Assembly (NCBI GenBank): GCA_021613535.1
Contig: CP075494.1
Location: 12,214,001-12,278,000 of the forward strand
Direction of reading: 5' to 3'
Source of the DNA: Adineta vaga
Lineage: Eukaryota; Animalia; Rotifera
DNA: 64,000 nucleotides
The notes below the pieces were generated by a model. That model did not search any database. It was not told the origin of the DNA and saw only the letters and a list, made by a program, of their open reading frames with translations. Shown piece after piece: positions 1 to 64,000 of the stretch. How positions within the stretch are numbered: position 1 is the stretch's first letter; each line of letters opens with the position of its first letter. The translations under genes were made by a program, and so were the position numbers.

Positions 1-1541
1 TTGAAGAAAATTCCAATGAAAAATTCAATAAACTACTTGAAACTTATAATAAATTACGTGAAGAACATGTTGTTGTATTACGTCGAGTATGATCTGATTG
101 TTGTTATTCAGAATCATTTATTTCGATTTAGGAAGGAGAAAATAAAAAACAATTAACAGATTTAAATCAACAACATACACAATTGAAAGACGAATATAAA
201 GTAGAATTAGTTCTTTAATGATAATTTACTTATTTAGTTTCTAGAAAAAAGAAGAAGAATTTCATCAAAATTATGATAAACTTAATAATGAAATTATTCA
301 ATTACGTCAAACAAATGATGTAAGTAAATTTACTCTAAAGATTCATGTATAAATGACATCTTCGTTCTTCAAGGAATTGCAAGATCGAATTCAAATACTT
401 ACAGCTGAACGTAATGATTATCAATCGATGACAATAACGACAAAAGAACGTATAAAAGAAATTGAAAATGCAAAACAAGTATAAATTATATTGAAATTTG
501 AATCGAATAGGATATCTTAATATACATTTAGAATGTCGAGCAAGATAAATCTACATTTGAACAAAAATTACAACAAACCGAAGGAGCACGCCGTAATTTA
601 CACGATAAAAATCGAGTAAATCTTTGTCGATCTTTCTCTCATGAACAAAAAATAGTTATTAAAAACTTTGATTTTAGGAACATGAAGAAAATCTAATTGA
701 TTTAATTCATGATAAAGAAATGCTTGAGTTGAAAATCATCGATTTAGAAGAAACAACACGTGAATGGATGCAGAAATATTTAGATACAACTGATAAACAA
801 AAATTAATACAAGTTAATCATGAAAAATTGATCAATAATCTCAAACGACAATATAAATGTAAATGAAATGAAATGAAAGTCAATTTATAGTTCCTTTTTT
901 TCTTAATCTAGATTCGATATTAACCTTTTGTATCAATCAAATGCATGATGGAATCGAACGAACAAAAGATACAGAATTATTCCATGGAAAGAATACTTTC
1001 GAAAATCTTCCATCCAAACTACAAATGGCTGTGACAGCTGCAAAGAAAATCGTTGATCTTTCGAAAAAACAAAATGAATCGGATGAAAGTTCGTACACAT
1101 ATTTCACTGTTAATAAATTCATCACGTAAACTGAATATTTCACAATGACTAAATCTCTATTTTAGCTACTACTTTATCATTCTTAAATGAATGTATGATC
1201 TTATCGAATTATATGGTTGATATTGTTATACATGGCAAAGCAGCGTCGAACGCCGTTTCAGATGTTAATCTCAGCAATAATTGTCGAGATGTTACTTTGC
1301 ATTGTATTGACCTTTATAATAATTATCAAACATGTTCGTATTGGAAACGTTTTTATTTCTCTTCTAAGAAATTTTTTGATTTCAGCATCAGCAACAAATG
1401 ATATTGATAAACAAATGGATGAGTTAATACAACGTTTAAATTCATTAATTGAAAAGGTTAAAACGTCCTCGAAAAAGGTAGTCTTTTATTCAAATAAACT
1501 TTATTTTTCATTCATTCTATTTCTAGAATACATCCAAATAA
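1..1541 (+). CDS. HIP1/HIP1R (Sla2)-like coiled-coil protein, 3' part only; multi-exon; ends without an I/LWEQ (THATCH) domain
   Basis: Spliced exons read KFNKLLETYNKLREEHVVVLRR (HIP1-type coiled coil), then ...MILSNYMVDIVIHGKAASNAV..., resembling the HIP1 helical region upstream of THATCH. Last exon ttctag|AAT ACA TCC AAA TAA stops at 1541. The 5' end lies outside the window. Confidence 0.6.
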
Positions 1542-1712
1542 ATCCAAAAAAAATTACATTATAAACTAGAAGGTTTTCTTTTTATTATTTCGATATGGGT
1601 CAGTCTAGGGTATCTTGTTATTGTTATTGTTTTGAAGTATTGTTCGGTGAAATGAAAAATAAAATCATTCTAATCTGTAGACTATTGTTCAGCTGTTGAT
1701 ATCTTATTTCAT

Positions 1713-1733
1713 AGAGAGAGAGAGAGAGAGAGA
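1713..1733. repeat. (AG)n microsatellite
   Basis: About 10 perfect AG units. Confidence 0.95.
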
Positions 1734-2079
1734 TGAAAAGAGATATATCTATATCTGTCGATAGGAATGTAATTAGAACTGTTCATTCGAGTTCAATTTC
1801 GTTTTTATGAAATCATTTCAAGTAAATTTTACAGGTACATTGTGCTTATTTTAACCTTGAAAAACTAAGTGAAGAAAGATGTAAAGTTTTGGTATGTGAC
1901 CTTGAAAGAATGTACTATTTTTATTACGAGCATTCAAGGTTTTTTCGCTCATTTATATGATTGAAGTCATTTTATTCAACGTACATATAAATACAGCACA
2001 AAAAGACTCCCATCACATTACTAAAAAAATACTCTTGAGCATATAGATTTCATTTCTTTTCTCTTTTCAACCAACGACA

Positions 2080-3203
2080 ATGAAATATTTCATCATTCTC
2101 TTTGTTGAACTTTCATTTCTATCAGTAAGTTTCATTTGATATATATATCTTCACAGAGATTAATAGTCGAAGATAGATTTATGATACAACAATATTATGG
2201 CGAATTAATGTCAATCCTCCAGCATATTTGTTTGGTACAGTCCATTTACCACAACCAATTATATGGCCTTCACTTTCCAATACTGTCAAATCCGCATTTG
2301 AGAATAGCACAGATTTTCTTCCGGAATTTGATGTGACAAATTTCTTTTCATTTACTCGAGTAAGAATGTGCTTACAATCACATATGGCATCGATGGGAAA
2401 TGGTCCACCATCAAGACCTCCACCGGGTTTGTAATGAAATTCAATGTTTTCTTATGTTGAATTGTTCTTATACTAGGAATGATGAATCAACGAGGACCAC
2501 AGGCACCACTTCTTGATGTGTATTTGGCCATGGAAGCTCGTCGTAGAGGAAAAAATGTTGATTCATTAGAAACAGCTGATATTTATTGTGAAGTAATTTA
2601 GAAATTTTCTTCATAAAAAAAATAACTTGTTATTATTTATTTGTATTGATAGTTTACGAAATTTCAAATGGATAGCTTATCAAAAAATAATCCAGCGAAC
2701 ACAGGTCAACCACCATTTCCCAATGAAAATAGTCATGAAGAAGCCAAACGAATTTATAATTGTGATTTAAATTATCCTGGAGAACTTTTAGCACCATCGA
2801 CAGCTGAAATAAGTGATAAAGCATTATTAGTATTTAAACAACGTTTGGAAGAAATTGTTGATCGTCGAGATCGTCAAATGTCAGAAAAGATAAATAATTT
2901 ACTTGAAAATGCCACACCTGAAAAACGATATTTCTTTGCAGTTGGTTTCAGTGAGTAAAAAATAAACAGAATTTATTATATTTTGCTTGTTTTGTTTTAG
3001 TTCACTTAATGAGTCCAACAGGTCTTGTAGCTAAATTAAGACAAAATTATAACTATTCAATTACACGATTGTGTACAGATCCACTTCAATTTCGGTTTGT
3101 GATAGTTTTCAATTGATTACTAAATGTACTTTGTACTCTTTCGTTTAGCACTTCATTACGATGCCCAGCACCAAGTTGGTGTGATACAATCGCAGGCTTA
3201 TAA
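2080..3203 (+). CDS. Secreted Tiki/TraB (TRABD2-like) metalloprotease-family protein, 6 exons
   Basis: Signal peptide MKYFIILFVELSFLS; LWRINVNPPAYLFGTVH (Tiki LWTIKRDPPSYFFGTIH); PEFD; PLLDVYLAMEARRRGK; YNCD; RRDRQMSEKI...YFFAVGFIH (Tiki RNERIGKRV...FFFAFGAGH). Canonical short introns. Confidence 0.8.
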
Positions 3204-3492
3204 ACATAATCATTGAAAACTATTTGGACTAGTTTAAATTTTTCTCCTCTACTTGTGTGTTTTTAATTTCTAATTAAATAAACGAATAATTAAAGTGTTT
3301 TCGAATTTTATAAAGAATGATTTGAATATGCGCTGATCAAGGTCGATCTGTATAAACAGAACATTTTCTTTTCTTTTTCTTTTTTATTCGAACTAAAAAC
3401 GAGAAAAATATGCCACACCTCTCAGCTAGTAATTTAATCGATTGCATGTGCGTTTAACATAAATCTGGCGCGTTATATTCATTAAATATACA

Positions 3493-6400
3493 ATGAATCT
3501 TCACCTTGAAAAACTTTGTATACCTCGTTATCAACGTGATCCAATTTGGAAATTTTGGCAAACAAGTATAGCTCTCTATTTAAGTTCTTTGTGTTTTTTT
3601 TTCTATCTGTGTAATTAGATGCAAGATTGAAAAATATTCACCCACCTGAGTATTGGAAATCGTTTGATTATTATACGAAAAGAAATTTTCCTAGTGAACA
3701 AATTACAAAAAATGCTACTCGAGATATTTGTGAGGATTCACGTGAAACTACTTGCCATTATACAACATTAATTTATAAATTTCCATCTGAAAAGCAGTTG
3801 AATGAGAAAGGATTTCGTGTTTTTATTGATTTTGAACATCATGGATTAGAACATACGACTTGGAAAGAATCCATAGAACAAAAACAAAGGTTATATACAA
3901 AAACTAAACGATCGAATGTAAAATTTCTTCAATTAAATGTAAAAAATAAACAACAATCTCTAAATGAAGAGTATTTACGACGACAAGAACTTGCTCGATA
4001 TGTAAAATTACATACTGAAAAAGATAATCTATTTGCATTAGATAAAACATCCTATCCAAAGCAATCAATGCCCATGTCACGACGACCACGTGATGCTCTT
4101 CATATTGATTTTTATCAAGCACCTTGCTTCGAAGGATCAAAAGTTGAAGCAACATTTAAAACTTTCTATCATCGAAAATATCTTGTAAATCAATTCTAAA
4201 AATCATTCCTGAATCTTATGTAATTCTATTCTAATAGTTAAATCAACAATTTCGTGAATATACATTAAAAGATATGATTAAAACGGCATTGAATGCTGAA
4301 CTAAATATTGAAATCATCGGACATTTCACCTTATATCCAGTTATTATTTTCTTTCGTTTAGTAATCATTATTCTTTCCATTGGATTTTTAGAATGAATTA
4401 TCAAAACATGAAATCAAAATGTTTGAATTAACATCAACATTTGGCGATATCTACGAAGGTCATATTATTAAAATTAATAAAGACAAAATAGTTTTATTAT
4501 TAGCTTCGACATATCATTCAAATATTAAACTTTCACAAGTCGCAAATGATCCAACGAATATCGATACTAAAACTGATCAAGTAGATACCATAGATTGATC
4601 CGATTTGAATATAGATTTCGTTTAGCAATCAACAATAGAACAGATTATTCTCGATCATGTTCGAGAATATCTTCGAACACATCATGATCATTTGATTGAT
4701 CAAATACGACGTGTACAAATTGAATTAGAACCCGTATTAGATACTGACAAACGTCGTATCATTGTTCATTTATTAACCGATAAAGAAATGGTTGAAAATC
4801 TAACTTTCGAAATTACACAAGAACAAGAACCAAAATTATTTGATGATCATTTTCAACAAGAATTTTATTTTCTGCAAGGAAATCATGAAAAAACTATTCT
4901 CCATTCTGTTGAATATAAACTAAAACAACTACAAGATAAACGATATTCAGATTTACAACTCACATTAGATATGGAACATGACATAATGGATAGTATACGA
5001 AAGATGTTTCATGCGTATACGAATAAGATTTTCTCAACATATTCACGAGAAGAATGTATGCGAATAGCAATTGAACATCATTTTGATGATCTATTGGATA
5101 TATTGGATTTGGAAGAACATCAATCGGTTAGTGATGAACAAATACAGATGATGATAGATGATATACAAATGCGATTACGTCTTCAAATTGAACGTCGTCT
5201 AGTATGATTAGATCATTTTATTGGTTTACTAAAAATTGATAGTTTTCTAGAAAGCTGAAGAGACAGCTAAAATTCTTCTGATTGGACCATCGATAAAGAA
5301 AAGTAAATCTTATTTTTACTACTACTACATAAGAATGTTACATATCTTTCTTTTTCTAGCGATTAATTTTCCTGAAAAACAAGTAGTGGTACTCGATCAT
5401 CATCGAGAAATCTTTATTACTCGATCCGATTTTTATACTGGTCCAAGTAAAGTAAAAAATATTCAGTAAGACATAAACATTCTACTTTGCAGAAATTTTG
5501 ATATTATTTTAATTTTTTAGACGTCATGAAAGTGGTCTTATCTTGCACGAGGAAATCGATGGTGGACCAAAAAGTTTCGATCGATTACCCATGAGTATTG
5601 ATTCATTAACACTTCTAACACGTCATCAACAACGAAAACATCTAGCTGATGAACAATATGACAATAGTATGATTTTACTTGGAAATGGCTTACATCGCAA
5701 AATTTTATCGACAGAGAATCGAAAAGCGTTTTCATTTTCTGTCGAATGTGTTCAGAATAACAGAGAGAAAGATTTAACACCACATCTAGATGAATCAGAT
5801 CATGTTAGTTTGAAAACATTGAATACGACTTCTTTAAATACGAAAAGTTACAATAAATCAGCACATCCTGCAAAGGTATTTGAATTGTATTTTATTTAGA
5901 TAAACTAGTTTTTATTTTCAAGTTTGATCGACAAAAACAAATTAAGAGAAGATTATCTCGATCACCTGCTGAATATGGTAAACATAAACAAAAACGAAAG
6001 AGATATACGCGTTATCAACTGGCATCAAAAGCATTGATAAATAATAGATATAGAAAATATTCATTTTTTAAGAATTTACTCTTAATACGTCGAAATAGTA
6101 AACAAAAACGATTGAAAACATTGAATAATATCAATTTCAATGCAATTAAAAAACATTTGCAAGAAATATTCACTGATCTACAAAAGAATTCGATCAGTAA
6201 ATCAACAGAATACTTGTCAAGTAAGTTTTGATACGTGCTCTAATAAACAAATTATTGTGACAAAGAATCTTCGGAATCGATTTCTTCTTATTGTGTAAAA
6301 AGTATGAATGAAAGACAAATTCTTATGAAGTTTATAACTAAGCTTTGTTTCATTGGCTGAATGAGAACTTAAGTATTGTTCCGTATCAATATAGAGTTTG

Positions 6401-9400
6401 TTTTTACGAATATATTTGATTAATAGTTAAAATATCATGATTTGTCACCTAATAAATTAATTCTTGTTTTTAGAGAAAGAACGATTAGTGAAACAACAGT
6501 CATCATCACAATACATCAACATGAATATGGATGAAAAGGATCTTATTGGTTCTAGGGTAAATATACTGATTTCTATAGGAAGTGTGATGATAATTATGGT
6601 AAATATAACAAATTGAAGGAAAGTCAAGAATCACAAATCACGCAAGAACAACTTCACGACGAAGGATTTCAAGAAAAAGGTAGATTTTGACTTTATAAAA
6701 AGTTACTTTAAACTATTTTCTATACCTATCATTGATTCAAAGACTTGGATGATGATAGTTATGACGAGAGTAAAACGAGTATTGATACAGAACGTTACTT
6801 AAAATCACTATATGATTCGTTATCATCCGTTATGAAACAAGTTCATCAAATATACGAATCGAAATCCTCTCAACTTCTGTATGTAACTATAAAAGTTTAT
6901 CATTAAAAATGAACATAATCTATTATTAGAGCATCATTAGATTTAGCTCATATTTTTATTACCTTTCTTCACATGAAAAAAGATCCTGCACATGAAATTG
7001 CTTCTCGAATTATTAATGCTCGTCAACAATTAGTTCGAACTCAACGAACACAAAAGTCATCGTTTAATAATACTATTCATAACGAAAACGACACGTCAAA
7101 TCTAGATATACACGAAGAAAAGAACCTCGATGATACATCAATTAGTTCTGGAATGATATCTATTGAAAGTAGTGATACAACATTGAATGGAAATGATAGT
7201 ACATCTCGCAGTAGTATTGCCGACGATGATGATCATTACACAAACTATGACATACATAAAAACACAATTTTTCGTACTTCAAACTCTCAACATATGATGA
7301 ATCGTATGACTGCTTATCTATCGAAAGTTGATTGGAGAGTGTTCAATTATATTACGAAAGAGTTTTTACAAAATGGTAGAAAAAATTCTTTTCTTCGAAA
7401 AGAAATAAAACGATCTCTTGTTTTTTTTGTAGGAACGATGATTACTAGTCATGCTTTAGAATTTTCAAAGGCATTACTGCTCGATCTTATGTATGTATTA
7501 CGATAAATTTCTTTCTTTTTTCAAAACTATTCATAATTTTTCGACTCAGTGAAGATAGTGTTTATGAAACATATTTTCATCTAAAATGGTGTTATGATTC
7601 TTGTATTGATTCAAATACGAAATCGTACATTGAAAAGATGTTTATTGAAGAATTTCTTAAGAAATCAATCAACATTCTTTTTCATCGTCTTCAGTTAATT
7701 AATTCACCACTATTAGAAAACATTGCTTTGATGCAGACATTAAAGAAATATGTAACTACAAATTTACTTCACGCATTAATTTCTACTGAAGATCATCCAT
7801 CACCCATCGGTTATAATTCATGCATTTGGTTTTCTACTAGTAAGACAATGATATATCAATTTCAAATGTAATTTTCGTTTTCTTTAATAGATATTTTAAT
7901 TAAAACGATTTGTTTGTTATCAAATGATCTTTTTGATCAAATCAGTCATGATTATTTAGCTGATTATACAAAATTTGAATATATGTTAATATCTTGCTTT
8001 CATAAAATAGAAATTGTTTCTAATCTTGACAATGTTATCAAGAAAAATTCTTCACATCCGATTCCAGATGCCAGATGTCTTCTACATGTTATTGATTTGA
8101 ATCAAGCACCGAAATTTTTTTCGGATCATGCATTCAAACGATTTCAACTTAGTGAAGAAGGACAATTAAACAACAATATTGAAGCACTAAAAGATCTAGT
8201 GTTACTTGATATTCAAAAACGTGTAAATATTCATTGATTACTTAAATAATTCAATCAATGTCAAATTTTTATTGTATAGAATGTTAAATCAAAAGAAAAA
8301 CTCCATCTACCACTAAGTATCAACGATTTAATAAAGCAACAACACACTCGTGTATTGAGTCCATCTCCTTGGATCGTAGCTCAATTTGAACGACGATGGA
8401 AAACTCAGAAATTATCTTTTGATGAATATAGGGAAGAAAAAGATTTGTATCGGTTCGATGAAACTACATCTTCCGGAAAAGTAGATAATCTTCCCATCGA
8501 AGTACGAACGATGCTAATTGATATGATCAGAAAATATGGTACAGTTGAAGAAAATGTTACAATGGAAATCACACAAGATGGTTTATCAGAAGAAGATGTG
8601 GCTCAATTAGTTGAAAATGCTATTGCAGCAGTCGAAAGATTTGATCGTGAGAATAATATTGGAGAACGAAAATTACAAAATAAGAAAACTATCAATGATC
8701 GATTGACAGAATTTTTCAAATATAGTGGACGACATGGAGTATGTGTCATAGATGTTTCTATAATGATTATTGTTTATTTATGATAGGTTCGTCTTTTGGA
8801 TGATGTTTTAAAAATCGCTAAACTACGTTCAAATGATCCCAAAAAATACATACCTCTTGCTGTTAATATTCTTAAAGATCGTTTAAAACAATATGGGTCA
8901 CCACAACACTCAAAGCAAACTGTTCGTTTTGCACATACACTAGAAACACTACTAACAGCAACGAACGACGAACCAGAACTTATTACAACAATACTCAAGA
9001 AAAACGTCGAGGAAAAGAAATCTGCAGATGATCATCTTATTCATAAGAATTCATCGCAACTAATATTCGAAGATTCTCGTAAGAAGGACATTTTTATACG
9101 ATAACTCGAGATATTCTATCGTTATCAATCCAAATAGTCAAAGGAGATCAGCATCTAAAGACTATAGCAACAATTGATAAAACAGTCAACTGAATATAAT
9201 AGTAGAGATCATTCTATAAAATTCATTTATTGCAGGTCCTGATCTTAGCGTGGCTCAACTAATCATTCTTAGTACATTATCGAATCAAACGCCGTTGAAA
9301 TTGACATCGATGCAAATTGAACAGTAAACCACCTATATAATGTTTAGCCTGTTGTGTTCTTACGTTATTTTGTTTCTACTAGAATATGTTTGAAACAAAA

Positions 9401-12400
9401 TCTCTCTATGGAACCAACTCATCTATACTTAGAAAAATTGATTCAAACAACAGAAGTTACCGACAGATTTCAATTGACAGAAGAACAGTTGATACAAATT
9501 GCCTTTGAGGAAAATATTCAAATTGCAGAAGGTATAAATTTATATTGCATGTATCCTGCTACTTCGTGAGTGTTTTGATTAACCATCGTTTGTTTGATCT
9601 AAATAATGTCAAAGTATAGAGTACATGTTCATCTTTTTTTGTATAGTTCATGTTGATGAAACATCGGACGACAATATTTATTTAACTGAAAGTCAAATTC
9701 AATCTTTGATTGCTCAGATTGATGTGATAAATGAATCATTATTGATTTCTGCTAGACATGAAGCTAAACAAGACCAACATTTGCCACTTGTTTTGCATCT
9801 CCATCAATTCATCGAACTATGTAGTCAACAGAGAATTAGTATGGAAAGACTTCTTCATAATGAATCAACCTTACAAAATTCATCACCATCATTCTTTGTC
9901 GACTCTAAGTTCAAGCTCAATCTTTCGAATTTACAAATGGCATATTTGATCAAAAAGAATCAATTCGATATAAATAAATTGTCAGCTATGCAACAGCACA
10001 TGGGAGCTCAAACATTTCGTTTAAATACATCACAATTAGCGTATTTGTTTCACAATCATCGTACTATTCAAAATCATACAATCGGTGGACTTTCTGCTAG
10101 TCAACTAATCGCATTGCATATGTTATATCCATCATTTTTCGTGCTCACTTATCAACAAATCGAACAATTAGCTTTAATACAAAGTGAAAGATTATTTCAT
10201 ATTTACTTTTATGAATTTGATTGAACCTATCTTTCTAATAATATTAGATATGCCACTGGAACATTTTCGAACACTATTTCCTTCTCAAGAACCCTTCGAG
10301 CTATCTCATAAACAATTACTTCAAATGGCAATGGAAAATAAAATAGTACCAACAGAAATATTATCACGGGATTTTGTTCAAAAATCGATATTATTAGATC
10401 TTGCGCAACTTTGCAGTTTGATTAGTCAAAATGATCTGTTGCTGTTTTTACAAAACTCTATTAATCCTATTCAATCAATGGAAGAATCAAATCAACGTTT
10501 TCAACGCATCTATTTAAATGTCAGTCAAATTCTTTCTCTTAGCTATCATTCTAACATCGATTTCAACCAAGTAACCACTTGTGTAACAGAAAATATCGAT
10601 GTGTGTAATTATTGAATATAATCTTCTTTTTCCACTTATTCCTTTATTTTTGATAGAGAGACGATTTTCGTCTCGAACCAGAACAATTTGCTACATTATG
10701 GAAACACAGTAATATTTCATTCGATGATCTTGAACACAATACAGTCGTACCAGATTCACAAACTCAATTCACTCTGACTGATGAACAATTCAGCAGTCTA
10801 CTTAGTTCAGTTTCTATTTCTGACTCTCGAATGCCGGTCAAATCAATAACTACCAAAGACATACATTTGAAAGTAACATCGTCTGAACATTCAACTGAAT
10901 CAAATGAATCTATCATCAATAAATCAATGGTCAGCGATGCACAAAATCAACCATCAATTTCATTTCCTGAACAATTAAAAGCTATAAACGAACGACTCCA
11001 ATCAAGTTTACGAGCTCATACTGAAGCAGTGAAAGTAGTATCAGATTCATTAGTAAAATATAATCGTATTGAAAATGCACTGAATCTTATTCATGACATA
11101 AGTTTACATTCTCTTGATGATGTATCAACTAAAGAGACTGAAACTATTCCATCTTTTGTGCTCGATCTATTGAAAATGAATACGATGACCGAAAATATGT
11201 ATAAATCAATTCAGCAAAGCGAAATAACTACAGATGACTTAAATAAAATGATTACAATGCAACAACTTAGTTTTTCACAAATTCATAAAATCCAAACACA
11301 ATTACTAACTCCCAAATTAATTGGTATGATATTCCTTTACATTCATGTCTTAATCAAACTAGTTTTTAGATAAACTTCAATCAGGTCAACTTTCACAGCA
11401 GATTCTTGATGCATATAAAAGTCAATCACCATTACAAATTATCAAGAATGTTCGATCATTAGCAGTACAACTGGATTCTTTATCTTTTCAACAACTACCA
11501 ACAATTTCTCAATTAGATAGCTCGATAGTATCAATCAAACAACAGACTACTAGTTCAAAGGATGATGTACAAGAATCGAACGATGGTAAGTAAAACAAAA
11601 CATCGACATACAAATATAGAATCTAATTTCTTTCTAGCTATGTTAGATGAAAAAAAACGACCAGATTCAATAGTTCTCCATTTTGAATCGGTGACAAATC
11701 GACAACAAATTTTACAAGAACTAAGTGAACGTCTTGATACTCAATTACTTGAACTGAACAAAGAGTATGGTATTGAACCTACAAAAGGTAATTCACGGAT
11801 ATTTTTCGCTCATACATACTATTCTTCTCAATAGGTCAATCATCAATTCGACAAATTACTGAAAAACTTCGAAAGATGCCCATTGCAGACGACATTGAAG
11901 ATTTAATTGGTCGACAAATCGATGAAGTCGATATTCTAAATATTTTCAATGGCCATACGAATAATCTATTTGATTCATCGACACTAAATATGACCAAAAC
12001 AAATGAATTAATCGAACGTAATATTCAACATCGATTCAATAGAATCAATGAACGAATTCATATAATACATCTTTGGCAAAATTATATTGAAAATAATCGA
12101 TTAAAACGTAGGTTGTCTTTCTTTCGTATTGGAAAAAGGTACGATTTTTGTCCTGTCTCATTTTACAGGATCAATGAATCTCGATGAGTATACCGCTATT
12201 GTCTTCGAAAACGTTGCACAATTCGAACAACTAACAAATCTTCATCTGACAGAAGATGATCTACATGTGATATCAATGAATCGTTTTACGTCACTTGAAC
12301 GAGTGATGAATCGTCATCTAACTGAATCAGAATATCGTCGACTACTTCTAACTAATACATCGTTCGAGTATATCGAAAAAGAACTTCTTGGACGTTCAAT

Positions 12401-15400
12401 GACTATTGATGAACGTACTGAGCAAGAGGAATTGGCTTTTTTACCATATCAAGAGGTATTTTCTATTACTTTGGGGAATGTTTGGGAAAGTTTACAGCAA
12501 CAGAATATAACACCGAACTATGCACAATTAGAAGAAGTGAGAGATTTTGTTGTTCATAATATTAAATTTCGAAATCAATTGCTCACGTTTAGATTTTACG
12601 AAGACGAGCAGAGCTTGTTGATCAATACGAGATCATGCATTCGATAAGTCCATCAATAAAATTTATTGAAAAACAATTTGATCGTCAGTTAACATTCGAT
12701 GAAAAGAAATGTTTAGTACATGATGATTATTCGATTATAAAGCAATTAAAAGATGAAGAACATCCTCGTGCTACTGCATCAATACTTCAACTAATTCCGA
12801 ATACGCAAAAGAGAAATTTAATAGAAAATATCGAACAATTTCAAACACAACTAGCTCGATCATTAACAAAAGAAGAAATACGTATGATTGCAAATGGTGA
12901 TCTCATTGAATTAGAAAAACAACTTGATACAACAATACCAAGAGACACAATAAAATCATTGTATAATGATCGTTTCACTGATCTTACAAATGAATTGAAT
13001 CGAGATCTAACAGAAAATGAAATACGTAATATTTTAAATGGTCAATTCAATGATATTGAAGAAGAACTTAGTCGACGATTGGTAAGATCCTTTTTCTTTA
13101 TTGATATTTGCAAGATATTCGAAAGCAATTCTAAGCAACTTTTTTCTTTTTAGACATCAACTGAACGACAAGCATATAAATCATTCGATACAAAAATGCC
13201 TTCGAGTACTGAGACAAGAGAAGTATTCGACAGATTGAAAAATACATTGAAAGAAAATAATCAAAGATATTCAAAGGATTCAGAAGATGATTTATTTATC
13301 TTTAATTATATATCAAAACAAACTTTTCGATTTACTTTAACTGAAATTGAAAAAGCGATTGGGAAACATTTAACTAGTGATCAACTTCGACAATTTGCTG
13401 GTATAGACTTGATGCTACAATGATTTTGTCATCGGATTAGTATGATTTTAGGTCCTCATATGATTGATATTCCAAGTATTGAAAGAACTCTCAATCGTGC
13501 ATTAACATTTGATGAATTAACTAATTTAACCAATGAACATTTTGATGAAATTCGTCGAATTCTTCAACGATACTTAACACAAGAAGAATTGCTCGATCTC
13601 TTGAATGGAAGATATCAAAATATGATCGAGACAATCAGAAAACAATTAGAAAAACAAAAAGAAGAAGAATTAAAACAACTACCAATTAAACGTTTACAAT
13701 ATTTCGAAAATATCCTTCGTAAGTTTTCATGATTTTTATTCTCAAAATTTATTCTATCGAATTTAGAGCGTCAATTAACTTCTGATGAATTACTTCGTTT
13801 TGCTGAAGATCGTTTTAAGCCAATATTGAATCTATTGACGTATCCTATGAAATCAGAACAACTTCGAGATATAGCATCTGGTCATTATGATAAAATTGAA
13901 GAATATCTCAAACGTTCTTTGACTTCTGAAGAAAAATATCAATTACAAAAAAGTATATTACAAGTTCATGTAAAATATGCGAATGTTCTCGATGAATTGG
14001 AATATATGATTCAACGGAAATTGAATACACAAGAATTGAGAGCTTTATTTGCTGAGCAATATGATAAAATTGAAATGCGATTAGGTAGATCATTAACTGA
14101 AGAACAATTACGGAATATTTTATCTGGAAAATATGATGATTCATTGGTTGAAATAGAAGATCTTCTGAAACGTTTGAGAAGAAGATACGAAGATAACGAT
14201 CAACGAACACGAAATATCACTGCTCGATTGATTGAACAATTAGATCAACATAAATTGAATGTAACATCCATAGATTCAGCAGTATCTCGACAAGTAATAT
14301 CTGCACAAAAGACAGGATCAAATATTGATTTGTCAGAAGAAGAACATCAGTTATTAATGGATAAAAACATTCCAACTGATTCTAATGAGCCAATGAAAGC
14401 ATTCGAAACTCCAACACGTCTTGTAGAACATATCGCTGATAAAGAACGTCTTGAAAATTTCTCAACTATAGTCAATACTATTGACAATTTTCAAAAAAAA
14501 TCTCCGGGAAAAAGTAACACTTTCTTCTCCATCCAAAAATCAAACACAGATTGTTTTTTTTTTCATAGATATAGCTGAAAGATCTAGTAGTAATCAAACA
14601 ACATTAGCATGGTTATCTAATTTAACGAATGATTTAGCATCTCAACAACTACCAGCAATAAAATCGAATGATAATAAATCAAAGATCTCTCAGCAACATT
14701 CATTACTTCCTCGTACTGATGACGATCTCTATTTAGGTTGGACATTATTCAAAAGTGCGTCCTATCCAGATTTAGGATTGAGAGAAGAAAAACCATTGAT
14801 GATTAATGTGAAACATAGAGCACAGACATATGTCGTCGGTATTCCTGAAGAATATGCGGATGAAAAATCAAAAAGTAAGTTAAGAATAAGAATTTAAGAT
14901 ATTGATGTCTTATAATTTCGATTATGAAAAGCAATGGCAAATAAAATCTATCGAGGAGAATCTATTTTTGATCAATTATCTACATCTCAACTAGTCAAAC
15001 GAATGCGTGAATTTGTTTCACAACTATTTCATATACCAATAATCAACGATGCTACTGTAGATTAAAGTTTAGTTTGGTGTGAAATTCATAGTCATTTTTT
15101 TTGTTACATAGCATTTTATTGTTCCATCACGTGCTTACGACGATATAATCGAACCTCTGAATACCTATCAATCTGAAATTATTGATATTGAAAATGATGA
15201 CTTACAAGTATGAAATCTGTTTTAATTGAAATTCATAATCAACTATTTCTTCGTAATAGATGTGTGATTCTCCTGAAACACTTGAATGGTATGAAGAATG
15301 CATTCAACGAAATGTTCAAGTACATGCACAAATACCAAATAGTTATCAACCATCAATAGTTTATTGTCATACGGGTCGTCGATCTATTATAACACCAGCA

Positions 15401-16552
15401 AAACGTGTAGAATACCGAAACATGTCCATATTTAATCAAACAGAATCAATTGTTTCAAATACAGATAAGACAACATTTGATCATGATTTTCTCGAACGTT
15501 TCAGTGAATCTATATTTGATGATCAATCAAGAGAATCTCCATCGACTACACAAACAGTAAATAATCAACTATTTTCTTTTTCTTTTTCAAATTGAAAAGT
15601 CTTTATCAAATGAATTAAAACTAGGTCACTGATTTAATAATGCATACAGTTGCAAGTTCACAAAAAACGGATTTATTAGAAGCATTGGAAGATTTATTCT
15701 CTCAAGAAAATCTAGATAAATATCCTATGACTGAAACTCATTGGCAAGATATCTTTCTTATCTTGCTCAATTCTTATCTTCATTCGACTTCATCAAATCG
15801 AAAAGATATTTTCAAACGATTAACTGACAAACTTAATGAATTAAGAAGAAAAGAACGTCGACGTTCGTCTGGATTATATCCTAGTATTGCCATTGCATCA
15901 CCAGCAAACATATCAACAACAACAATAAACGAATTGAGCGATTCCGAACAAAAACAATTTCATTTCGGTGAAAAAAAAAGACGAATTTATAAACTCAAAT
16001 TCAATTGTTTTATTCACATAGGTTTAAATTCACCTTTCACTAATAGACAGAATGATCGTAGTCCAAATGATTCAGAGATTAGTAGTACACCATTAACATC
16101 TGGACAACAAAGTGTTGCAAGTCATGATACTCTTCCTCTGCTATCTAATAAGGCATCTTCAACACAATCGTTCTCACAAAATCAATCAATTGGATTCATT
16201 ATTCACAAAACAAGCGTTTATTCACAAACTGATATAACTAAATTTCCATTTAGATCAGCTAAACAGATTGCTGAAAGATCACCACATATCAGACAGAATC
16301 AATCGACTAATGACAAATATCAGCGTCCGACAACTGCTAAAAAACCTCGTCGATATAAAATAACAATTGTTCACAGTGATGAATTATCTTGTTCATCTTC
16401 AAATCAATGTGAAACAAGAACAGAAGTAATAGTTTAACTATTTATCCTAAACAAATTCTATTGCCTACATTTAGCCTCTAAAATTACCTCCAATTTCATC
16501 GAAAAACAAATCATTTCAGCGACCATCATTCACAACTAATAAACGAATTTAA
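3493..16552 (+). CDS. Very large multi-exon uncharacterised helical-repeat protein (could be more than one gene)
   Basis: About 30 co-directional ORF fragments joined by GT-AG introns from ATG 3493 to TAA 16552 (...TTNKRI*). One longer intron at ~6221-6473. LT/LS-x-x-QL repeats at ~9250-10800 and a 24-aa R-x-L-T-x-E-E repeat at ~11900-14150. I did not check the phase of every junction. Confidence 0.6.
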
Positions 16553-16826
16553 ATCATTTCTAATATTCAAAAAAGATAAATCTATCACATTAAATACATA
16601 GCGGTCTATTTAATCTCAAAATAAAATTATTCAAATACGAATTCTTATTGCATCATCGTATAATGAATGCAACTATTCATCTCATTAAATCTAAATATTT
16701 AAAATTTCTTATCCTCAAACATCTTAAAAAGAAAAACATTCTTACTCGAATTCTTCAATCAAACTTATCATCAAGACTTATTTCTCTATATATTTTGAAA
16801 AGAATTTCGTAAAAATAACAAAGCGA

Positions 16827-17339
16827 TTACATTTGTGCTTGTCTTGTATTACGTGAATTTTGTTCACTATTCAATTCATCGTATGTTGGTAGTTTATTTT
16901 CATTCAAATCATTATTTGCTATTGCTTCTGCATAAGCTGGAGGTAAATCTGGTTTGAATTGATTTTGTTCAATCGTTGCTAAACGTGGATGAATACTACT
17001 TTGACGACGATTTGATAATGAATGACGTCTTGGACGAGATGAATTACAGAATAAAAAACATATACGAACAATTCCAATCCCAAGACAAATACATGCGACA
17101 ATGATGATAACAAGTTTCAAATTGAAACTAGATCGATTTGGTTTAAGAAACAATGGACTCGTTGTTGATGGATAATTTTCAGTTGTTGTTGATGATGATA
17201 ATGAATTATATTGAGCTTTTTGACAATTTTCAAATGAATCATTACATCGGTTTGCTGAGGAAAATATTTTAATCGGTGTCGATAGTGTTTGTGTAAAAAC
17301 GATTAAAAATAAGTAAACGAATTGATTTTGATAAAACAT
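16827..17339 (-). CDS. Single-exon type I membrane protein with PPxY/LPxY motifs (WBP1/VOPP1/TMEM92-like architecture)
   Basis: Signal peptide MFYQNQFVYLFLIVFTQTLS, S/T-rich ectodomain, TM helix LVIIIVACICLGIGIVRICFLFC, basic stop-transfer, cytosolic PDLPPAY and LPTY. Confidence 0.7.
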   Translation of the reverse strand: MFYQNQFVYLFLIVFTQTLSTPIKIFSSANRCNDSFENCQKAQYNSLSSSTTTENYPSTTSPLFLKPNRSSFNLKLVIIIVACICLGIGIVRICFLFCNSSRPRRHSLSNRRQSSIHPRLATIEQNQFKPDLPPAYAEAIANNDLNENKLPTYDELNSEQNSRNTRQAQM

Positions 17340-17537
17340 AAAGTGTAGGATAAATCTTTGTAAATGACACGACACTTTTCTTGATTCTACTTTTTTGCTT
17401 CTTGAATATATTTTATCCGATTTTGACGTCAGACGATTCTTTTTTACTCTCTATCGTCTATCACGATAGCGTTATGTCAATTTAATAGTGGTTATTGACA
17501 TATCTCGATAAAAAAGAATCAACTGAAAAAAATATAA

Positions 17538-17572
17538 AAGAAGAAGAAGAAGAAGAAGAAGAAGAAGAAGAA
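17538..17572. repeat. (AAG)n microsatellite
   Basis: About 11 perfect AAG units; source of the poly-Leu ORF 17472-17675. Confidence 0.95.
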
Positions 17573-18025
17573 AGAAAGCAATACGTTGATAAATATTGTT
17601 TTTAGAGACAAAAATCGATATGTTTTTCTTTATCGCTATCGAGATTCTTACATGTATTAGCAGAATTTTATTCAAATAATTCGCTTACTTACGGATTTTC
17701 AAACACAACTTTTATAATTGATTTTCATCAACATGAAATTTTTATCCATATTCTCTTTTAAATCTTTCATATTTATGTAAAAAGTAGACGAACAAATTAC
17801 ACGAAGTTTACAAAATTTTCTCTTTGACTTTGTTTTCTTGTCGTTCATTACAGAGCAATACGAACGAGAAGAAAAAAAAAACTATGTATGTGTAGATGGA
17901 CATATTGGGCATATAATCGAGATTCGCATAATTATACAATTCGAACCCTGAGATGATAATGATTATAAAAAAAAAAGAAAATTGATTGACTAGGGAGACT
18001 TTTTTTCTTCGATGGAATATTTTGA

Positions 18026-20027
<2,002 letters not shown>

Positions 20028-20728
20028 TGAATAATATATATATATATATGTGTGTTTTTATATTTCTTTTCTTGCTATTTCAAAACACCATCAATGGTGA
20101 AAAAAGTAGAAAGTGTTAATCACATGAATATACATTCAACTGTAAAAAGAACGGAACAAAAATTTATGCATAAAAAGAAAATGTCTACTTTTTCTTGTAT
20201 GAATAAATCACCTGTATAGAGTTGTAAAATACTTGATTTAATCAAGAAGAAAATTATGTTATGAATTATTAAATGAATAGATTAAACACGTCTTCTTGTA
20301 TACACACACAACAGGACAGACAGAAGAGAGAGAGAGAAAAAAATCAGATTAGATCTACTTAGATTGATATAAGCAAATAAACAAAATGTCTACTACAATA
20401 TCGATTTAGAAAGTAAACAAATGTAATTATTGGTATATCGTACAAAGCATAAGAAAGAATTTTATGATTAAAAAGAATTTAATGAAAAGATATTTTTTAC
20501 AATTAATTCATGAAAATATCAAAGAAATTTAGAGAAAAGTTTTCGTTGATAGAGGTCAGTACTAATCGATATTGTTTTGTATAAATAGAGTATTACGAAA
20601 TCTCCATGTGTTGCATGAGAGATGATGAAATGCTTCTTGTAGGTAATATAAATATGCTCACATTGAAAGTAAATGTATAGTTAAAAGAACAAAAATCGAA
20701 TTCAATCTTTTACATAAAAGCGCAAACA

Positions 20729-21651
20729 ATGAGCAACGACGAAAATATATCCGATGAAGTAAATGCATGACATTTCTTGTATTAGTTGTGTTTTTAACCA
20801 TTGTTTTTTTATTTTTAGCCTATTTTTGACGCGACCAAGAGGAAGAAGAGGAGTCACAAGCGAACTCTTGGTGCTGAGTTAGCCGAAACTAGTACAAATA
20901 CAGTTTCAGCAAATACTCCTGTTCACAATGAAGCAAATAATGGAGAAGCTGAAGATCCTCTTTATACTTATGAAGACGTAAGTTTTTCTTCTAAATTTTA
21001 TTTCAAGATAAAACAATCATCATTCATTTTTCTTTCATTAGTTAATTTCTCGAATACCCAGTATACGTGGTGAACAATTTCGACCACCTGGTAAAATCCG
21101 TGTTCCTGTACTTCAAGTAGCACGTATCGGAACACGTCGTACATCATTCGTAAATTTCGATGTTATATGCAAAGCGTAAGAAATCGAATTGTGTATAAAT
21201 CTATAACAAAAACTAAAATCTTTTCTTTAGACTTCAACGACAAGAAAAACAATTACATGATTATTTCACTGCTGAATTAGGTGTAACGTAAGTAATGCAA
21301 TAATGTATCTTGATTTGATTTACTAAACATATTGTTTTAGAGCTGCAATTGATGGAAATAATTCTTTAGTTCTCCGAGGACGTTTCACCTTAATTCAAAT
21401 TGAAAATGTTCTTCGTTCATTTATTCGTAAGTTAAAAGATAAAAAAAGACTAGATTTATTAAAAATATGTTTGTCTTCCAGGAGATTATGTCGTTTGTAA
21501 AACATGCGGTGGAGTTAACACACTATTAGGAAAATCAGAACGTTTAACTGTACTTAAATGTAATTCTTGTACATCACACTATTCAGTTGCTAATATTCGA
21601 TCTGGTTTTCAAGCTCAAATTGGCAGACGTTCAAGAAACACGGCAACATAA
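20729..21651 (+). CDS. Short (211 aa) eIF2-beta-like protein, 6 exons; absent from the ORF track
   Basis: Exons 20729-20758, 20819-20977, 21042-21175, 21231-21287, 21341-21426 and 21482-21651 sum to 636 nt in frame. Motifs YTYEDLISRI, VARIGTRRTSFVNF, YFTAELG..AIDG..LVLRGRF...IENVLRSFIRDYVVCKTC...CNSC (C2-C2 zinc finger), IRSGFQA. Confidence 0.9.
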
Positions 21652-21794
21652 AAACTTTGTAAATATATGTAATTTTTTTTTCATTGTATTTTAATAAGTT
21701 CTTTTACAAAAAATAACATCAATGCATTATTCACGATCAATAATTTCAAAGAATGGACAAATCGTTTACAACCATCGGCATCTGACTTTCATTG

Positions 21795-23133
21795 TTACAA
21801 ATGTGTTTTATAAAATCTATATCGTTTAGCAAAGAGATTCATTCTCATCATCGATAAAAAATAAGTGAATAAAAATAGTAGAAAAACACATAGAAATGAA
21901 ATACATAAACTAAAGAAAAAGATATGAATATTTGTAAATAAATATTTCGATGATTGTTTCGAAATATTGTCATTCATTAAATTTTTATAAACTTTTGGAC
22001 AAAATAATTCAGCTATTTGAGCAAATGGTGACTGATTTTCAATGGGAATATTCATTGTCATATGATGAAAATAATGTATCGAATAAATACTCGAATTTTT
22101 CAATAAAAAATCCATATTTTTAGAAGAACGAGAAAAGAATTGCGGTATTTGCTAAAGATATTAAAAGAATAAACTTGATTTTATTTTATATTACAATAAG
22201 AAATAGTTTACTTGATAAGGTATTGGATAGAATACATAGGAAGGTTGTATATCAATTTGATGACATTTATCTTGTTGATGAATATACAATTGATTTTGAT
22301 CACAAGCATTTTTCAGAGCATCAGTTAAAGCTTTTGGTCCAAGACAATTCCAACATAGAGCATGAAATTGTTTGGAAATTGTTTGTAATTGTATATCCAT
22401 TTGTAAATCTAAAACCAGATGATGTTTTTCAAAAGCTAATACAGCAACATTAACACCATCGGTTGTTTCCATTGCCACAGTATTACGAAAATGCGAAAAC
22501 TTTCTCAATGGTATAACATCGAGATCAAAATAGATTCCACCGTATTTATATAAAAGTGCTGTACGAACAAAATCACTCATATGTGAAATGTAAAAATAAG
22601 GAATAAATTGTTTACGTTTTGTTTGATTTAAACGAGATAATGATGTTCCGGAATAGATAACTTCCTCGTCGAAATGAACGATATGAATATTAGTATATGA
22701 ATACAAATGAATATAGGAATTGGATTTAATGAGAATATACCGACTACGCATAAGAACAAAGATGAAACTATTTGGATGAAGACGTGCAGCTGATTCAATT
22801 GAACAAGCATGTCGAGATAGAATATCATCATTCTCAGATGTTTGTACAAAGAAGATTTTCAACTTTTCACTTATTAATTGCGAAGTTTTTCGAGAAAAAT
22901 TTTGTAAAAGTAAATGATCTTTTGAACCTTCGTGGACATTATTATTGACTGAAACATCATCGAAACTAACTGTGAAAATATTCAATACACCGTATAGACT
23001 AGCTGTTGATAGATGAGAAACAAATAAATAAACAATCACAAATACAACTAGAAGAATATGATAAGATTAATCGTTGAAGGTTGAATATGAACTTACTGAA
23101 GAAAATAATCGACCATCTGATGCGACCATTCAT
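21795..23133 (-). CDS. GT32 alpha-1,4-glycosyltransferase (A4GALT/A4GNT/alpha4GT-like), 3 exons
   Basis: N-terminal anchor MNGRIRWSIIFFIVFVIVYLFV; IFFVQTS, CSIESAARLHP, HMSDFVRTALLYKYGGIYFDLDV (DxD), W..LGPKALT, FYPIPY, AELFCPKVY. Confidence 0.9.
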
Positions 23134-24841
23134 TCTAGAGACGAAAAAAAAAAGACATGAGAAAGAATAAGTCTATAGAGAGTCAAAGTCATTTAATTCC
23201 TGGACAACTACTAAAAATAAACGAGGATTAGAAGAGTATAGATCATTTTTTATTGAAAGAAAGGTGATGTATACCTTCATAAATTTCATATCAAGAACTA
23301 TGTATATTATTCAACTACTTAGTGTCACTACAGCTCAACTCTAATGATGTTGTCAAAAACTAAATATGTCATTTTTTTTATTGCATCATTTAATACAAAT
23401 TTATCAAACTAAGGAAGGAAATGATCTTTTCTAATACCATTTATCGAGTAGATCTAAACAAGAAAAAAGAAATGTGACTTACTTCACTTTTAATAAATGC
23501 ATTTTTTGCTTCGAAACTAATAATAACATCTATATTTGTTAATCTATATCTAATTCAAATATCTGAAGAAATAACTTAATAAAGAATCGTTTCGTTTGCA
23601 GAAAGAATTCCGATTCATGATCTTCTGATGCTTTTCGACGGTGAAATTCATCCTTGATTATGCAAGTAAGATTTGAAAAGAGAAGAAGAAAAGAGAAATG
23701 TTATGATGTGTGTCATTTTATAAGATTAATATTTCATCGTTCTTACCTTATGAAGAAATTTAATTCTATAGTAAGGATATACGGAAAATGACTAGATAGA
23801 AAATATAAAATTACTTTTTTTCCTGTTTCACTGGCTTCATTCTTTTTTTCTTCTTCTTCTTCGTCTTCTTCATCTTCTTTTTTTATACTTTCTTTTAATT
23901 CTTCATTCACCCTTCTTTTTTCCTTTATATAATTCAGCTAACAACTATTCTACTTGACATTACTTTATCTAGATGCATGGATGAATCATGCTTGAAAATC
24001 TTCATCTCCCGTCAAACAGATAAAAGAAAAAGAAGAAATTTCCGTATTCATATCAATCTTGACTAATTGAACAATTGTATTCATATTCTGTATGCTTGTG
24101 TCAGATATTTCTTTCTTGGATTTTCGAAGGAAATTCGTATTCCTATGATTTTGTTCATAGTCTTCTGAACTCATATTTCTTGTTTATGTATTGTTATGGT
24201 CATCAATTGAGAAAATGTAAAGATAAACATATGATTTTGCTCGTGTGAAAAGGTTAATCAAGCATATAGTTTCAAGAAAAGAAAAATGTTTATGGAAAAT
24301 GTCTGTTCTAACACGATTGTTACATGTTTCATTAACAGATTTCTATTACGACATTAATTTGATCGATAACGATGATATTTGACTCAAGTATGCAATCGTT
24401 CTTCTAGAAACATCCAGGTAATATTTACAATCGTTTCTTCATCCAAGACATCAGATAGTTATGTCATTTATTTTCTTTTTCTTTGATAAGATATATCTTC
24501 GAATCTGATGTATTCGTTCGAAAACATTTTCCTTTTTTTCTCGTCTTTAATTGCGTGACTTGATCAATAAAACGGAAGGTATTGGTAAATAAATGATGAA
24601 GTATCTATATATTCATTTTTCGTTTAATAAGGATGGTTTGATAAGTAAACATTGAGTATTCGAAACGTTCCGGCAATTACGTTTACATGTTTTCGTAAGT
24701 GTCACCCTTTCGTACTTTGATTTTTAATATTTATTCAAATTATTGTCCATATAAATACGGCGAGCAATTTGTCTAGTTTTGTTTTTTTCAACGAACAACA
24801 TTCAACATTAGCTCGACGCGTTTTGTACAAATATTACAACG

Positions 24842-25021
24842 ATGAATCTTCAAACATTGAAACATTTTCAAAGAGTTGCCAAAGCAATGAACAACTATGT
24901 TGCAGCATCTGCATATAACTTTCGTCAAGCACGACAAGGCTATTCTATGCGTGCTCATCCTCAACCAGGATTTTACAATAATGGAAATATAAATCATCGA
25001 TTTCCTGCTCGAATGTATTAA
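24842..25021 (+). CDS. 59-aa intronless micro-protein, paralogue of 27051-27311
   Basis: MNLQTLKHFQRVAKAMNNYVAASAYNFRQARQGYSMRAHPQPGFYNNGNINHRFPARMY*; TATA-like catataaata at ~24748; shares RVAKAMNNYVAASAY with the second copy. Confidence 0.75.
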   Translation: MNLQTLKHFQRVAKAMNNYVAASAYNFRQARQGYSMRAHPQPGFYNNGNINHRFPARMY

Positions 25022-27050
25022 ATCTAAATGCCAAATAATATTGTTAAGTTGAGTGATTATATTAATTAATTATGATGAAATAATTCGAGTCAGACTATAA
25101 TTTAAATATCCCCAAGATTAGAAATTCAAAATACATCGTATATTCATTTAAGAAGAAGAAGATTCTATGACATGTACCATATTTAACAGAATACGAAAAC
25201 CTGCTGTTATGTAATTTCTTCTTCTTATTTTCATTTTTTTCTTTTGTGTGTGATATATTTTGATAAAAAAAATAAAATGTACGTAGCAATAATTAAACTT
25301 TATTTCAATCAGTCGTGCTTATTATCAATATTAAAGAAACGTACGCTAGCTTGATTTTTTGTACACTTTGTTATCTAATATTAAGTAGATTCGATTGAAA
25401 GCTTTGGAGTTATGACAGATTTTTGATGAAATTTTGTAACAAATGAAAAATAAAAATCATGAATTAGATCAGAATGTTGAACATGGTAGATGATTTTTAG
25501 TTAAGCTTTATCTGAAAGAAATATAGAATGGAATTTTAATTCAGTTCATTTGCAATTAAATATATAGAGCGAAACTGCCATGAAATTAGAAGAATCAAGT
25601 AAAACAAGATGCCCATGCATGACTATTAAACATACAACTAGTTACTATCAATTATCATCTAGAGAAATGAATTTAAACGTTCTGACATTTTCAAGTACTA
25701 TGACTTCATTAGAACATTTATTTGGATGCATATATTTCTTGAATATAGTCTTGTAATTAAGTTACTTTTATATGTACTTTTCTTAGTATACTGTCATTCG
25801 TTATATCATGAAAGTATCCCATATAATATATACGAAAAATTATAATGAATGCGGTAAAATTGAAATTGGAATAAAGTTACGATTATTGCATAAATAGTTG
25901 TTGCTTGGAATCTTATTCAAATCGCTTGAAATAGAAAAAAACAATATGGTAGCGTATTTTACGTATTCTTTTGTAACAGAAATGGAACATATATGATAGA
26001 TTTTAAAAAGATTCGCCATGGAATACACCATTTCCTCATTCAATAAGCGATAACAACGGTAATGTTAGTAGATATTTTTTCTCATTGATGAATTCATCTT
26101 CGAATGAATAGTTCCAATTGATTGATTATTTTCTACGAGCGATGTAAAAGACTTTTCCATATCTATGAAAAATGCATATAGCTGCATTTTATGTTAATTG
26201 CTAGGTTTATTAGACTAAATCAGACTATGGTCCGATTTGAATGGTTGACAACAATATTTTTATTTTCTTTACTTGAGCAAAATACATATATTTTGTTTAA
26301 AATAATAAAAATATTGTGATATGAAAAAAATATGTTGCTGTATGTGTTTAAATGAGATGTTTCTTGTTTATATATTGCCACGCTTATCAGTCTATATAGA
26401 ATATGATGATAAACAAATGATTTGTCTCGTGTAAAAAAAGATGAGTTTAACTAAACATCTACTAGATGACATAAATCGTCCGAAACGTATATTATAGTTG
26501 CAAGATTTCATGACTCCAACTGATCTATAGTGATGATAAAAATAAAACCGATTGTATAGTAATTGATACCTATTAAATGTCAGATATATGACTAATCAAA
26601 ACTTGATATCATGTCGTAAATATCACAAAAAGAATGAATGAATTGTTTTGTTTTTCTCGTTATAATTTCGACAATAGAAAGATAAAAGCAATATCAATTC
26701 TTTTTGTCAGTCGATACATATTTCATCTTCTCAATTGATATGTAAACAACTTTTTTTTTCTTCTAGTTAAAATGCATGACTTCTTTTTCCGAATCAATGC
26801 GAAGGACATGAGAAAATTATTAGTCAATAGAGTATGTCTATTTTTCGTTCGCTAAGTGTGGTTGGACGAAACGAAAAGACAGAGACACCGTTCGAAACGT
26901 TTCATTGAATATGTTTACGTATTTTGGGTTTGCTCTCCTCGCGCTTCTCTAACTCATATATAAACGACTTGCTGAGCACATAACCACAAGTTTGAATTCA
27001 GACATTTACTTTATTGACCTTGGATAACGACTAAACTTTTGACAATCATC

Positions 27051-27311
27051 ATGCACGGCACTGGCATGGATATATCAACATTAAACCATTTCCATCGTGT
27101 AGCCAAAGCAATGAACAATTATGTCGCAGCATCAGCATATAGTTCCTACACTGGACGTGATGGTTTCCAAGGCAGTACTTATCATCCATCATTTCAACAA
27201 TATACAAATCTTGGCAATCGTGTTGCTGGTGGTTTACATTCAATTGGTCTACCTCATACTTTCGTTAATCTTGGTTATCGTGTTGGAAAAGCAGTGGATT
27301 CTTATTTGTAA
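27051..27311 (+). CDS. 86-aa intronless micro-protein, paralogue of 24842-25021
   Basis: MHGTGMDISTLNHFHRVAKAMNNYVAASAYSSYTG...AVDSYL*; TATA-like catatataaa at ~26955; internal repeat NLGNRV/NLGYRV. Confidence 0.75.
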   Translation: MHGTGMDISTLNHFHRVAKAMNNYVAASAYSSYTGRDGFQGSTYHPSFQQYTNLGNRVAGGLHSIGLPHTFVNLGYRVGKAVDSYL

Positions 27312-28476
27312 TTTTCGGCATCTATTTTCTTCTCCTTTATTTTGATACAATTCAAATCAGATATCGTTCAATTCTTTTCACCTTTTTACTAGTTGAATTT
27401 CTTTAACAAATATCAAATTATTATATCTAGAAATAGTGAGACGAAGAATATACTTGAAATACATACTCTTTTGAGTAAATCGATATTGACGATATTCTAT
27501 CTATGTAAGAAAACAAATCAAAAACGATTTATTTTTATTTTATTTCTTTTTCTCGATAAGTTTTTTGTTATCAATTGATTGACATAGACTTTTTCACTCG
27601 TATATATTTAGTAATAAAGAATTCGAACGTTTTCTTAATTCTTCATAATTCTATTCTGATCGATTGAATGACAGTTACATGCGACCTTTCTTGATAAAAT
27701 CATATCGCATTTTAATATCGAATCTTATGGACGATTGATGTTCGATTTTGAAATATCAAAATCGTTGAATAACGGTATACATAGATAGTGTGATCATTTA
27801 TTTTCTATCATATGATTCAATAAAACGATAAGAATCTCGGTATTCAGAAAAGCATATTGGAATATATATAGAAATTTGAACTAACGGTTTGGGAGAAAAA
27901 AAACAATTCATTTGATTTTCAAATGAATGAATGAATAGTAAAACAAAATATAATGTCAATATCACTACTTAATTAAACCATAGAGAAGCCTTTCCTTGAC
28001 ATTGTATAACTACAAGGACAATATTCCTTTTACTTAATTGATTCTATTGAATAAATTAAATATTATACAATACCTGTAAATAACGCAGAAAATTGACGAA
28101 ATCAAAACGATGTCGTCATAACAAGCACACAGAAAAATAAAACATTGTTTCTCGACAAGTAAAACAATCAATGATGAAGCATTGTCCTTCCTTCATTTCA
28201 TTATATTAACAATGTTAGATACTATTGCGGGAAAAAAATGAACGAAATCACCTTTAGTATAATCTAGAATAGTTAAATTTTGTCTATATATGTCTCCTTG
28301 GTTTAAATCTTATGTAAACTTAATTCATTGTTTGTAAACATGTCTTCGTCGGAGAAGATGAAGTGAAGTATATATATAAGATATCGAAGAACATATAAAA
28401 GAATAGATGTTCTATCGAGTGCAAACAAGTATCTAAATACATTCATCTATTTTATTTGTCATCAATATCACAAGCG

Positions 28477-28708
28477 ATGTGTCTTCCAGTGAGCAAACAA
28501 TTTCTTAGATCATCTTTGTATATTTTTATTAAAATTATATTTAGCTCTGTTGTGATTGCGGTCCAGTCGATTGTTGTGTATGTTGTATTCCACTTGATTG
28601 GTGTTGTCCATGTTGTGGCAATGGTGGTGGAAAGTAAGTTAAAACTAAATTTGACATTTTATATATTTTAAAATCATCTTTAGAGTGATTACAACACAAC
28701 CACGTTAG
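28477..28708 (+). CDS. 41-aa cysteine-rich peptide (12 Cys), 3 exons
   Basis: Exons 28477-28488, 28545-28633 and 28684-28708 with 56- and 50-nt GT-AG introns give MCLPLCCDCGPVDCCVCCIPLDWCCPCCGNGGGKVITTQPR*. TATA-like sequence at ~28370-28400 and AATAAA at ~28796. Confidence 0.75.
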
Positions 28709-29000
28709 TTTATTTCTTAATAGTTGAATTATTGTTATAAACACAACGGAAATCATTCTATTAATAATCCTGCTTCTATGTTTTTTTGTGTTAAAAATAA
28801 ATCAAAGAGAGATGTTAAAATAAGTGCAAGTAAAATTCTCAAACCTGATGTTTTGTTGTGATTTATTTATATGATTTCATTCTGAATCATGTAACATTAC
28901 AATAGTATATCAAGGTGAACATGGATTCAAGGCAGTACAAGTAATTTTATTGATGGATAAACTATGTTGAGAAAAAGATCAATGACGTTTTCATTTGTAT

Positions 29001-29732
29001 TTAACCTTGCATCCAAATGAGAACAACAAGTGGAATTGCAAGAGAGACAGCAATAATTATATCAATGGTAGATAGAATCAATTTGATTTTGCTAAATTTT
29101 CTTTCTGCTATATGTAATGATGAAGTTACATCTGTCTTCTTTTCATTTTCTTGTGATTCTTGGGAAATTTTTCGATAACGAAATTCGAATATCTCGAAAA
29201 TAATAACAATAACCACTATCCAAGCAGCCCATAATGATAGAATTGTGATTAAACCATCACGATACTTTGATAAAACAAATAAAATCAGAAAAATTGTATG
29301 AATTGAAACAATAAAAGCTAATAAACCAGTTAAACCATGAATTCAATTGAAAATAAAACGATATTGACCATCTGGTTGACAGCGAAATAATGCCATCCAT
29401 ACTTGAATTTGTGAACAATAAACAATAATACCACCTAATACCGAATGAGCAAACAAACGCCCAGCATTAACATCAACCCATGTACCTTTTGCTTGGACAA
29501 GAACAAGTAAAAATCCAAGTAAAGTTTCTATCGCTGCTATAAGAAGTGCTAATCGATGGACTCGAAACCAAATATATTCACCAAGAATTTTAATACGTGT
29601 TTTAACCATTAATGTACGTCCATAACGTGCAAATAAAATTCCACTTGATGCAAACACCACCCATGTCATCACCATGACAGTGCCATGAGCACGGGATAAT
29701 GTAAAATCCATTTCCATTTCACTACTGGCCAT
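29001..29732 (-). pseudogene. Cytochrome b561 / ferric-chelate reductase (FRRS1-type membrane domain) interrupted by one in-frame TGA at 29343-29345
   Basis: AHGTVMVMTW...ARY, WFRVHR, AHSVLG, FRC.P....RFIFN*IHG. ORFs 29343-29732 and 29001-29216 are in the same frame, which stays open after the TGA. No DOMON or reeler domain upstream. Confidence 0.75.
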
Positions 29733-30431
29733 GGTAGTTGACTTTGCTCTATGGATTCAATTCGTTACAAAAATAGTATTCTCTACACACTTATATACTT
29801 TATTCAAAATGATGATGGTGTCGATACATTTTTTTCTTCGTTCTGATGAAAAATAATAACAATGGAATAAATTTAGATTTTTAAAATTAATCATACATAA
29901 TAATCCTCGAAATCGCATATAGAAAACAATGACAAATTGAAGAATCAAATAGGTGCATGCATTTTTATATAAAATTATTCCAGTTAGAAATTGAATGAAA
30001 AATCAGATCTCTTTCTGATAATAATGTTTACGAAAAAGAATGAAAGGCATGTGTTTATCATACGATAACAATGATAAGAAAATATCAGTTATATCTTTGT
30101 CGTTTAAAATGAAGAAGATTGACCATGTCAATAGACACTACCTTCACATAAGAAATCATGTAAGTACTACGGGGGTTTACTACATGACACGATATTGCGA
30201 ATAAAAGCAACTTATGAGATAGAAAATGAAATTGACAAGTTTAGTTGTTTTTTTTCACTCGCCAAACAATTTATTAGTATATAAACAGTATATACATCAA
30301 AGTACTAGTTTTTCTCTTTAATCATAACTCTCGTTTGTAAAAATCATTTACACCATAAACTATATGTGAGTATTTTCTTCATTTTCTATTTTGTAGAAAA
30401 ACATTCAAATCAAACTGTGACTGAAATCAAA

Positions 30432-31775
30432 ATGATTTCATTTGTATTTTTAATAATGATTCTATCTTCTCGTGTAATCTATGTTCACAATCATAAATTT
30501 ACACCACCAAGTGCGAAAATAATGCAAATTACTGGTGATCCACATCTTGGTTACATTAATATACGTGCTCCTCCCTATAATGCTACAGGTGATGGAGTTA
30601 CAGATGATACAAATGCTATACAACGAGCTTTAAATGATGTCGGAAATATGGGCGGTGGTATTGTATTTGCACCCGAAGGAAATTACTTGATTGCTAGCCA
30701 ATTAATCATTCCCGCTGCTACAGTATTAAAAGGTGTTGCATCACATGTTCAACGGCATTGGGGAAATCCAAGTGCGAAAACGGTATTTGGAACAACATTG
30801 TTAGCTATTGCGGATGCTGGAAATGAAACTGGTTTACCATTTGTTTCTTTAGCAGGTGATAGTAGTGGTATTGAAGGTTTACAAATCTTTTATCCAAATC
30901 AAGTTGCAAGAAATCCACCTATTGCCTATCCATGGACAATTCGATGTGGACAAAAAGGAATGAGTATTGAGAATAATTATGTGAAAAATGTTCTCCTAGT
31001 AAACCCATGGAAAGGTATCGATGCAGCCACATATGAATCACCTCGTCATTGGTTTGAAAATATTTATGGTCAACCATTATCAATTGGTATAGCTGTTGAT
31101 CAATGTTATGATATTGGACGAATAAATCATATTCATTTTTGGCCATTCTGGTCAAGTGATTCAGCATTATGGAATTGGGTCAATAATAATGGTATTACAT
31201 TTCTTTTTCAACGAACAGATTGGGAAATTGTCGAAGATGTTTTCAGTTGGGGTTATCAGACTGGTATGGCGTTTCGTGCAAGTGCATATGGAGCTTGTAA
31301 TGGACAATTTACTGATATTAATTTTGATAATGTTGATGTTGGAATTGATGTTTCATATACGCAGCCATGGGGAATCGTATTTTCAAATTTAAACTTAGCT
31401 AACGCGGGTGGTGGTTCGCATCGAATTGGAATCTTAGGACGTGCACTCAATGGTACGAAACCCACGGATGCTGTTGTTGTGGTACGTGGTGCATCATTTT
31501 GGGGTTTATTTCAACAACATCTAGCTTGGTCACATGCTGGTTTAATATCCATTAGTGATTCATTATTTAGTCAATGGAATAAAACATCACCAGCGATTCA
31601 AATTCAATATGGACGTGCTATGATTAATAATAATTATTTTGGAGATAATATTGGAAATGCTATAACTATTTCACGAGATGCCGATAGAGTTACAGTTACT
31701 AACAATCATTTGAATGGAAATACATTAGATATAGTTGCAAAACCAAGTGTTTTAGTTGCGAATAATTTACCTTGA
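30432..31775 (+). CDS. Secreted right-handed beta-helix (Pectate_lyase_3/GH55/GH28-related) glycan-active protein; horizontal-transfer candidate
   Basis: Signal peptide MISFVFLIMILSS; YNATGDGVTDDTNAIQRAL...GGGIVFAPEGNYLI is the typical N-terminal motif of this fold; Asn/Gly/Ile beta-helix ladder. Intronless 447-codon CDS; probable short 5'UTR intron at 30366-30396. Confidence 0.85.
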   Translation: MISFVFLIMILSSRVIYVHNHKFTPPSAKIMQITGDPHLGYINIRAPPYNATGDGVTDDTNAIQRALNDVGNMGGGIVFAPEGNYLIASQLIIPAATVLKGVASHVQRHWGNPSAKTVFGTTLLAIADAGNETGLPFVSLAGDSSGIEGLQIFYPNQVARNPPIAYPWTIRCGQKGMSIENNYVKNVLLVNPWKGIDAATYESPRHWFENIYGQPLSIGIAVDQCYDIGRINHIHFWPFWSSDSALWNWVNNNGITFLFQRTDWEIVEDVFSWGYQTGMAFRASAYGACNGQFTDINFDNVDVGIDVSYTQPWGIVFSNLNLANAGGGSHRIGILGRALNGTKPTDAVVVVRGASFWGLFQQHLAWSHAGLISISDSLFSQWNKTSPAIQIQYGRAMINNNYFGDNIGNAITISRDADRVTVTNNHLNGNTLDIVAKPSVLVANNLP

Positions 31776-31793
31776 GAATTTCATGAAATAAAC

Positions 31794-32527
31794 AAGTTAT
31801 TGAAACAATGTATTATCTAAACTCATTTGTAAATAAGAAAATCTTAATTTTTCGAACAGTGAGAGATTGGTGAGAGGCTTAGTCTGTATACGATTATCTT
31901 GTTTTCAACGAAACCCACTCACACCCACACCCTCAAGAATATAAAAGCATTTTTTCTAGTTCTTTCGATACCGAATAACTTTATTCAAAATAAAAAACTT
32001 GTTGTTATGTTCGCTATATAGAGATAGAAAGACGTGAGAGAACAGTCCGTTAGAACATAACTGACTGTTATCTTTATTGTACGAAACATATATAACAATC
32101 AACAAGAAAGGAAAGGAAAACACGAAAGACTTTAACTTAGGATAAATAGATGTCCTGGTCGTATTGACCATAACGCTTGTTCTTGTCGATTTTTCAAGTC
32201 TAAAAAAAAAGAATTAATTATCATTCTCATTTGAAAACTCACTTACTAATGCGAGATATTGTATATGCTAACGACCAACTAATGCCAGCAAGAATAACCA
32301 TTTTAATAAAACTTTTCCAATAGTCAGGATCTCCATAAAATTCTTGATAAGCTACTTCATACAAAAGCTGAATATCGACGAAAATCTCTTCACAAAAATC
32401 GCGAAAAGAATCAACGCTTTCACCATAAATATCTCATACAATGGTCTATTTGAACTCTTTCTGAATTTATAAAAAAAGAAAAAGATTTCGTTTCCGACTG
32501 AAATCATGGGTCTCCATAATTACATAC

Positions 32528-32558
<31 letters not shown>

Positions 32559-33234
32559 GAGATACAGCCGTGCATGTATACCTTCATTCTTTATTAATTC
32601 TGAAGTGGCCATATCTTTGAGTCTAAGGGCCCACGGGTCTAAGGTATAAGGGTCTACGAACGTTTTAATTTTAAATATGATTTATGAAGATATATGTAAT
32701 CACTAATCGACTGAGTGATTGGGTCTGTGAGGTTTCTTGTTTGTTGATATGCAAATAAATTGTTATGTTTTCAAACAGACCCTTACATTCTTAGATTCGT
32801 AGGCTTCAAAATTGAATTTAGATGAAAATATCCAATAGAGTATATACATTTTTATCATTAATCATCAATTAAAGTGACTCAATGAATATAGTACTAGAAT
32901 CATGTCTGGTCTGGGTCAAATGAAATTATTTGGATCATGAAAAGTAATTTGAGCAATGGTGAATAGCACCACTTTGGTATATAAGAGGGACTGCCATTTA
33001 CTAAATAAAATCAATTGTTAGCTTTAGACCCGTATACTCAGGGTTCTGTGAAAAAATCATGGTCTCTTGTGATTTTGAATTCAGAAAGAATTCAAAAAGA
33101 CCATTGAGTCGTTTTGATCGACCTGGCAAATAGCTCCTAAGTTGACTATTACAAAGCAATTTTATATTAGAAGAAGACAAATAAGTTATCGAAGCAATTT
33201 ATTATCTATACTCATTTGTAAATAAGAAAATCTT
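31794..33234 (+). repeat. 52-bp direct repeat (31794-31845 and 33183-33234, 4 mismatches) bracketing ~1.34 kb
   Basis: aagttat[t/c]gaa[a/g]caat[g/t]tattatcta[a/t]actcatttgtaaataagaaaatctt occurs twice. Confidence 0.9.
32619..33033. mobile_element. Possible degenerate MITE/foldback remnant with GGGTCT/AGACCC inverted motifs
   Basis: acgggtctaagg (32633-32644) vs ctttagacccgt (33022-33033) is an 11/12 inverted match; nested gggtctgt (~32721) / acagaccc (~32775). No transposase and no clear TSD. Confidence 0.35.
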
Positions 33235-33353
33235 TATTTCTTTTGAACGGATAAACAGAATATTAACTCATATTTTGATCATGCTCAGAAAACTATCGAA
33301 TAAAACAGATTGTTTATTTCTGTTACAATATAAAATCGAAAATATCAGTTCAT

Positions 33354-36300
33354 TTATACAACGGATATCATGGATTCCCAATTTTTTCCACTTTTAACTT
33401 TTACTGGCAACAATAAATGTAAAAAATCATTTTTTTCCATTTCTTGACGAATAATTTTAATGATTTCATTTGTTCGTGAACTTATTTCAATTTCAAAGAT
33501 TAATTCATCATGAATCTGTAAAACTAGATAAACAGGTCGAATTGGAGTAGGACGAGCTAAACATATAAATATATATGAGAACGTAACTATCATTCAAGAA
33601 GAACAAAACTAGATTTTTACTTTTAAAATCAAAAGGAAATATTCGATCCAATGCTTGATTGATATGCTCTAAGGCCACTTTCATTATATCACAAGCAGAT
33701 GCTTGAATAACAAAATTGATTGCTTGTCTTTCCATCTTCGAAACATAAAACAAGTATTAAATCTTAAATTTCGAAACGAACTTTTAATTACTCGAGCTTT
33801 GTTCATTTCATTCGTTGTCATACGAGTTAAATCAAAATGCAATGGACGTCCATAAATACTTTGTACATAACCGGTTTCAATAACTCGTCGTTTAATATCA
33901 TTCAGATACTGAGCCATTATTGGAAATGTTTTGTAGAAATTTTCCATAAAATTTTCTGCTTCATTAAGATTCATCCGTGTTTCACGAGCAAAGGTTTCTT
34001 TTGACATACCATAGAGAATACCATAGCAGACCTGTGTAGAATGTAGCAAAGAAAAAATATTAGATTGATACACAAAATAAATTCATACTTGTTTGTCATT
34101 TTGTCTTTGTTCGTGTGTGATTTCATCTTTTCCTTTTTTTAGAAGATCTGCAGCGAGTGATACAAAAAAGTCAGTGTCATTAGTTAAACGTGTCTGTAGT
34201 TTCTCATCATTACATAGATGAGCAAGAACACGCAATTCTAACTGAGAATAATCAAATGAAACGAGTTGAAAACCTAAAAATAATAGTAAATATAATTTCC
34301 ATCTCATGTGCCTATCTATCAAAAACTCTTCTCCAAATTAGTATCATCGTAAATAAGTAGGATTAGAACGTACCGGTTCGAGCAATAGCCATATGTCTTA
34401 GTCGAACTATTGTTTCCTCCTTTAATGATTTAATAACGAAACTTTTTGGAACATGTTGTAATGGTGGATTCGTAACAATCATCCGACCAGTTGCTGTAAA
34501 AAAATGACAATAAGCATAAGTACGCTCTGCCTGCCATGATGCTTCCCGTCGTAGACGTTGTAATGATTGTGGTTTCGTTGGATGATTGATATACTGTTCA
34601 AAATGATCAATACATCGATCAAGTGCACTTTGAACTTGTCGATATTCCGTAATCAATTTGGGTAAAGGATGTTTATCAGCTAGCACATTTAAATATGATT
34701 TTTTCAAACATACACGACCATGCGGTGTACGTTGTATCGGTAGATGAAGTTCACCATAAAGAATCTAACAATATATATATATATATATAGTAGTCAAAGT
34801 TAAAAAAATATAGAATCAAAGTAGTTTTTGTATACTTTAATAAGATCTTTTTGACGATTGAGTTTAAAACGACGTTTAACTAAACGATATGCTTGTAATT
34901 CAAGTTGGCTCATGATTGTCTAAAACAAGATAAAACGATTAACTCGTTGAGTATGCAAAGAAAAAACAACAATATACAAGCAGATCTTCTCGAGTATCAA
35001 CTAATTGATCATGATTGATTAATATTCCATTCAATAACATTTGAAGAATAATATTCAAAGCTGGCATTTCTATTGTGATATAATAATTCCATAAACCAGT
35101 CTTATTCATTTGCTGTTCCATCGATGGAACAATCGATGCATAGAGTAAAACTTCACCGGCTATTTTTAAACATGCCATTTGACGGTCAGTATCAGTTTTA
35201 TATGCGTTAAGGCTTGCTATTACGAAAAAAATAAGTAAAAAAATTCCATATCTCTTGATTTTCGATGCTTACCATCAAATTGTAGTACACAATGATGTGT
35301 TTCGATCCAAGTCGAAATGCGTTCTGAATCAATTGGATTTTGTTTAAGCCATGCACAAATTTGTAAATCAATAATTCGGGCTAAATAAATTTTCTTTCTC
35401 AACTTGTTTTCTTTGCAAAAAAAAGAAACGTTTACCATATATCCTTGGAATTGATAAATAGGATGAAAGAGTAAATAATGTATGTAATGCGTTAAAGACG
35501 ATTACATTATGTTTTCGATTTAGTAACTTTTCTCGGACATGAATAAGAGCTGACATACGATGTTGTTGAAAGTCTAAAAAGAAAATAATTGTTTTTCTTT
35601 CGCTCTGATAGTGGAAATGAGATAATTCTTTAAACTTATTATTTTTGATTTGCTACGATTAGAATGAATTTGATCTTGCATAAAAATACATCAAAAGAAA
35701 AGAAATATAAGATCTGTATCATCTCTTTTGTATCTTATGTGAAATACTTTTATTAGAATTCATTTAAAACGAAATCATTACGTCAAAGATTATCGATAAC
35801 TACTCAATTCATTTGTACGACAAAAAGTTTATACCTATTGTTTTAGGTTTCAAACTGAATGAAATAATTCATTTTTTATATAATTCATATCTTACATTGT
35901 TCATCTTCTGTAATATCGATGATGTACACTTTATGCATACTAAATGCACAAGCTATGTATTGTAAATATAATTCTTGTTGATTGTTTATATGGAATATAC
36001 TAGGATCTATGAGAAAGAAAAAGAATACAATGGATAGAAAAATAGTTTTGATATCTTTACCAGCAATTGTTTTCGTTATCTTTTTGGTGAAACAACTAAT
36101 AGCAAAGGTTTCTTTATGTTCAATCATCAAAATAAATTCTGAACAGATATGTTTTCCATCGACATAAGCATTACGTACAATTATATTTTTATCATCGAGT
36201 AGAGATGGAAATTGAATAGTGGAAGATAATAATGAAGACGGAATATCGTTGTCATTCTCATCTTCATCATCATCAGAATCTGTCTCCGAATTTGAAGCAT

Positions 36301-39300
36301 GTTCGTCTAAAATGAAATATTCAAAATAAGTATAATTGCCAGATACAGAATATCTACTTTTATTATCAATTGATGTCTTTTGCATAACAATTCCAAATCC
36401 CATAGCTTGTAAATCTTGTTGAAGTAACAATTTAGCTTCTTCAATAATCTCTTGAGCTGCTTCTGTATTTGTTAATGGCGGTCGTCCCAATACGAAAATG
36501 CAATATTGATCACGTCGTCTTTGACCTAATCGTTCATCAGCTAATTGTTGTGCTGATCTACATAAATACATATAATGTCAATCAGAAAGAAAACGAATCA
36601 ATCCATTTCATTACGTTTGAAATGGTACTGCTTTTTGAATACTTCGTTTAATTTCATGAACATCGCCATTTGCTAATGAAGCAATAGTAGTAAAACCATC
36701 TGAATAAAGTTGTCGTGCGCGACAAGCGTTCAAAATGGAGATTCTGACAAGTTCACATAATTCCTAAAAATTCAAAGCTTCCTCGTAATTTCCTTTTTTT
36801 ATTGTAACAATAAGTCTCATACATGTTTTATACCAAAATTTAATCGTGATTGAAAACCATTTAATAATTGTCTTAAATTATTCCATGCAAGACGTTCAGC
36901 AAATATTTGTACAATACAAGTAAATGTTGCTGTTGTTGATTGTAATTGTTGAACAAAACTTTTTGTACATTCATACTTTCGTATAACATCACACATACTT
37001 TTCTCATTTAATAAATCATTGAGAATAAGTGAAATAAAAAATCGTACATAACGTGAACCATCAAGTTTTTCTTCAAATTCACGTTTTTCTATTCGTAACG
37101 ATGCTGCTTTCTTGTAAACCACCATACCATTAACACCAACTAAATGTGCGACATGTTGTTCAACAGCACCAGTTGGCCAAATAGTATGGAATACATTCCA
37201 ATCGAGTGTTGTTAACATTGAATTAATCAAATGTTGAGGAATGATCTGAATTTTATTTTGCAGGATGAAAACAAATATTTTTTTAAATGAAAATAACTTA
37301 CGAGATAGACGAGATGCAGATCACTTTCAACGCATAAATTTCGTTGAGCTTTATTCAATTCGACAACAAGTTTAAGACCATCATCTGGATTTATTGATGA
37401 ACTTATAATTGCTAAAGCAAGTTGTGTTGGTTCATAACGTAAATTATTTTCATCAGCAATATTTTCCTTATCGATAAAACGAATAAGTTCATTATGGCAC
37501 AACCAACTAAGACATTTATCTATCGTGGATTGGTCATCGATGGTTGATTTATCAGAATTTCCACAAATATAAAAAAATGTTGATTTAATATAGCAAATTA
37601 TTTCTTCTTTGGTATTTGCTTTTCCACTAGCAATAATTTCGAGTAAAGCCCGTTTCAGACTTGTATGTGTTTCTGTTTCGAAAAAGCAACTATTAACGGG
37701 TTTTGTCTTTTCTTGTTCAAACATTTTTTGTACAAGATCAACTTCTTTCTTTGAACAAATTAAAATACTTTCAGCTAAAAAAATGATCAATTATAGTTTA
37801 ATCGAAACTAGAGTATCTTTCTTACCATAATCATCATAACCTTTTCGACCAGCTCGACCAACCTGGAAAAAAAGAAAAAGATCAATTATACTCATTGAAA
37901 TACATGACTGTTCTTGAATACCATTTGCAGATAAGTACTTAAATCGATACATCGACCATTTTGAAGTGGACTTCGAATAATGACTAGACGAGCTGGAAGA
38001 TTAACCTAATGTAAGGAAAATATAATGACATATTCTACGAATTCAAAACGAAAATCAAGAAATTTCTCATCAATATCGGTTGTGAACACGTTCATCTGAT
38101 AATTACCCCGCTAGATAATGTACTTGTACAAACGATGACACGAACAGTATTTGCTCTGTAAGCATTTTCAACGATTTCTCTTTCATCAATTGTCAAACCT
38201 ATAGCAATAACAATCATCTAATAGATATAAAAATAAATTTCTCTTTCCAACCTGCATGATGAAATGCAACACCCATCGGTATTGAACAAGCCAGATCGAT
38301 ATCAAGACCAGCCGGCTATAAAGAAAAAACATGACATGTAAACCATTTGAAAATCTTTTCTTCGCTTTAATTTACAGTTCGACGTAATTGTTCTAGAACA
38401 TCTTCAAGTTTTGTTGAATCAAATGGATTTATTTGTCTACGATCAATAATATAACGAAAATTTTTCGCTAATAATTTCGCTAAAACTTCACACCAATGTT
38501 TCGTAGAACAGAAAACTAAGACACTTCGACAATTATGTTCAATAACATTCCAAATAATTTCTGTTACACCTTCACTATCACCTTGATTCCATTGTTCAGA
38601 AAAATGAAGCTGACGAATAGGTATAAATTGTTTATTATATAAAACCGAATCAACTTTAATATATTCTTCTAATGGAATTGGACGAAACATTGTTTCATAG
38701 GTTTCAGCATGTAACCATTGTGCTAATTGATTTAGATTCGGTATTGTTGCACTCATACCAATGATTTGAACTGGATTACTTGTAGTTTGCATTTGATTAT
38801 AATATATTATTTTACTTAATAATAATTCAAGTAGATAACCACGATTTGATTCACCTATCCAATGTAATTCATCAACAATTAAAATACCAATTTCATTCAA
38901 ATCATCACGATTGGACAATAAACGATTAATTATACTATTGGCTTTCTCAATGGTACATATGATTATGTGACTACTAGAAAATGAATGATGAGAATCACTT
39001 GTGCCAGCATATGATGCAATACGTAAATGAAGTGATGAAAAGAGTTTCTAAACATTTTTCAACATAGAGTTGATATCAATATGAAAAAAAAGGAAATTTA
39101 CTCGAAAATAATTTGCTTTTTCTTGAACAATACTAACATATGGTTCGATAAATAAAGCTTTACGTTTAGTTTCCAGAACGGATTTAATAAGTAACAATTC
39201 GGATACAATTGTTTTTCCTGCCGAAGCTAAGAGAACAAATAAAATATTCTGAAAAAAGTTTAAGATATTCATACGAAACAAACCTGGAGCAGAAAAGATA

Positions 39301-39649
39301 AAATTTCGTTTTCCTATGCGTAAATAATAAATTAATGGAATGAAATTATTAGGAATGAAAATATTTACCACTTGTACTAGCTTTTTCAATACATTCAGCT
39401 TGCCAAGCAAAAAGATGTGAAATACCAACACGTTGATAACAAGAAATCACTGCTGGTGGTAAACTGAGTTCGGTAAGAGGTTTTACAGGTTTTTCTACAT
39501 GATGTAAGTATATGAAATGTACTTTTTTCTTAGATATAAACTTTACCAGCAACGGGTGGATGACTAGGTCCACTAAAAGATGTGTCTGTAACTGCTGCAA
39601 TTAAGGAATCACTGAGTGAATCCATCAAAAAGGAATTTGATGTGGCCAT
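33354..39649 (-). CDS. POLQ: DNA polymerase theta (helicase plus family A polymerase), multi-exon
   Basis: Helicase: LFAWQAEC, APASAGKT, IVDELH, IGMSAT, FHHAG, QMVGRAGR. Polymerase: TATGRM, DYSQLELRVLAH, KQVCYGILYGM, ERQAINFVIQASACD, LQIHDEL. Confidence 0.95.
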
Positions 39650-40057
39650 TAGTATCTAAAATATGAAAATCATATTCGTCGTTGATTATCTCTTAGACAG
39701 AATAATAGATCATTGATCAATAAAACGAAATTTGAAAGACACTCGTTCATTTTATTGGTTAAATCGAATTCTTTCGGTACTGCACGGATCTATATTTCAT
39801 GACTCATTAAACATCAGCTGTTTATCATAACAATGATCGTAAAATACCTACATTTATCTATTATTTCTTGAAGTTCGATGAACATCAAGATTAATATTAT
39901 CCTTTTGTATTCATCTTTCAATCCATTTACAGAAGAATGAACTTAACATATGAAAACTTTTATTTTCCATCTGTATCAGATGCACATGACACATAAAAAA
40001 TGAACAAGCGAAATAGGAAACAATAACATATCTGATAAAACAAATCTTTCACGTAAT

Positions 40058-40612
40058 TTAAAGGGTATCTGCATGCATTTGTAAAACATTCGATATATGC
40101 TCAATGCCAGCTGCATTTGGATGTAAACCATCTTTTGATACATGTATTGATAAATCAAAATTTAATTTTATAATCGAAAAACGTTTGGATGATATCTGTT
40201 TTTTATTCAATCGTTTCAATTTTCTATTATAACTTTGAATACGTTTACGTATGGATTTTCCGCCATTATCACCATATTTTCGATAGAAAATACTTGTTTT
40301 TGTACGTTCCGGTACAGTACATACAGCAATTGTTTGTAATGATGCATATTTTCGATGAATTAAATGAAGTAATTTTTCAAATTTGACAATGGTTGATTGA
40401 GATCGTTCACGTGCTAAATTATTTGTACCAATCATAATAACTAAATGTTTTTGATATGAAAATAATGTTTTAAAATGATCTTGTTTCATCAATACTATTA
40501 AACGATCAAGAGTACAGCCACCAATAGATTCGATATGAGTATCAACAGATTCACATGGTGTAGTGCTCGGTTTACGGACATGATGTAAAAGAGAATCACC
40601 GATAAGAAGCAT
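40058..40612 (-). CDS. SGNH/GDSL hydrolase (esterase) domain protein
   Basis: All four blocks present: LIGDSL, SIGG, MIGTNN, DGLHPN. Single coding exon; ATG directly follows an acceptor-like ttttag. Confidence 0.85.
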   Translation of the reverse strand: MLLIGDSLLHHVRKPSTTPCESVDTHIESIGGCTLDRLIVLMKQDHFKTLFSYQKHLVIMIGTNNLARERSQSTIVKFEKLLHLIHRKYASLQTIAVCTVPERTKTSIFYRKYGDNGGKSIRKRIQSYNRKLKRLNKKQISSKRFSIIKLNFDLSIHVSKDGLHPNAAGIEHISNVLQMHADTL

Positions 40613-41118
40613 CTAAAATAGAATTCTTTTTTAAAAACAATGAACCTTTCGTGCAACTCTCGACTGTCTCAGTATGTACAAAGACTGTGTTATACGAAAA
40701 TGAAGAACATAATGTTCGAACAAGTTTTATCGTATACATATGTGTATTATTTATTCGTTCTTTAATGCGAGTATAGTCTACGGTTTTTATTTATTTTCTT
40801 TTCGTCCATCAATCAGCCGATAGTTATCTCTGACGAAACTGATTCATTCTCTCTCAGTCAAAATCGAAATCTTTGTTTTAGAAAACAATCATTTTTCAAT
40901 AAATGTAGTAAAAAGAAACCAAATGAAAACGAAAACAAACTTTTATTAAGAAAATCTTTACTTAAAATCTGTGTAAGTAAAAACAATAAATAGTTTTAAA
41001 AGATTAGCATCATCAATAGCAAAAGGATTTGTGGAAGTTTTTGATTCTGATGTAGCTGAGATTGTTTGACGTGGAGGATAGAGAAAAAACACGATAGTAA
41101 AGAATAAATAAAAACAAG

Positions 41119-43791
41119 TTATCGATATTCATGGGGATGCCATGTCCATTTTTGTGATTGTTTATCATTATCACATTTAGCTAATTTTAATCTACTGCCA
41201 TCTGTTTCCATACATAATTGTTCTTTATTCGTTTGAATTTGTTGTGTTGACTAAATAATGAACGATTTTCTTTTAGTCTATTTCTAACTTTTCGTTTTAC
41301 TTACGTTAATCCATTTCCATTCACCAATTGGATTCCATTTACCATTCTGATCCAAACAAAATTTTTTCTTAACAATATCATGATCTGAGATATAACAATG
41401 TTCACCAGTTGCAAGTTCACCTTCTTCATTCAAACGCCAAATAGCCTAGAACAAATGATTTTCAATTTATATCGAACAGACAAAGAAGCAATTATACACA
41501 AAACTAGAGATCTGACAAGAAGAAAAAAAGTTAACAAAAATGCTACATTAGTTCTACAAGAATAATTGCAATTGAAAGCATATCTTTTGGTTTTCAAGAA
41601 ATCAAAATACATTTTTGTTTACTTCTTTTCTCATTTGAAACGTATGTATATACAATTCAAAGTTATAATCAACACTAGACATAAACACTTCAAGATGAAA
41701 GAAAAGCAATTCAATTTATTCACCAATCCTGTCATATATGGATCGCGTATTCTATTTATCCATTTCTAGAATACCATAAAACGGACGTTTCTCATTACTT
41801 CTTACTAACAAATCATACCTGCCCATAGCAAGGACTAACACTAATTGGTTGACCAAAAGTAACACCGTTATCACTTAAACACACGGAATGTTGAACATTT
41901 TTACACTAAAAAAATAGAATTTTTGCTTTTCTCAATTTTGTCATGAGAGATTATCGTGTATTTTACCTCGCCCCAAACCACATTTCTCGATGGTGGTGGA
42001 AATTTTTCTAATACATCATACGCTACATTTTCCATAAACCATTTAAATGGTTTACATTGTAATTTTTCTCGAAGCTTTTTTCTCTCAGATATATCACCAA
42101 AATCTAACGAACGAATAGCTGGTTCACGTCGATAATAATATTCAACATAATCATCCATCCAAACATGAGCGACACGTAAATGATTTATAACTGTTTGGTG
42201 TACTTTTGAACCAGGTACATGGGAAAAATGACTACGTGGACCACGATAAGCATGTGCAACATGCGAACATGGTACCCATTCAACAACACCACCACATTGC
42301 CAAACTTTAAAAGAGAGTTCGTATCTAAATTTTAGATTAACATTTATCGATATGCAAATAACTAAACGTACTGTTCAGCACCCCATACGCGAATACCTGG
42401 ATCATAAGCACCTAATTCAAAAAACCATTGTCGATCAATAGCTAATAAACCACCAGCATGTGTAGGAGACCTGAATATAAACATAGCACACAAAACAAAA
42501 CATAGAAAATATGATCAAAACAATCTACCAGTAGGGTTCAGATGTATATTTTCGTTTGTATAATTCGCGTTCAGGTACTTGAGTTTCTTTATATAAAAAT
42601 CCCCATTCCCAAATACCACGAAAAGTAGATGAACCATAAATATTTGTATGTTCTAACGTTTTCCATTCGAGTCCATCAACAATTGGAGCAGCTAATGCTT
42701 TACGATTAAGTGCTATACGTGTTAACAATGGTGGCAACCAATTAGTAACCTAGAATAGAATAGATAATTCATATTGTTTTTTTTTGTTTCTAACTATTTC
42801 AAACTTACACATTCACAATGAGCATCTAAAATGACAATAACATCACCGATCGATTTTTGAGCACCAAGTGTTCGTGCTTCAATTAAACCAACACGTTTTC
42901 CAGTTCGATAGAGTTTTACCAGACCATTCCAACGTTTTATATATTTCTCTAATGGTTCTTTTAATGAAGCTAGAATTGATAACCGTTACTGAGTGCAATT
43001 GAGAATAATTTTCCTATGAATAACTTACCAACAGTACTACCATCATCGATCAGAACAACTTCTTTTAATAATTCTGGTGGTGATGTATTGATAACACTTT
43101 GAACAGTGCGCATTAATACACTCCATCCTTCATCATAGAAAACTAATATGACAGAAGCAGTTGGTAAATATTCATCACTTGGATAAATCCAATTTTTACA
43201 TCTAGAATGAATAACGAAAGGTGCATATTAGTGTTAGAAGAGCGTTGTGATATCTTACTCAGATGGTCTTGTATCTTTGATTCGTCTATCGAATGATATT
43301 TTGTCTGAAGCTACCATATTAAATCCAAATTCCTGAACTGTCTGTTTAGCTGCTTCTTCTTCTTCAGGTGTCAATTTTACAGGAACACCTATTTCAGAAA
43401 AAAAATTATATATATATATATATGTAGATAATTGTACATTCTACCTCCTTCTCCTGGACCGGTTCTTTGAGGTAAATCTTTTGGTTCATAATTTCCTAAT
43501 GAACCACTCATAATTGGTTGTAAACTCACATTTTCTAATTGATTTGGATATCTTCGAACTTTTTCTTTGATAATCGTCGTCGTCTTTAGAACCTAAATAA
43601 TCGCGAATATGTATTTAAAAAATTACATCTAGGGCATATTCTGAATTTACTTCTATGTGATCAGTAGCAATATTTTCAGAAAATGATTGTTCATCGACTG
43701 ATTCAAGTTTGAACATCAGGAATGGAATCATTAGAATGAGTAAAGCCAAAGCAATTACTAGACGAAGCGCTCGTCCTATTCTAATTCGCAT
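41119..43791 (-). CDS. GALNT7: Polypeptide N-acetylgalactosaminyltransferase, GALNT7/Pgant7-like
   Basis: Type II anchor MRIRIGR...; [21 protein letters not shown] (DxH), [43 protein letters not shown]; C-terminal ricin-B lectin ending QKWTW. Confidence 0.88.
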
Positions 43792-44185
43792 CTTGATTAT
43801 GTTCAAACCCCACCGGCTTCTAAATCAATTTCGTTTCGTCTACGTTGTTATAACTCATTCATTCATTTATTTATGTTTCGTCGTTTTTATTGATGCAACA
43901 ACATGCACAAATAGCTTTTTATGTTCAGGTCATTGTTAACAAGATGGCGCTAGACGGTGACATTCGAATTCTATTTTTTTCTATAAAAAACTTTATTTTT
44001 ATGTTTCCAATCATGAGTGAAAATGTCTCACCTTCATCGTCATGTCATAGTGTATTTGAAAGATATGTACAACTAATGAACCGTGATTTATTTCTCTTAT
44101 ATAGAATATAAATAACAAAACGAAAAAAGAAAGGATCATTTATCAAATGTGATTATATGTATAAAGAAAAAATATTTTCATAAAA

Positions 44186-44897
44186 TCAATCACTACGATC
44201 GAATATATTTGAAAAAGAAAGTTGATCGACTGTATATAAACGACGTTGTTGATCCGAATGATAATTCATGTTTGGACTGGATGTTTTGTATACAGTTGTA
44301 CGATTCGGTGTACTAATAATAATAATAAATAAAAAAGAAAACTAGAATTCTATTTTATACTAATATAGCAAATAATTTTACCTCCATTTCATTGGTCCTA
44401 TGGAAATATATTCATCACGATTTGTTGTTTCATCGTTGGAAATCTGTTTGTACGAATAACAGGATGTTGTAGATGGAAAAACCAATTTTGATTCGAATTG
44501 ATTTACTGATTGGATCTTTCGAATCAATGCAACTTGCTATAAAACAAAACATTCTTATTTGAAAAATATCTGATATATTATGTGAGAATATTCAACTTAC
44601 GAGACACTCTGAACTTAAGCGTTTTGGTGTTTTTAAATTAATACTACGTCGACGTGTACGATGAAGAAGTGATATTGGTTTTGGTGATTGTAAATTAAGA
44701 AATGTTTTCAACGATGATCGACGTTCATGTGATAAAGTTTCAGTATTGGAATGATGATTTGATGAAGATGGATGACGACTTGTTTGAACTGATTGATCAC
44801 GTTTAGAATATCGTGATTGATTAATAAATCTATTAGTAAAGCGGCTAAAGATAGTTTTCTTCTTTTTTTCTGCTAATGATACTTTTCCAATGGTCAT
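44186..44897 (-). CDS. Uncharacterised basic Ser/Arg-rich protein, 3 exons
   Basis: MTIGKVSLAEKKKKTIFSRF...ECL|QVALIRKIQ...GPMKW|STPNRT...IFDRSD* joins in frame through GT-AG introns. No recognisable domain. Confidence 0.6.
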
Positions 44898-46215
44898 TTT
44901 AATTGCTTTAAGATAACTGAATGAGAAATGATAGAGAATATATATATATATATAGACAGAGAGAGAAAGAGAGGAAGGGGAAGAGAGAGAAGAAAGAAGA
45001 AGAAGAAGAAGCGAAAAAGAAAATCAAAGATAACCAATCGATAGAAATTGTGTTTTTTTTCTTCTGATTGCACGGAAAATACTTTCAAAGAAATAAATCT
45101 GAAAGATATTAATAGAACTCTCAAAATCTTCGCCTGCTCTCGGATAGTAACGATTTAATGGCGTTTATGATGTCTGATATAATTATAATAACTTATCTAT
45201 CGATCCGTTTCAGTTATGGGAGATCTATTGCATCATCAACTTTTGAAGCATAGGAAAAACAATAAATTGAATAAATCTTGAAGAACATATTCGTCATGCG
45301 ACTCATCAATCAGTTCAATTATTTAATTTCAATAGGCATACATTCCCACAACAGATTGTCTATTTTTTTCGAAAACTAGCTTCTTCGAACTCCTTCAATG
45401 CCCATTAACATGATTTTCAAAAGAATTATTTGATCTCCCTCTCTTATTCTTGTTCGCACCTTGTTAATAATTCATAAAATATATATCGAAAGATTATAAT
45501 AGATCAGTGGAATGCCGCTACACAGACAGAAAACATAAATTCTTATCAGAAACTGACATTCGACATTCTTTCTGTTTAATTGAATATGAAAACAATAAGT
45601 TAATCATCTATTTTTTCTCCATGTAAGAGACGGTGGGAATGTATGAGATAATCACAAAATAGTCACTGTGAATATATGCTTGCACACTAGGATACAAGTT
45701 ATGTCGAATTATGAATCCAAAAATCAATGATTACATCACCGAGATATCAATCGAGTTGTTTATCACTAACTTGTGTATGTAATTGTATTCTAACAGAAGA
45801 TATTTAACGTCGAAAGTGATGAGTACATGTGTATGAAGATTAAAGAAGAAGCAAAGCGTATTCAATTAGAAGTTCACGATTAAATGTGAAGTGAGTATTT
45901 TTATGTCTGAAGACAGGCAAAGCATGCCGTGTTATTTTAAAAAGATAGAAGATGGTATCCATGCTTTTCACGGTGAAAAGAGATGAGTACATAACATGAT
46001 ATATTTTCTTGCAAACTATCTTTCATTCTACAGTAAATCTTCTTTCGTCCGAATATATTCTTAGTTGAGAAGATTTATTAGTCATTCTCAGATATTTAGA
46101 ACACAAAAGAAATGATTAAAAATAGTTCTTTTTTACAACTATTTCAAGATCATCTAATTGATAATGATCAGAAATGTGTGCATCAAAAAATAAAAATCAG
46201 TCAATATTCGTTCGA

Positions 46216-48472
46216 TTATTTATTAGGTATTTCCCATTGAAAACCTAAATTTTTCTTCGTAGTATCGAATGATTTTTTGTCTTGACTACGTGATTTTCTT
46301 TCGCCATTACTATTTGAACTTTCCGTTTTCCGATAACCTTGACTCCATTCATCGAATCGTTTCATTTCATCCGCATAAACCTGAATTCATATTTTTAGTT
46401 TCGAAGAAATAAATGAAATCAAAATTTACTTTTTTCAAAGGATATGTATTACGTCCATTTTCGTCCATATATGAAATAACACGACCAGCATAATCTTGAA
46501 ATTGTTCTCGTTCAATTTCGTTCATTTGTTTTTCATTTTGAACTTCATCAACTTCACTAGTTTTCAATCCATGTTCACGCTCTTTTCTTTCTTGCTACAA
46601 AAAAAAACAGTTGCATAGGAATGATTTTCATTGACTGCCATATCATATTGATGATGATGATGATAACTTACCGCTTGTTTCAGATGAAGTTGTGCAAGAT
46701 CGTGAGCGTCTTGATTGCGTTTTTTGTCTTTTTCTTGTTGATATAAATGAAATAATTGATCAGCTTCCCCTTTTTTCTTATTCATTTCTGCTTCTGCACG
46801 ATCGTCCATTTCCTTTTCAACTTCCCGTCGTTTCATCTAAGATAATCGTAACAATATGTTTCGAAAATTCAAACTAATACAACGTACTGTTTCTAATCGA
46901 TGTTTATTGATTGATTGTTGCATTTTTTGTTGTCGATCGAATTTTTCTTGTTCTTCACGAAGTTCTTTTGCTTCTCGTTGAGCTTGAGCACGAAAGATTT
47001 GAGTATCATAATCGGCTTCTGCTCGTTTTTGTAATGTTCCTAAATAACCTGTCATATGATCACGTGCATCTTGTTTTTCTCTAAAATAAACGAAAATCAA
47101 AAACGAATGTATCAAACGAATTAAGTCGATGATTTACTGATGAGCTTGAATTTCTTTTTCACGTCGTATTCGAGCGATTTTTTTCTTTGCTTCAGCATAG
47201 GTACGAAGTTCTTCATCTTCTTCCTAGAAAAACGACAACAGGATTTATAAATAGAGAAAACAACTAGCTATTCATCTTCTTTTACTTCATCCATTTGCTG
47301 TTCTATTTGTTTGATCTTATGTTTATCTTCAAGTGCTTTATCATACATTTTTTTAACATCTTTTTGTGTTAATTTACGATAACGTTCTAATTCCATTTGT
47401 TCACGTGCATATTGTTCAGCTAGATTTTGATAAGCTCCACCTTCTTGGCGATCTTGTTGTTTTTCTAGAGCAGTTTGTGCTCTCTTTCGTTCGATTCTTT
47501 AAAGAACGATAATTCATAAAAGAATACAAAGAAGTATTTCTACTTACTGGTCTAGTTGATATTGAGTTATCTCAGCTCGTTCTCTAGATTGCAAAATAGG
47601 CTTTTTTCCAATGAAAATAAGTATAATCGAAAGACTTACTGTGCTTTTTTCTCACGTCTTTCTTGTTCCGCTTTATTAACATCGTTTTGAGATGCTTGAA
47701 AACGTTGACGTTCTTCTTCTGCATCTGTTTGACGCATTTGTTCAATACGTTTTTTCATATCAATTTGTAAATCACGTTCTTTCAAGACTTCAGTCAAAAG
47801 AAGAGCACTCTAAATGATATTAATACAATAGATGACAACAATTCGAGTAAATGTAAAATGTAAAATTTACATGAAACGTCTTTACACGATCAGTTTCATA
47901 ATATTTTAATTTTTTTGCTTTTTCAATTTGTTCTCGACGACGTTCAGCAGCTAATTTTTCTTCTTCTAAATCTAGTTGTTTTCTTCGTTCTTCTTCTTCC
48001 TGTTCTCGAATCTTCTTCAATTCAAGTTTACGTTCACGTGCACCCTATAACAAACAAAACAAAAAATTAATTCAATAGAAACTAATCCACATACAGCAAT
48101 TGTATTTGGCCAATGTTTCGTCATTTGAGCTGAACGTTCAGCCATTTCATTTTTTCGAGCAATTTCTTGTTCAATAGCATCTTTATCACGTTGACGACGT
48201 TCTAAATTATCGTAGATTCTATTTAAATCACTGCTAGTTATTATACACATTCGATTGAAATCAGCATGATCGGGTACACGACGTTGTTGAGTTACACCTA
48301 ATCGATCAATTGATGGATGAGTAGCTATTGGAAAAATAAGATATCAAAAATGAAAATAGAATTTATTGAAATGATGTTACAAACCGGAAACACTACGTTT
48401 TTCTTTTTGTGTTTTCAGGAATGCACCACCACTTGGTCTTATAGTCGGATCAGGTAGAGTTTTGATAACCAT
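46216..48472 (-). CDS. CFAP210: Cilia- and flagella-associated protein 210 (CCDC173; trichohyalin-plectin-homology domain)
   Basis: HWPNTI, YYETDRVKTFHSALLLTEVLKERDLQI, long E/R/K/Q coiled coil, FQDYA...NTYPLKK, terminal LGFQW. Confidence 0.8.
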
Positions 48473-50811
48473 TCTTCGAAATAAACGTAAGTTATAATAA
48501 TCTTCCTGAATATATCAAAACTTTGAAATCACCATTTTACTCATTTGATTTTGTTTGTTTCTTGGCAACTTGGTTTTATTTGTAGAATATTTTATTGCTT
48601 CAATATATATCACACATCTAGGGATTAGATTCTACATTAATTGAGAGATATGAAATTAATTACTAGAAATTCATCTTTTTAACATAATTATTATTAATTT
48701 AAATTTTATTACTAATGCCATCTGTATGGTACATATCTTTTACGAACAGATATAGATTAATGTTGGACACTAGCCACTAGCGTCATCTTTCTAACTATTC
48801 ATGTTTTTTTCATAATATACCTGTGAGTTTACACATAGATCTTTTGATTACAGAATCAAAATTACAATGCTATAATTCACATGTTACGATGATATTTTTC
48901 ATTCAATAAAGAAGATGGCATCTATTGTTATGAGACCGTTATCATTGGTTCAATATATTCATAATAAACAAATGTTTTTTTCTCTACTTTTCTCGACCTG
49001 TCGCTGTCGTCATCATCATTACAGTTCTCACACACTGTGCTATGCTACAATTCTTTTCTTTCACCATATTAAACAACTTTTCTTCTTTACAAACGAGCAT
49101 ATCATTGATAATTGTATTTAATAAGCACACCATCAAACTAAGACATTCGCGTCTGTTTTCTTCTGGCAAAGATAATCCTTAATGATGAAGAAATTAGATT
49201 CTAAATCCAAAAGTATAAGTTTTGTATTCTAATTGTTTTATTTCGAAAGAATTTCTCTTCCTAGGAATATTCTATAGGAGAATCTCTTTTTTTTCCTCAT
49301 CAAAGATAAAGTAAGTATTGATCTATAATGCAACAGATTCACACTCTAATATTCATTTTCGAATATTTTACTGAAGATAAAATATTTGAGAAGCACATTC
49401 CTACGTCTTTTATCTTTCTCATTCAGGTTATATGAATGTCGAATAGATTCTTTTTTAAATGGTGAACAACAATCATACTAAATTTGTATTCACTATGAAT
49501 CGTAACTCATCATTCTCCTGAGTAAAATGTGAACAGGAAATAGTTTTCGTCATAAAGCGTGATTAATAATCTTTATTCCATAAAGTAATACTTTATTCTC
49601 TAGATGACAAAAACTGTCATTTGTTAATTCTTTGAAGTGGGTGTCGATGTGATTTTATTGTAAAGTATAAACTTTATTTTTAGATACAGAGAAACACCTT
49701 GTCTGATATCGTTCGTCAAATCAATACCACGCAAAAATGATGAATCATTCATATGTGGCTAGAACTTCAACATGGTAAGTGATTCATTTTGTTATTGAAT
49801 AAAAATATTATGGACGCGATAAAAAGTAACTAATTCTCTCGATTGAATCATATGCAAAAAAAAGAATAGATTAGTCATACAGCAACGAGGAAATGAATAT
49901 TTAACTGATTTTTTTTTCTTCTAAATTCGATCGCTGCATATTGAATAGACAGAATAAAAGTATTGATGCATATCATTCATACCAACTAAAATATTCTATG
50001 GCGTAACGTTTTGTCTATGCTTCGCAGTAGTTTGTCACATTTGGTTGAATACGAAGCAGTTGCCTTTTTTCCTGTACAAATGATAAAAATCAATCATCGA
50101 TCATTAGTTTTCTTCTTCTAATCATTTGTTTTTTTCTTCTTTGTACTTTTATCATGTTATTTCCTTCTAGATTCGACTATTACTATCATAGATGTAAGAA
50201 AAGAAAACATGCTTTACCATCTGATACTTATATCTATTGAGAACAAACAACTCGTACTTATTCACTGTCATTATCGCCCTCATCTTTTCTCTTTTTTAAT
50301 GGAATAGAATGACGTCATTCTATTTAGTTTTTAAAATTGATATAAACTCTGTTCAATTAGATTCTTTTTATCAAAAAGAAAAGAAAAAAGCGAAGTTTAC
50401 AAATTTCTTCCTCAAAGTAAAGTCTGGTGTGTTCTTCTTTTCTTCTGTTATCTTATTTTCTTATTTTCTCTTCTACGATGCCCTAAAGATAATAAGAAAG
50501 TAGAGGTCAAAGTCTTCCGTATGTGCAAATATCGATGCTTCATATACAAATGAATCGAATAATTTGATTACAACTATGCCAAGAAGAAGCAGAAGAAGGA
50601 AAAGGAAGAGAACGACAACGACATGCATATAGTATTCATATTACTTTTTATTCGATATAAAACAGAATACCTATAGAAGTAAGCATATGTACATAAATTG
50701 ACAAAAAAAACTATTCGTCCTTGACACTTCTCATTCGTTACTGTTGTTTTCGATTATAATTTCTTTTTCTGTTTTCAGACAAACAAAACGAATTTGAAAT
50801 ATAAACTTCCA

Positions 50812-52271
50812 ATGTTCTCATCATATCGTCGTCATATAATTCATATCTGGTGTTTTTTTATATTTATTTTCATATTTGAAATTATTGCTGGTGGAATTGT
50901 TCTTCCATCAACTCAATCATTCTCTTCAAATCTTTTTATTGCAAATCCAATTGAATATTATGGTCTTTTTTCTACGATAATTATTTATTTTATTCGTCTA
51001 TTATCTTTATTACCATTACCATTAGTTATATGTCATACATGTGGTTTACTTTTTTATAATATCTTTCCTGAGCGACCTGAATTACAAAATTCACCATTAT
51101 TAAGTCCGAAAATTTGCATTCGTGTTGTTACACGTGGTGATTATCCGGATTTAGTACGAACAAATGTTAAAAGAAATCTTGAAACATGTGCAAAAGTTGG
51201 TTTAAATAATTTTCATTTGGAAATCGTTACGGATAAACCGATCAATGCGACGAATTTACCAATGGGTATGGTTCGACAAGTTGTTGTTCCTCATGATTAT
51301 CGAACAAAGACAGGTGCACTCTATAAATCTCGTGCATTACAATATGCTTTAGAACCAGATGTCAATCAATTATTACCCGATGATTATATTGTTCATTTAG
51401 ATGAAGAAACTTTATTAACAGAAAATTCCGTTCGTGGAATTTTAAATTTTGTTAATTCACATGAATACGATATTGGACAAGGTTTGATAACATATGCCAA
51501 TGAAACAATTGTTAATCATATAACAACATTAGCTGATAGTATACGTGTTGGAGTTGATCTTGGATGTTTACGATTTTGTTTGAAAAAATTACATCGACCA
51601 CCGTTTTTATTCAAAGGATCATTTGTTGTATGCCGAGCTGGATGTGAATTTGAAATTACATTCGATAATGGAAGAGCTGGATCAATCGCTGAAGATACAT
51701 ATTTTGCAATGTCGGCCATGGCAAAAAATAAGAAATTCGGATGGATTGAAGGTTTATTTGAATAAATACATGATTTTAAGATAAATAGATTTCTTTTTTT
51801 TTTATATCTGTAGGAGAAATGTGGGAGAAAAGTCCATTTACATTGACAGATTTTATCAAACAACGTAAACGATGGCTACAAGGAATTTTATTAGTTGTTC
51901 ATGATAAACATTTACCAATTCGTGTTCGTTTTGGATTAGGTATTGCACTTTATTCCTGGATCACATTACCATTAACATCAATGAATGTTATTCTTACTCC
52001 ACTTTGTCCAATTCCATTACATTGGACATTAAATTTTATAATAGGTTATATTGGCGCTGTTAATATATATTTATATATTATCGGTGCAGTTCGATCATTT
52101 TCATTAATTCGTTTAGGTTATGCACAATTTGCATTAAGAATAATTGGAACATTAGCAACAATTCCATTTGTCATTATTTGCGAAATAACTGCCGTTCTTT
52201 GGGGTTTATTTAGTGACAAAGGGAAGTTTTATATCGTTGATAAGCAATTAGGACCCATGGTTAATGTTTAA
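50812..52271 (+). CDS. egh: Beta-1,4-mannosyltransferase egghead/BRE-3 (GT2), 2 coding exons
   Basis: ICIRVVTRGDYPDLV, GALYKSRALQYALE, VHLDEET, GQGLITY, GSIAED, MWEKSPFT..DFIKQRKRWLQG, C-terminal TM helices and FYIVDK. Confidence 0.95.
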
Positions 52272-52717
52272 ATTCAAACAAATCCAAAATTTTCCTGTGC
52301 TTTTTGTTTTTTTTGTTTTTTTCTATATTCAAACACATCTATCATCGTTTGTTTTTCTCCGTTTTTGCTTCCGCCATCGAATGATAACTTTTGTAGTAGT
52401 GTGTTCTTACGTTAGAACCTCAACCTTATGTTTGTCAGATGATGCTTATTGTCGGTTTGTTTAGTAGAATTATATCTACATCTATATCTATATATATATA
52501 TATATATACATATATAATAAAAGAAACTCAAGCAAAATTTGTGTGTGCATGTGTATCTTAAAAGATACGAATATTCTATCGAAATAAAATATTAGTTCTT
52601 CCCTTTTTTTCAGATTTCTTTTTTGTTATTGTTCTGGCCGCGACTGGAGCTGGAGCTATAATAAAGGACGATCACTCATCATCGTCTGCTGCTGGTAGTA
52701 AATCAAAATCGAGTTCG

Positions 52718-53664
52718 ATGAGTTCATCAGAGGAAGGTAATATTACACTAATTGAATATTTAATGTAATATATACTTTGTTTGTAATTGAATAGTTTCGT
52801 GGATTTCATGGTTCTGTGGCCTTCGTGGCAATGAATTTTTTTGTGAAGTTGACGAAGATTATATACAAGATAAATTTAATTTAGTGAGTTCATTAAATGA
52901 ATGAAAAATAAAATGTTGACATTGTCTATTTTTTTGTCCACTAGACTGGTCTCAATGAACAAGTGCCACATTATCGTCAAGCACTTGATATGATTCTAGA
53001 TTTGGAACCTGATGATGATTTGGATAATCAAGATAATCCAAATCAATCCGATCTGATCGAACAAGCTGCTGAAATGCTTTATGGTAAATAAAAACATAGA
53101 TACATTTTCTTCCAAAATGTTTTTACATTAAATTATATTTCAATAGGTCTTATTCATGCTCGTTATATATTAACGAATAATGGCATTGCACAAATGCTTG
53201 AAAAATTTCAAAATGGTGATTTTGGTCTTTGTCCTCGTATCTATTGTGACAATCAACCAATGTTACCTGTAAAAATCTAGTTAATTTCTATTTCTTCTCC
53301 ATACAATTTTCTTTTTCTTTAGATTGGCTTATCGGAAGTTCCTGGCGAAGCAATGGTTAAACTTTATTGTCCTAAATGTATGGATGTCTATACACCAAAA
53401 AGTTCTCGACATCATCATACAGATGGTGCATACTTTAGTACAGGTTTTCCTCATATGTTATTTATGGTTCATCCAGAATATCGACCAAAACGACCAACGA
53501 ATCAATTTGTTGCTCGACTCTATGGCTTTAAAATTCATTCAATGGCATATCAATTACAATATCAGGCAGCTTCAAATTTCAAACAATCGAATTCTAATTC
53601 GATTATTCCAAGTAGTGCTGGTGGAACAACAGCAACAACAACACGACCAGTCATTAAAGATTAA
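52718..53664 (+). CDS. CSNK2B: Casein kinase II regulatory beta subunit, 5 exons
   Basis: [55 protein letters not shown]...KLYCPKC zinc finger, [17 protein letters not shown]. Confidence 0.98.
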
Positions 53665-53846
53665 GAAAACTTTTGAAAAAAGATTATTCCTATCTATCTG
53701 TTATTGTTGCTTGTCCTATGTATATGTCTTTCTTTAGAAACATCAACTAAATAAATACCTTGGAGACAGAGAAAGAAATTAAGAAAAAGATTATTGCATT
53801 GATTTCACTAATGATTTGAAGAGATAAATACTTGGATTCTTTCTAG

Positions 53847-55681
53847 ATGCCGACTGGAGAAGATGTTCGACTTAAGGTTAGTCATGTTAAGAGTAAAAAA
53901 GTTGAAGGAACGTTATATATGACGACTGAACGAATGGGTTGGATGCCAAAGCATAAAGATGTTTTTACATTAACATTTGATTATTGTGATATTAAGTGTA
54001 AGTATAATTTTCTATTTTGTAAATTCTATATTGAACGATTTCTTTTTATCAAGCTCATAGAATTTCATCGGATCAAAAATCGAAAATACGTTTACAAATT
54101 GCTTGCTATAATGAAATGATGACAACATTTCATTTTTGTAATCCGAATGGACTTGATGCACAAAAAAAAGATCGAGATGATGTTTCCGATTTACTCAAAG
54201 TACTTTTACCTGAATTTAAAACTATGATGGATCAAGCACTTGAGATCAAAACGAAAATTTTAAATGAAAATAAAACTGTTTATCAATTATATAAAGATTT
54301 AGTTATAAGTGGTTTAGTACCAGCTGATGATTTCTGGAGTAAATATGTTGATGTAAGTATAGTAATACAGAAAATTTATTTCACAACTAATTTATATTCA
54401 TTATTATTCTAGTTCGATAAATTAACGGAGAGTGCCAGAAAACAAAATACCGGTGTATCTGGTGCATTTTTAACAAATATTCGTCCAGAATCAGGTGATA
54501 ATGGTGGAATTATATATAAACTTAATACCGACACAATTATGTCTATTTTTCGTACATATCCCGCAATTCGAGAAAAATATGAACAAAATGTGCATACGGG
54601 TCATATGAATGAAGCTGATTTTTGGCGAACATTTTTTCAATCACATTATTTTACTATGGATCGAATGAATCCAACACATTCACGTGATCTTTTTTCGGAT
54701 TGTATTAAACGAGATGATGATAATATGCATGATGAAGCAGAACGAGCTAGTCGAAAAGCCATGGCTGTCATTGCACCTGAAACTAATGACACAAGTGAAA
54801 TTGGTTATGGTGTCAATGAAAATACTGGTGATACAACAGGAAAAAATGATTTAAATAAAAATCTCATTAAACGATTCAATTTTCATTCAACGATGATTCT
54901 TAAAAGTACACTTGGTAAAGAAGTTATTAATGATTCAACAGCAACAGCAACAACAACAACAACAGCAACGAATAGAATGGAAACGATTGATGGAAATCCT
55001 CCTGCTGATGATGATAATGATGATAATAATGTTGCTAAGAGATTTAAACCGGATGATGATTTCGAAGATTTACGAAGTGAACAACAAGAAGAAAATCAAA
55101 CATTAAGACTAGTCAATCCTGAAAGATATCTTCGTGCGCCGACGACTGATCGTTCACAGAAAACTGCAGTTGCACAAATACCAACCAATCTGAAAAATTT
55201 TAAACAAGAAATGAACAATTGGCATGCAAATACAGAATTAAATTTGAATTCTCATCTTGCGCATAAGATTGTTAAAGATTTAACACCTGGTGGAGCGCTG
55301 ATGCATGGAACAACACCACAGACATTATCACAAATTGTTCCACAAGCAATTCAAGAAGAAATGCAAACGATTTATATATCATTAAGTGAACTTCTTCGTC
55401 ATTTTTGGTCATCATTTCCACCAAGTTCTCCTCAAATTGAAGAAAAAGTTCGTTGATTTCTTCATTTACTAATTCATTTCTGTGATTTCTATTAGATTCA
55501 TCGTGTTCATGAAACTATCGAACGTTTTCGAGAAACTCAAATCAATGCATTCAAAGAAAAAGTATCAACTGATCTTCTAACAGATTTTCATTTGGCCGGT
55601 CATATGGAAGATCTAATTGATATAGCAAATAAAAAATATCAGCAATGGACTAAAACATCAACATCAACTGGACGAACTTAA
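53847..55681 (+). CDS. GTF2H1: TFIIH p62 subunit (PH plus BSD domains), 4 exons
   Basis: N-terminal PH-like KKVEGTLYMTTERMGW...FHF; QLYKDLVISG...DFW; IFRTYPAIREKY...FWRTFFQSHYF; IKRFNFHSTMIL; LTPGGALM; ELLRHFWSSFP. Confidence 0.93.
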
Positions 55682-55806
55682 GTTTTAGAGAAAAAAGCTT
55701 TTCTTTCGTTTATTGCGCGTGTATAAAAAAAAATATTAAATAAAACAGAATTTAATTCATCACACAAACGTTTACTAATATTGAATTTAATCACATGAAT
55801 AGTTTT

Positions 55807-58800
55807 CTATTTTGAACGTCGAGCAAAAAACTAGAAGGAAAAATTTATGAAACATGTTTTCCTAAAACAAATCATACTTGTTCAATTGAATTAAATGCTT
55901 GATTGAAATTATTCATTTGTCGAAAGCTAGTTGCTAACCATTGAGGTAATTTTGATGGGATATTTGCTTTACCATATCGTTTATCAATCAAAAGAAGACA
56001 AGCATAATCACCACGATGGCGAATAGCTCGTCCAATACTTTGATTAATTGCTTTCCAACATGTATTTTCATAATAAGCACGACCAGTATTATCACTTGAT
56101 GTAGTCGATTTAATTTTCATTGAATCCAAATAGCGCATTTTTTCAATCATTTCAGCTGAACCAATATTTGGATATGGCATACCAACAATACAAACACAGC
56201 GTGCTAATTCATCAGAAAAATTAATACCTTCACTCATTTTACCACCAACTATCGAAAAAAGTAAACCACCAGTTCCATTCTAATACAAATATCTCATTAG
56301 AAAAGGAAAAAAGGAAATATTGAAACAGTACTTTAATTGATTTGGTATAATTTATAAGAATCTTATCAACATCACTTGTACGTTTTGGTTCCATAAAGAT
56401 CTAGACAGAAACAAGTATATATCTTAAGAAAATTTCTTTTTCAAACCTTCTTTTTTGTCACAAGTTTACTCAACACCTGAGTTTTTTCCAAATATGCATA
56501 TGTTTTCTGTAAATGATCATAAGAACAAAAGAAAACGACAAGACCATCTGGTATTGTCGAACAAAGTGATACAAGAACACGACCTAATTCATCCATCTAA
56601 ATCAGAAATAATTTAAGCATAAAAGTCAAAAAATAAAACTTACCATCGCGGTATTTGAACGATTAACAGCAGTAAATTCAAATTCAATATTTTTTGGACC
56701 TGATGGAAGAGCAATAGCTAATACATTATCAGGAGGAACAATATGATCTGAACGAGAAATAAATCTATTAATACAAAAGAAATTTATCGTCACAGAGAAA
56801 GTACTGCATGATAGTTGACAGATTTTTTCTTCGGGTTGACCACAAGCCAGAAAGAGATGATCGATAAATTCACTTATCTATAAAAATTTCGAATAGATTA
56901 GATAGAAAAAATGTTGATTAATTACAGGTCTCATTGTTCCACCTATAGAAAAAAGGATATGTAGAGTATTATGATATTTTCAACAACGATGGGGATAAAT
57001 TTTACCAGCAACAATAACAGAACGAGCTTCATTAACAATTTCATGAAAGAATGCTGATGTTCTTAGTGCAAAAAATTTAATTGAACATTGACCAAGAGTT
57101 TCTAGAAAAGAAATTATCATAAAATCAAAGCAAACACCTGTTGAATAAACCTTTAATAGTAACAATAACTTTTCCATCATTACGTGGATTTGTTAAAGCT
57201 TCGAGAAATTGTGCGAATATGGCAAATGAATTGGAAATTCGATATTCTGGTGATTCTAAATGTAAGTACAATCATTGTTTTAGATCTAAACTTGTAAGAA
57301 TATAGATAACAGAATTTCTTTTACCTTTATTAAGTTGATCATCATCAGTAGTATTTATTTGTGGTTGTTTTTGTAAAGTTTTCTTTTGTAATAATTTTTG
57401 CAATGCACTTTCATTTGTTTTCTTCTCGTCAGATATTTGATCTTTATTCACAGGATACTTCGACATAAAACCATGTAACTACAAAAACGAAGCAATATTC
57501 TTCTATTTATTAGTAAAAATTGTTTGTCAAAACCTTTTTAGTTATTTCATTGTTTTTAATATAATCAATAAGTTGAAATAGATTTACATGAATACTAGCA
57601 TCACATAAATAATCAATTAAATCGAATGTTGAAGATGTTTCTAAAGTATTTAAATTCTTCTATCAAATCATGATAAAATCATAGGCAACTAACCTGTTGA
57701 ATTCGATGAAACAACAAGATTACTCCATTTTTCACTATCGTATGTTGATGGAAGATTTTCTTTTGCTAAAATAATATTCAAATGATAATAAAAATATTCA
57801 TTTGTTTTCCGAAGATCTATTTACAGCATAATGTTTTCATTAGATTGATTTGTACATCTAATAATTGTTTGATTGAAAGTAAATTTTGTGCTGTTAATCG
57901 AGCTTTATATTTTTCATGATAACGAGATAATTGTCCATAAGAATCGATTAACTAAAGCAGAATTTTAAGAGAAGAAAACTATAGAGATTTTCTATTCTAT
58001 TCTTTTCTACTTGATTTCCATTTATTTCATTCGAATGCATCGAACAGATAGCATCAGGAAGGTTATGCGCTTCATCAATAATTACAACATTATCACGCAT
58101 TTCAATACCACATGCTTCACGTGTAGATTTATGCATTAAAGTTTGATAGGGTAAAATAACAAGATGAGCAGCAGCAATAGCAGCTCGTGTTGCATAATAA
58201 GGACAACTATTCAATTCACGGCCAAGTTTAACTACGTCTTCTATATCTTGAGCATCACCCTAAAGAAAATATACTTGATAAATCGACCGATAAATTCATT
58301 TTCTTACTAGAATATCATTTGATAAACATTCAACACGATCTTGTTGTAAAAATGCACATCCACATGCTGTTTTTTGTCGTTTTCCTTTCGTTGTTTTTTC
58401 TACGAGAATTCAACAGAATATTTTGTTTCTTTTCCTAAACATATAGAAGCATTACTTTCTTTCTTTTGTTTTTGTAAATCAAGACATTTTTCATTGATTA
58501 ATGTAATTGATTTCAATTTGAGTACGGACTCATTAATACATAGATTCTAAAGAAAACAAATAAGATTCGAAAGGATTTATTCGAAAAGATTTACTTGACG
58601 TGATCCAAGTGCAACTAAACGTAATTGTTCAATATATTTTGTTTTTTGAATTTCGCCGATAAATTGTGAGATTTGAGAATGTGTACGTGTACAAAAGAAG
58701 ATCTATGAAAGAAAATTTTGATCATTATTGATCATGAAATCATCGTGTACTTTTAGAACATGGGCTTTTTTCTCTCGTAGGTTTGTTTTATCAGTTTTGA

Positions 58801-59791
58801 TAGGAGAATCTATTTCATCGAATAGATTCTTTTGATCAGGATCTTTTATTAATAATTCTTCATCACTAAAATGCAAATTTGTCTGAAAATATAGTTTAGT
58901 TTTTTATTTTACCTTAGTTCATCATCATTATCGATTTTAAATTGCTCTTTTACTGACGATTCACTATCAGAATTGTCAGGTAATTCTTTATCAAATAAAT
59001 TACGATATTTAGCATCGAAATCTCGTTTCTAAATGAAAATTTCTTGTAATACGAAAAGAAATCGAAATATTCGTACTGTTTTTTTTATACTAGTAGCTAG
59101 AGTATTCTTTACTGCATTAGCATATTGATCTTCCAAATCAATTTTTACTTTTAATTCATCCTAAAAAGAAACCACAAATGATTTCTTCGTGGCAATAAAG
59201 TTTATGTTCTGAGAGAGACAAAACATACGCGTCGTTTTTCTCTGACAGCTTCTTCTTCTTTTCGTTTCATTAATCGTTTTAACCAATCACCCGAACTAGA
59301 ACTCATCAATCCATAATAATATCATTACAATTCATTCTAATTGAATTACCTTGATTCAGTTTTTGTTTCTATAGGTTTGAGTAATTCTTCATATTCATCT
59401 CTCCACGATTGTATTTCATCAAATAACCAGCGAAGTGAACCACAGATTAAACTTAAACTTTTGCCCTTGGATAGACGAAAACAATCATTAATGATAGAAA
59501 GCGTTAAAATGAACATACGGTGCCAGTAGGTGATTCAAATATACCATGTTTACATTGGTGAATAGTTGAATAGAGACTACGCATAAAATCAACTTGAATT
59601 TGATAGGGTTCAAACGGAAAACCGAAGGATGTGACATCAACTAAAGAACAAAGAATGTCTTTTTGTGTTGAAACTTTAGTTTGAACTATTGGATCTGGTT
59701 TCTTTGTAATAATATTGTCATCACATGCAGCAAGTAATGCATCATCATCGACGTCGTCATCATCGAATTTTGAAGATGTTGAAGTTGTCAT
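55807..59791 (-). CDS. DDX11: DDX11/ChlR1 Fe-S DNA helicase, many exons
   Basis: FPFEPYQIQVDFM, ESPTGTGKSLSLICGSLRWL, CTRTHSQISQF, LGSRQNLCIN, CPYY, IIDEAHN, AGGTMRP, VGGKMSEGINFSDELARC, NQSIGRAIRH..DYA. Confidence 0.95.
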
Positions 59792-60435
59792 TGAGAACAC
59801 AAGTTATGTGAACGAACAGAAATTCGATGGATAGAATATACGTGAAATACAACAACAACTATCTATATCTGTCTGTCTGTCTTTCTCGTTCGTTGACAAA
59901 TATTTCTCTGAATAAGTAAGACCAGAGGGCACCAGTATATGGATCTTTTGCATTATGTTCATTAATGACGATCTATGAAAGCCTGAGAGAATACATATTA
60001 TTGATGATTTTTCTTTCATGAAATCTATCATTCAAACAGATAATTTACTTATTTTCTAATTCATATCCTAGAGTTTCAACGTCTAGGTGCAGAAAAGAAT
60101 ATAACACATTGATTCATATTCATTGAATACACAACAAATATCTACAAGTTCATACATATTAATGTATTTCCATTTGTTTTAATTATATCATTATAGAAAA
60201 AGATGCATTTCTTCTTTTCGTCTATGGTTATGATTCATTGATTGCCCCCATATATACATTCATTGATACAAAATTGAATGACGCAGATATTTTTTCGCGA
60301 AAGAAAAGAACAGTCTGACTCATTTCTCCCCCCTTGCTGTACTATTTGCATATAAAAGGAAAAGCAAAATAATAATCGAGACAAACTACTCTTGAATCGC
60401 AAAGTATAATTTAGTACATAAAACACAGATCAACG

Positions 60436-60824
60436 ATGAGTAAGTTTTATAGATTATGATAGAATATAGTTTGAAAGTTTTCATATTTGTGTACAGATTA
60501 TTTAACAAACAAAATTGAAGCTAAACTTGGCTTAGATTTAAATCATGATGGTAGAATTGGTGGACCAGGATTAACTGCTAAACTTGAAAAAGCTACCCAT
60601 GTTGATTTCAATCGTGATGGCATCATTGGAGGATATCGACCATCACCAGGCGGAGGTAATTTTTTGTTTTCTTTTTAGATAATTATTTATGTGCTTTATT
60701 AATAGGTTTAATTGGTAAAATTGAACGAGCAACACATATTGATATCAATAGAGATGGATTTATTGGTGGTCGTCCTGGTTATTATTATCCTCAGCAACAA
60801 TGTCATAAGAAGAAGAAGCATTAA
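60436..60824 (+). CDS. 93-aa protein with three DxNxDG-x-IGG repeats (putative Ca2+-binding loops), 3 exons
   Basis: ATG A|gtaagt..., then MNYLTNKIEAKLGLDLNHDGRIGG...KLEKATHVDFNRDGIIGG...KIERATHIDINRDGFIGG...CHKKKKH*. TATA at ~60350 and AATAAA at ~60963. Confidence 0.8.
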
Positions 60825-61639
60825 TTGTTTTTAATATTGAAATTTCATATATACGAAGAAAAAACTTTGATGCATTTTTTTCTGCTATGTTTTTTTTTGT
60901 ACATAATTTTTACATTTGTATCTCGTTTCAATCAGCTACTAGCTTACATCTTCCGAAATCTCAATAAACTTGTGTTAAACATAACTCATATCACATAGTA
61001 TTGTTAAGTGTAAAAAGAAATTCGATATCCTTACTTTTAATACAATGAACAGAACTTCGAAAGTATTTTCACCTATTTTGAAGTTATATTAAACGCATCG
61101 ATCTATGTAAATGTACTTCATATCTAAAGAGCAACATTATTTACAAATAGATTAGATTTGTCGTGTCGTGTCGTGTGACAGTAACAGACAGTATATCCGT
61201 GGATTTTTCTCCTTATAAATCTATTATATAAAACGTATTCAATTACAGATACAAATGCAAAATGGCGTCTATATAAATTAGAACAAGAAATCTATTATTA
61301 GCAATTCTATGAAATTTAACACGAATATGTCACTGTTTTTGCTATGATACTTATTCTTTTAATTAATTCCATATATAATATACGTTTTTTAAACACAAAT
61401 GCACATATATGAAACATAGACAAACTTCGGAATCTCTCATATGTTTGATGAACATTCTAAGACATACAAAATCTACTCTATGTTATTAGTAAATAAAAAA
61501 CAAACATTTCTACATTCTATTATTTGAATAAAAACAATTCAATTCCAAAAAGAAACAAACACAAATACACATTATGTCATTTTTATGCATTACAAAAAGA
61601 AAAACAAACTATCCTGAGGATTCGTATAAAATGTGTTTC

Positions 61640-63828
61640 TTATGTTTTTGCATATTGTGTAAAAGATGTTGGAACTGTATCGCTAAACAGTGTTGTATAT
61701 GTTGTTTTAAGTGAATTAACGTAATTTTGCATGACTCGATTGGAACTATTTGATTGTTCTAATTTATCACGTAATTCACTTAATTGGATTTTAAAATTTC
61801 GTTCAAGTTCTTCATTTTCACGTTTTAATTGAGCATATTCAAGATGAAGTTTGGATATTTGTTGTTCAAGATCATATGTATTCTTTTGGAGAAAAGTATC
61901 CTGATGAAAAATAACAATGTCTTTAGATGAAATTTAGAGAATAATTAATATTTACTTTCGTTGCAAATGTATCATCTCGAATTTTAAAATCATTTTGTTT
62001 ATGAATCGTAGTTAAATCATATGTTTTTGAATTCAAACGTGACTAAAAAAATATCATCAATTTAGAATATATGAACTGATCTACATTTATCCGATCTCAT
62101 AGGCAGTAAAACAATTTTGTTCATAGATTGAACATGCATTGTCTTTTATAGGACTTCTCGTAATACTTTTATTAATCAATTCATATTTCAATGGTTTACC
62201 TGTGCTAATCGTAATTCTTCTTCTTTTGAATGAAGTGTTTGTGACAATTTTTCATTTTGTTCTTCTAAAGCAATAATTTTTCTAAAAAAAACAATATCAA
62301 AAACAGAAATGAACTCTTTTTTTTGCCATTTTTACCGTTGAAGAGTTCGAGTATCACCGTCAAATGAAAATCGGTCATCTTTTGTTCGATTATTAAACGA
62401 AGTTATTTGTCCATCGGAAGGCTTCTCTAATTCGTGAACACGTTTTTGAAGTTTACCATTTTTTAATTCAATTTGTTTCAATAATTCAGGTAATGGTTCA
62501 AGTTCTTCAATACGTTTTTGTAAACGTGCACGTGTTCTTTCTAATTCAAGTTCAGATAAATGATTTTTACTATTATTTGCCGATGTTTTTAATACTTCAG
62601 TATGTAATTGTGCTTTATAGTCATTTGCTAAACGTTCTGCTTGTTCAAGTCTAGCACGTAATTGTAGCACTTCAGAATTTGTTTCATTATCTGTTTGTTC
62701 ATTTTTATTCTCATATAATTTTCTATTTAATACACCGATTTGATGATCACGATCATTTAAATCTGCTTGTAATGTTTCAATTGTTATTGCTTTGTTTTCA
62801 GTTGGAATAATTGATAAAATAGAACATGATGGAGTTGAGTGCATAGGAGAATGTTTTCTTGATCGACGAATGCTGTTACCTTGATGACGATTAAGTTGAA
62901 AATCACGTTCTAATGTCTAAAAATAATCATTTTAAACAAATAAGAAAAGTCTGTTTGTTCTTTATTGTCGGCTATCAATGATTCGGAAGGAAATGCAGGA
63001 TTTTAAGCGCAATAGAGTCTATAATATAAGCGGATTCTCTTAGATGCATTGTCGAGTATATCTATTCTAACTACGATCATAATAAAATTTTAAGACTTTA
63101 AATGAAGACAGTCGTTATCAATTCTTAATTCTACTGAATAACTGACAGAGAAAGAATTAGTGTGACGGAAATAACTTCACGTAAAATTCGAAAGAAAGAT
63201 GTTGATTAAGGAAGTCATTCTATTCTTACCCGTAAGGCACATCGTAATCGATTTATTTCTCCTTCTCGTGCATATAATTCTCGTTGAAGGTGAGCACGAT
63301 TATGTTCTAACGATGTTTTCATCGTATCAAAACTAATAGCATGCGTTCGAATACGTTCTAATTCCGTTTGTAAAGCAATATTATCATTTTCACGATTTAA
63401 TAATAAACGTCTGATTTGTTCATTTTCATTTTCTAATTCATGTATATGTATTTTTAATGTATCACATTGATTATTTATCATTCCATCTTCAGCTTCAAGA
63501 TGATATTGATGACGAAGAAATTCTTTTAGTTTACCATTTGAACGTTCGAATTGTTCAATTAAATGTAAAAGTTCATTTCGATGTTGATAAAGTTGATCAA
63601 CTTCAAACGATAATGGATGGTTGTCCTAAAGGTATATATATATATACATTTATGTACAAAAGAAATTATTTGTTCCTTTGTTTTCTTTTTCAAGAACATA
63701 TAAATGAATTTGAAGATTTGAATAGGAGAGTTTTTCATTATGCTAGTGTAGATGAGAAGAGTAACTTTTTCAACGTATGAAGATTTATTTATCGTTTCTA
63801 GGAGATATTCAGAGTCAAATGAATTCAA
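61640..63828 (-). CDS. ODF2/cenexin-like coiled-coil protein; 5' end unresolved
   Basis: LLHLIEQFERSNGKLKEFLR, RAHLQRELYAREGEINRL and RLQKRIEELEPLPELLKQIE resemble conserved ODF2 blocks; ends ...TQYAKT*. No clean start exon found upstream of ~63626. Confidence 0.7.
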
Positions 63829-64000
63829 AATTGTTTCGTTTCTGTATCGAATTATTTATAGATTAGTTTGTTTCGATGATTTACCATCGGAAATGCTGTC
63901 TCCGAGGAAGGATGTAGTTCATGATATCTTACGGTTCGATAGATTGTAAGAATTGAAACTAGAATTATAGGATTTAAATGAGAAAATACTAGATACATAC

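Follow-up and report, generated by a model that had tools for sequence, protein, structure and literature searches.

The close packing of egh, CK2beta and the TFIIH p62 gene (GTF2H1) in Adineta vaga, a bdelloid rotifer, raises the question of whether these three unrelated housekeeping genes are transcribed into one precursor that is resolved by spliced-leader (SL) trans-splicing, or whether each is a transcription unit of its own. The genes lie head to tail on the plus strand of chromosome 5, within the 64-kb stretch of DNA analyzed here (the window). We read the trio as a tightly packed array of three SL trans-spliced genes that functions as an operon resolved by the leader, of the kind known from tunicates and from the SL1-type operons of C. 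elegans, and we give this reading a probability of roughly one half. A quite possible alternative, to which we assign somewhat less than even odds, is that the genes are independent or partly independent units; CK2beta and/or p62 would then have promoters inside the 3′ portion of the gene that precedes them, the leader would trim short outrons, and the packing would reflect a compact genome.

As in SL operons, the genes share a strand and lie very close together, with stop-to-ATG gaps of 446 nt between egh and CK2beta (including a 104-nt 5′ UTR) and 182 nt between CK2beta and p62. The initial annotation, which had placed three genes on one strand, a pyrimidine tract with AG ending at 52613 and at 53846, and AATAAA at 52516–52521 and 53750–53755, is correct in each of these coordinates. 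Short distances alone are not diagnostic, however, because the region is compact throughout and even the convergent p62 and helicase genes overlap, as might be expected if the units were independent.

Expression was assessed with transcript contigs from four runs of four studies (X1, X5, X19 and X22), a type of data in which neither transcript starts nor exact poly(A) sites are visible. The runs represent RNA, since introns are skipped and depth is zero in all four over 50197–50590, inside the 1-kb first intron of egh. Contigs skip eight introns, each with GT..AG ends, and all small introns are spliced out. The gene models were identified by profile searches of the spliced models, carried out exon by exon. 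The egh coding exons (50779–52271; ATG at 50812, stop at 52269–52271, intron 51752–51813) match Pfam Glyco_trans_2_3 at profile positions 1–116 and 121–191, and homologues of 81–89% identity, named egghead by JGI, identify the product as the egghead β-1,4-mannosyltransferase. The five coding exons of CK2beta (52718–53664; ATG at 52718, stop at 53662–53664) are tiled by Pfam CK_II_beta over profile positions 1–182, and their introns (52737–52794, 52884–52944, 53084–53146 and 53269–53322) are skipped, with GT..AG ends, in four of four runs. Four exons, 53847–55681 (ATG at 53847, stop at 55679–55681), encode p62; contig joints define its introns (53998–54053, 54353–54412 and 55448–55495), Pfam PH_TFIIH and BSD match its exons, and the exon used as query is 100% identical to the annotated A. 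vaga protein I4U23_025868 (556 aa). The p62 3′ UTR (55682–55830, AATAAA at 55739–55744) overlaps tail to tail with the terminal exon of a DEAD_2/Helicase_C_2 helicase gene on the minus strand, and contigs pass from p62 into the helicase across the minus-strand intron 55831–55877 (CT..AC ends).

SL trans-splicing takes place at both acceptors for which it had been proposed. In X5 and X19, two independent studies, the loose contig end CTTACCAAG stands before 52612 in CK2beta and before 53845 in p62, so that 52614 and 53847 are each preceded by the same nine foreign letters and the AG of the genome. With GT directly behind it, this 11-mer has 54 copies in the genome, compared with 0–2 for a control, and each of the 54 lies at the end of an SL-RNA gene of the form ...GCTTATTACAACTTACCAAGAG|GTAAAT, which makes the 11-mer the 3′ end of a leader exon. 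The inspected gene copies belong to a single leader family, in which the exons are near-identical and the last 11 letters invariant. Because SL-RNA genes in the A. vaga genome itself account for the contig letters, the joints at 52613|52614 and 53846|53847 represent trans-splicing; the contigs show only 11 of the approximately 23 leader letters. A common leader supplied by small SL-RNA genes, each a leader exon with a GT donor, is characteristic of the bdelloid SL system, and the joining of downstream cistrons to a leader is a feature of SL operons that CK2beta and p62 both display. In Rfam, the SL-RNA gene pair gave only a sub-threshold match to the plant family MIR821 (128.6 bits against 249); this identity was rejected, the match being driven by hairpin structure and not by sequence. 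Loose ends at 50897, 53625, 55105 and 55108 had no match among the sequences compared, and an Rfam search of 48000–56500 returned no match.

The first gene of the array probably carries the leader as well. Contigs joined at 50778 bear 59–102 other letters in all four runs, and the last 30 of these map uniquely to 49744–49773, within a non-coding 5′ exon (49684–49774) that is preceded by a strong acceptor, followed by a GTAAGT donor and kept in A. steineri and Rotaria. The longest loose lengths, 101–102, equal 90 exon letters plus 11–12, which argues for trans-splicing of the exon itself at 49683|49684; the 11–12 extra letters are also the limit reached by the leader at CK2beta and p62. The exon contains a short upstream ORF that meets a stop across the exon junction, and the intron that follows (49775–50778, 1004 nt) is unusually long for this genome.

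Leader use by itself does not mark downstream operon genes, because the leader is present on more than 50% of mRNAs in bdelloids (PMC1925144), and trans-splicing as the default fate of most messages also fits independent units. Both upstream messages end in the manner of upstream operon genes, with contigs stopping at 52612–52614 and 53771–53788 behind AATAAA at 52583–52588 and 53750–53755; the distance from RNA end to the next acceptor is approximately 0 nt at the first junction and 58–75 nt at the second.

At the egh–CK2beta junction the entire spacer is egh 3′ UTR (52272–52613), as established by unbroken contigs in X1, X19 and X5 and by cross-species comparison. Unspliced contigs run through it from 51926 to 52614 (X1, X19) or 52612 (X5), reaching no further than the acceptor, and in X22 the egh contig ends at 52455. 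Since contigs of three studies reach within one base of the junction, no untranscribed gap separates the two genes, and the pyrimidine tract and branch point of the CK2beta acceptor lie within RNA contiguous with egh, a point against independent units. The contigs extend beyond the AATAAA at 52516–52521 to a second one, absent from the initial annotation, at 52583–52588, 24 nt before the acceptor. This does not lend support to the proposal that near-identical spacings of 92 and 91 nt from AATAAA to acceptor distinguish the array: given the second signal, RNA that passes the first, and a distance at p62 that varies from 91 to 170 nt across species, the agreement is no more than chance. The 64-kb window contains 271 AATAAA motifs.

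The initial annotation had also allowed that the acceptor at 52613 might pair with the GTATCT at 52553 as a cis intron. A 61-nt intron at 52553–52613 would be of typical length for A. vaga, but the joint 52552>52614 is reported in none of four runs, although true introns of like size are all reported, contigs continue unspliced over 52553–52612, and the letters ahead of 52612 are those of the leader. The cis intron is thus rejected as very improbable.

Equally improbable is a fusion of egh and CK2beta into one gene, as annotated publicly for A. steineri and Rotaria, where the models give products of 710–738 aa with both Pfam families. The CK2beta 5′ UTR (52614–52717), highly conserved from the acceptor on, is open in frame with the ATG, and the indels in it have lengths divisible by three, as a fused reading would have it. 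Against this, egh has its stop codon in every copy compared, the leader junction lies at 52613|52614 and an egh-to-CK2beta joint is absent from the contigs, the indels fall within GCT repeats, substitutions lack third-codon-position bias, and the CK2beta profile match begins at position 1, a few residues past the ATG at 52718. A coding N-terminal extension of CK2beta was likewise rejected, in view of the leader junction, the absence of ATG from the 5′ UTR and leader, the GCT-repeat indels and the profile start. In other animals, too, CK2beta begins with MSSSEEVSW.

At the second junction, the CK2beta 3′ UTR (53665–53788) carries its conserved AATAAA at 53750–53755, and contigs end at 53771 (X19), 53782 (X22) and 53788 (X1). 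The intercistronic spacer (53789–53846; 58–75 nt depending on the run) is purine-rich and ends in a pyrimidine tract and AG directly at the p62 ATG, so that the leader constitutes the whole p62 5′ UTR. No contig covers 53789–53844 in four runs, and the depth of the bin 53743–53939 is wholly explained by the flanking CK2beta and p62 contigs (X1, X19 and X22, by arithmetic on the depth tables), leaving no assembled RNA over the spacer. The claim that no GT stands between the CK2beta AATAAA and the p62 acceptor is true of A. vaga, where 53756–53846 contains none, but does not extend to other species, which have 1–5. The spacer cannot be aligned even within Adineta, so that it holds no conserved promoter element, whereas the flanking UTR is highly conserved: most columns of the 88 nt from the CK2beta stop to AATAAA are identical between Adineta and Rotaria. 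If p62 were an independent unit, its promoter and start site would thus be forced into the CK2beta message. Such a role is conceivable for the conserved non-coding blocks at approximately 52374–52449 and 53665–53755; the first of these, however, has kept its spacing from the egh stop and not from the CK2beta acceptor, which is more in line with a UTR element than with a promoter. The 10-mer TGTTATTGTT is common to both CK2beta UTRs but is weak evidence, because it is enriched across the window (7 occurrences against 0.7 expected). Conserved motifs of the CK2beta UTRs gave no match in metagenome scans.

A. steineri, Rotaria sp. Silwood1 and R. magnacalcarata share the order of the three genes and have both acceptors; in A. 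ricciae the comparison covers the CK2beta–p62 portion, with order and acceptor kept, and the egh–CK2beta pair is also kept in the chromosome 2 ohnologue. The p62 acceptor directly adjoins the ATG in five of five bdelloid species, at 91 (A. vaga), 98 (A. ricciae), 153 (A. steineri), 159 (R. magnacalcarata) and 170 nt (Rotaria sp. Silwood1) from AATAAA. This synteny was not accepted as proof of an operon: the flanking opposite-strand genes are likewise syntenic between Adineta and Rotaria, so that conserved order fails to single out the trio. The comparison also yields points in favor of independent units. The egh–CK2beta spacer measures 540–620 nt in Rotaria and in the ohnologue, which, with an AATAAA-to-acceptor distance of up to 170 nt before p62, leaves room for promoters, and an intronless p62 copy lies outside the egh–CK2beta context on another bdelloid contig.

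Contig depth, a poor measure of expression, gives CK2beta/egh ratios from approximately 1.2 to approximately 10 across studies, and a steadier CK2beta/p62 ratio of approximately 5–9 in three of four runs, the X5 p62 contigs being too uneven for one ratio. The depths hint that egh is regulated apart from CK2beta and p62, and the variation between studies is in line with independent units. So is the finding that no contig crosses 52613|52614 or the second junction in four runs; a search of other data for two-gene RNA returned only genomic contigs, a p62-only transcript and a contig that stops 89 nt beyond egh. As no RNA in the contigs crosses either junction, co-transcription is something we infer. 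It is somewhat probable for CK2beta and p62, the likelier pair, and for egh and CK2beta its chances fall slightly short of even; CK2beta may have an additional promoter of its own.

The arrangement has its closest parallels in animals with a single, general leader. In Ciona intestinalis (Satou et al. 2006, PMC1488885) one leader serves lone and clustered genes, as it does the trio, the clusters consist of unrelated housekeeping genes, and RNA of the upstream gene reaches the acceptor AG without intercistronic DNA, as at the egh–CK2beta junction. In contrast to A. vaga, with its canonical AATAAA 24 nt before the CK2beta acceptor and its 58–75-nt spacer at the second junction, Ciona upstream cistrons mostly lack AATAAA, and dicistronic cDNA clones exist there, whereas none was seen for the trio in the contigs. 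SL1-type operons of C. elegans, as cited in PMC1488885 (refs 42, 43), share with the trio little or no intercistronic sequence, a canonical AATAAA and a general leader; they belong to another phylum with an unrelated leader, and the likeness is one of layout. The 58–75-nt spacer falls between the values quoted in PMC1488885 for Oikopleura (23–30 nt) and C. elegans (about 100 nt). Like the trio, SL2-type operons of C. elegans and those of Oikopleura consist of same-strand genes with trans-spliced downstream members, but the special leader of the SL2 type and the conserved element within its approximately 100-nt spacer have no counterpart here, where the same 11 leader letters (of about 23) occur at CK2beta and p62 and the spacer lacks a conserved element. 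In the chaetognath Paraspadella gotoi, which belongs to the gnathiferan relatives of rotifers, operons are defined as genes less than 250 bp apart with SL evidence and without an operon-specific leader (PMC12460157), a description that also applies to the egh–CK2beta–p62 array; that study was genome-wide and used reads, whereas ours concerns one locus and contigs. That such spacings count as operons in other SL-using animals (PMC12460157, PMC1488885) speaks against independent units. The leader at CK2beta and p62 is that of the bdelloid system of Pouchkina-Stantcheva & Tunnacliffe (2005), in which, as summarized in PMC1925144, SL RNAs of roughly 100 nt supply the leader to more than half of mRNAs.

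In the operon reading, RNA polymerase II would start within the divergent region, approximately 1.1 kb long, that precedes the egh 5′ exon, and would read through egh, CK2beta and p62 as one precursor. The bdelloid leader would be joined at 52613|52614, 53846|53847 and probably 49683|49684. The egh message would end at approximately 52612–52614 (signal AAUAAA at 52583–52588), its 3′ end coinciding with the CK2beta acceptor, and the CK2beta message at approximately 53771–53788 (signal AAUAAA at 53750–53755). The outcome would be three capped monocistronic mRNAs.

SL trans-splicing in bdelloids has been known since 2005, but a 2021 survey lists operons and polycistronic mRNAs as unreported in rotifers (PMC7986045), the chromosome-level A. 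vaga genome paper makes no mention of operons, and the papers searched describe the bdelloid leader and report no rotifer operon. We suggest, tentatively and at a little under even odds, that bdelloids have true SL-resolved operons, the first for Rotifera, some of them spacer-less, with a message whose end coincides with the following gene's acceptor, like those of Ciona and the C. elegans SL1 type; the trio would be one of many A. vaga arrays and older than the split of Adineta and Rotaria. The locus supplies exact coordinates at which the question of rotifer operons can be settled with existing raw reads. If the genes are co-transcribed, this would account for erroneous fused models in the public annotations of bdelloids, and the interpretation of expression data in this model of asexuality, desiccation and radiation tolerance would be affected. 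Rotifera would then be added to the animals with operons, beside nematodes, tunicates, flatworms and chaetognaths, which would bear on whether the presence of a leader is enough for operons to arise readily and on how old the trait is within Gnathifera.

Assembled contigs, rather than raw reads, from RNA runs of four studies (X1, X5, X19 and X22) were inspected over positions 50000-55900. They skip seven introns on the plus strand and one on the minus strand, all with GT..AG ends, and their depth is zero in the mid-region of the long egh intron in all four runs, so the runs behave as RNA. In contigs of X5 and X19 the foreign letters CTTACCAAG precede position 52612, upstream of CK2beta (ATG 52718), and the same nine letters precede 53845, at the gene for TFIIH p62 (GTF2H1). 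Since the next letters, AG, are common to the leader and the genomic acceptor, the junctions lie between 52613 and 52614 and between 53846 and 53847. The contigs display 11 of ~23 leader letters, and because these match the leader ends of the spliced-leader (SL) RNA genes, both acceptors receive the leader by trans-splicing, as the initial annotation had predicted for 52614 and 53847.

Re-reading of the sequence bears out that annotation for the AATAAA signals (52516-52521 and 53750-53755), the AG acceptors ending at 52613 and 53846, the p62 ATG at 53847 and the lack of any GT in 53756-53846. It had overlooked an additional AATAAA at 52583-52588, 24 nt upstream of the first acceptor, and an extra egh 5' exon (49684-49774), set apart by a 1004-nt intron. 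Its caveat, that a 61-nt cis intron might end at 52613, is not supported: unspliced contigs cover 52553-52612, and the corresponding joint is absent from the joints listed. The p62 5' UTR consists of the leader alone. At egh exon 2 the joined contigs have as many as 101-102 foreign letters, which equals the 90 of exon 1 plus 11-12, matching the leader limit at the other genes, so the first gene, egh, is probably trans-spliced as well. The egh 5' exon also holds a 12-codon upstream ORF (49737-49774 plus 50779) whose TGA arises across the exon 1/exon 2 junction. Contig ends of X1 and X19 at 50897, 53625, 55105 and 55108 continue into foreign sequences that have no match in the window or the fetched loci; these may represent sequence variants, chimeric contigs or other genes with a word in common with this locus.

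The 13-mer composed of the 11 leader letters and GT has 54 copies in the 100.8-Mb genome (six contigs), vs 0-2 for a reversed control. All inspected copies read GCTTATTACAACTTACCAAGAG followed directly by GTAAAT and then ~80 nt of conserved sequence, which on sequence grounds identifies them as SL-RNA genes of the kind described for bdelloids, where >50% of mRNAs bear a 23-nt leader donated by SL RNAs of roughly 100 nt (PMC1925144). The copies are mostly arranged in head-to-head pairs (e.g., contig C1:1639465-1639645), with clusters at C5:9.88-9.93 Mb and C2:8.68-8.69 Mb; this pairing, with leader 5' ends ~134 bp apart, suggests shared divergent promoters. Rfam holds no family for these genes, and a pair matches plant MIR821 below threshold, through structure only. 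An SL-RNA gene also lies ~150 nt upstream of p62, on the opposite strand, in a 3316-nt ENA metagenome contig (L025) whose intronless p62 copy, with 72% protein identity and no adjoining CK2beta, looks like a retrogene in a bdelloid.

At the 3' side of egh, contigs of three studies run unbroken from the coding region (51926) to 52614, 52614 and 52612, and hence an untranscribed gap between egh and the CK2beta acceptor is absent; the fourth study's contig ends at 52455. Cleavage at the CA of the CK2beta acceptor would be well placed relative to the AATAAA at 52583-52588. The egh RNAs that reach the acceptor may be polyadenylated messages or processing intermediates, and the contigs, which show neither poly(A) tails nor transcript starts, fit either. 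The CK2beta contigs extend to 53771, 53782 and 53788, stopping 58-75 nt upstream of the p62 acceptor. In X1, X19 and X22 the depth of bin 53743-53939 equals, by arithmetic, exactly what the contigs of CK2beta and p62 contribute together, which leaves no assembled RNA over the spacer in these runs. A two-gene RNA was also sought from other species and metagenomes, and none was found.

The gene models were supported by an exon-by-exon Pfam scan, run one exon at a time without building joined proteins: Glyco_trans_2_3 is tiled across the egh exons, CK_II_beta (profile positions 1-182) across four CK2beta exons, and PH_TFIIH and BSD fall in p62, whose exon is 100% identical to the Adineta vaga protein I4U23_025868. 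This match assigns the window (contig 5, 12214001-12278000) to the chromosome-level assembly of A. vaga. In A. steineri and two Rotaria species, public models merge egh and CK2beta into proteins of 710-738 aa (L017 4037-6758, L019 3332-6720 and L023 3361-6752). A fusion gene is opposed by the leader junction and by profile position 1 shortly after ATG 52718; the merged models are probably an annotation artefact, arising from tight spacing and a CK2beta 5' UTR that is open in phase with the ATG.

Among contigs with a p62 orthologue, those of A. steineri, Rotaria sp. Silwood1 and R. magnacalcarata share the order egh, CK2beta and p62 on one strand, followed by a DEAD_2 helicase on the other; the one from A. 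ricciae begins within CK2beta, immediately upstream of p62, and that of Didymodactylos begins within p62 and is uninformative. Adineta and Rotaria further share the synteny of the opposite-strand flanking genes, so the conserved order fits an operon without singling it out. A pyrimidine tract and AG stand directly before the p62 ATG in 5/5 species. Between the CK2beta stop and AATAAA, 88 nt show high conservation across the five species, and the spacer beyond, of 91 to 170 nt, is unalignable; CK2beta conservation begins at the acceptor and extends across the 5' UTR. Adineta and Rotaria show strong conservation of both CK2beta UTRs (52614-52717 and 53665-53755), each of which contains TGTTATTGTT (52624-52633 and 53699-53708). 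RNA-level regulation probably underlies this; the motif is enriched across the window (7 found vs 0.7 expected). In the egh 3' UTR, every species conserves a ~75-nt block (~52374-52449), part of which is also conserved in the second egh-CK2beta copy; the block keeps a fixed distance to the egh stop, not to the CK2beta acceptor. A minus-strand TPH-domain gene and egh exon 1 diverge from a region that contains another conserved block (48893-48981; A. steineri and Rotaria are 74-78% identical here), which may represent a small exon or part of a promoter. Upstream of the trio, one A. steineri locus (L018 385-1576) has a partial helicase gene duplicate, and another assembly (L017) has the TPH-domain gene, like A. 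vaga.

The second, diverged copy sits on contig 2 (C2:5328304-5343419), which fits the homoeology of chromosomes 2 and 5 (PMC8494291). It retains egh-CK2beta, with ~540 nt from stop to acceptor, and has lost p62 and the helicase; a homologue of 60475-60821 is also retained, with ~12 kb of other sequence in between.

Several points speak for the trio not being strictly one transcription unit. Bdelloids use the leader by default, the Rotaria and chromosome 2 spacers are long enough for promoters, and the region is compact throughout, with p62 and the helicase overlapping tail to tail. The CK2beta/egh ratio of contig depth, a poor measure, varies from ~1.2 to ~10 among studies, and that of CK2beta/p62 is near 5-9 in three of four runs, the p62 contigs of X5 being too uneven for a single ratio. 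The overlap itself is between the p62 3' UTR and the last exon of the DEAD_2/Helicase_C_2 gene (55682-55877; minus-strand intron 55831-55877), and RNA contigs span both. On the side of an operon, the genes share a strand, the downstream genes are trans-spliced, and each upstream RNA end lies at or within ~100 nt of the acceptor; the <250 bp between genes and SL evidence used for chaetognath operons (PMC12460157) are also present.

Operons in rotifers were unreported as of 2021 (PMC7986045), and no later report was found in the searchable literature; a 2025 chaetognath paper names rotifers among lineages with trans-splicing and operonic transcription, via earlier reviews (PMC12460157). The egh-CK2beta arrangement resembles Ciona operons, in which the upstream 3' end and the acceptor are directly juxtaposed, and C. 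elegans SL1-type operons, which retain a canonical AATAAA (PMC1488885). Co-transcription of p62 with CK2beta is somewhat favored, and that of CK2beta with egh, at least in part, is a tentative proposal with slightly less than even odds. Judged by the criteria of other phyla, egh, CK2beta and p62 are a candidate SL-resolved operon of a bdelloid rotifer, a reading to which we assign a probability of about 0.5.
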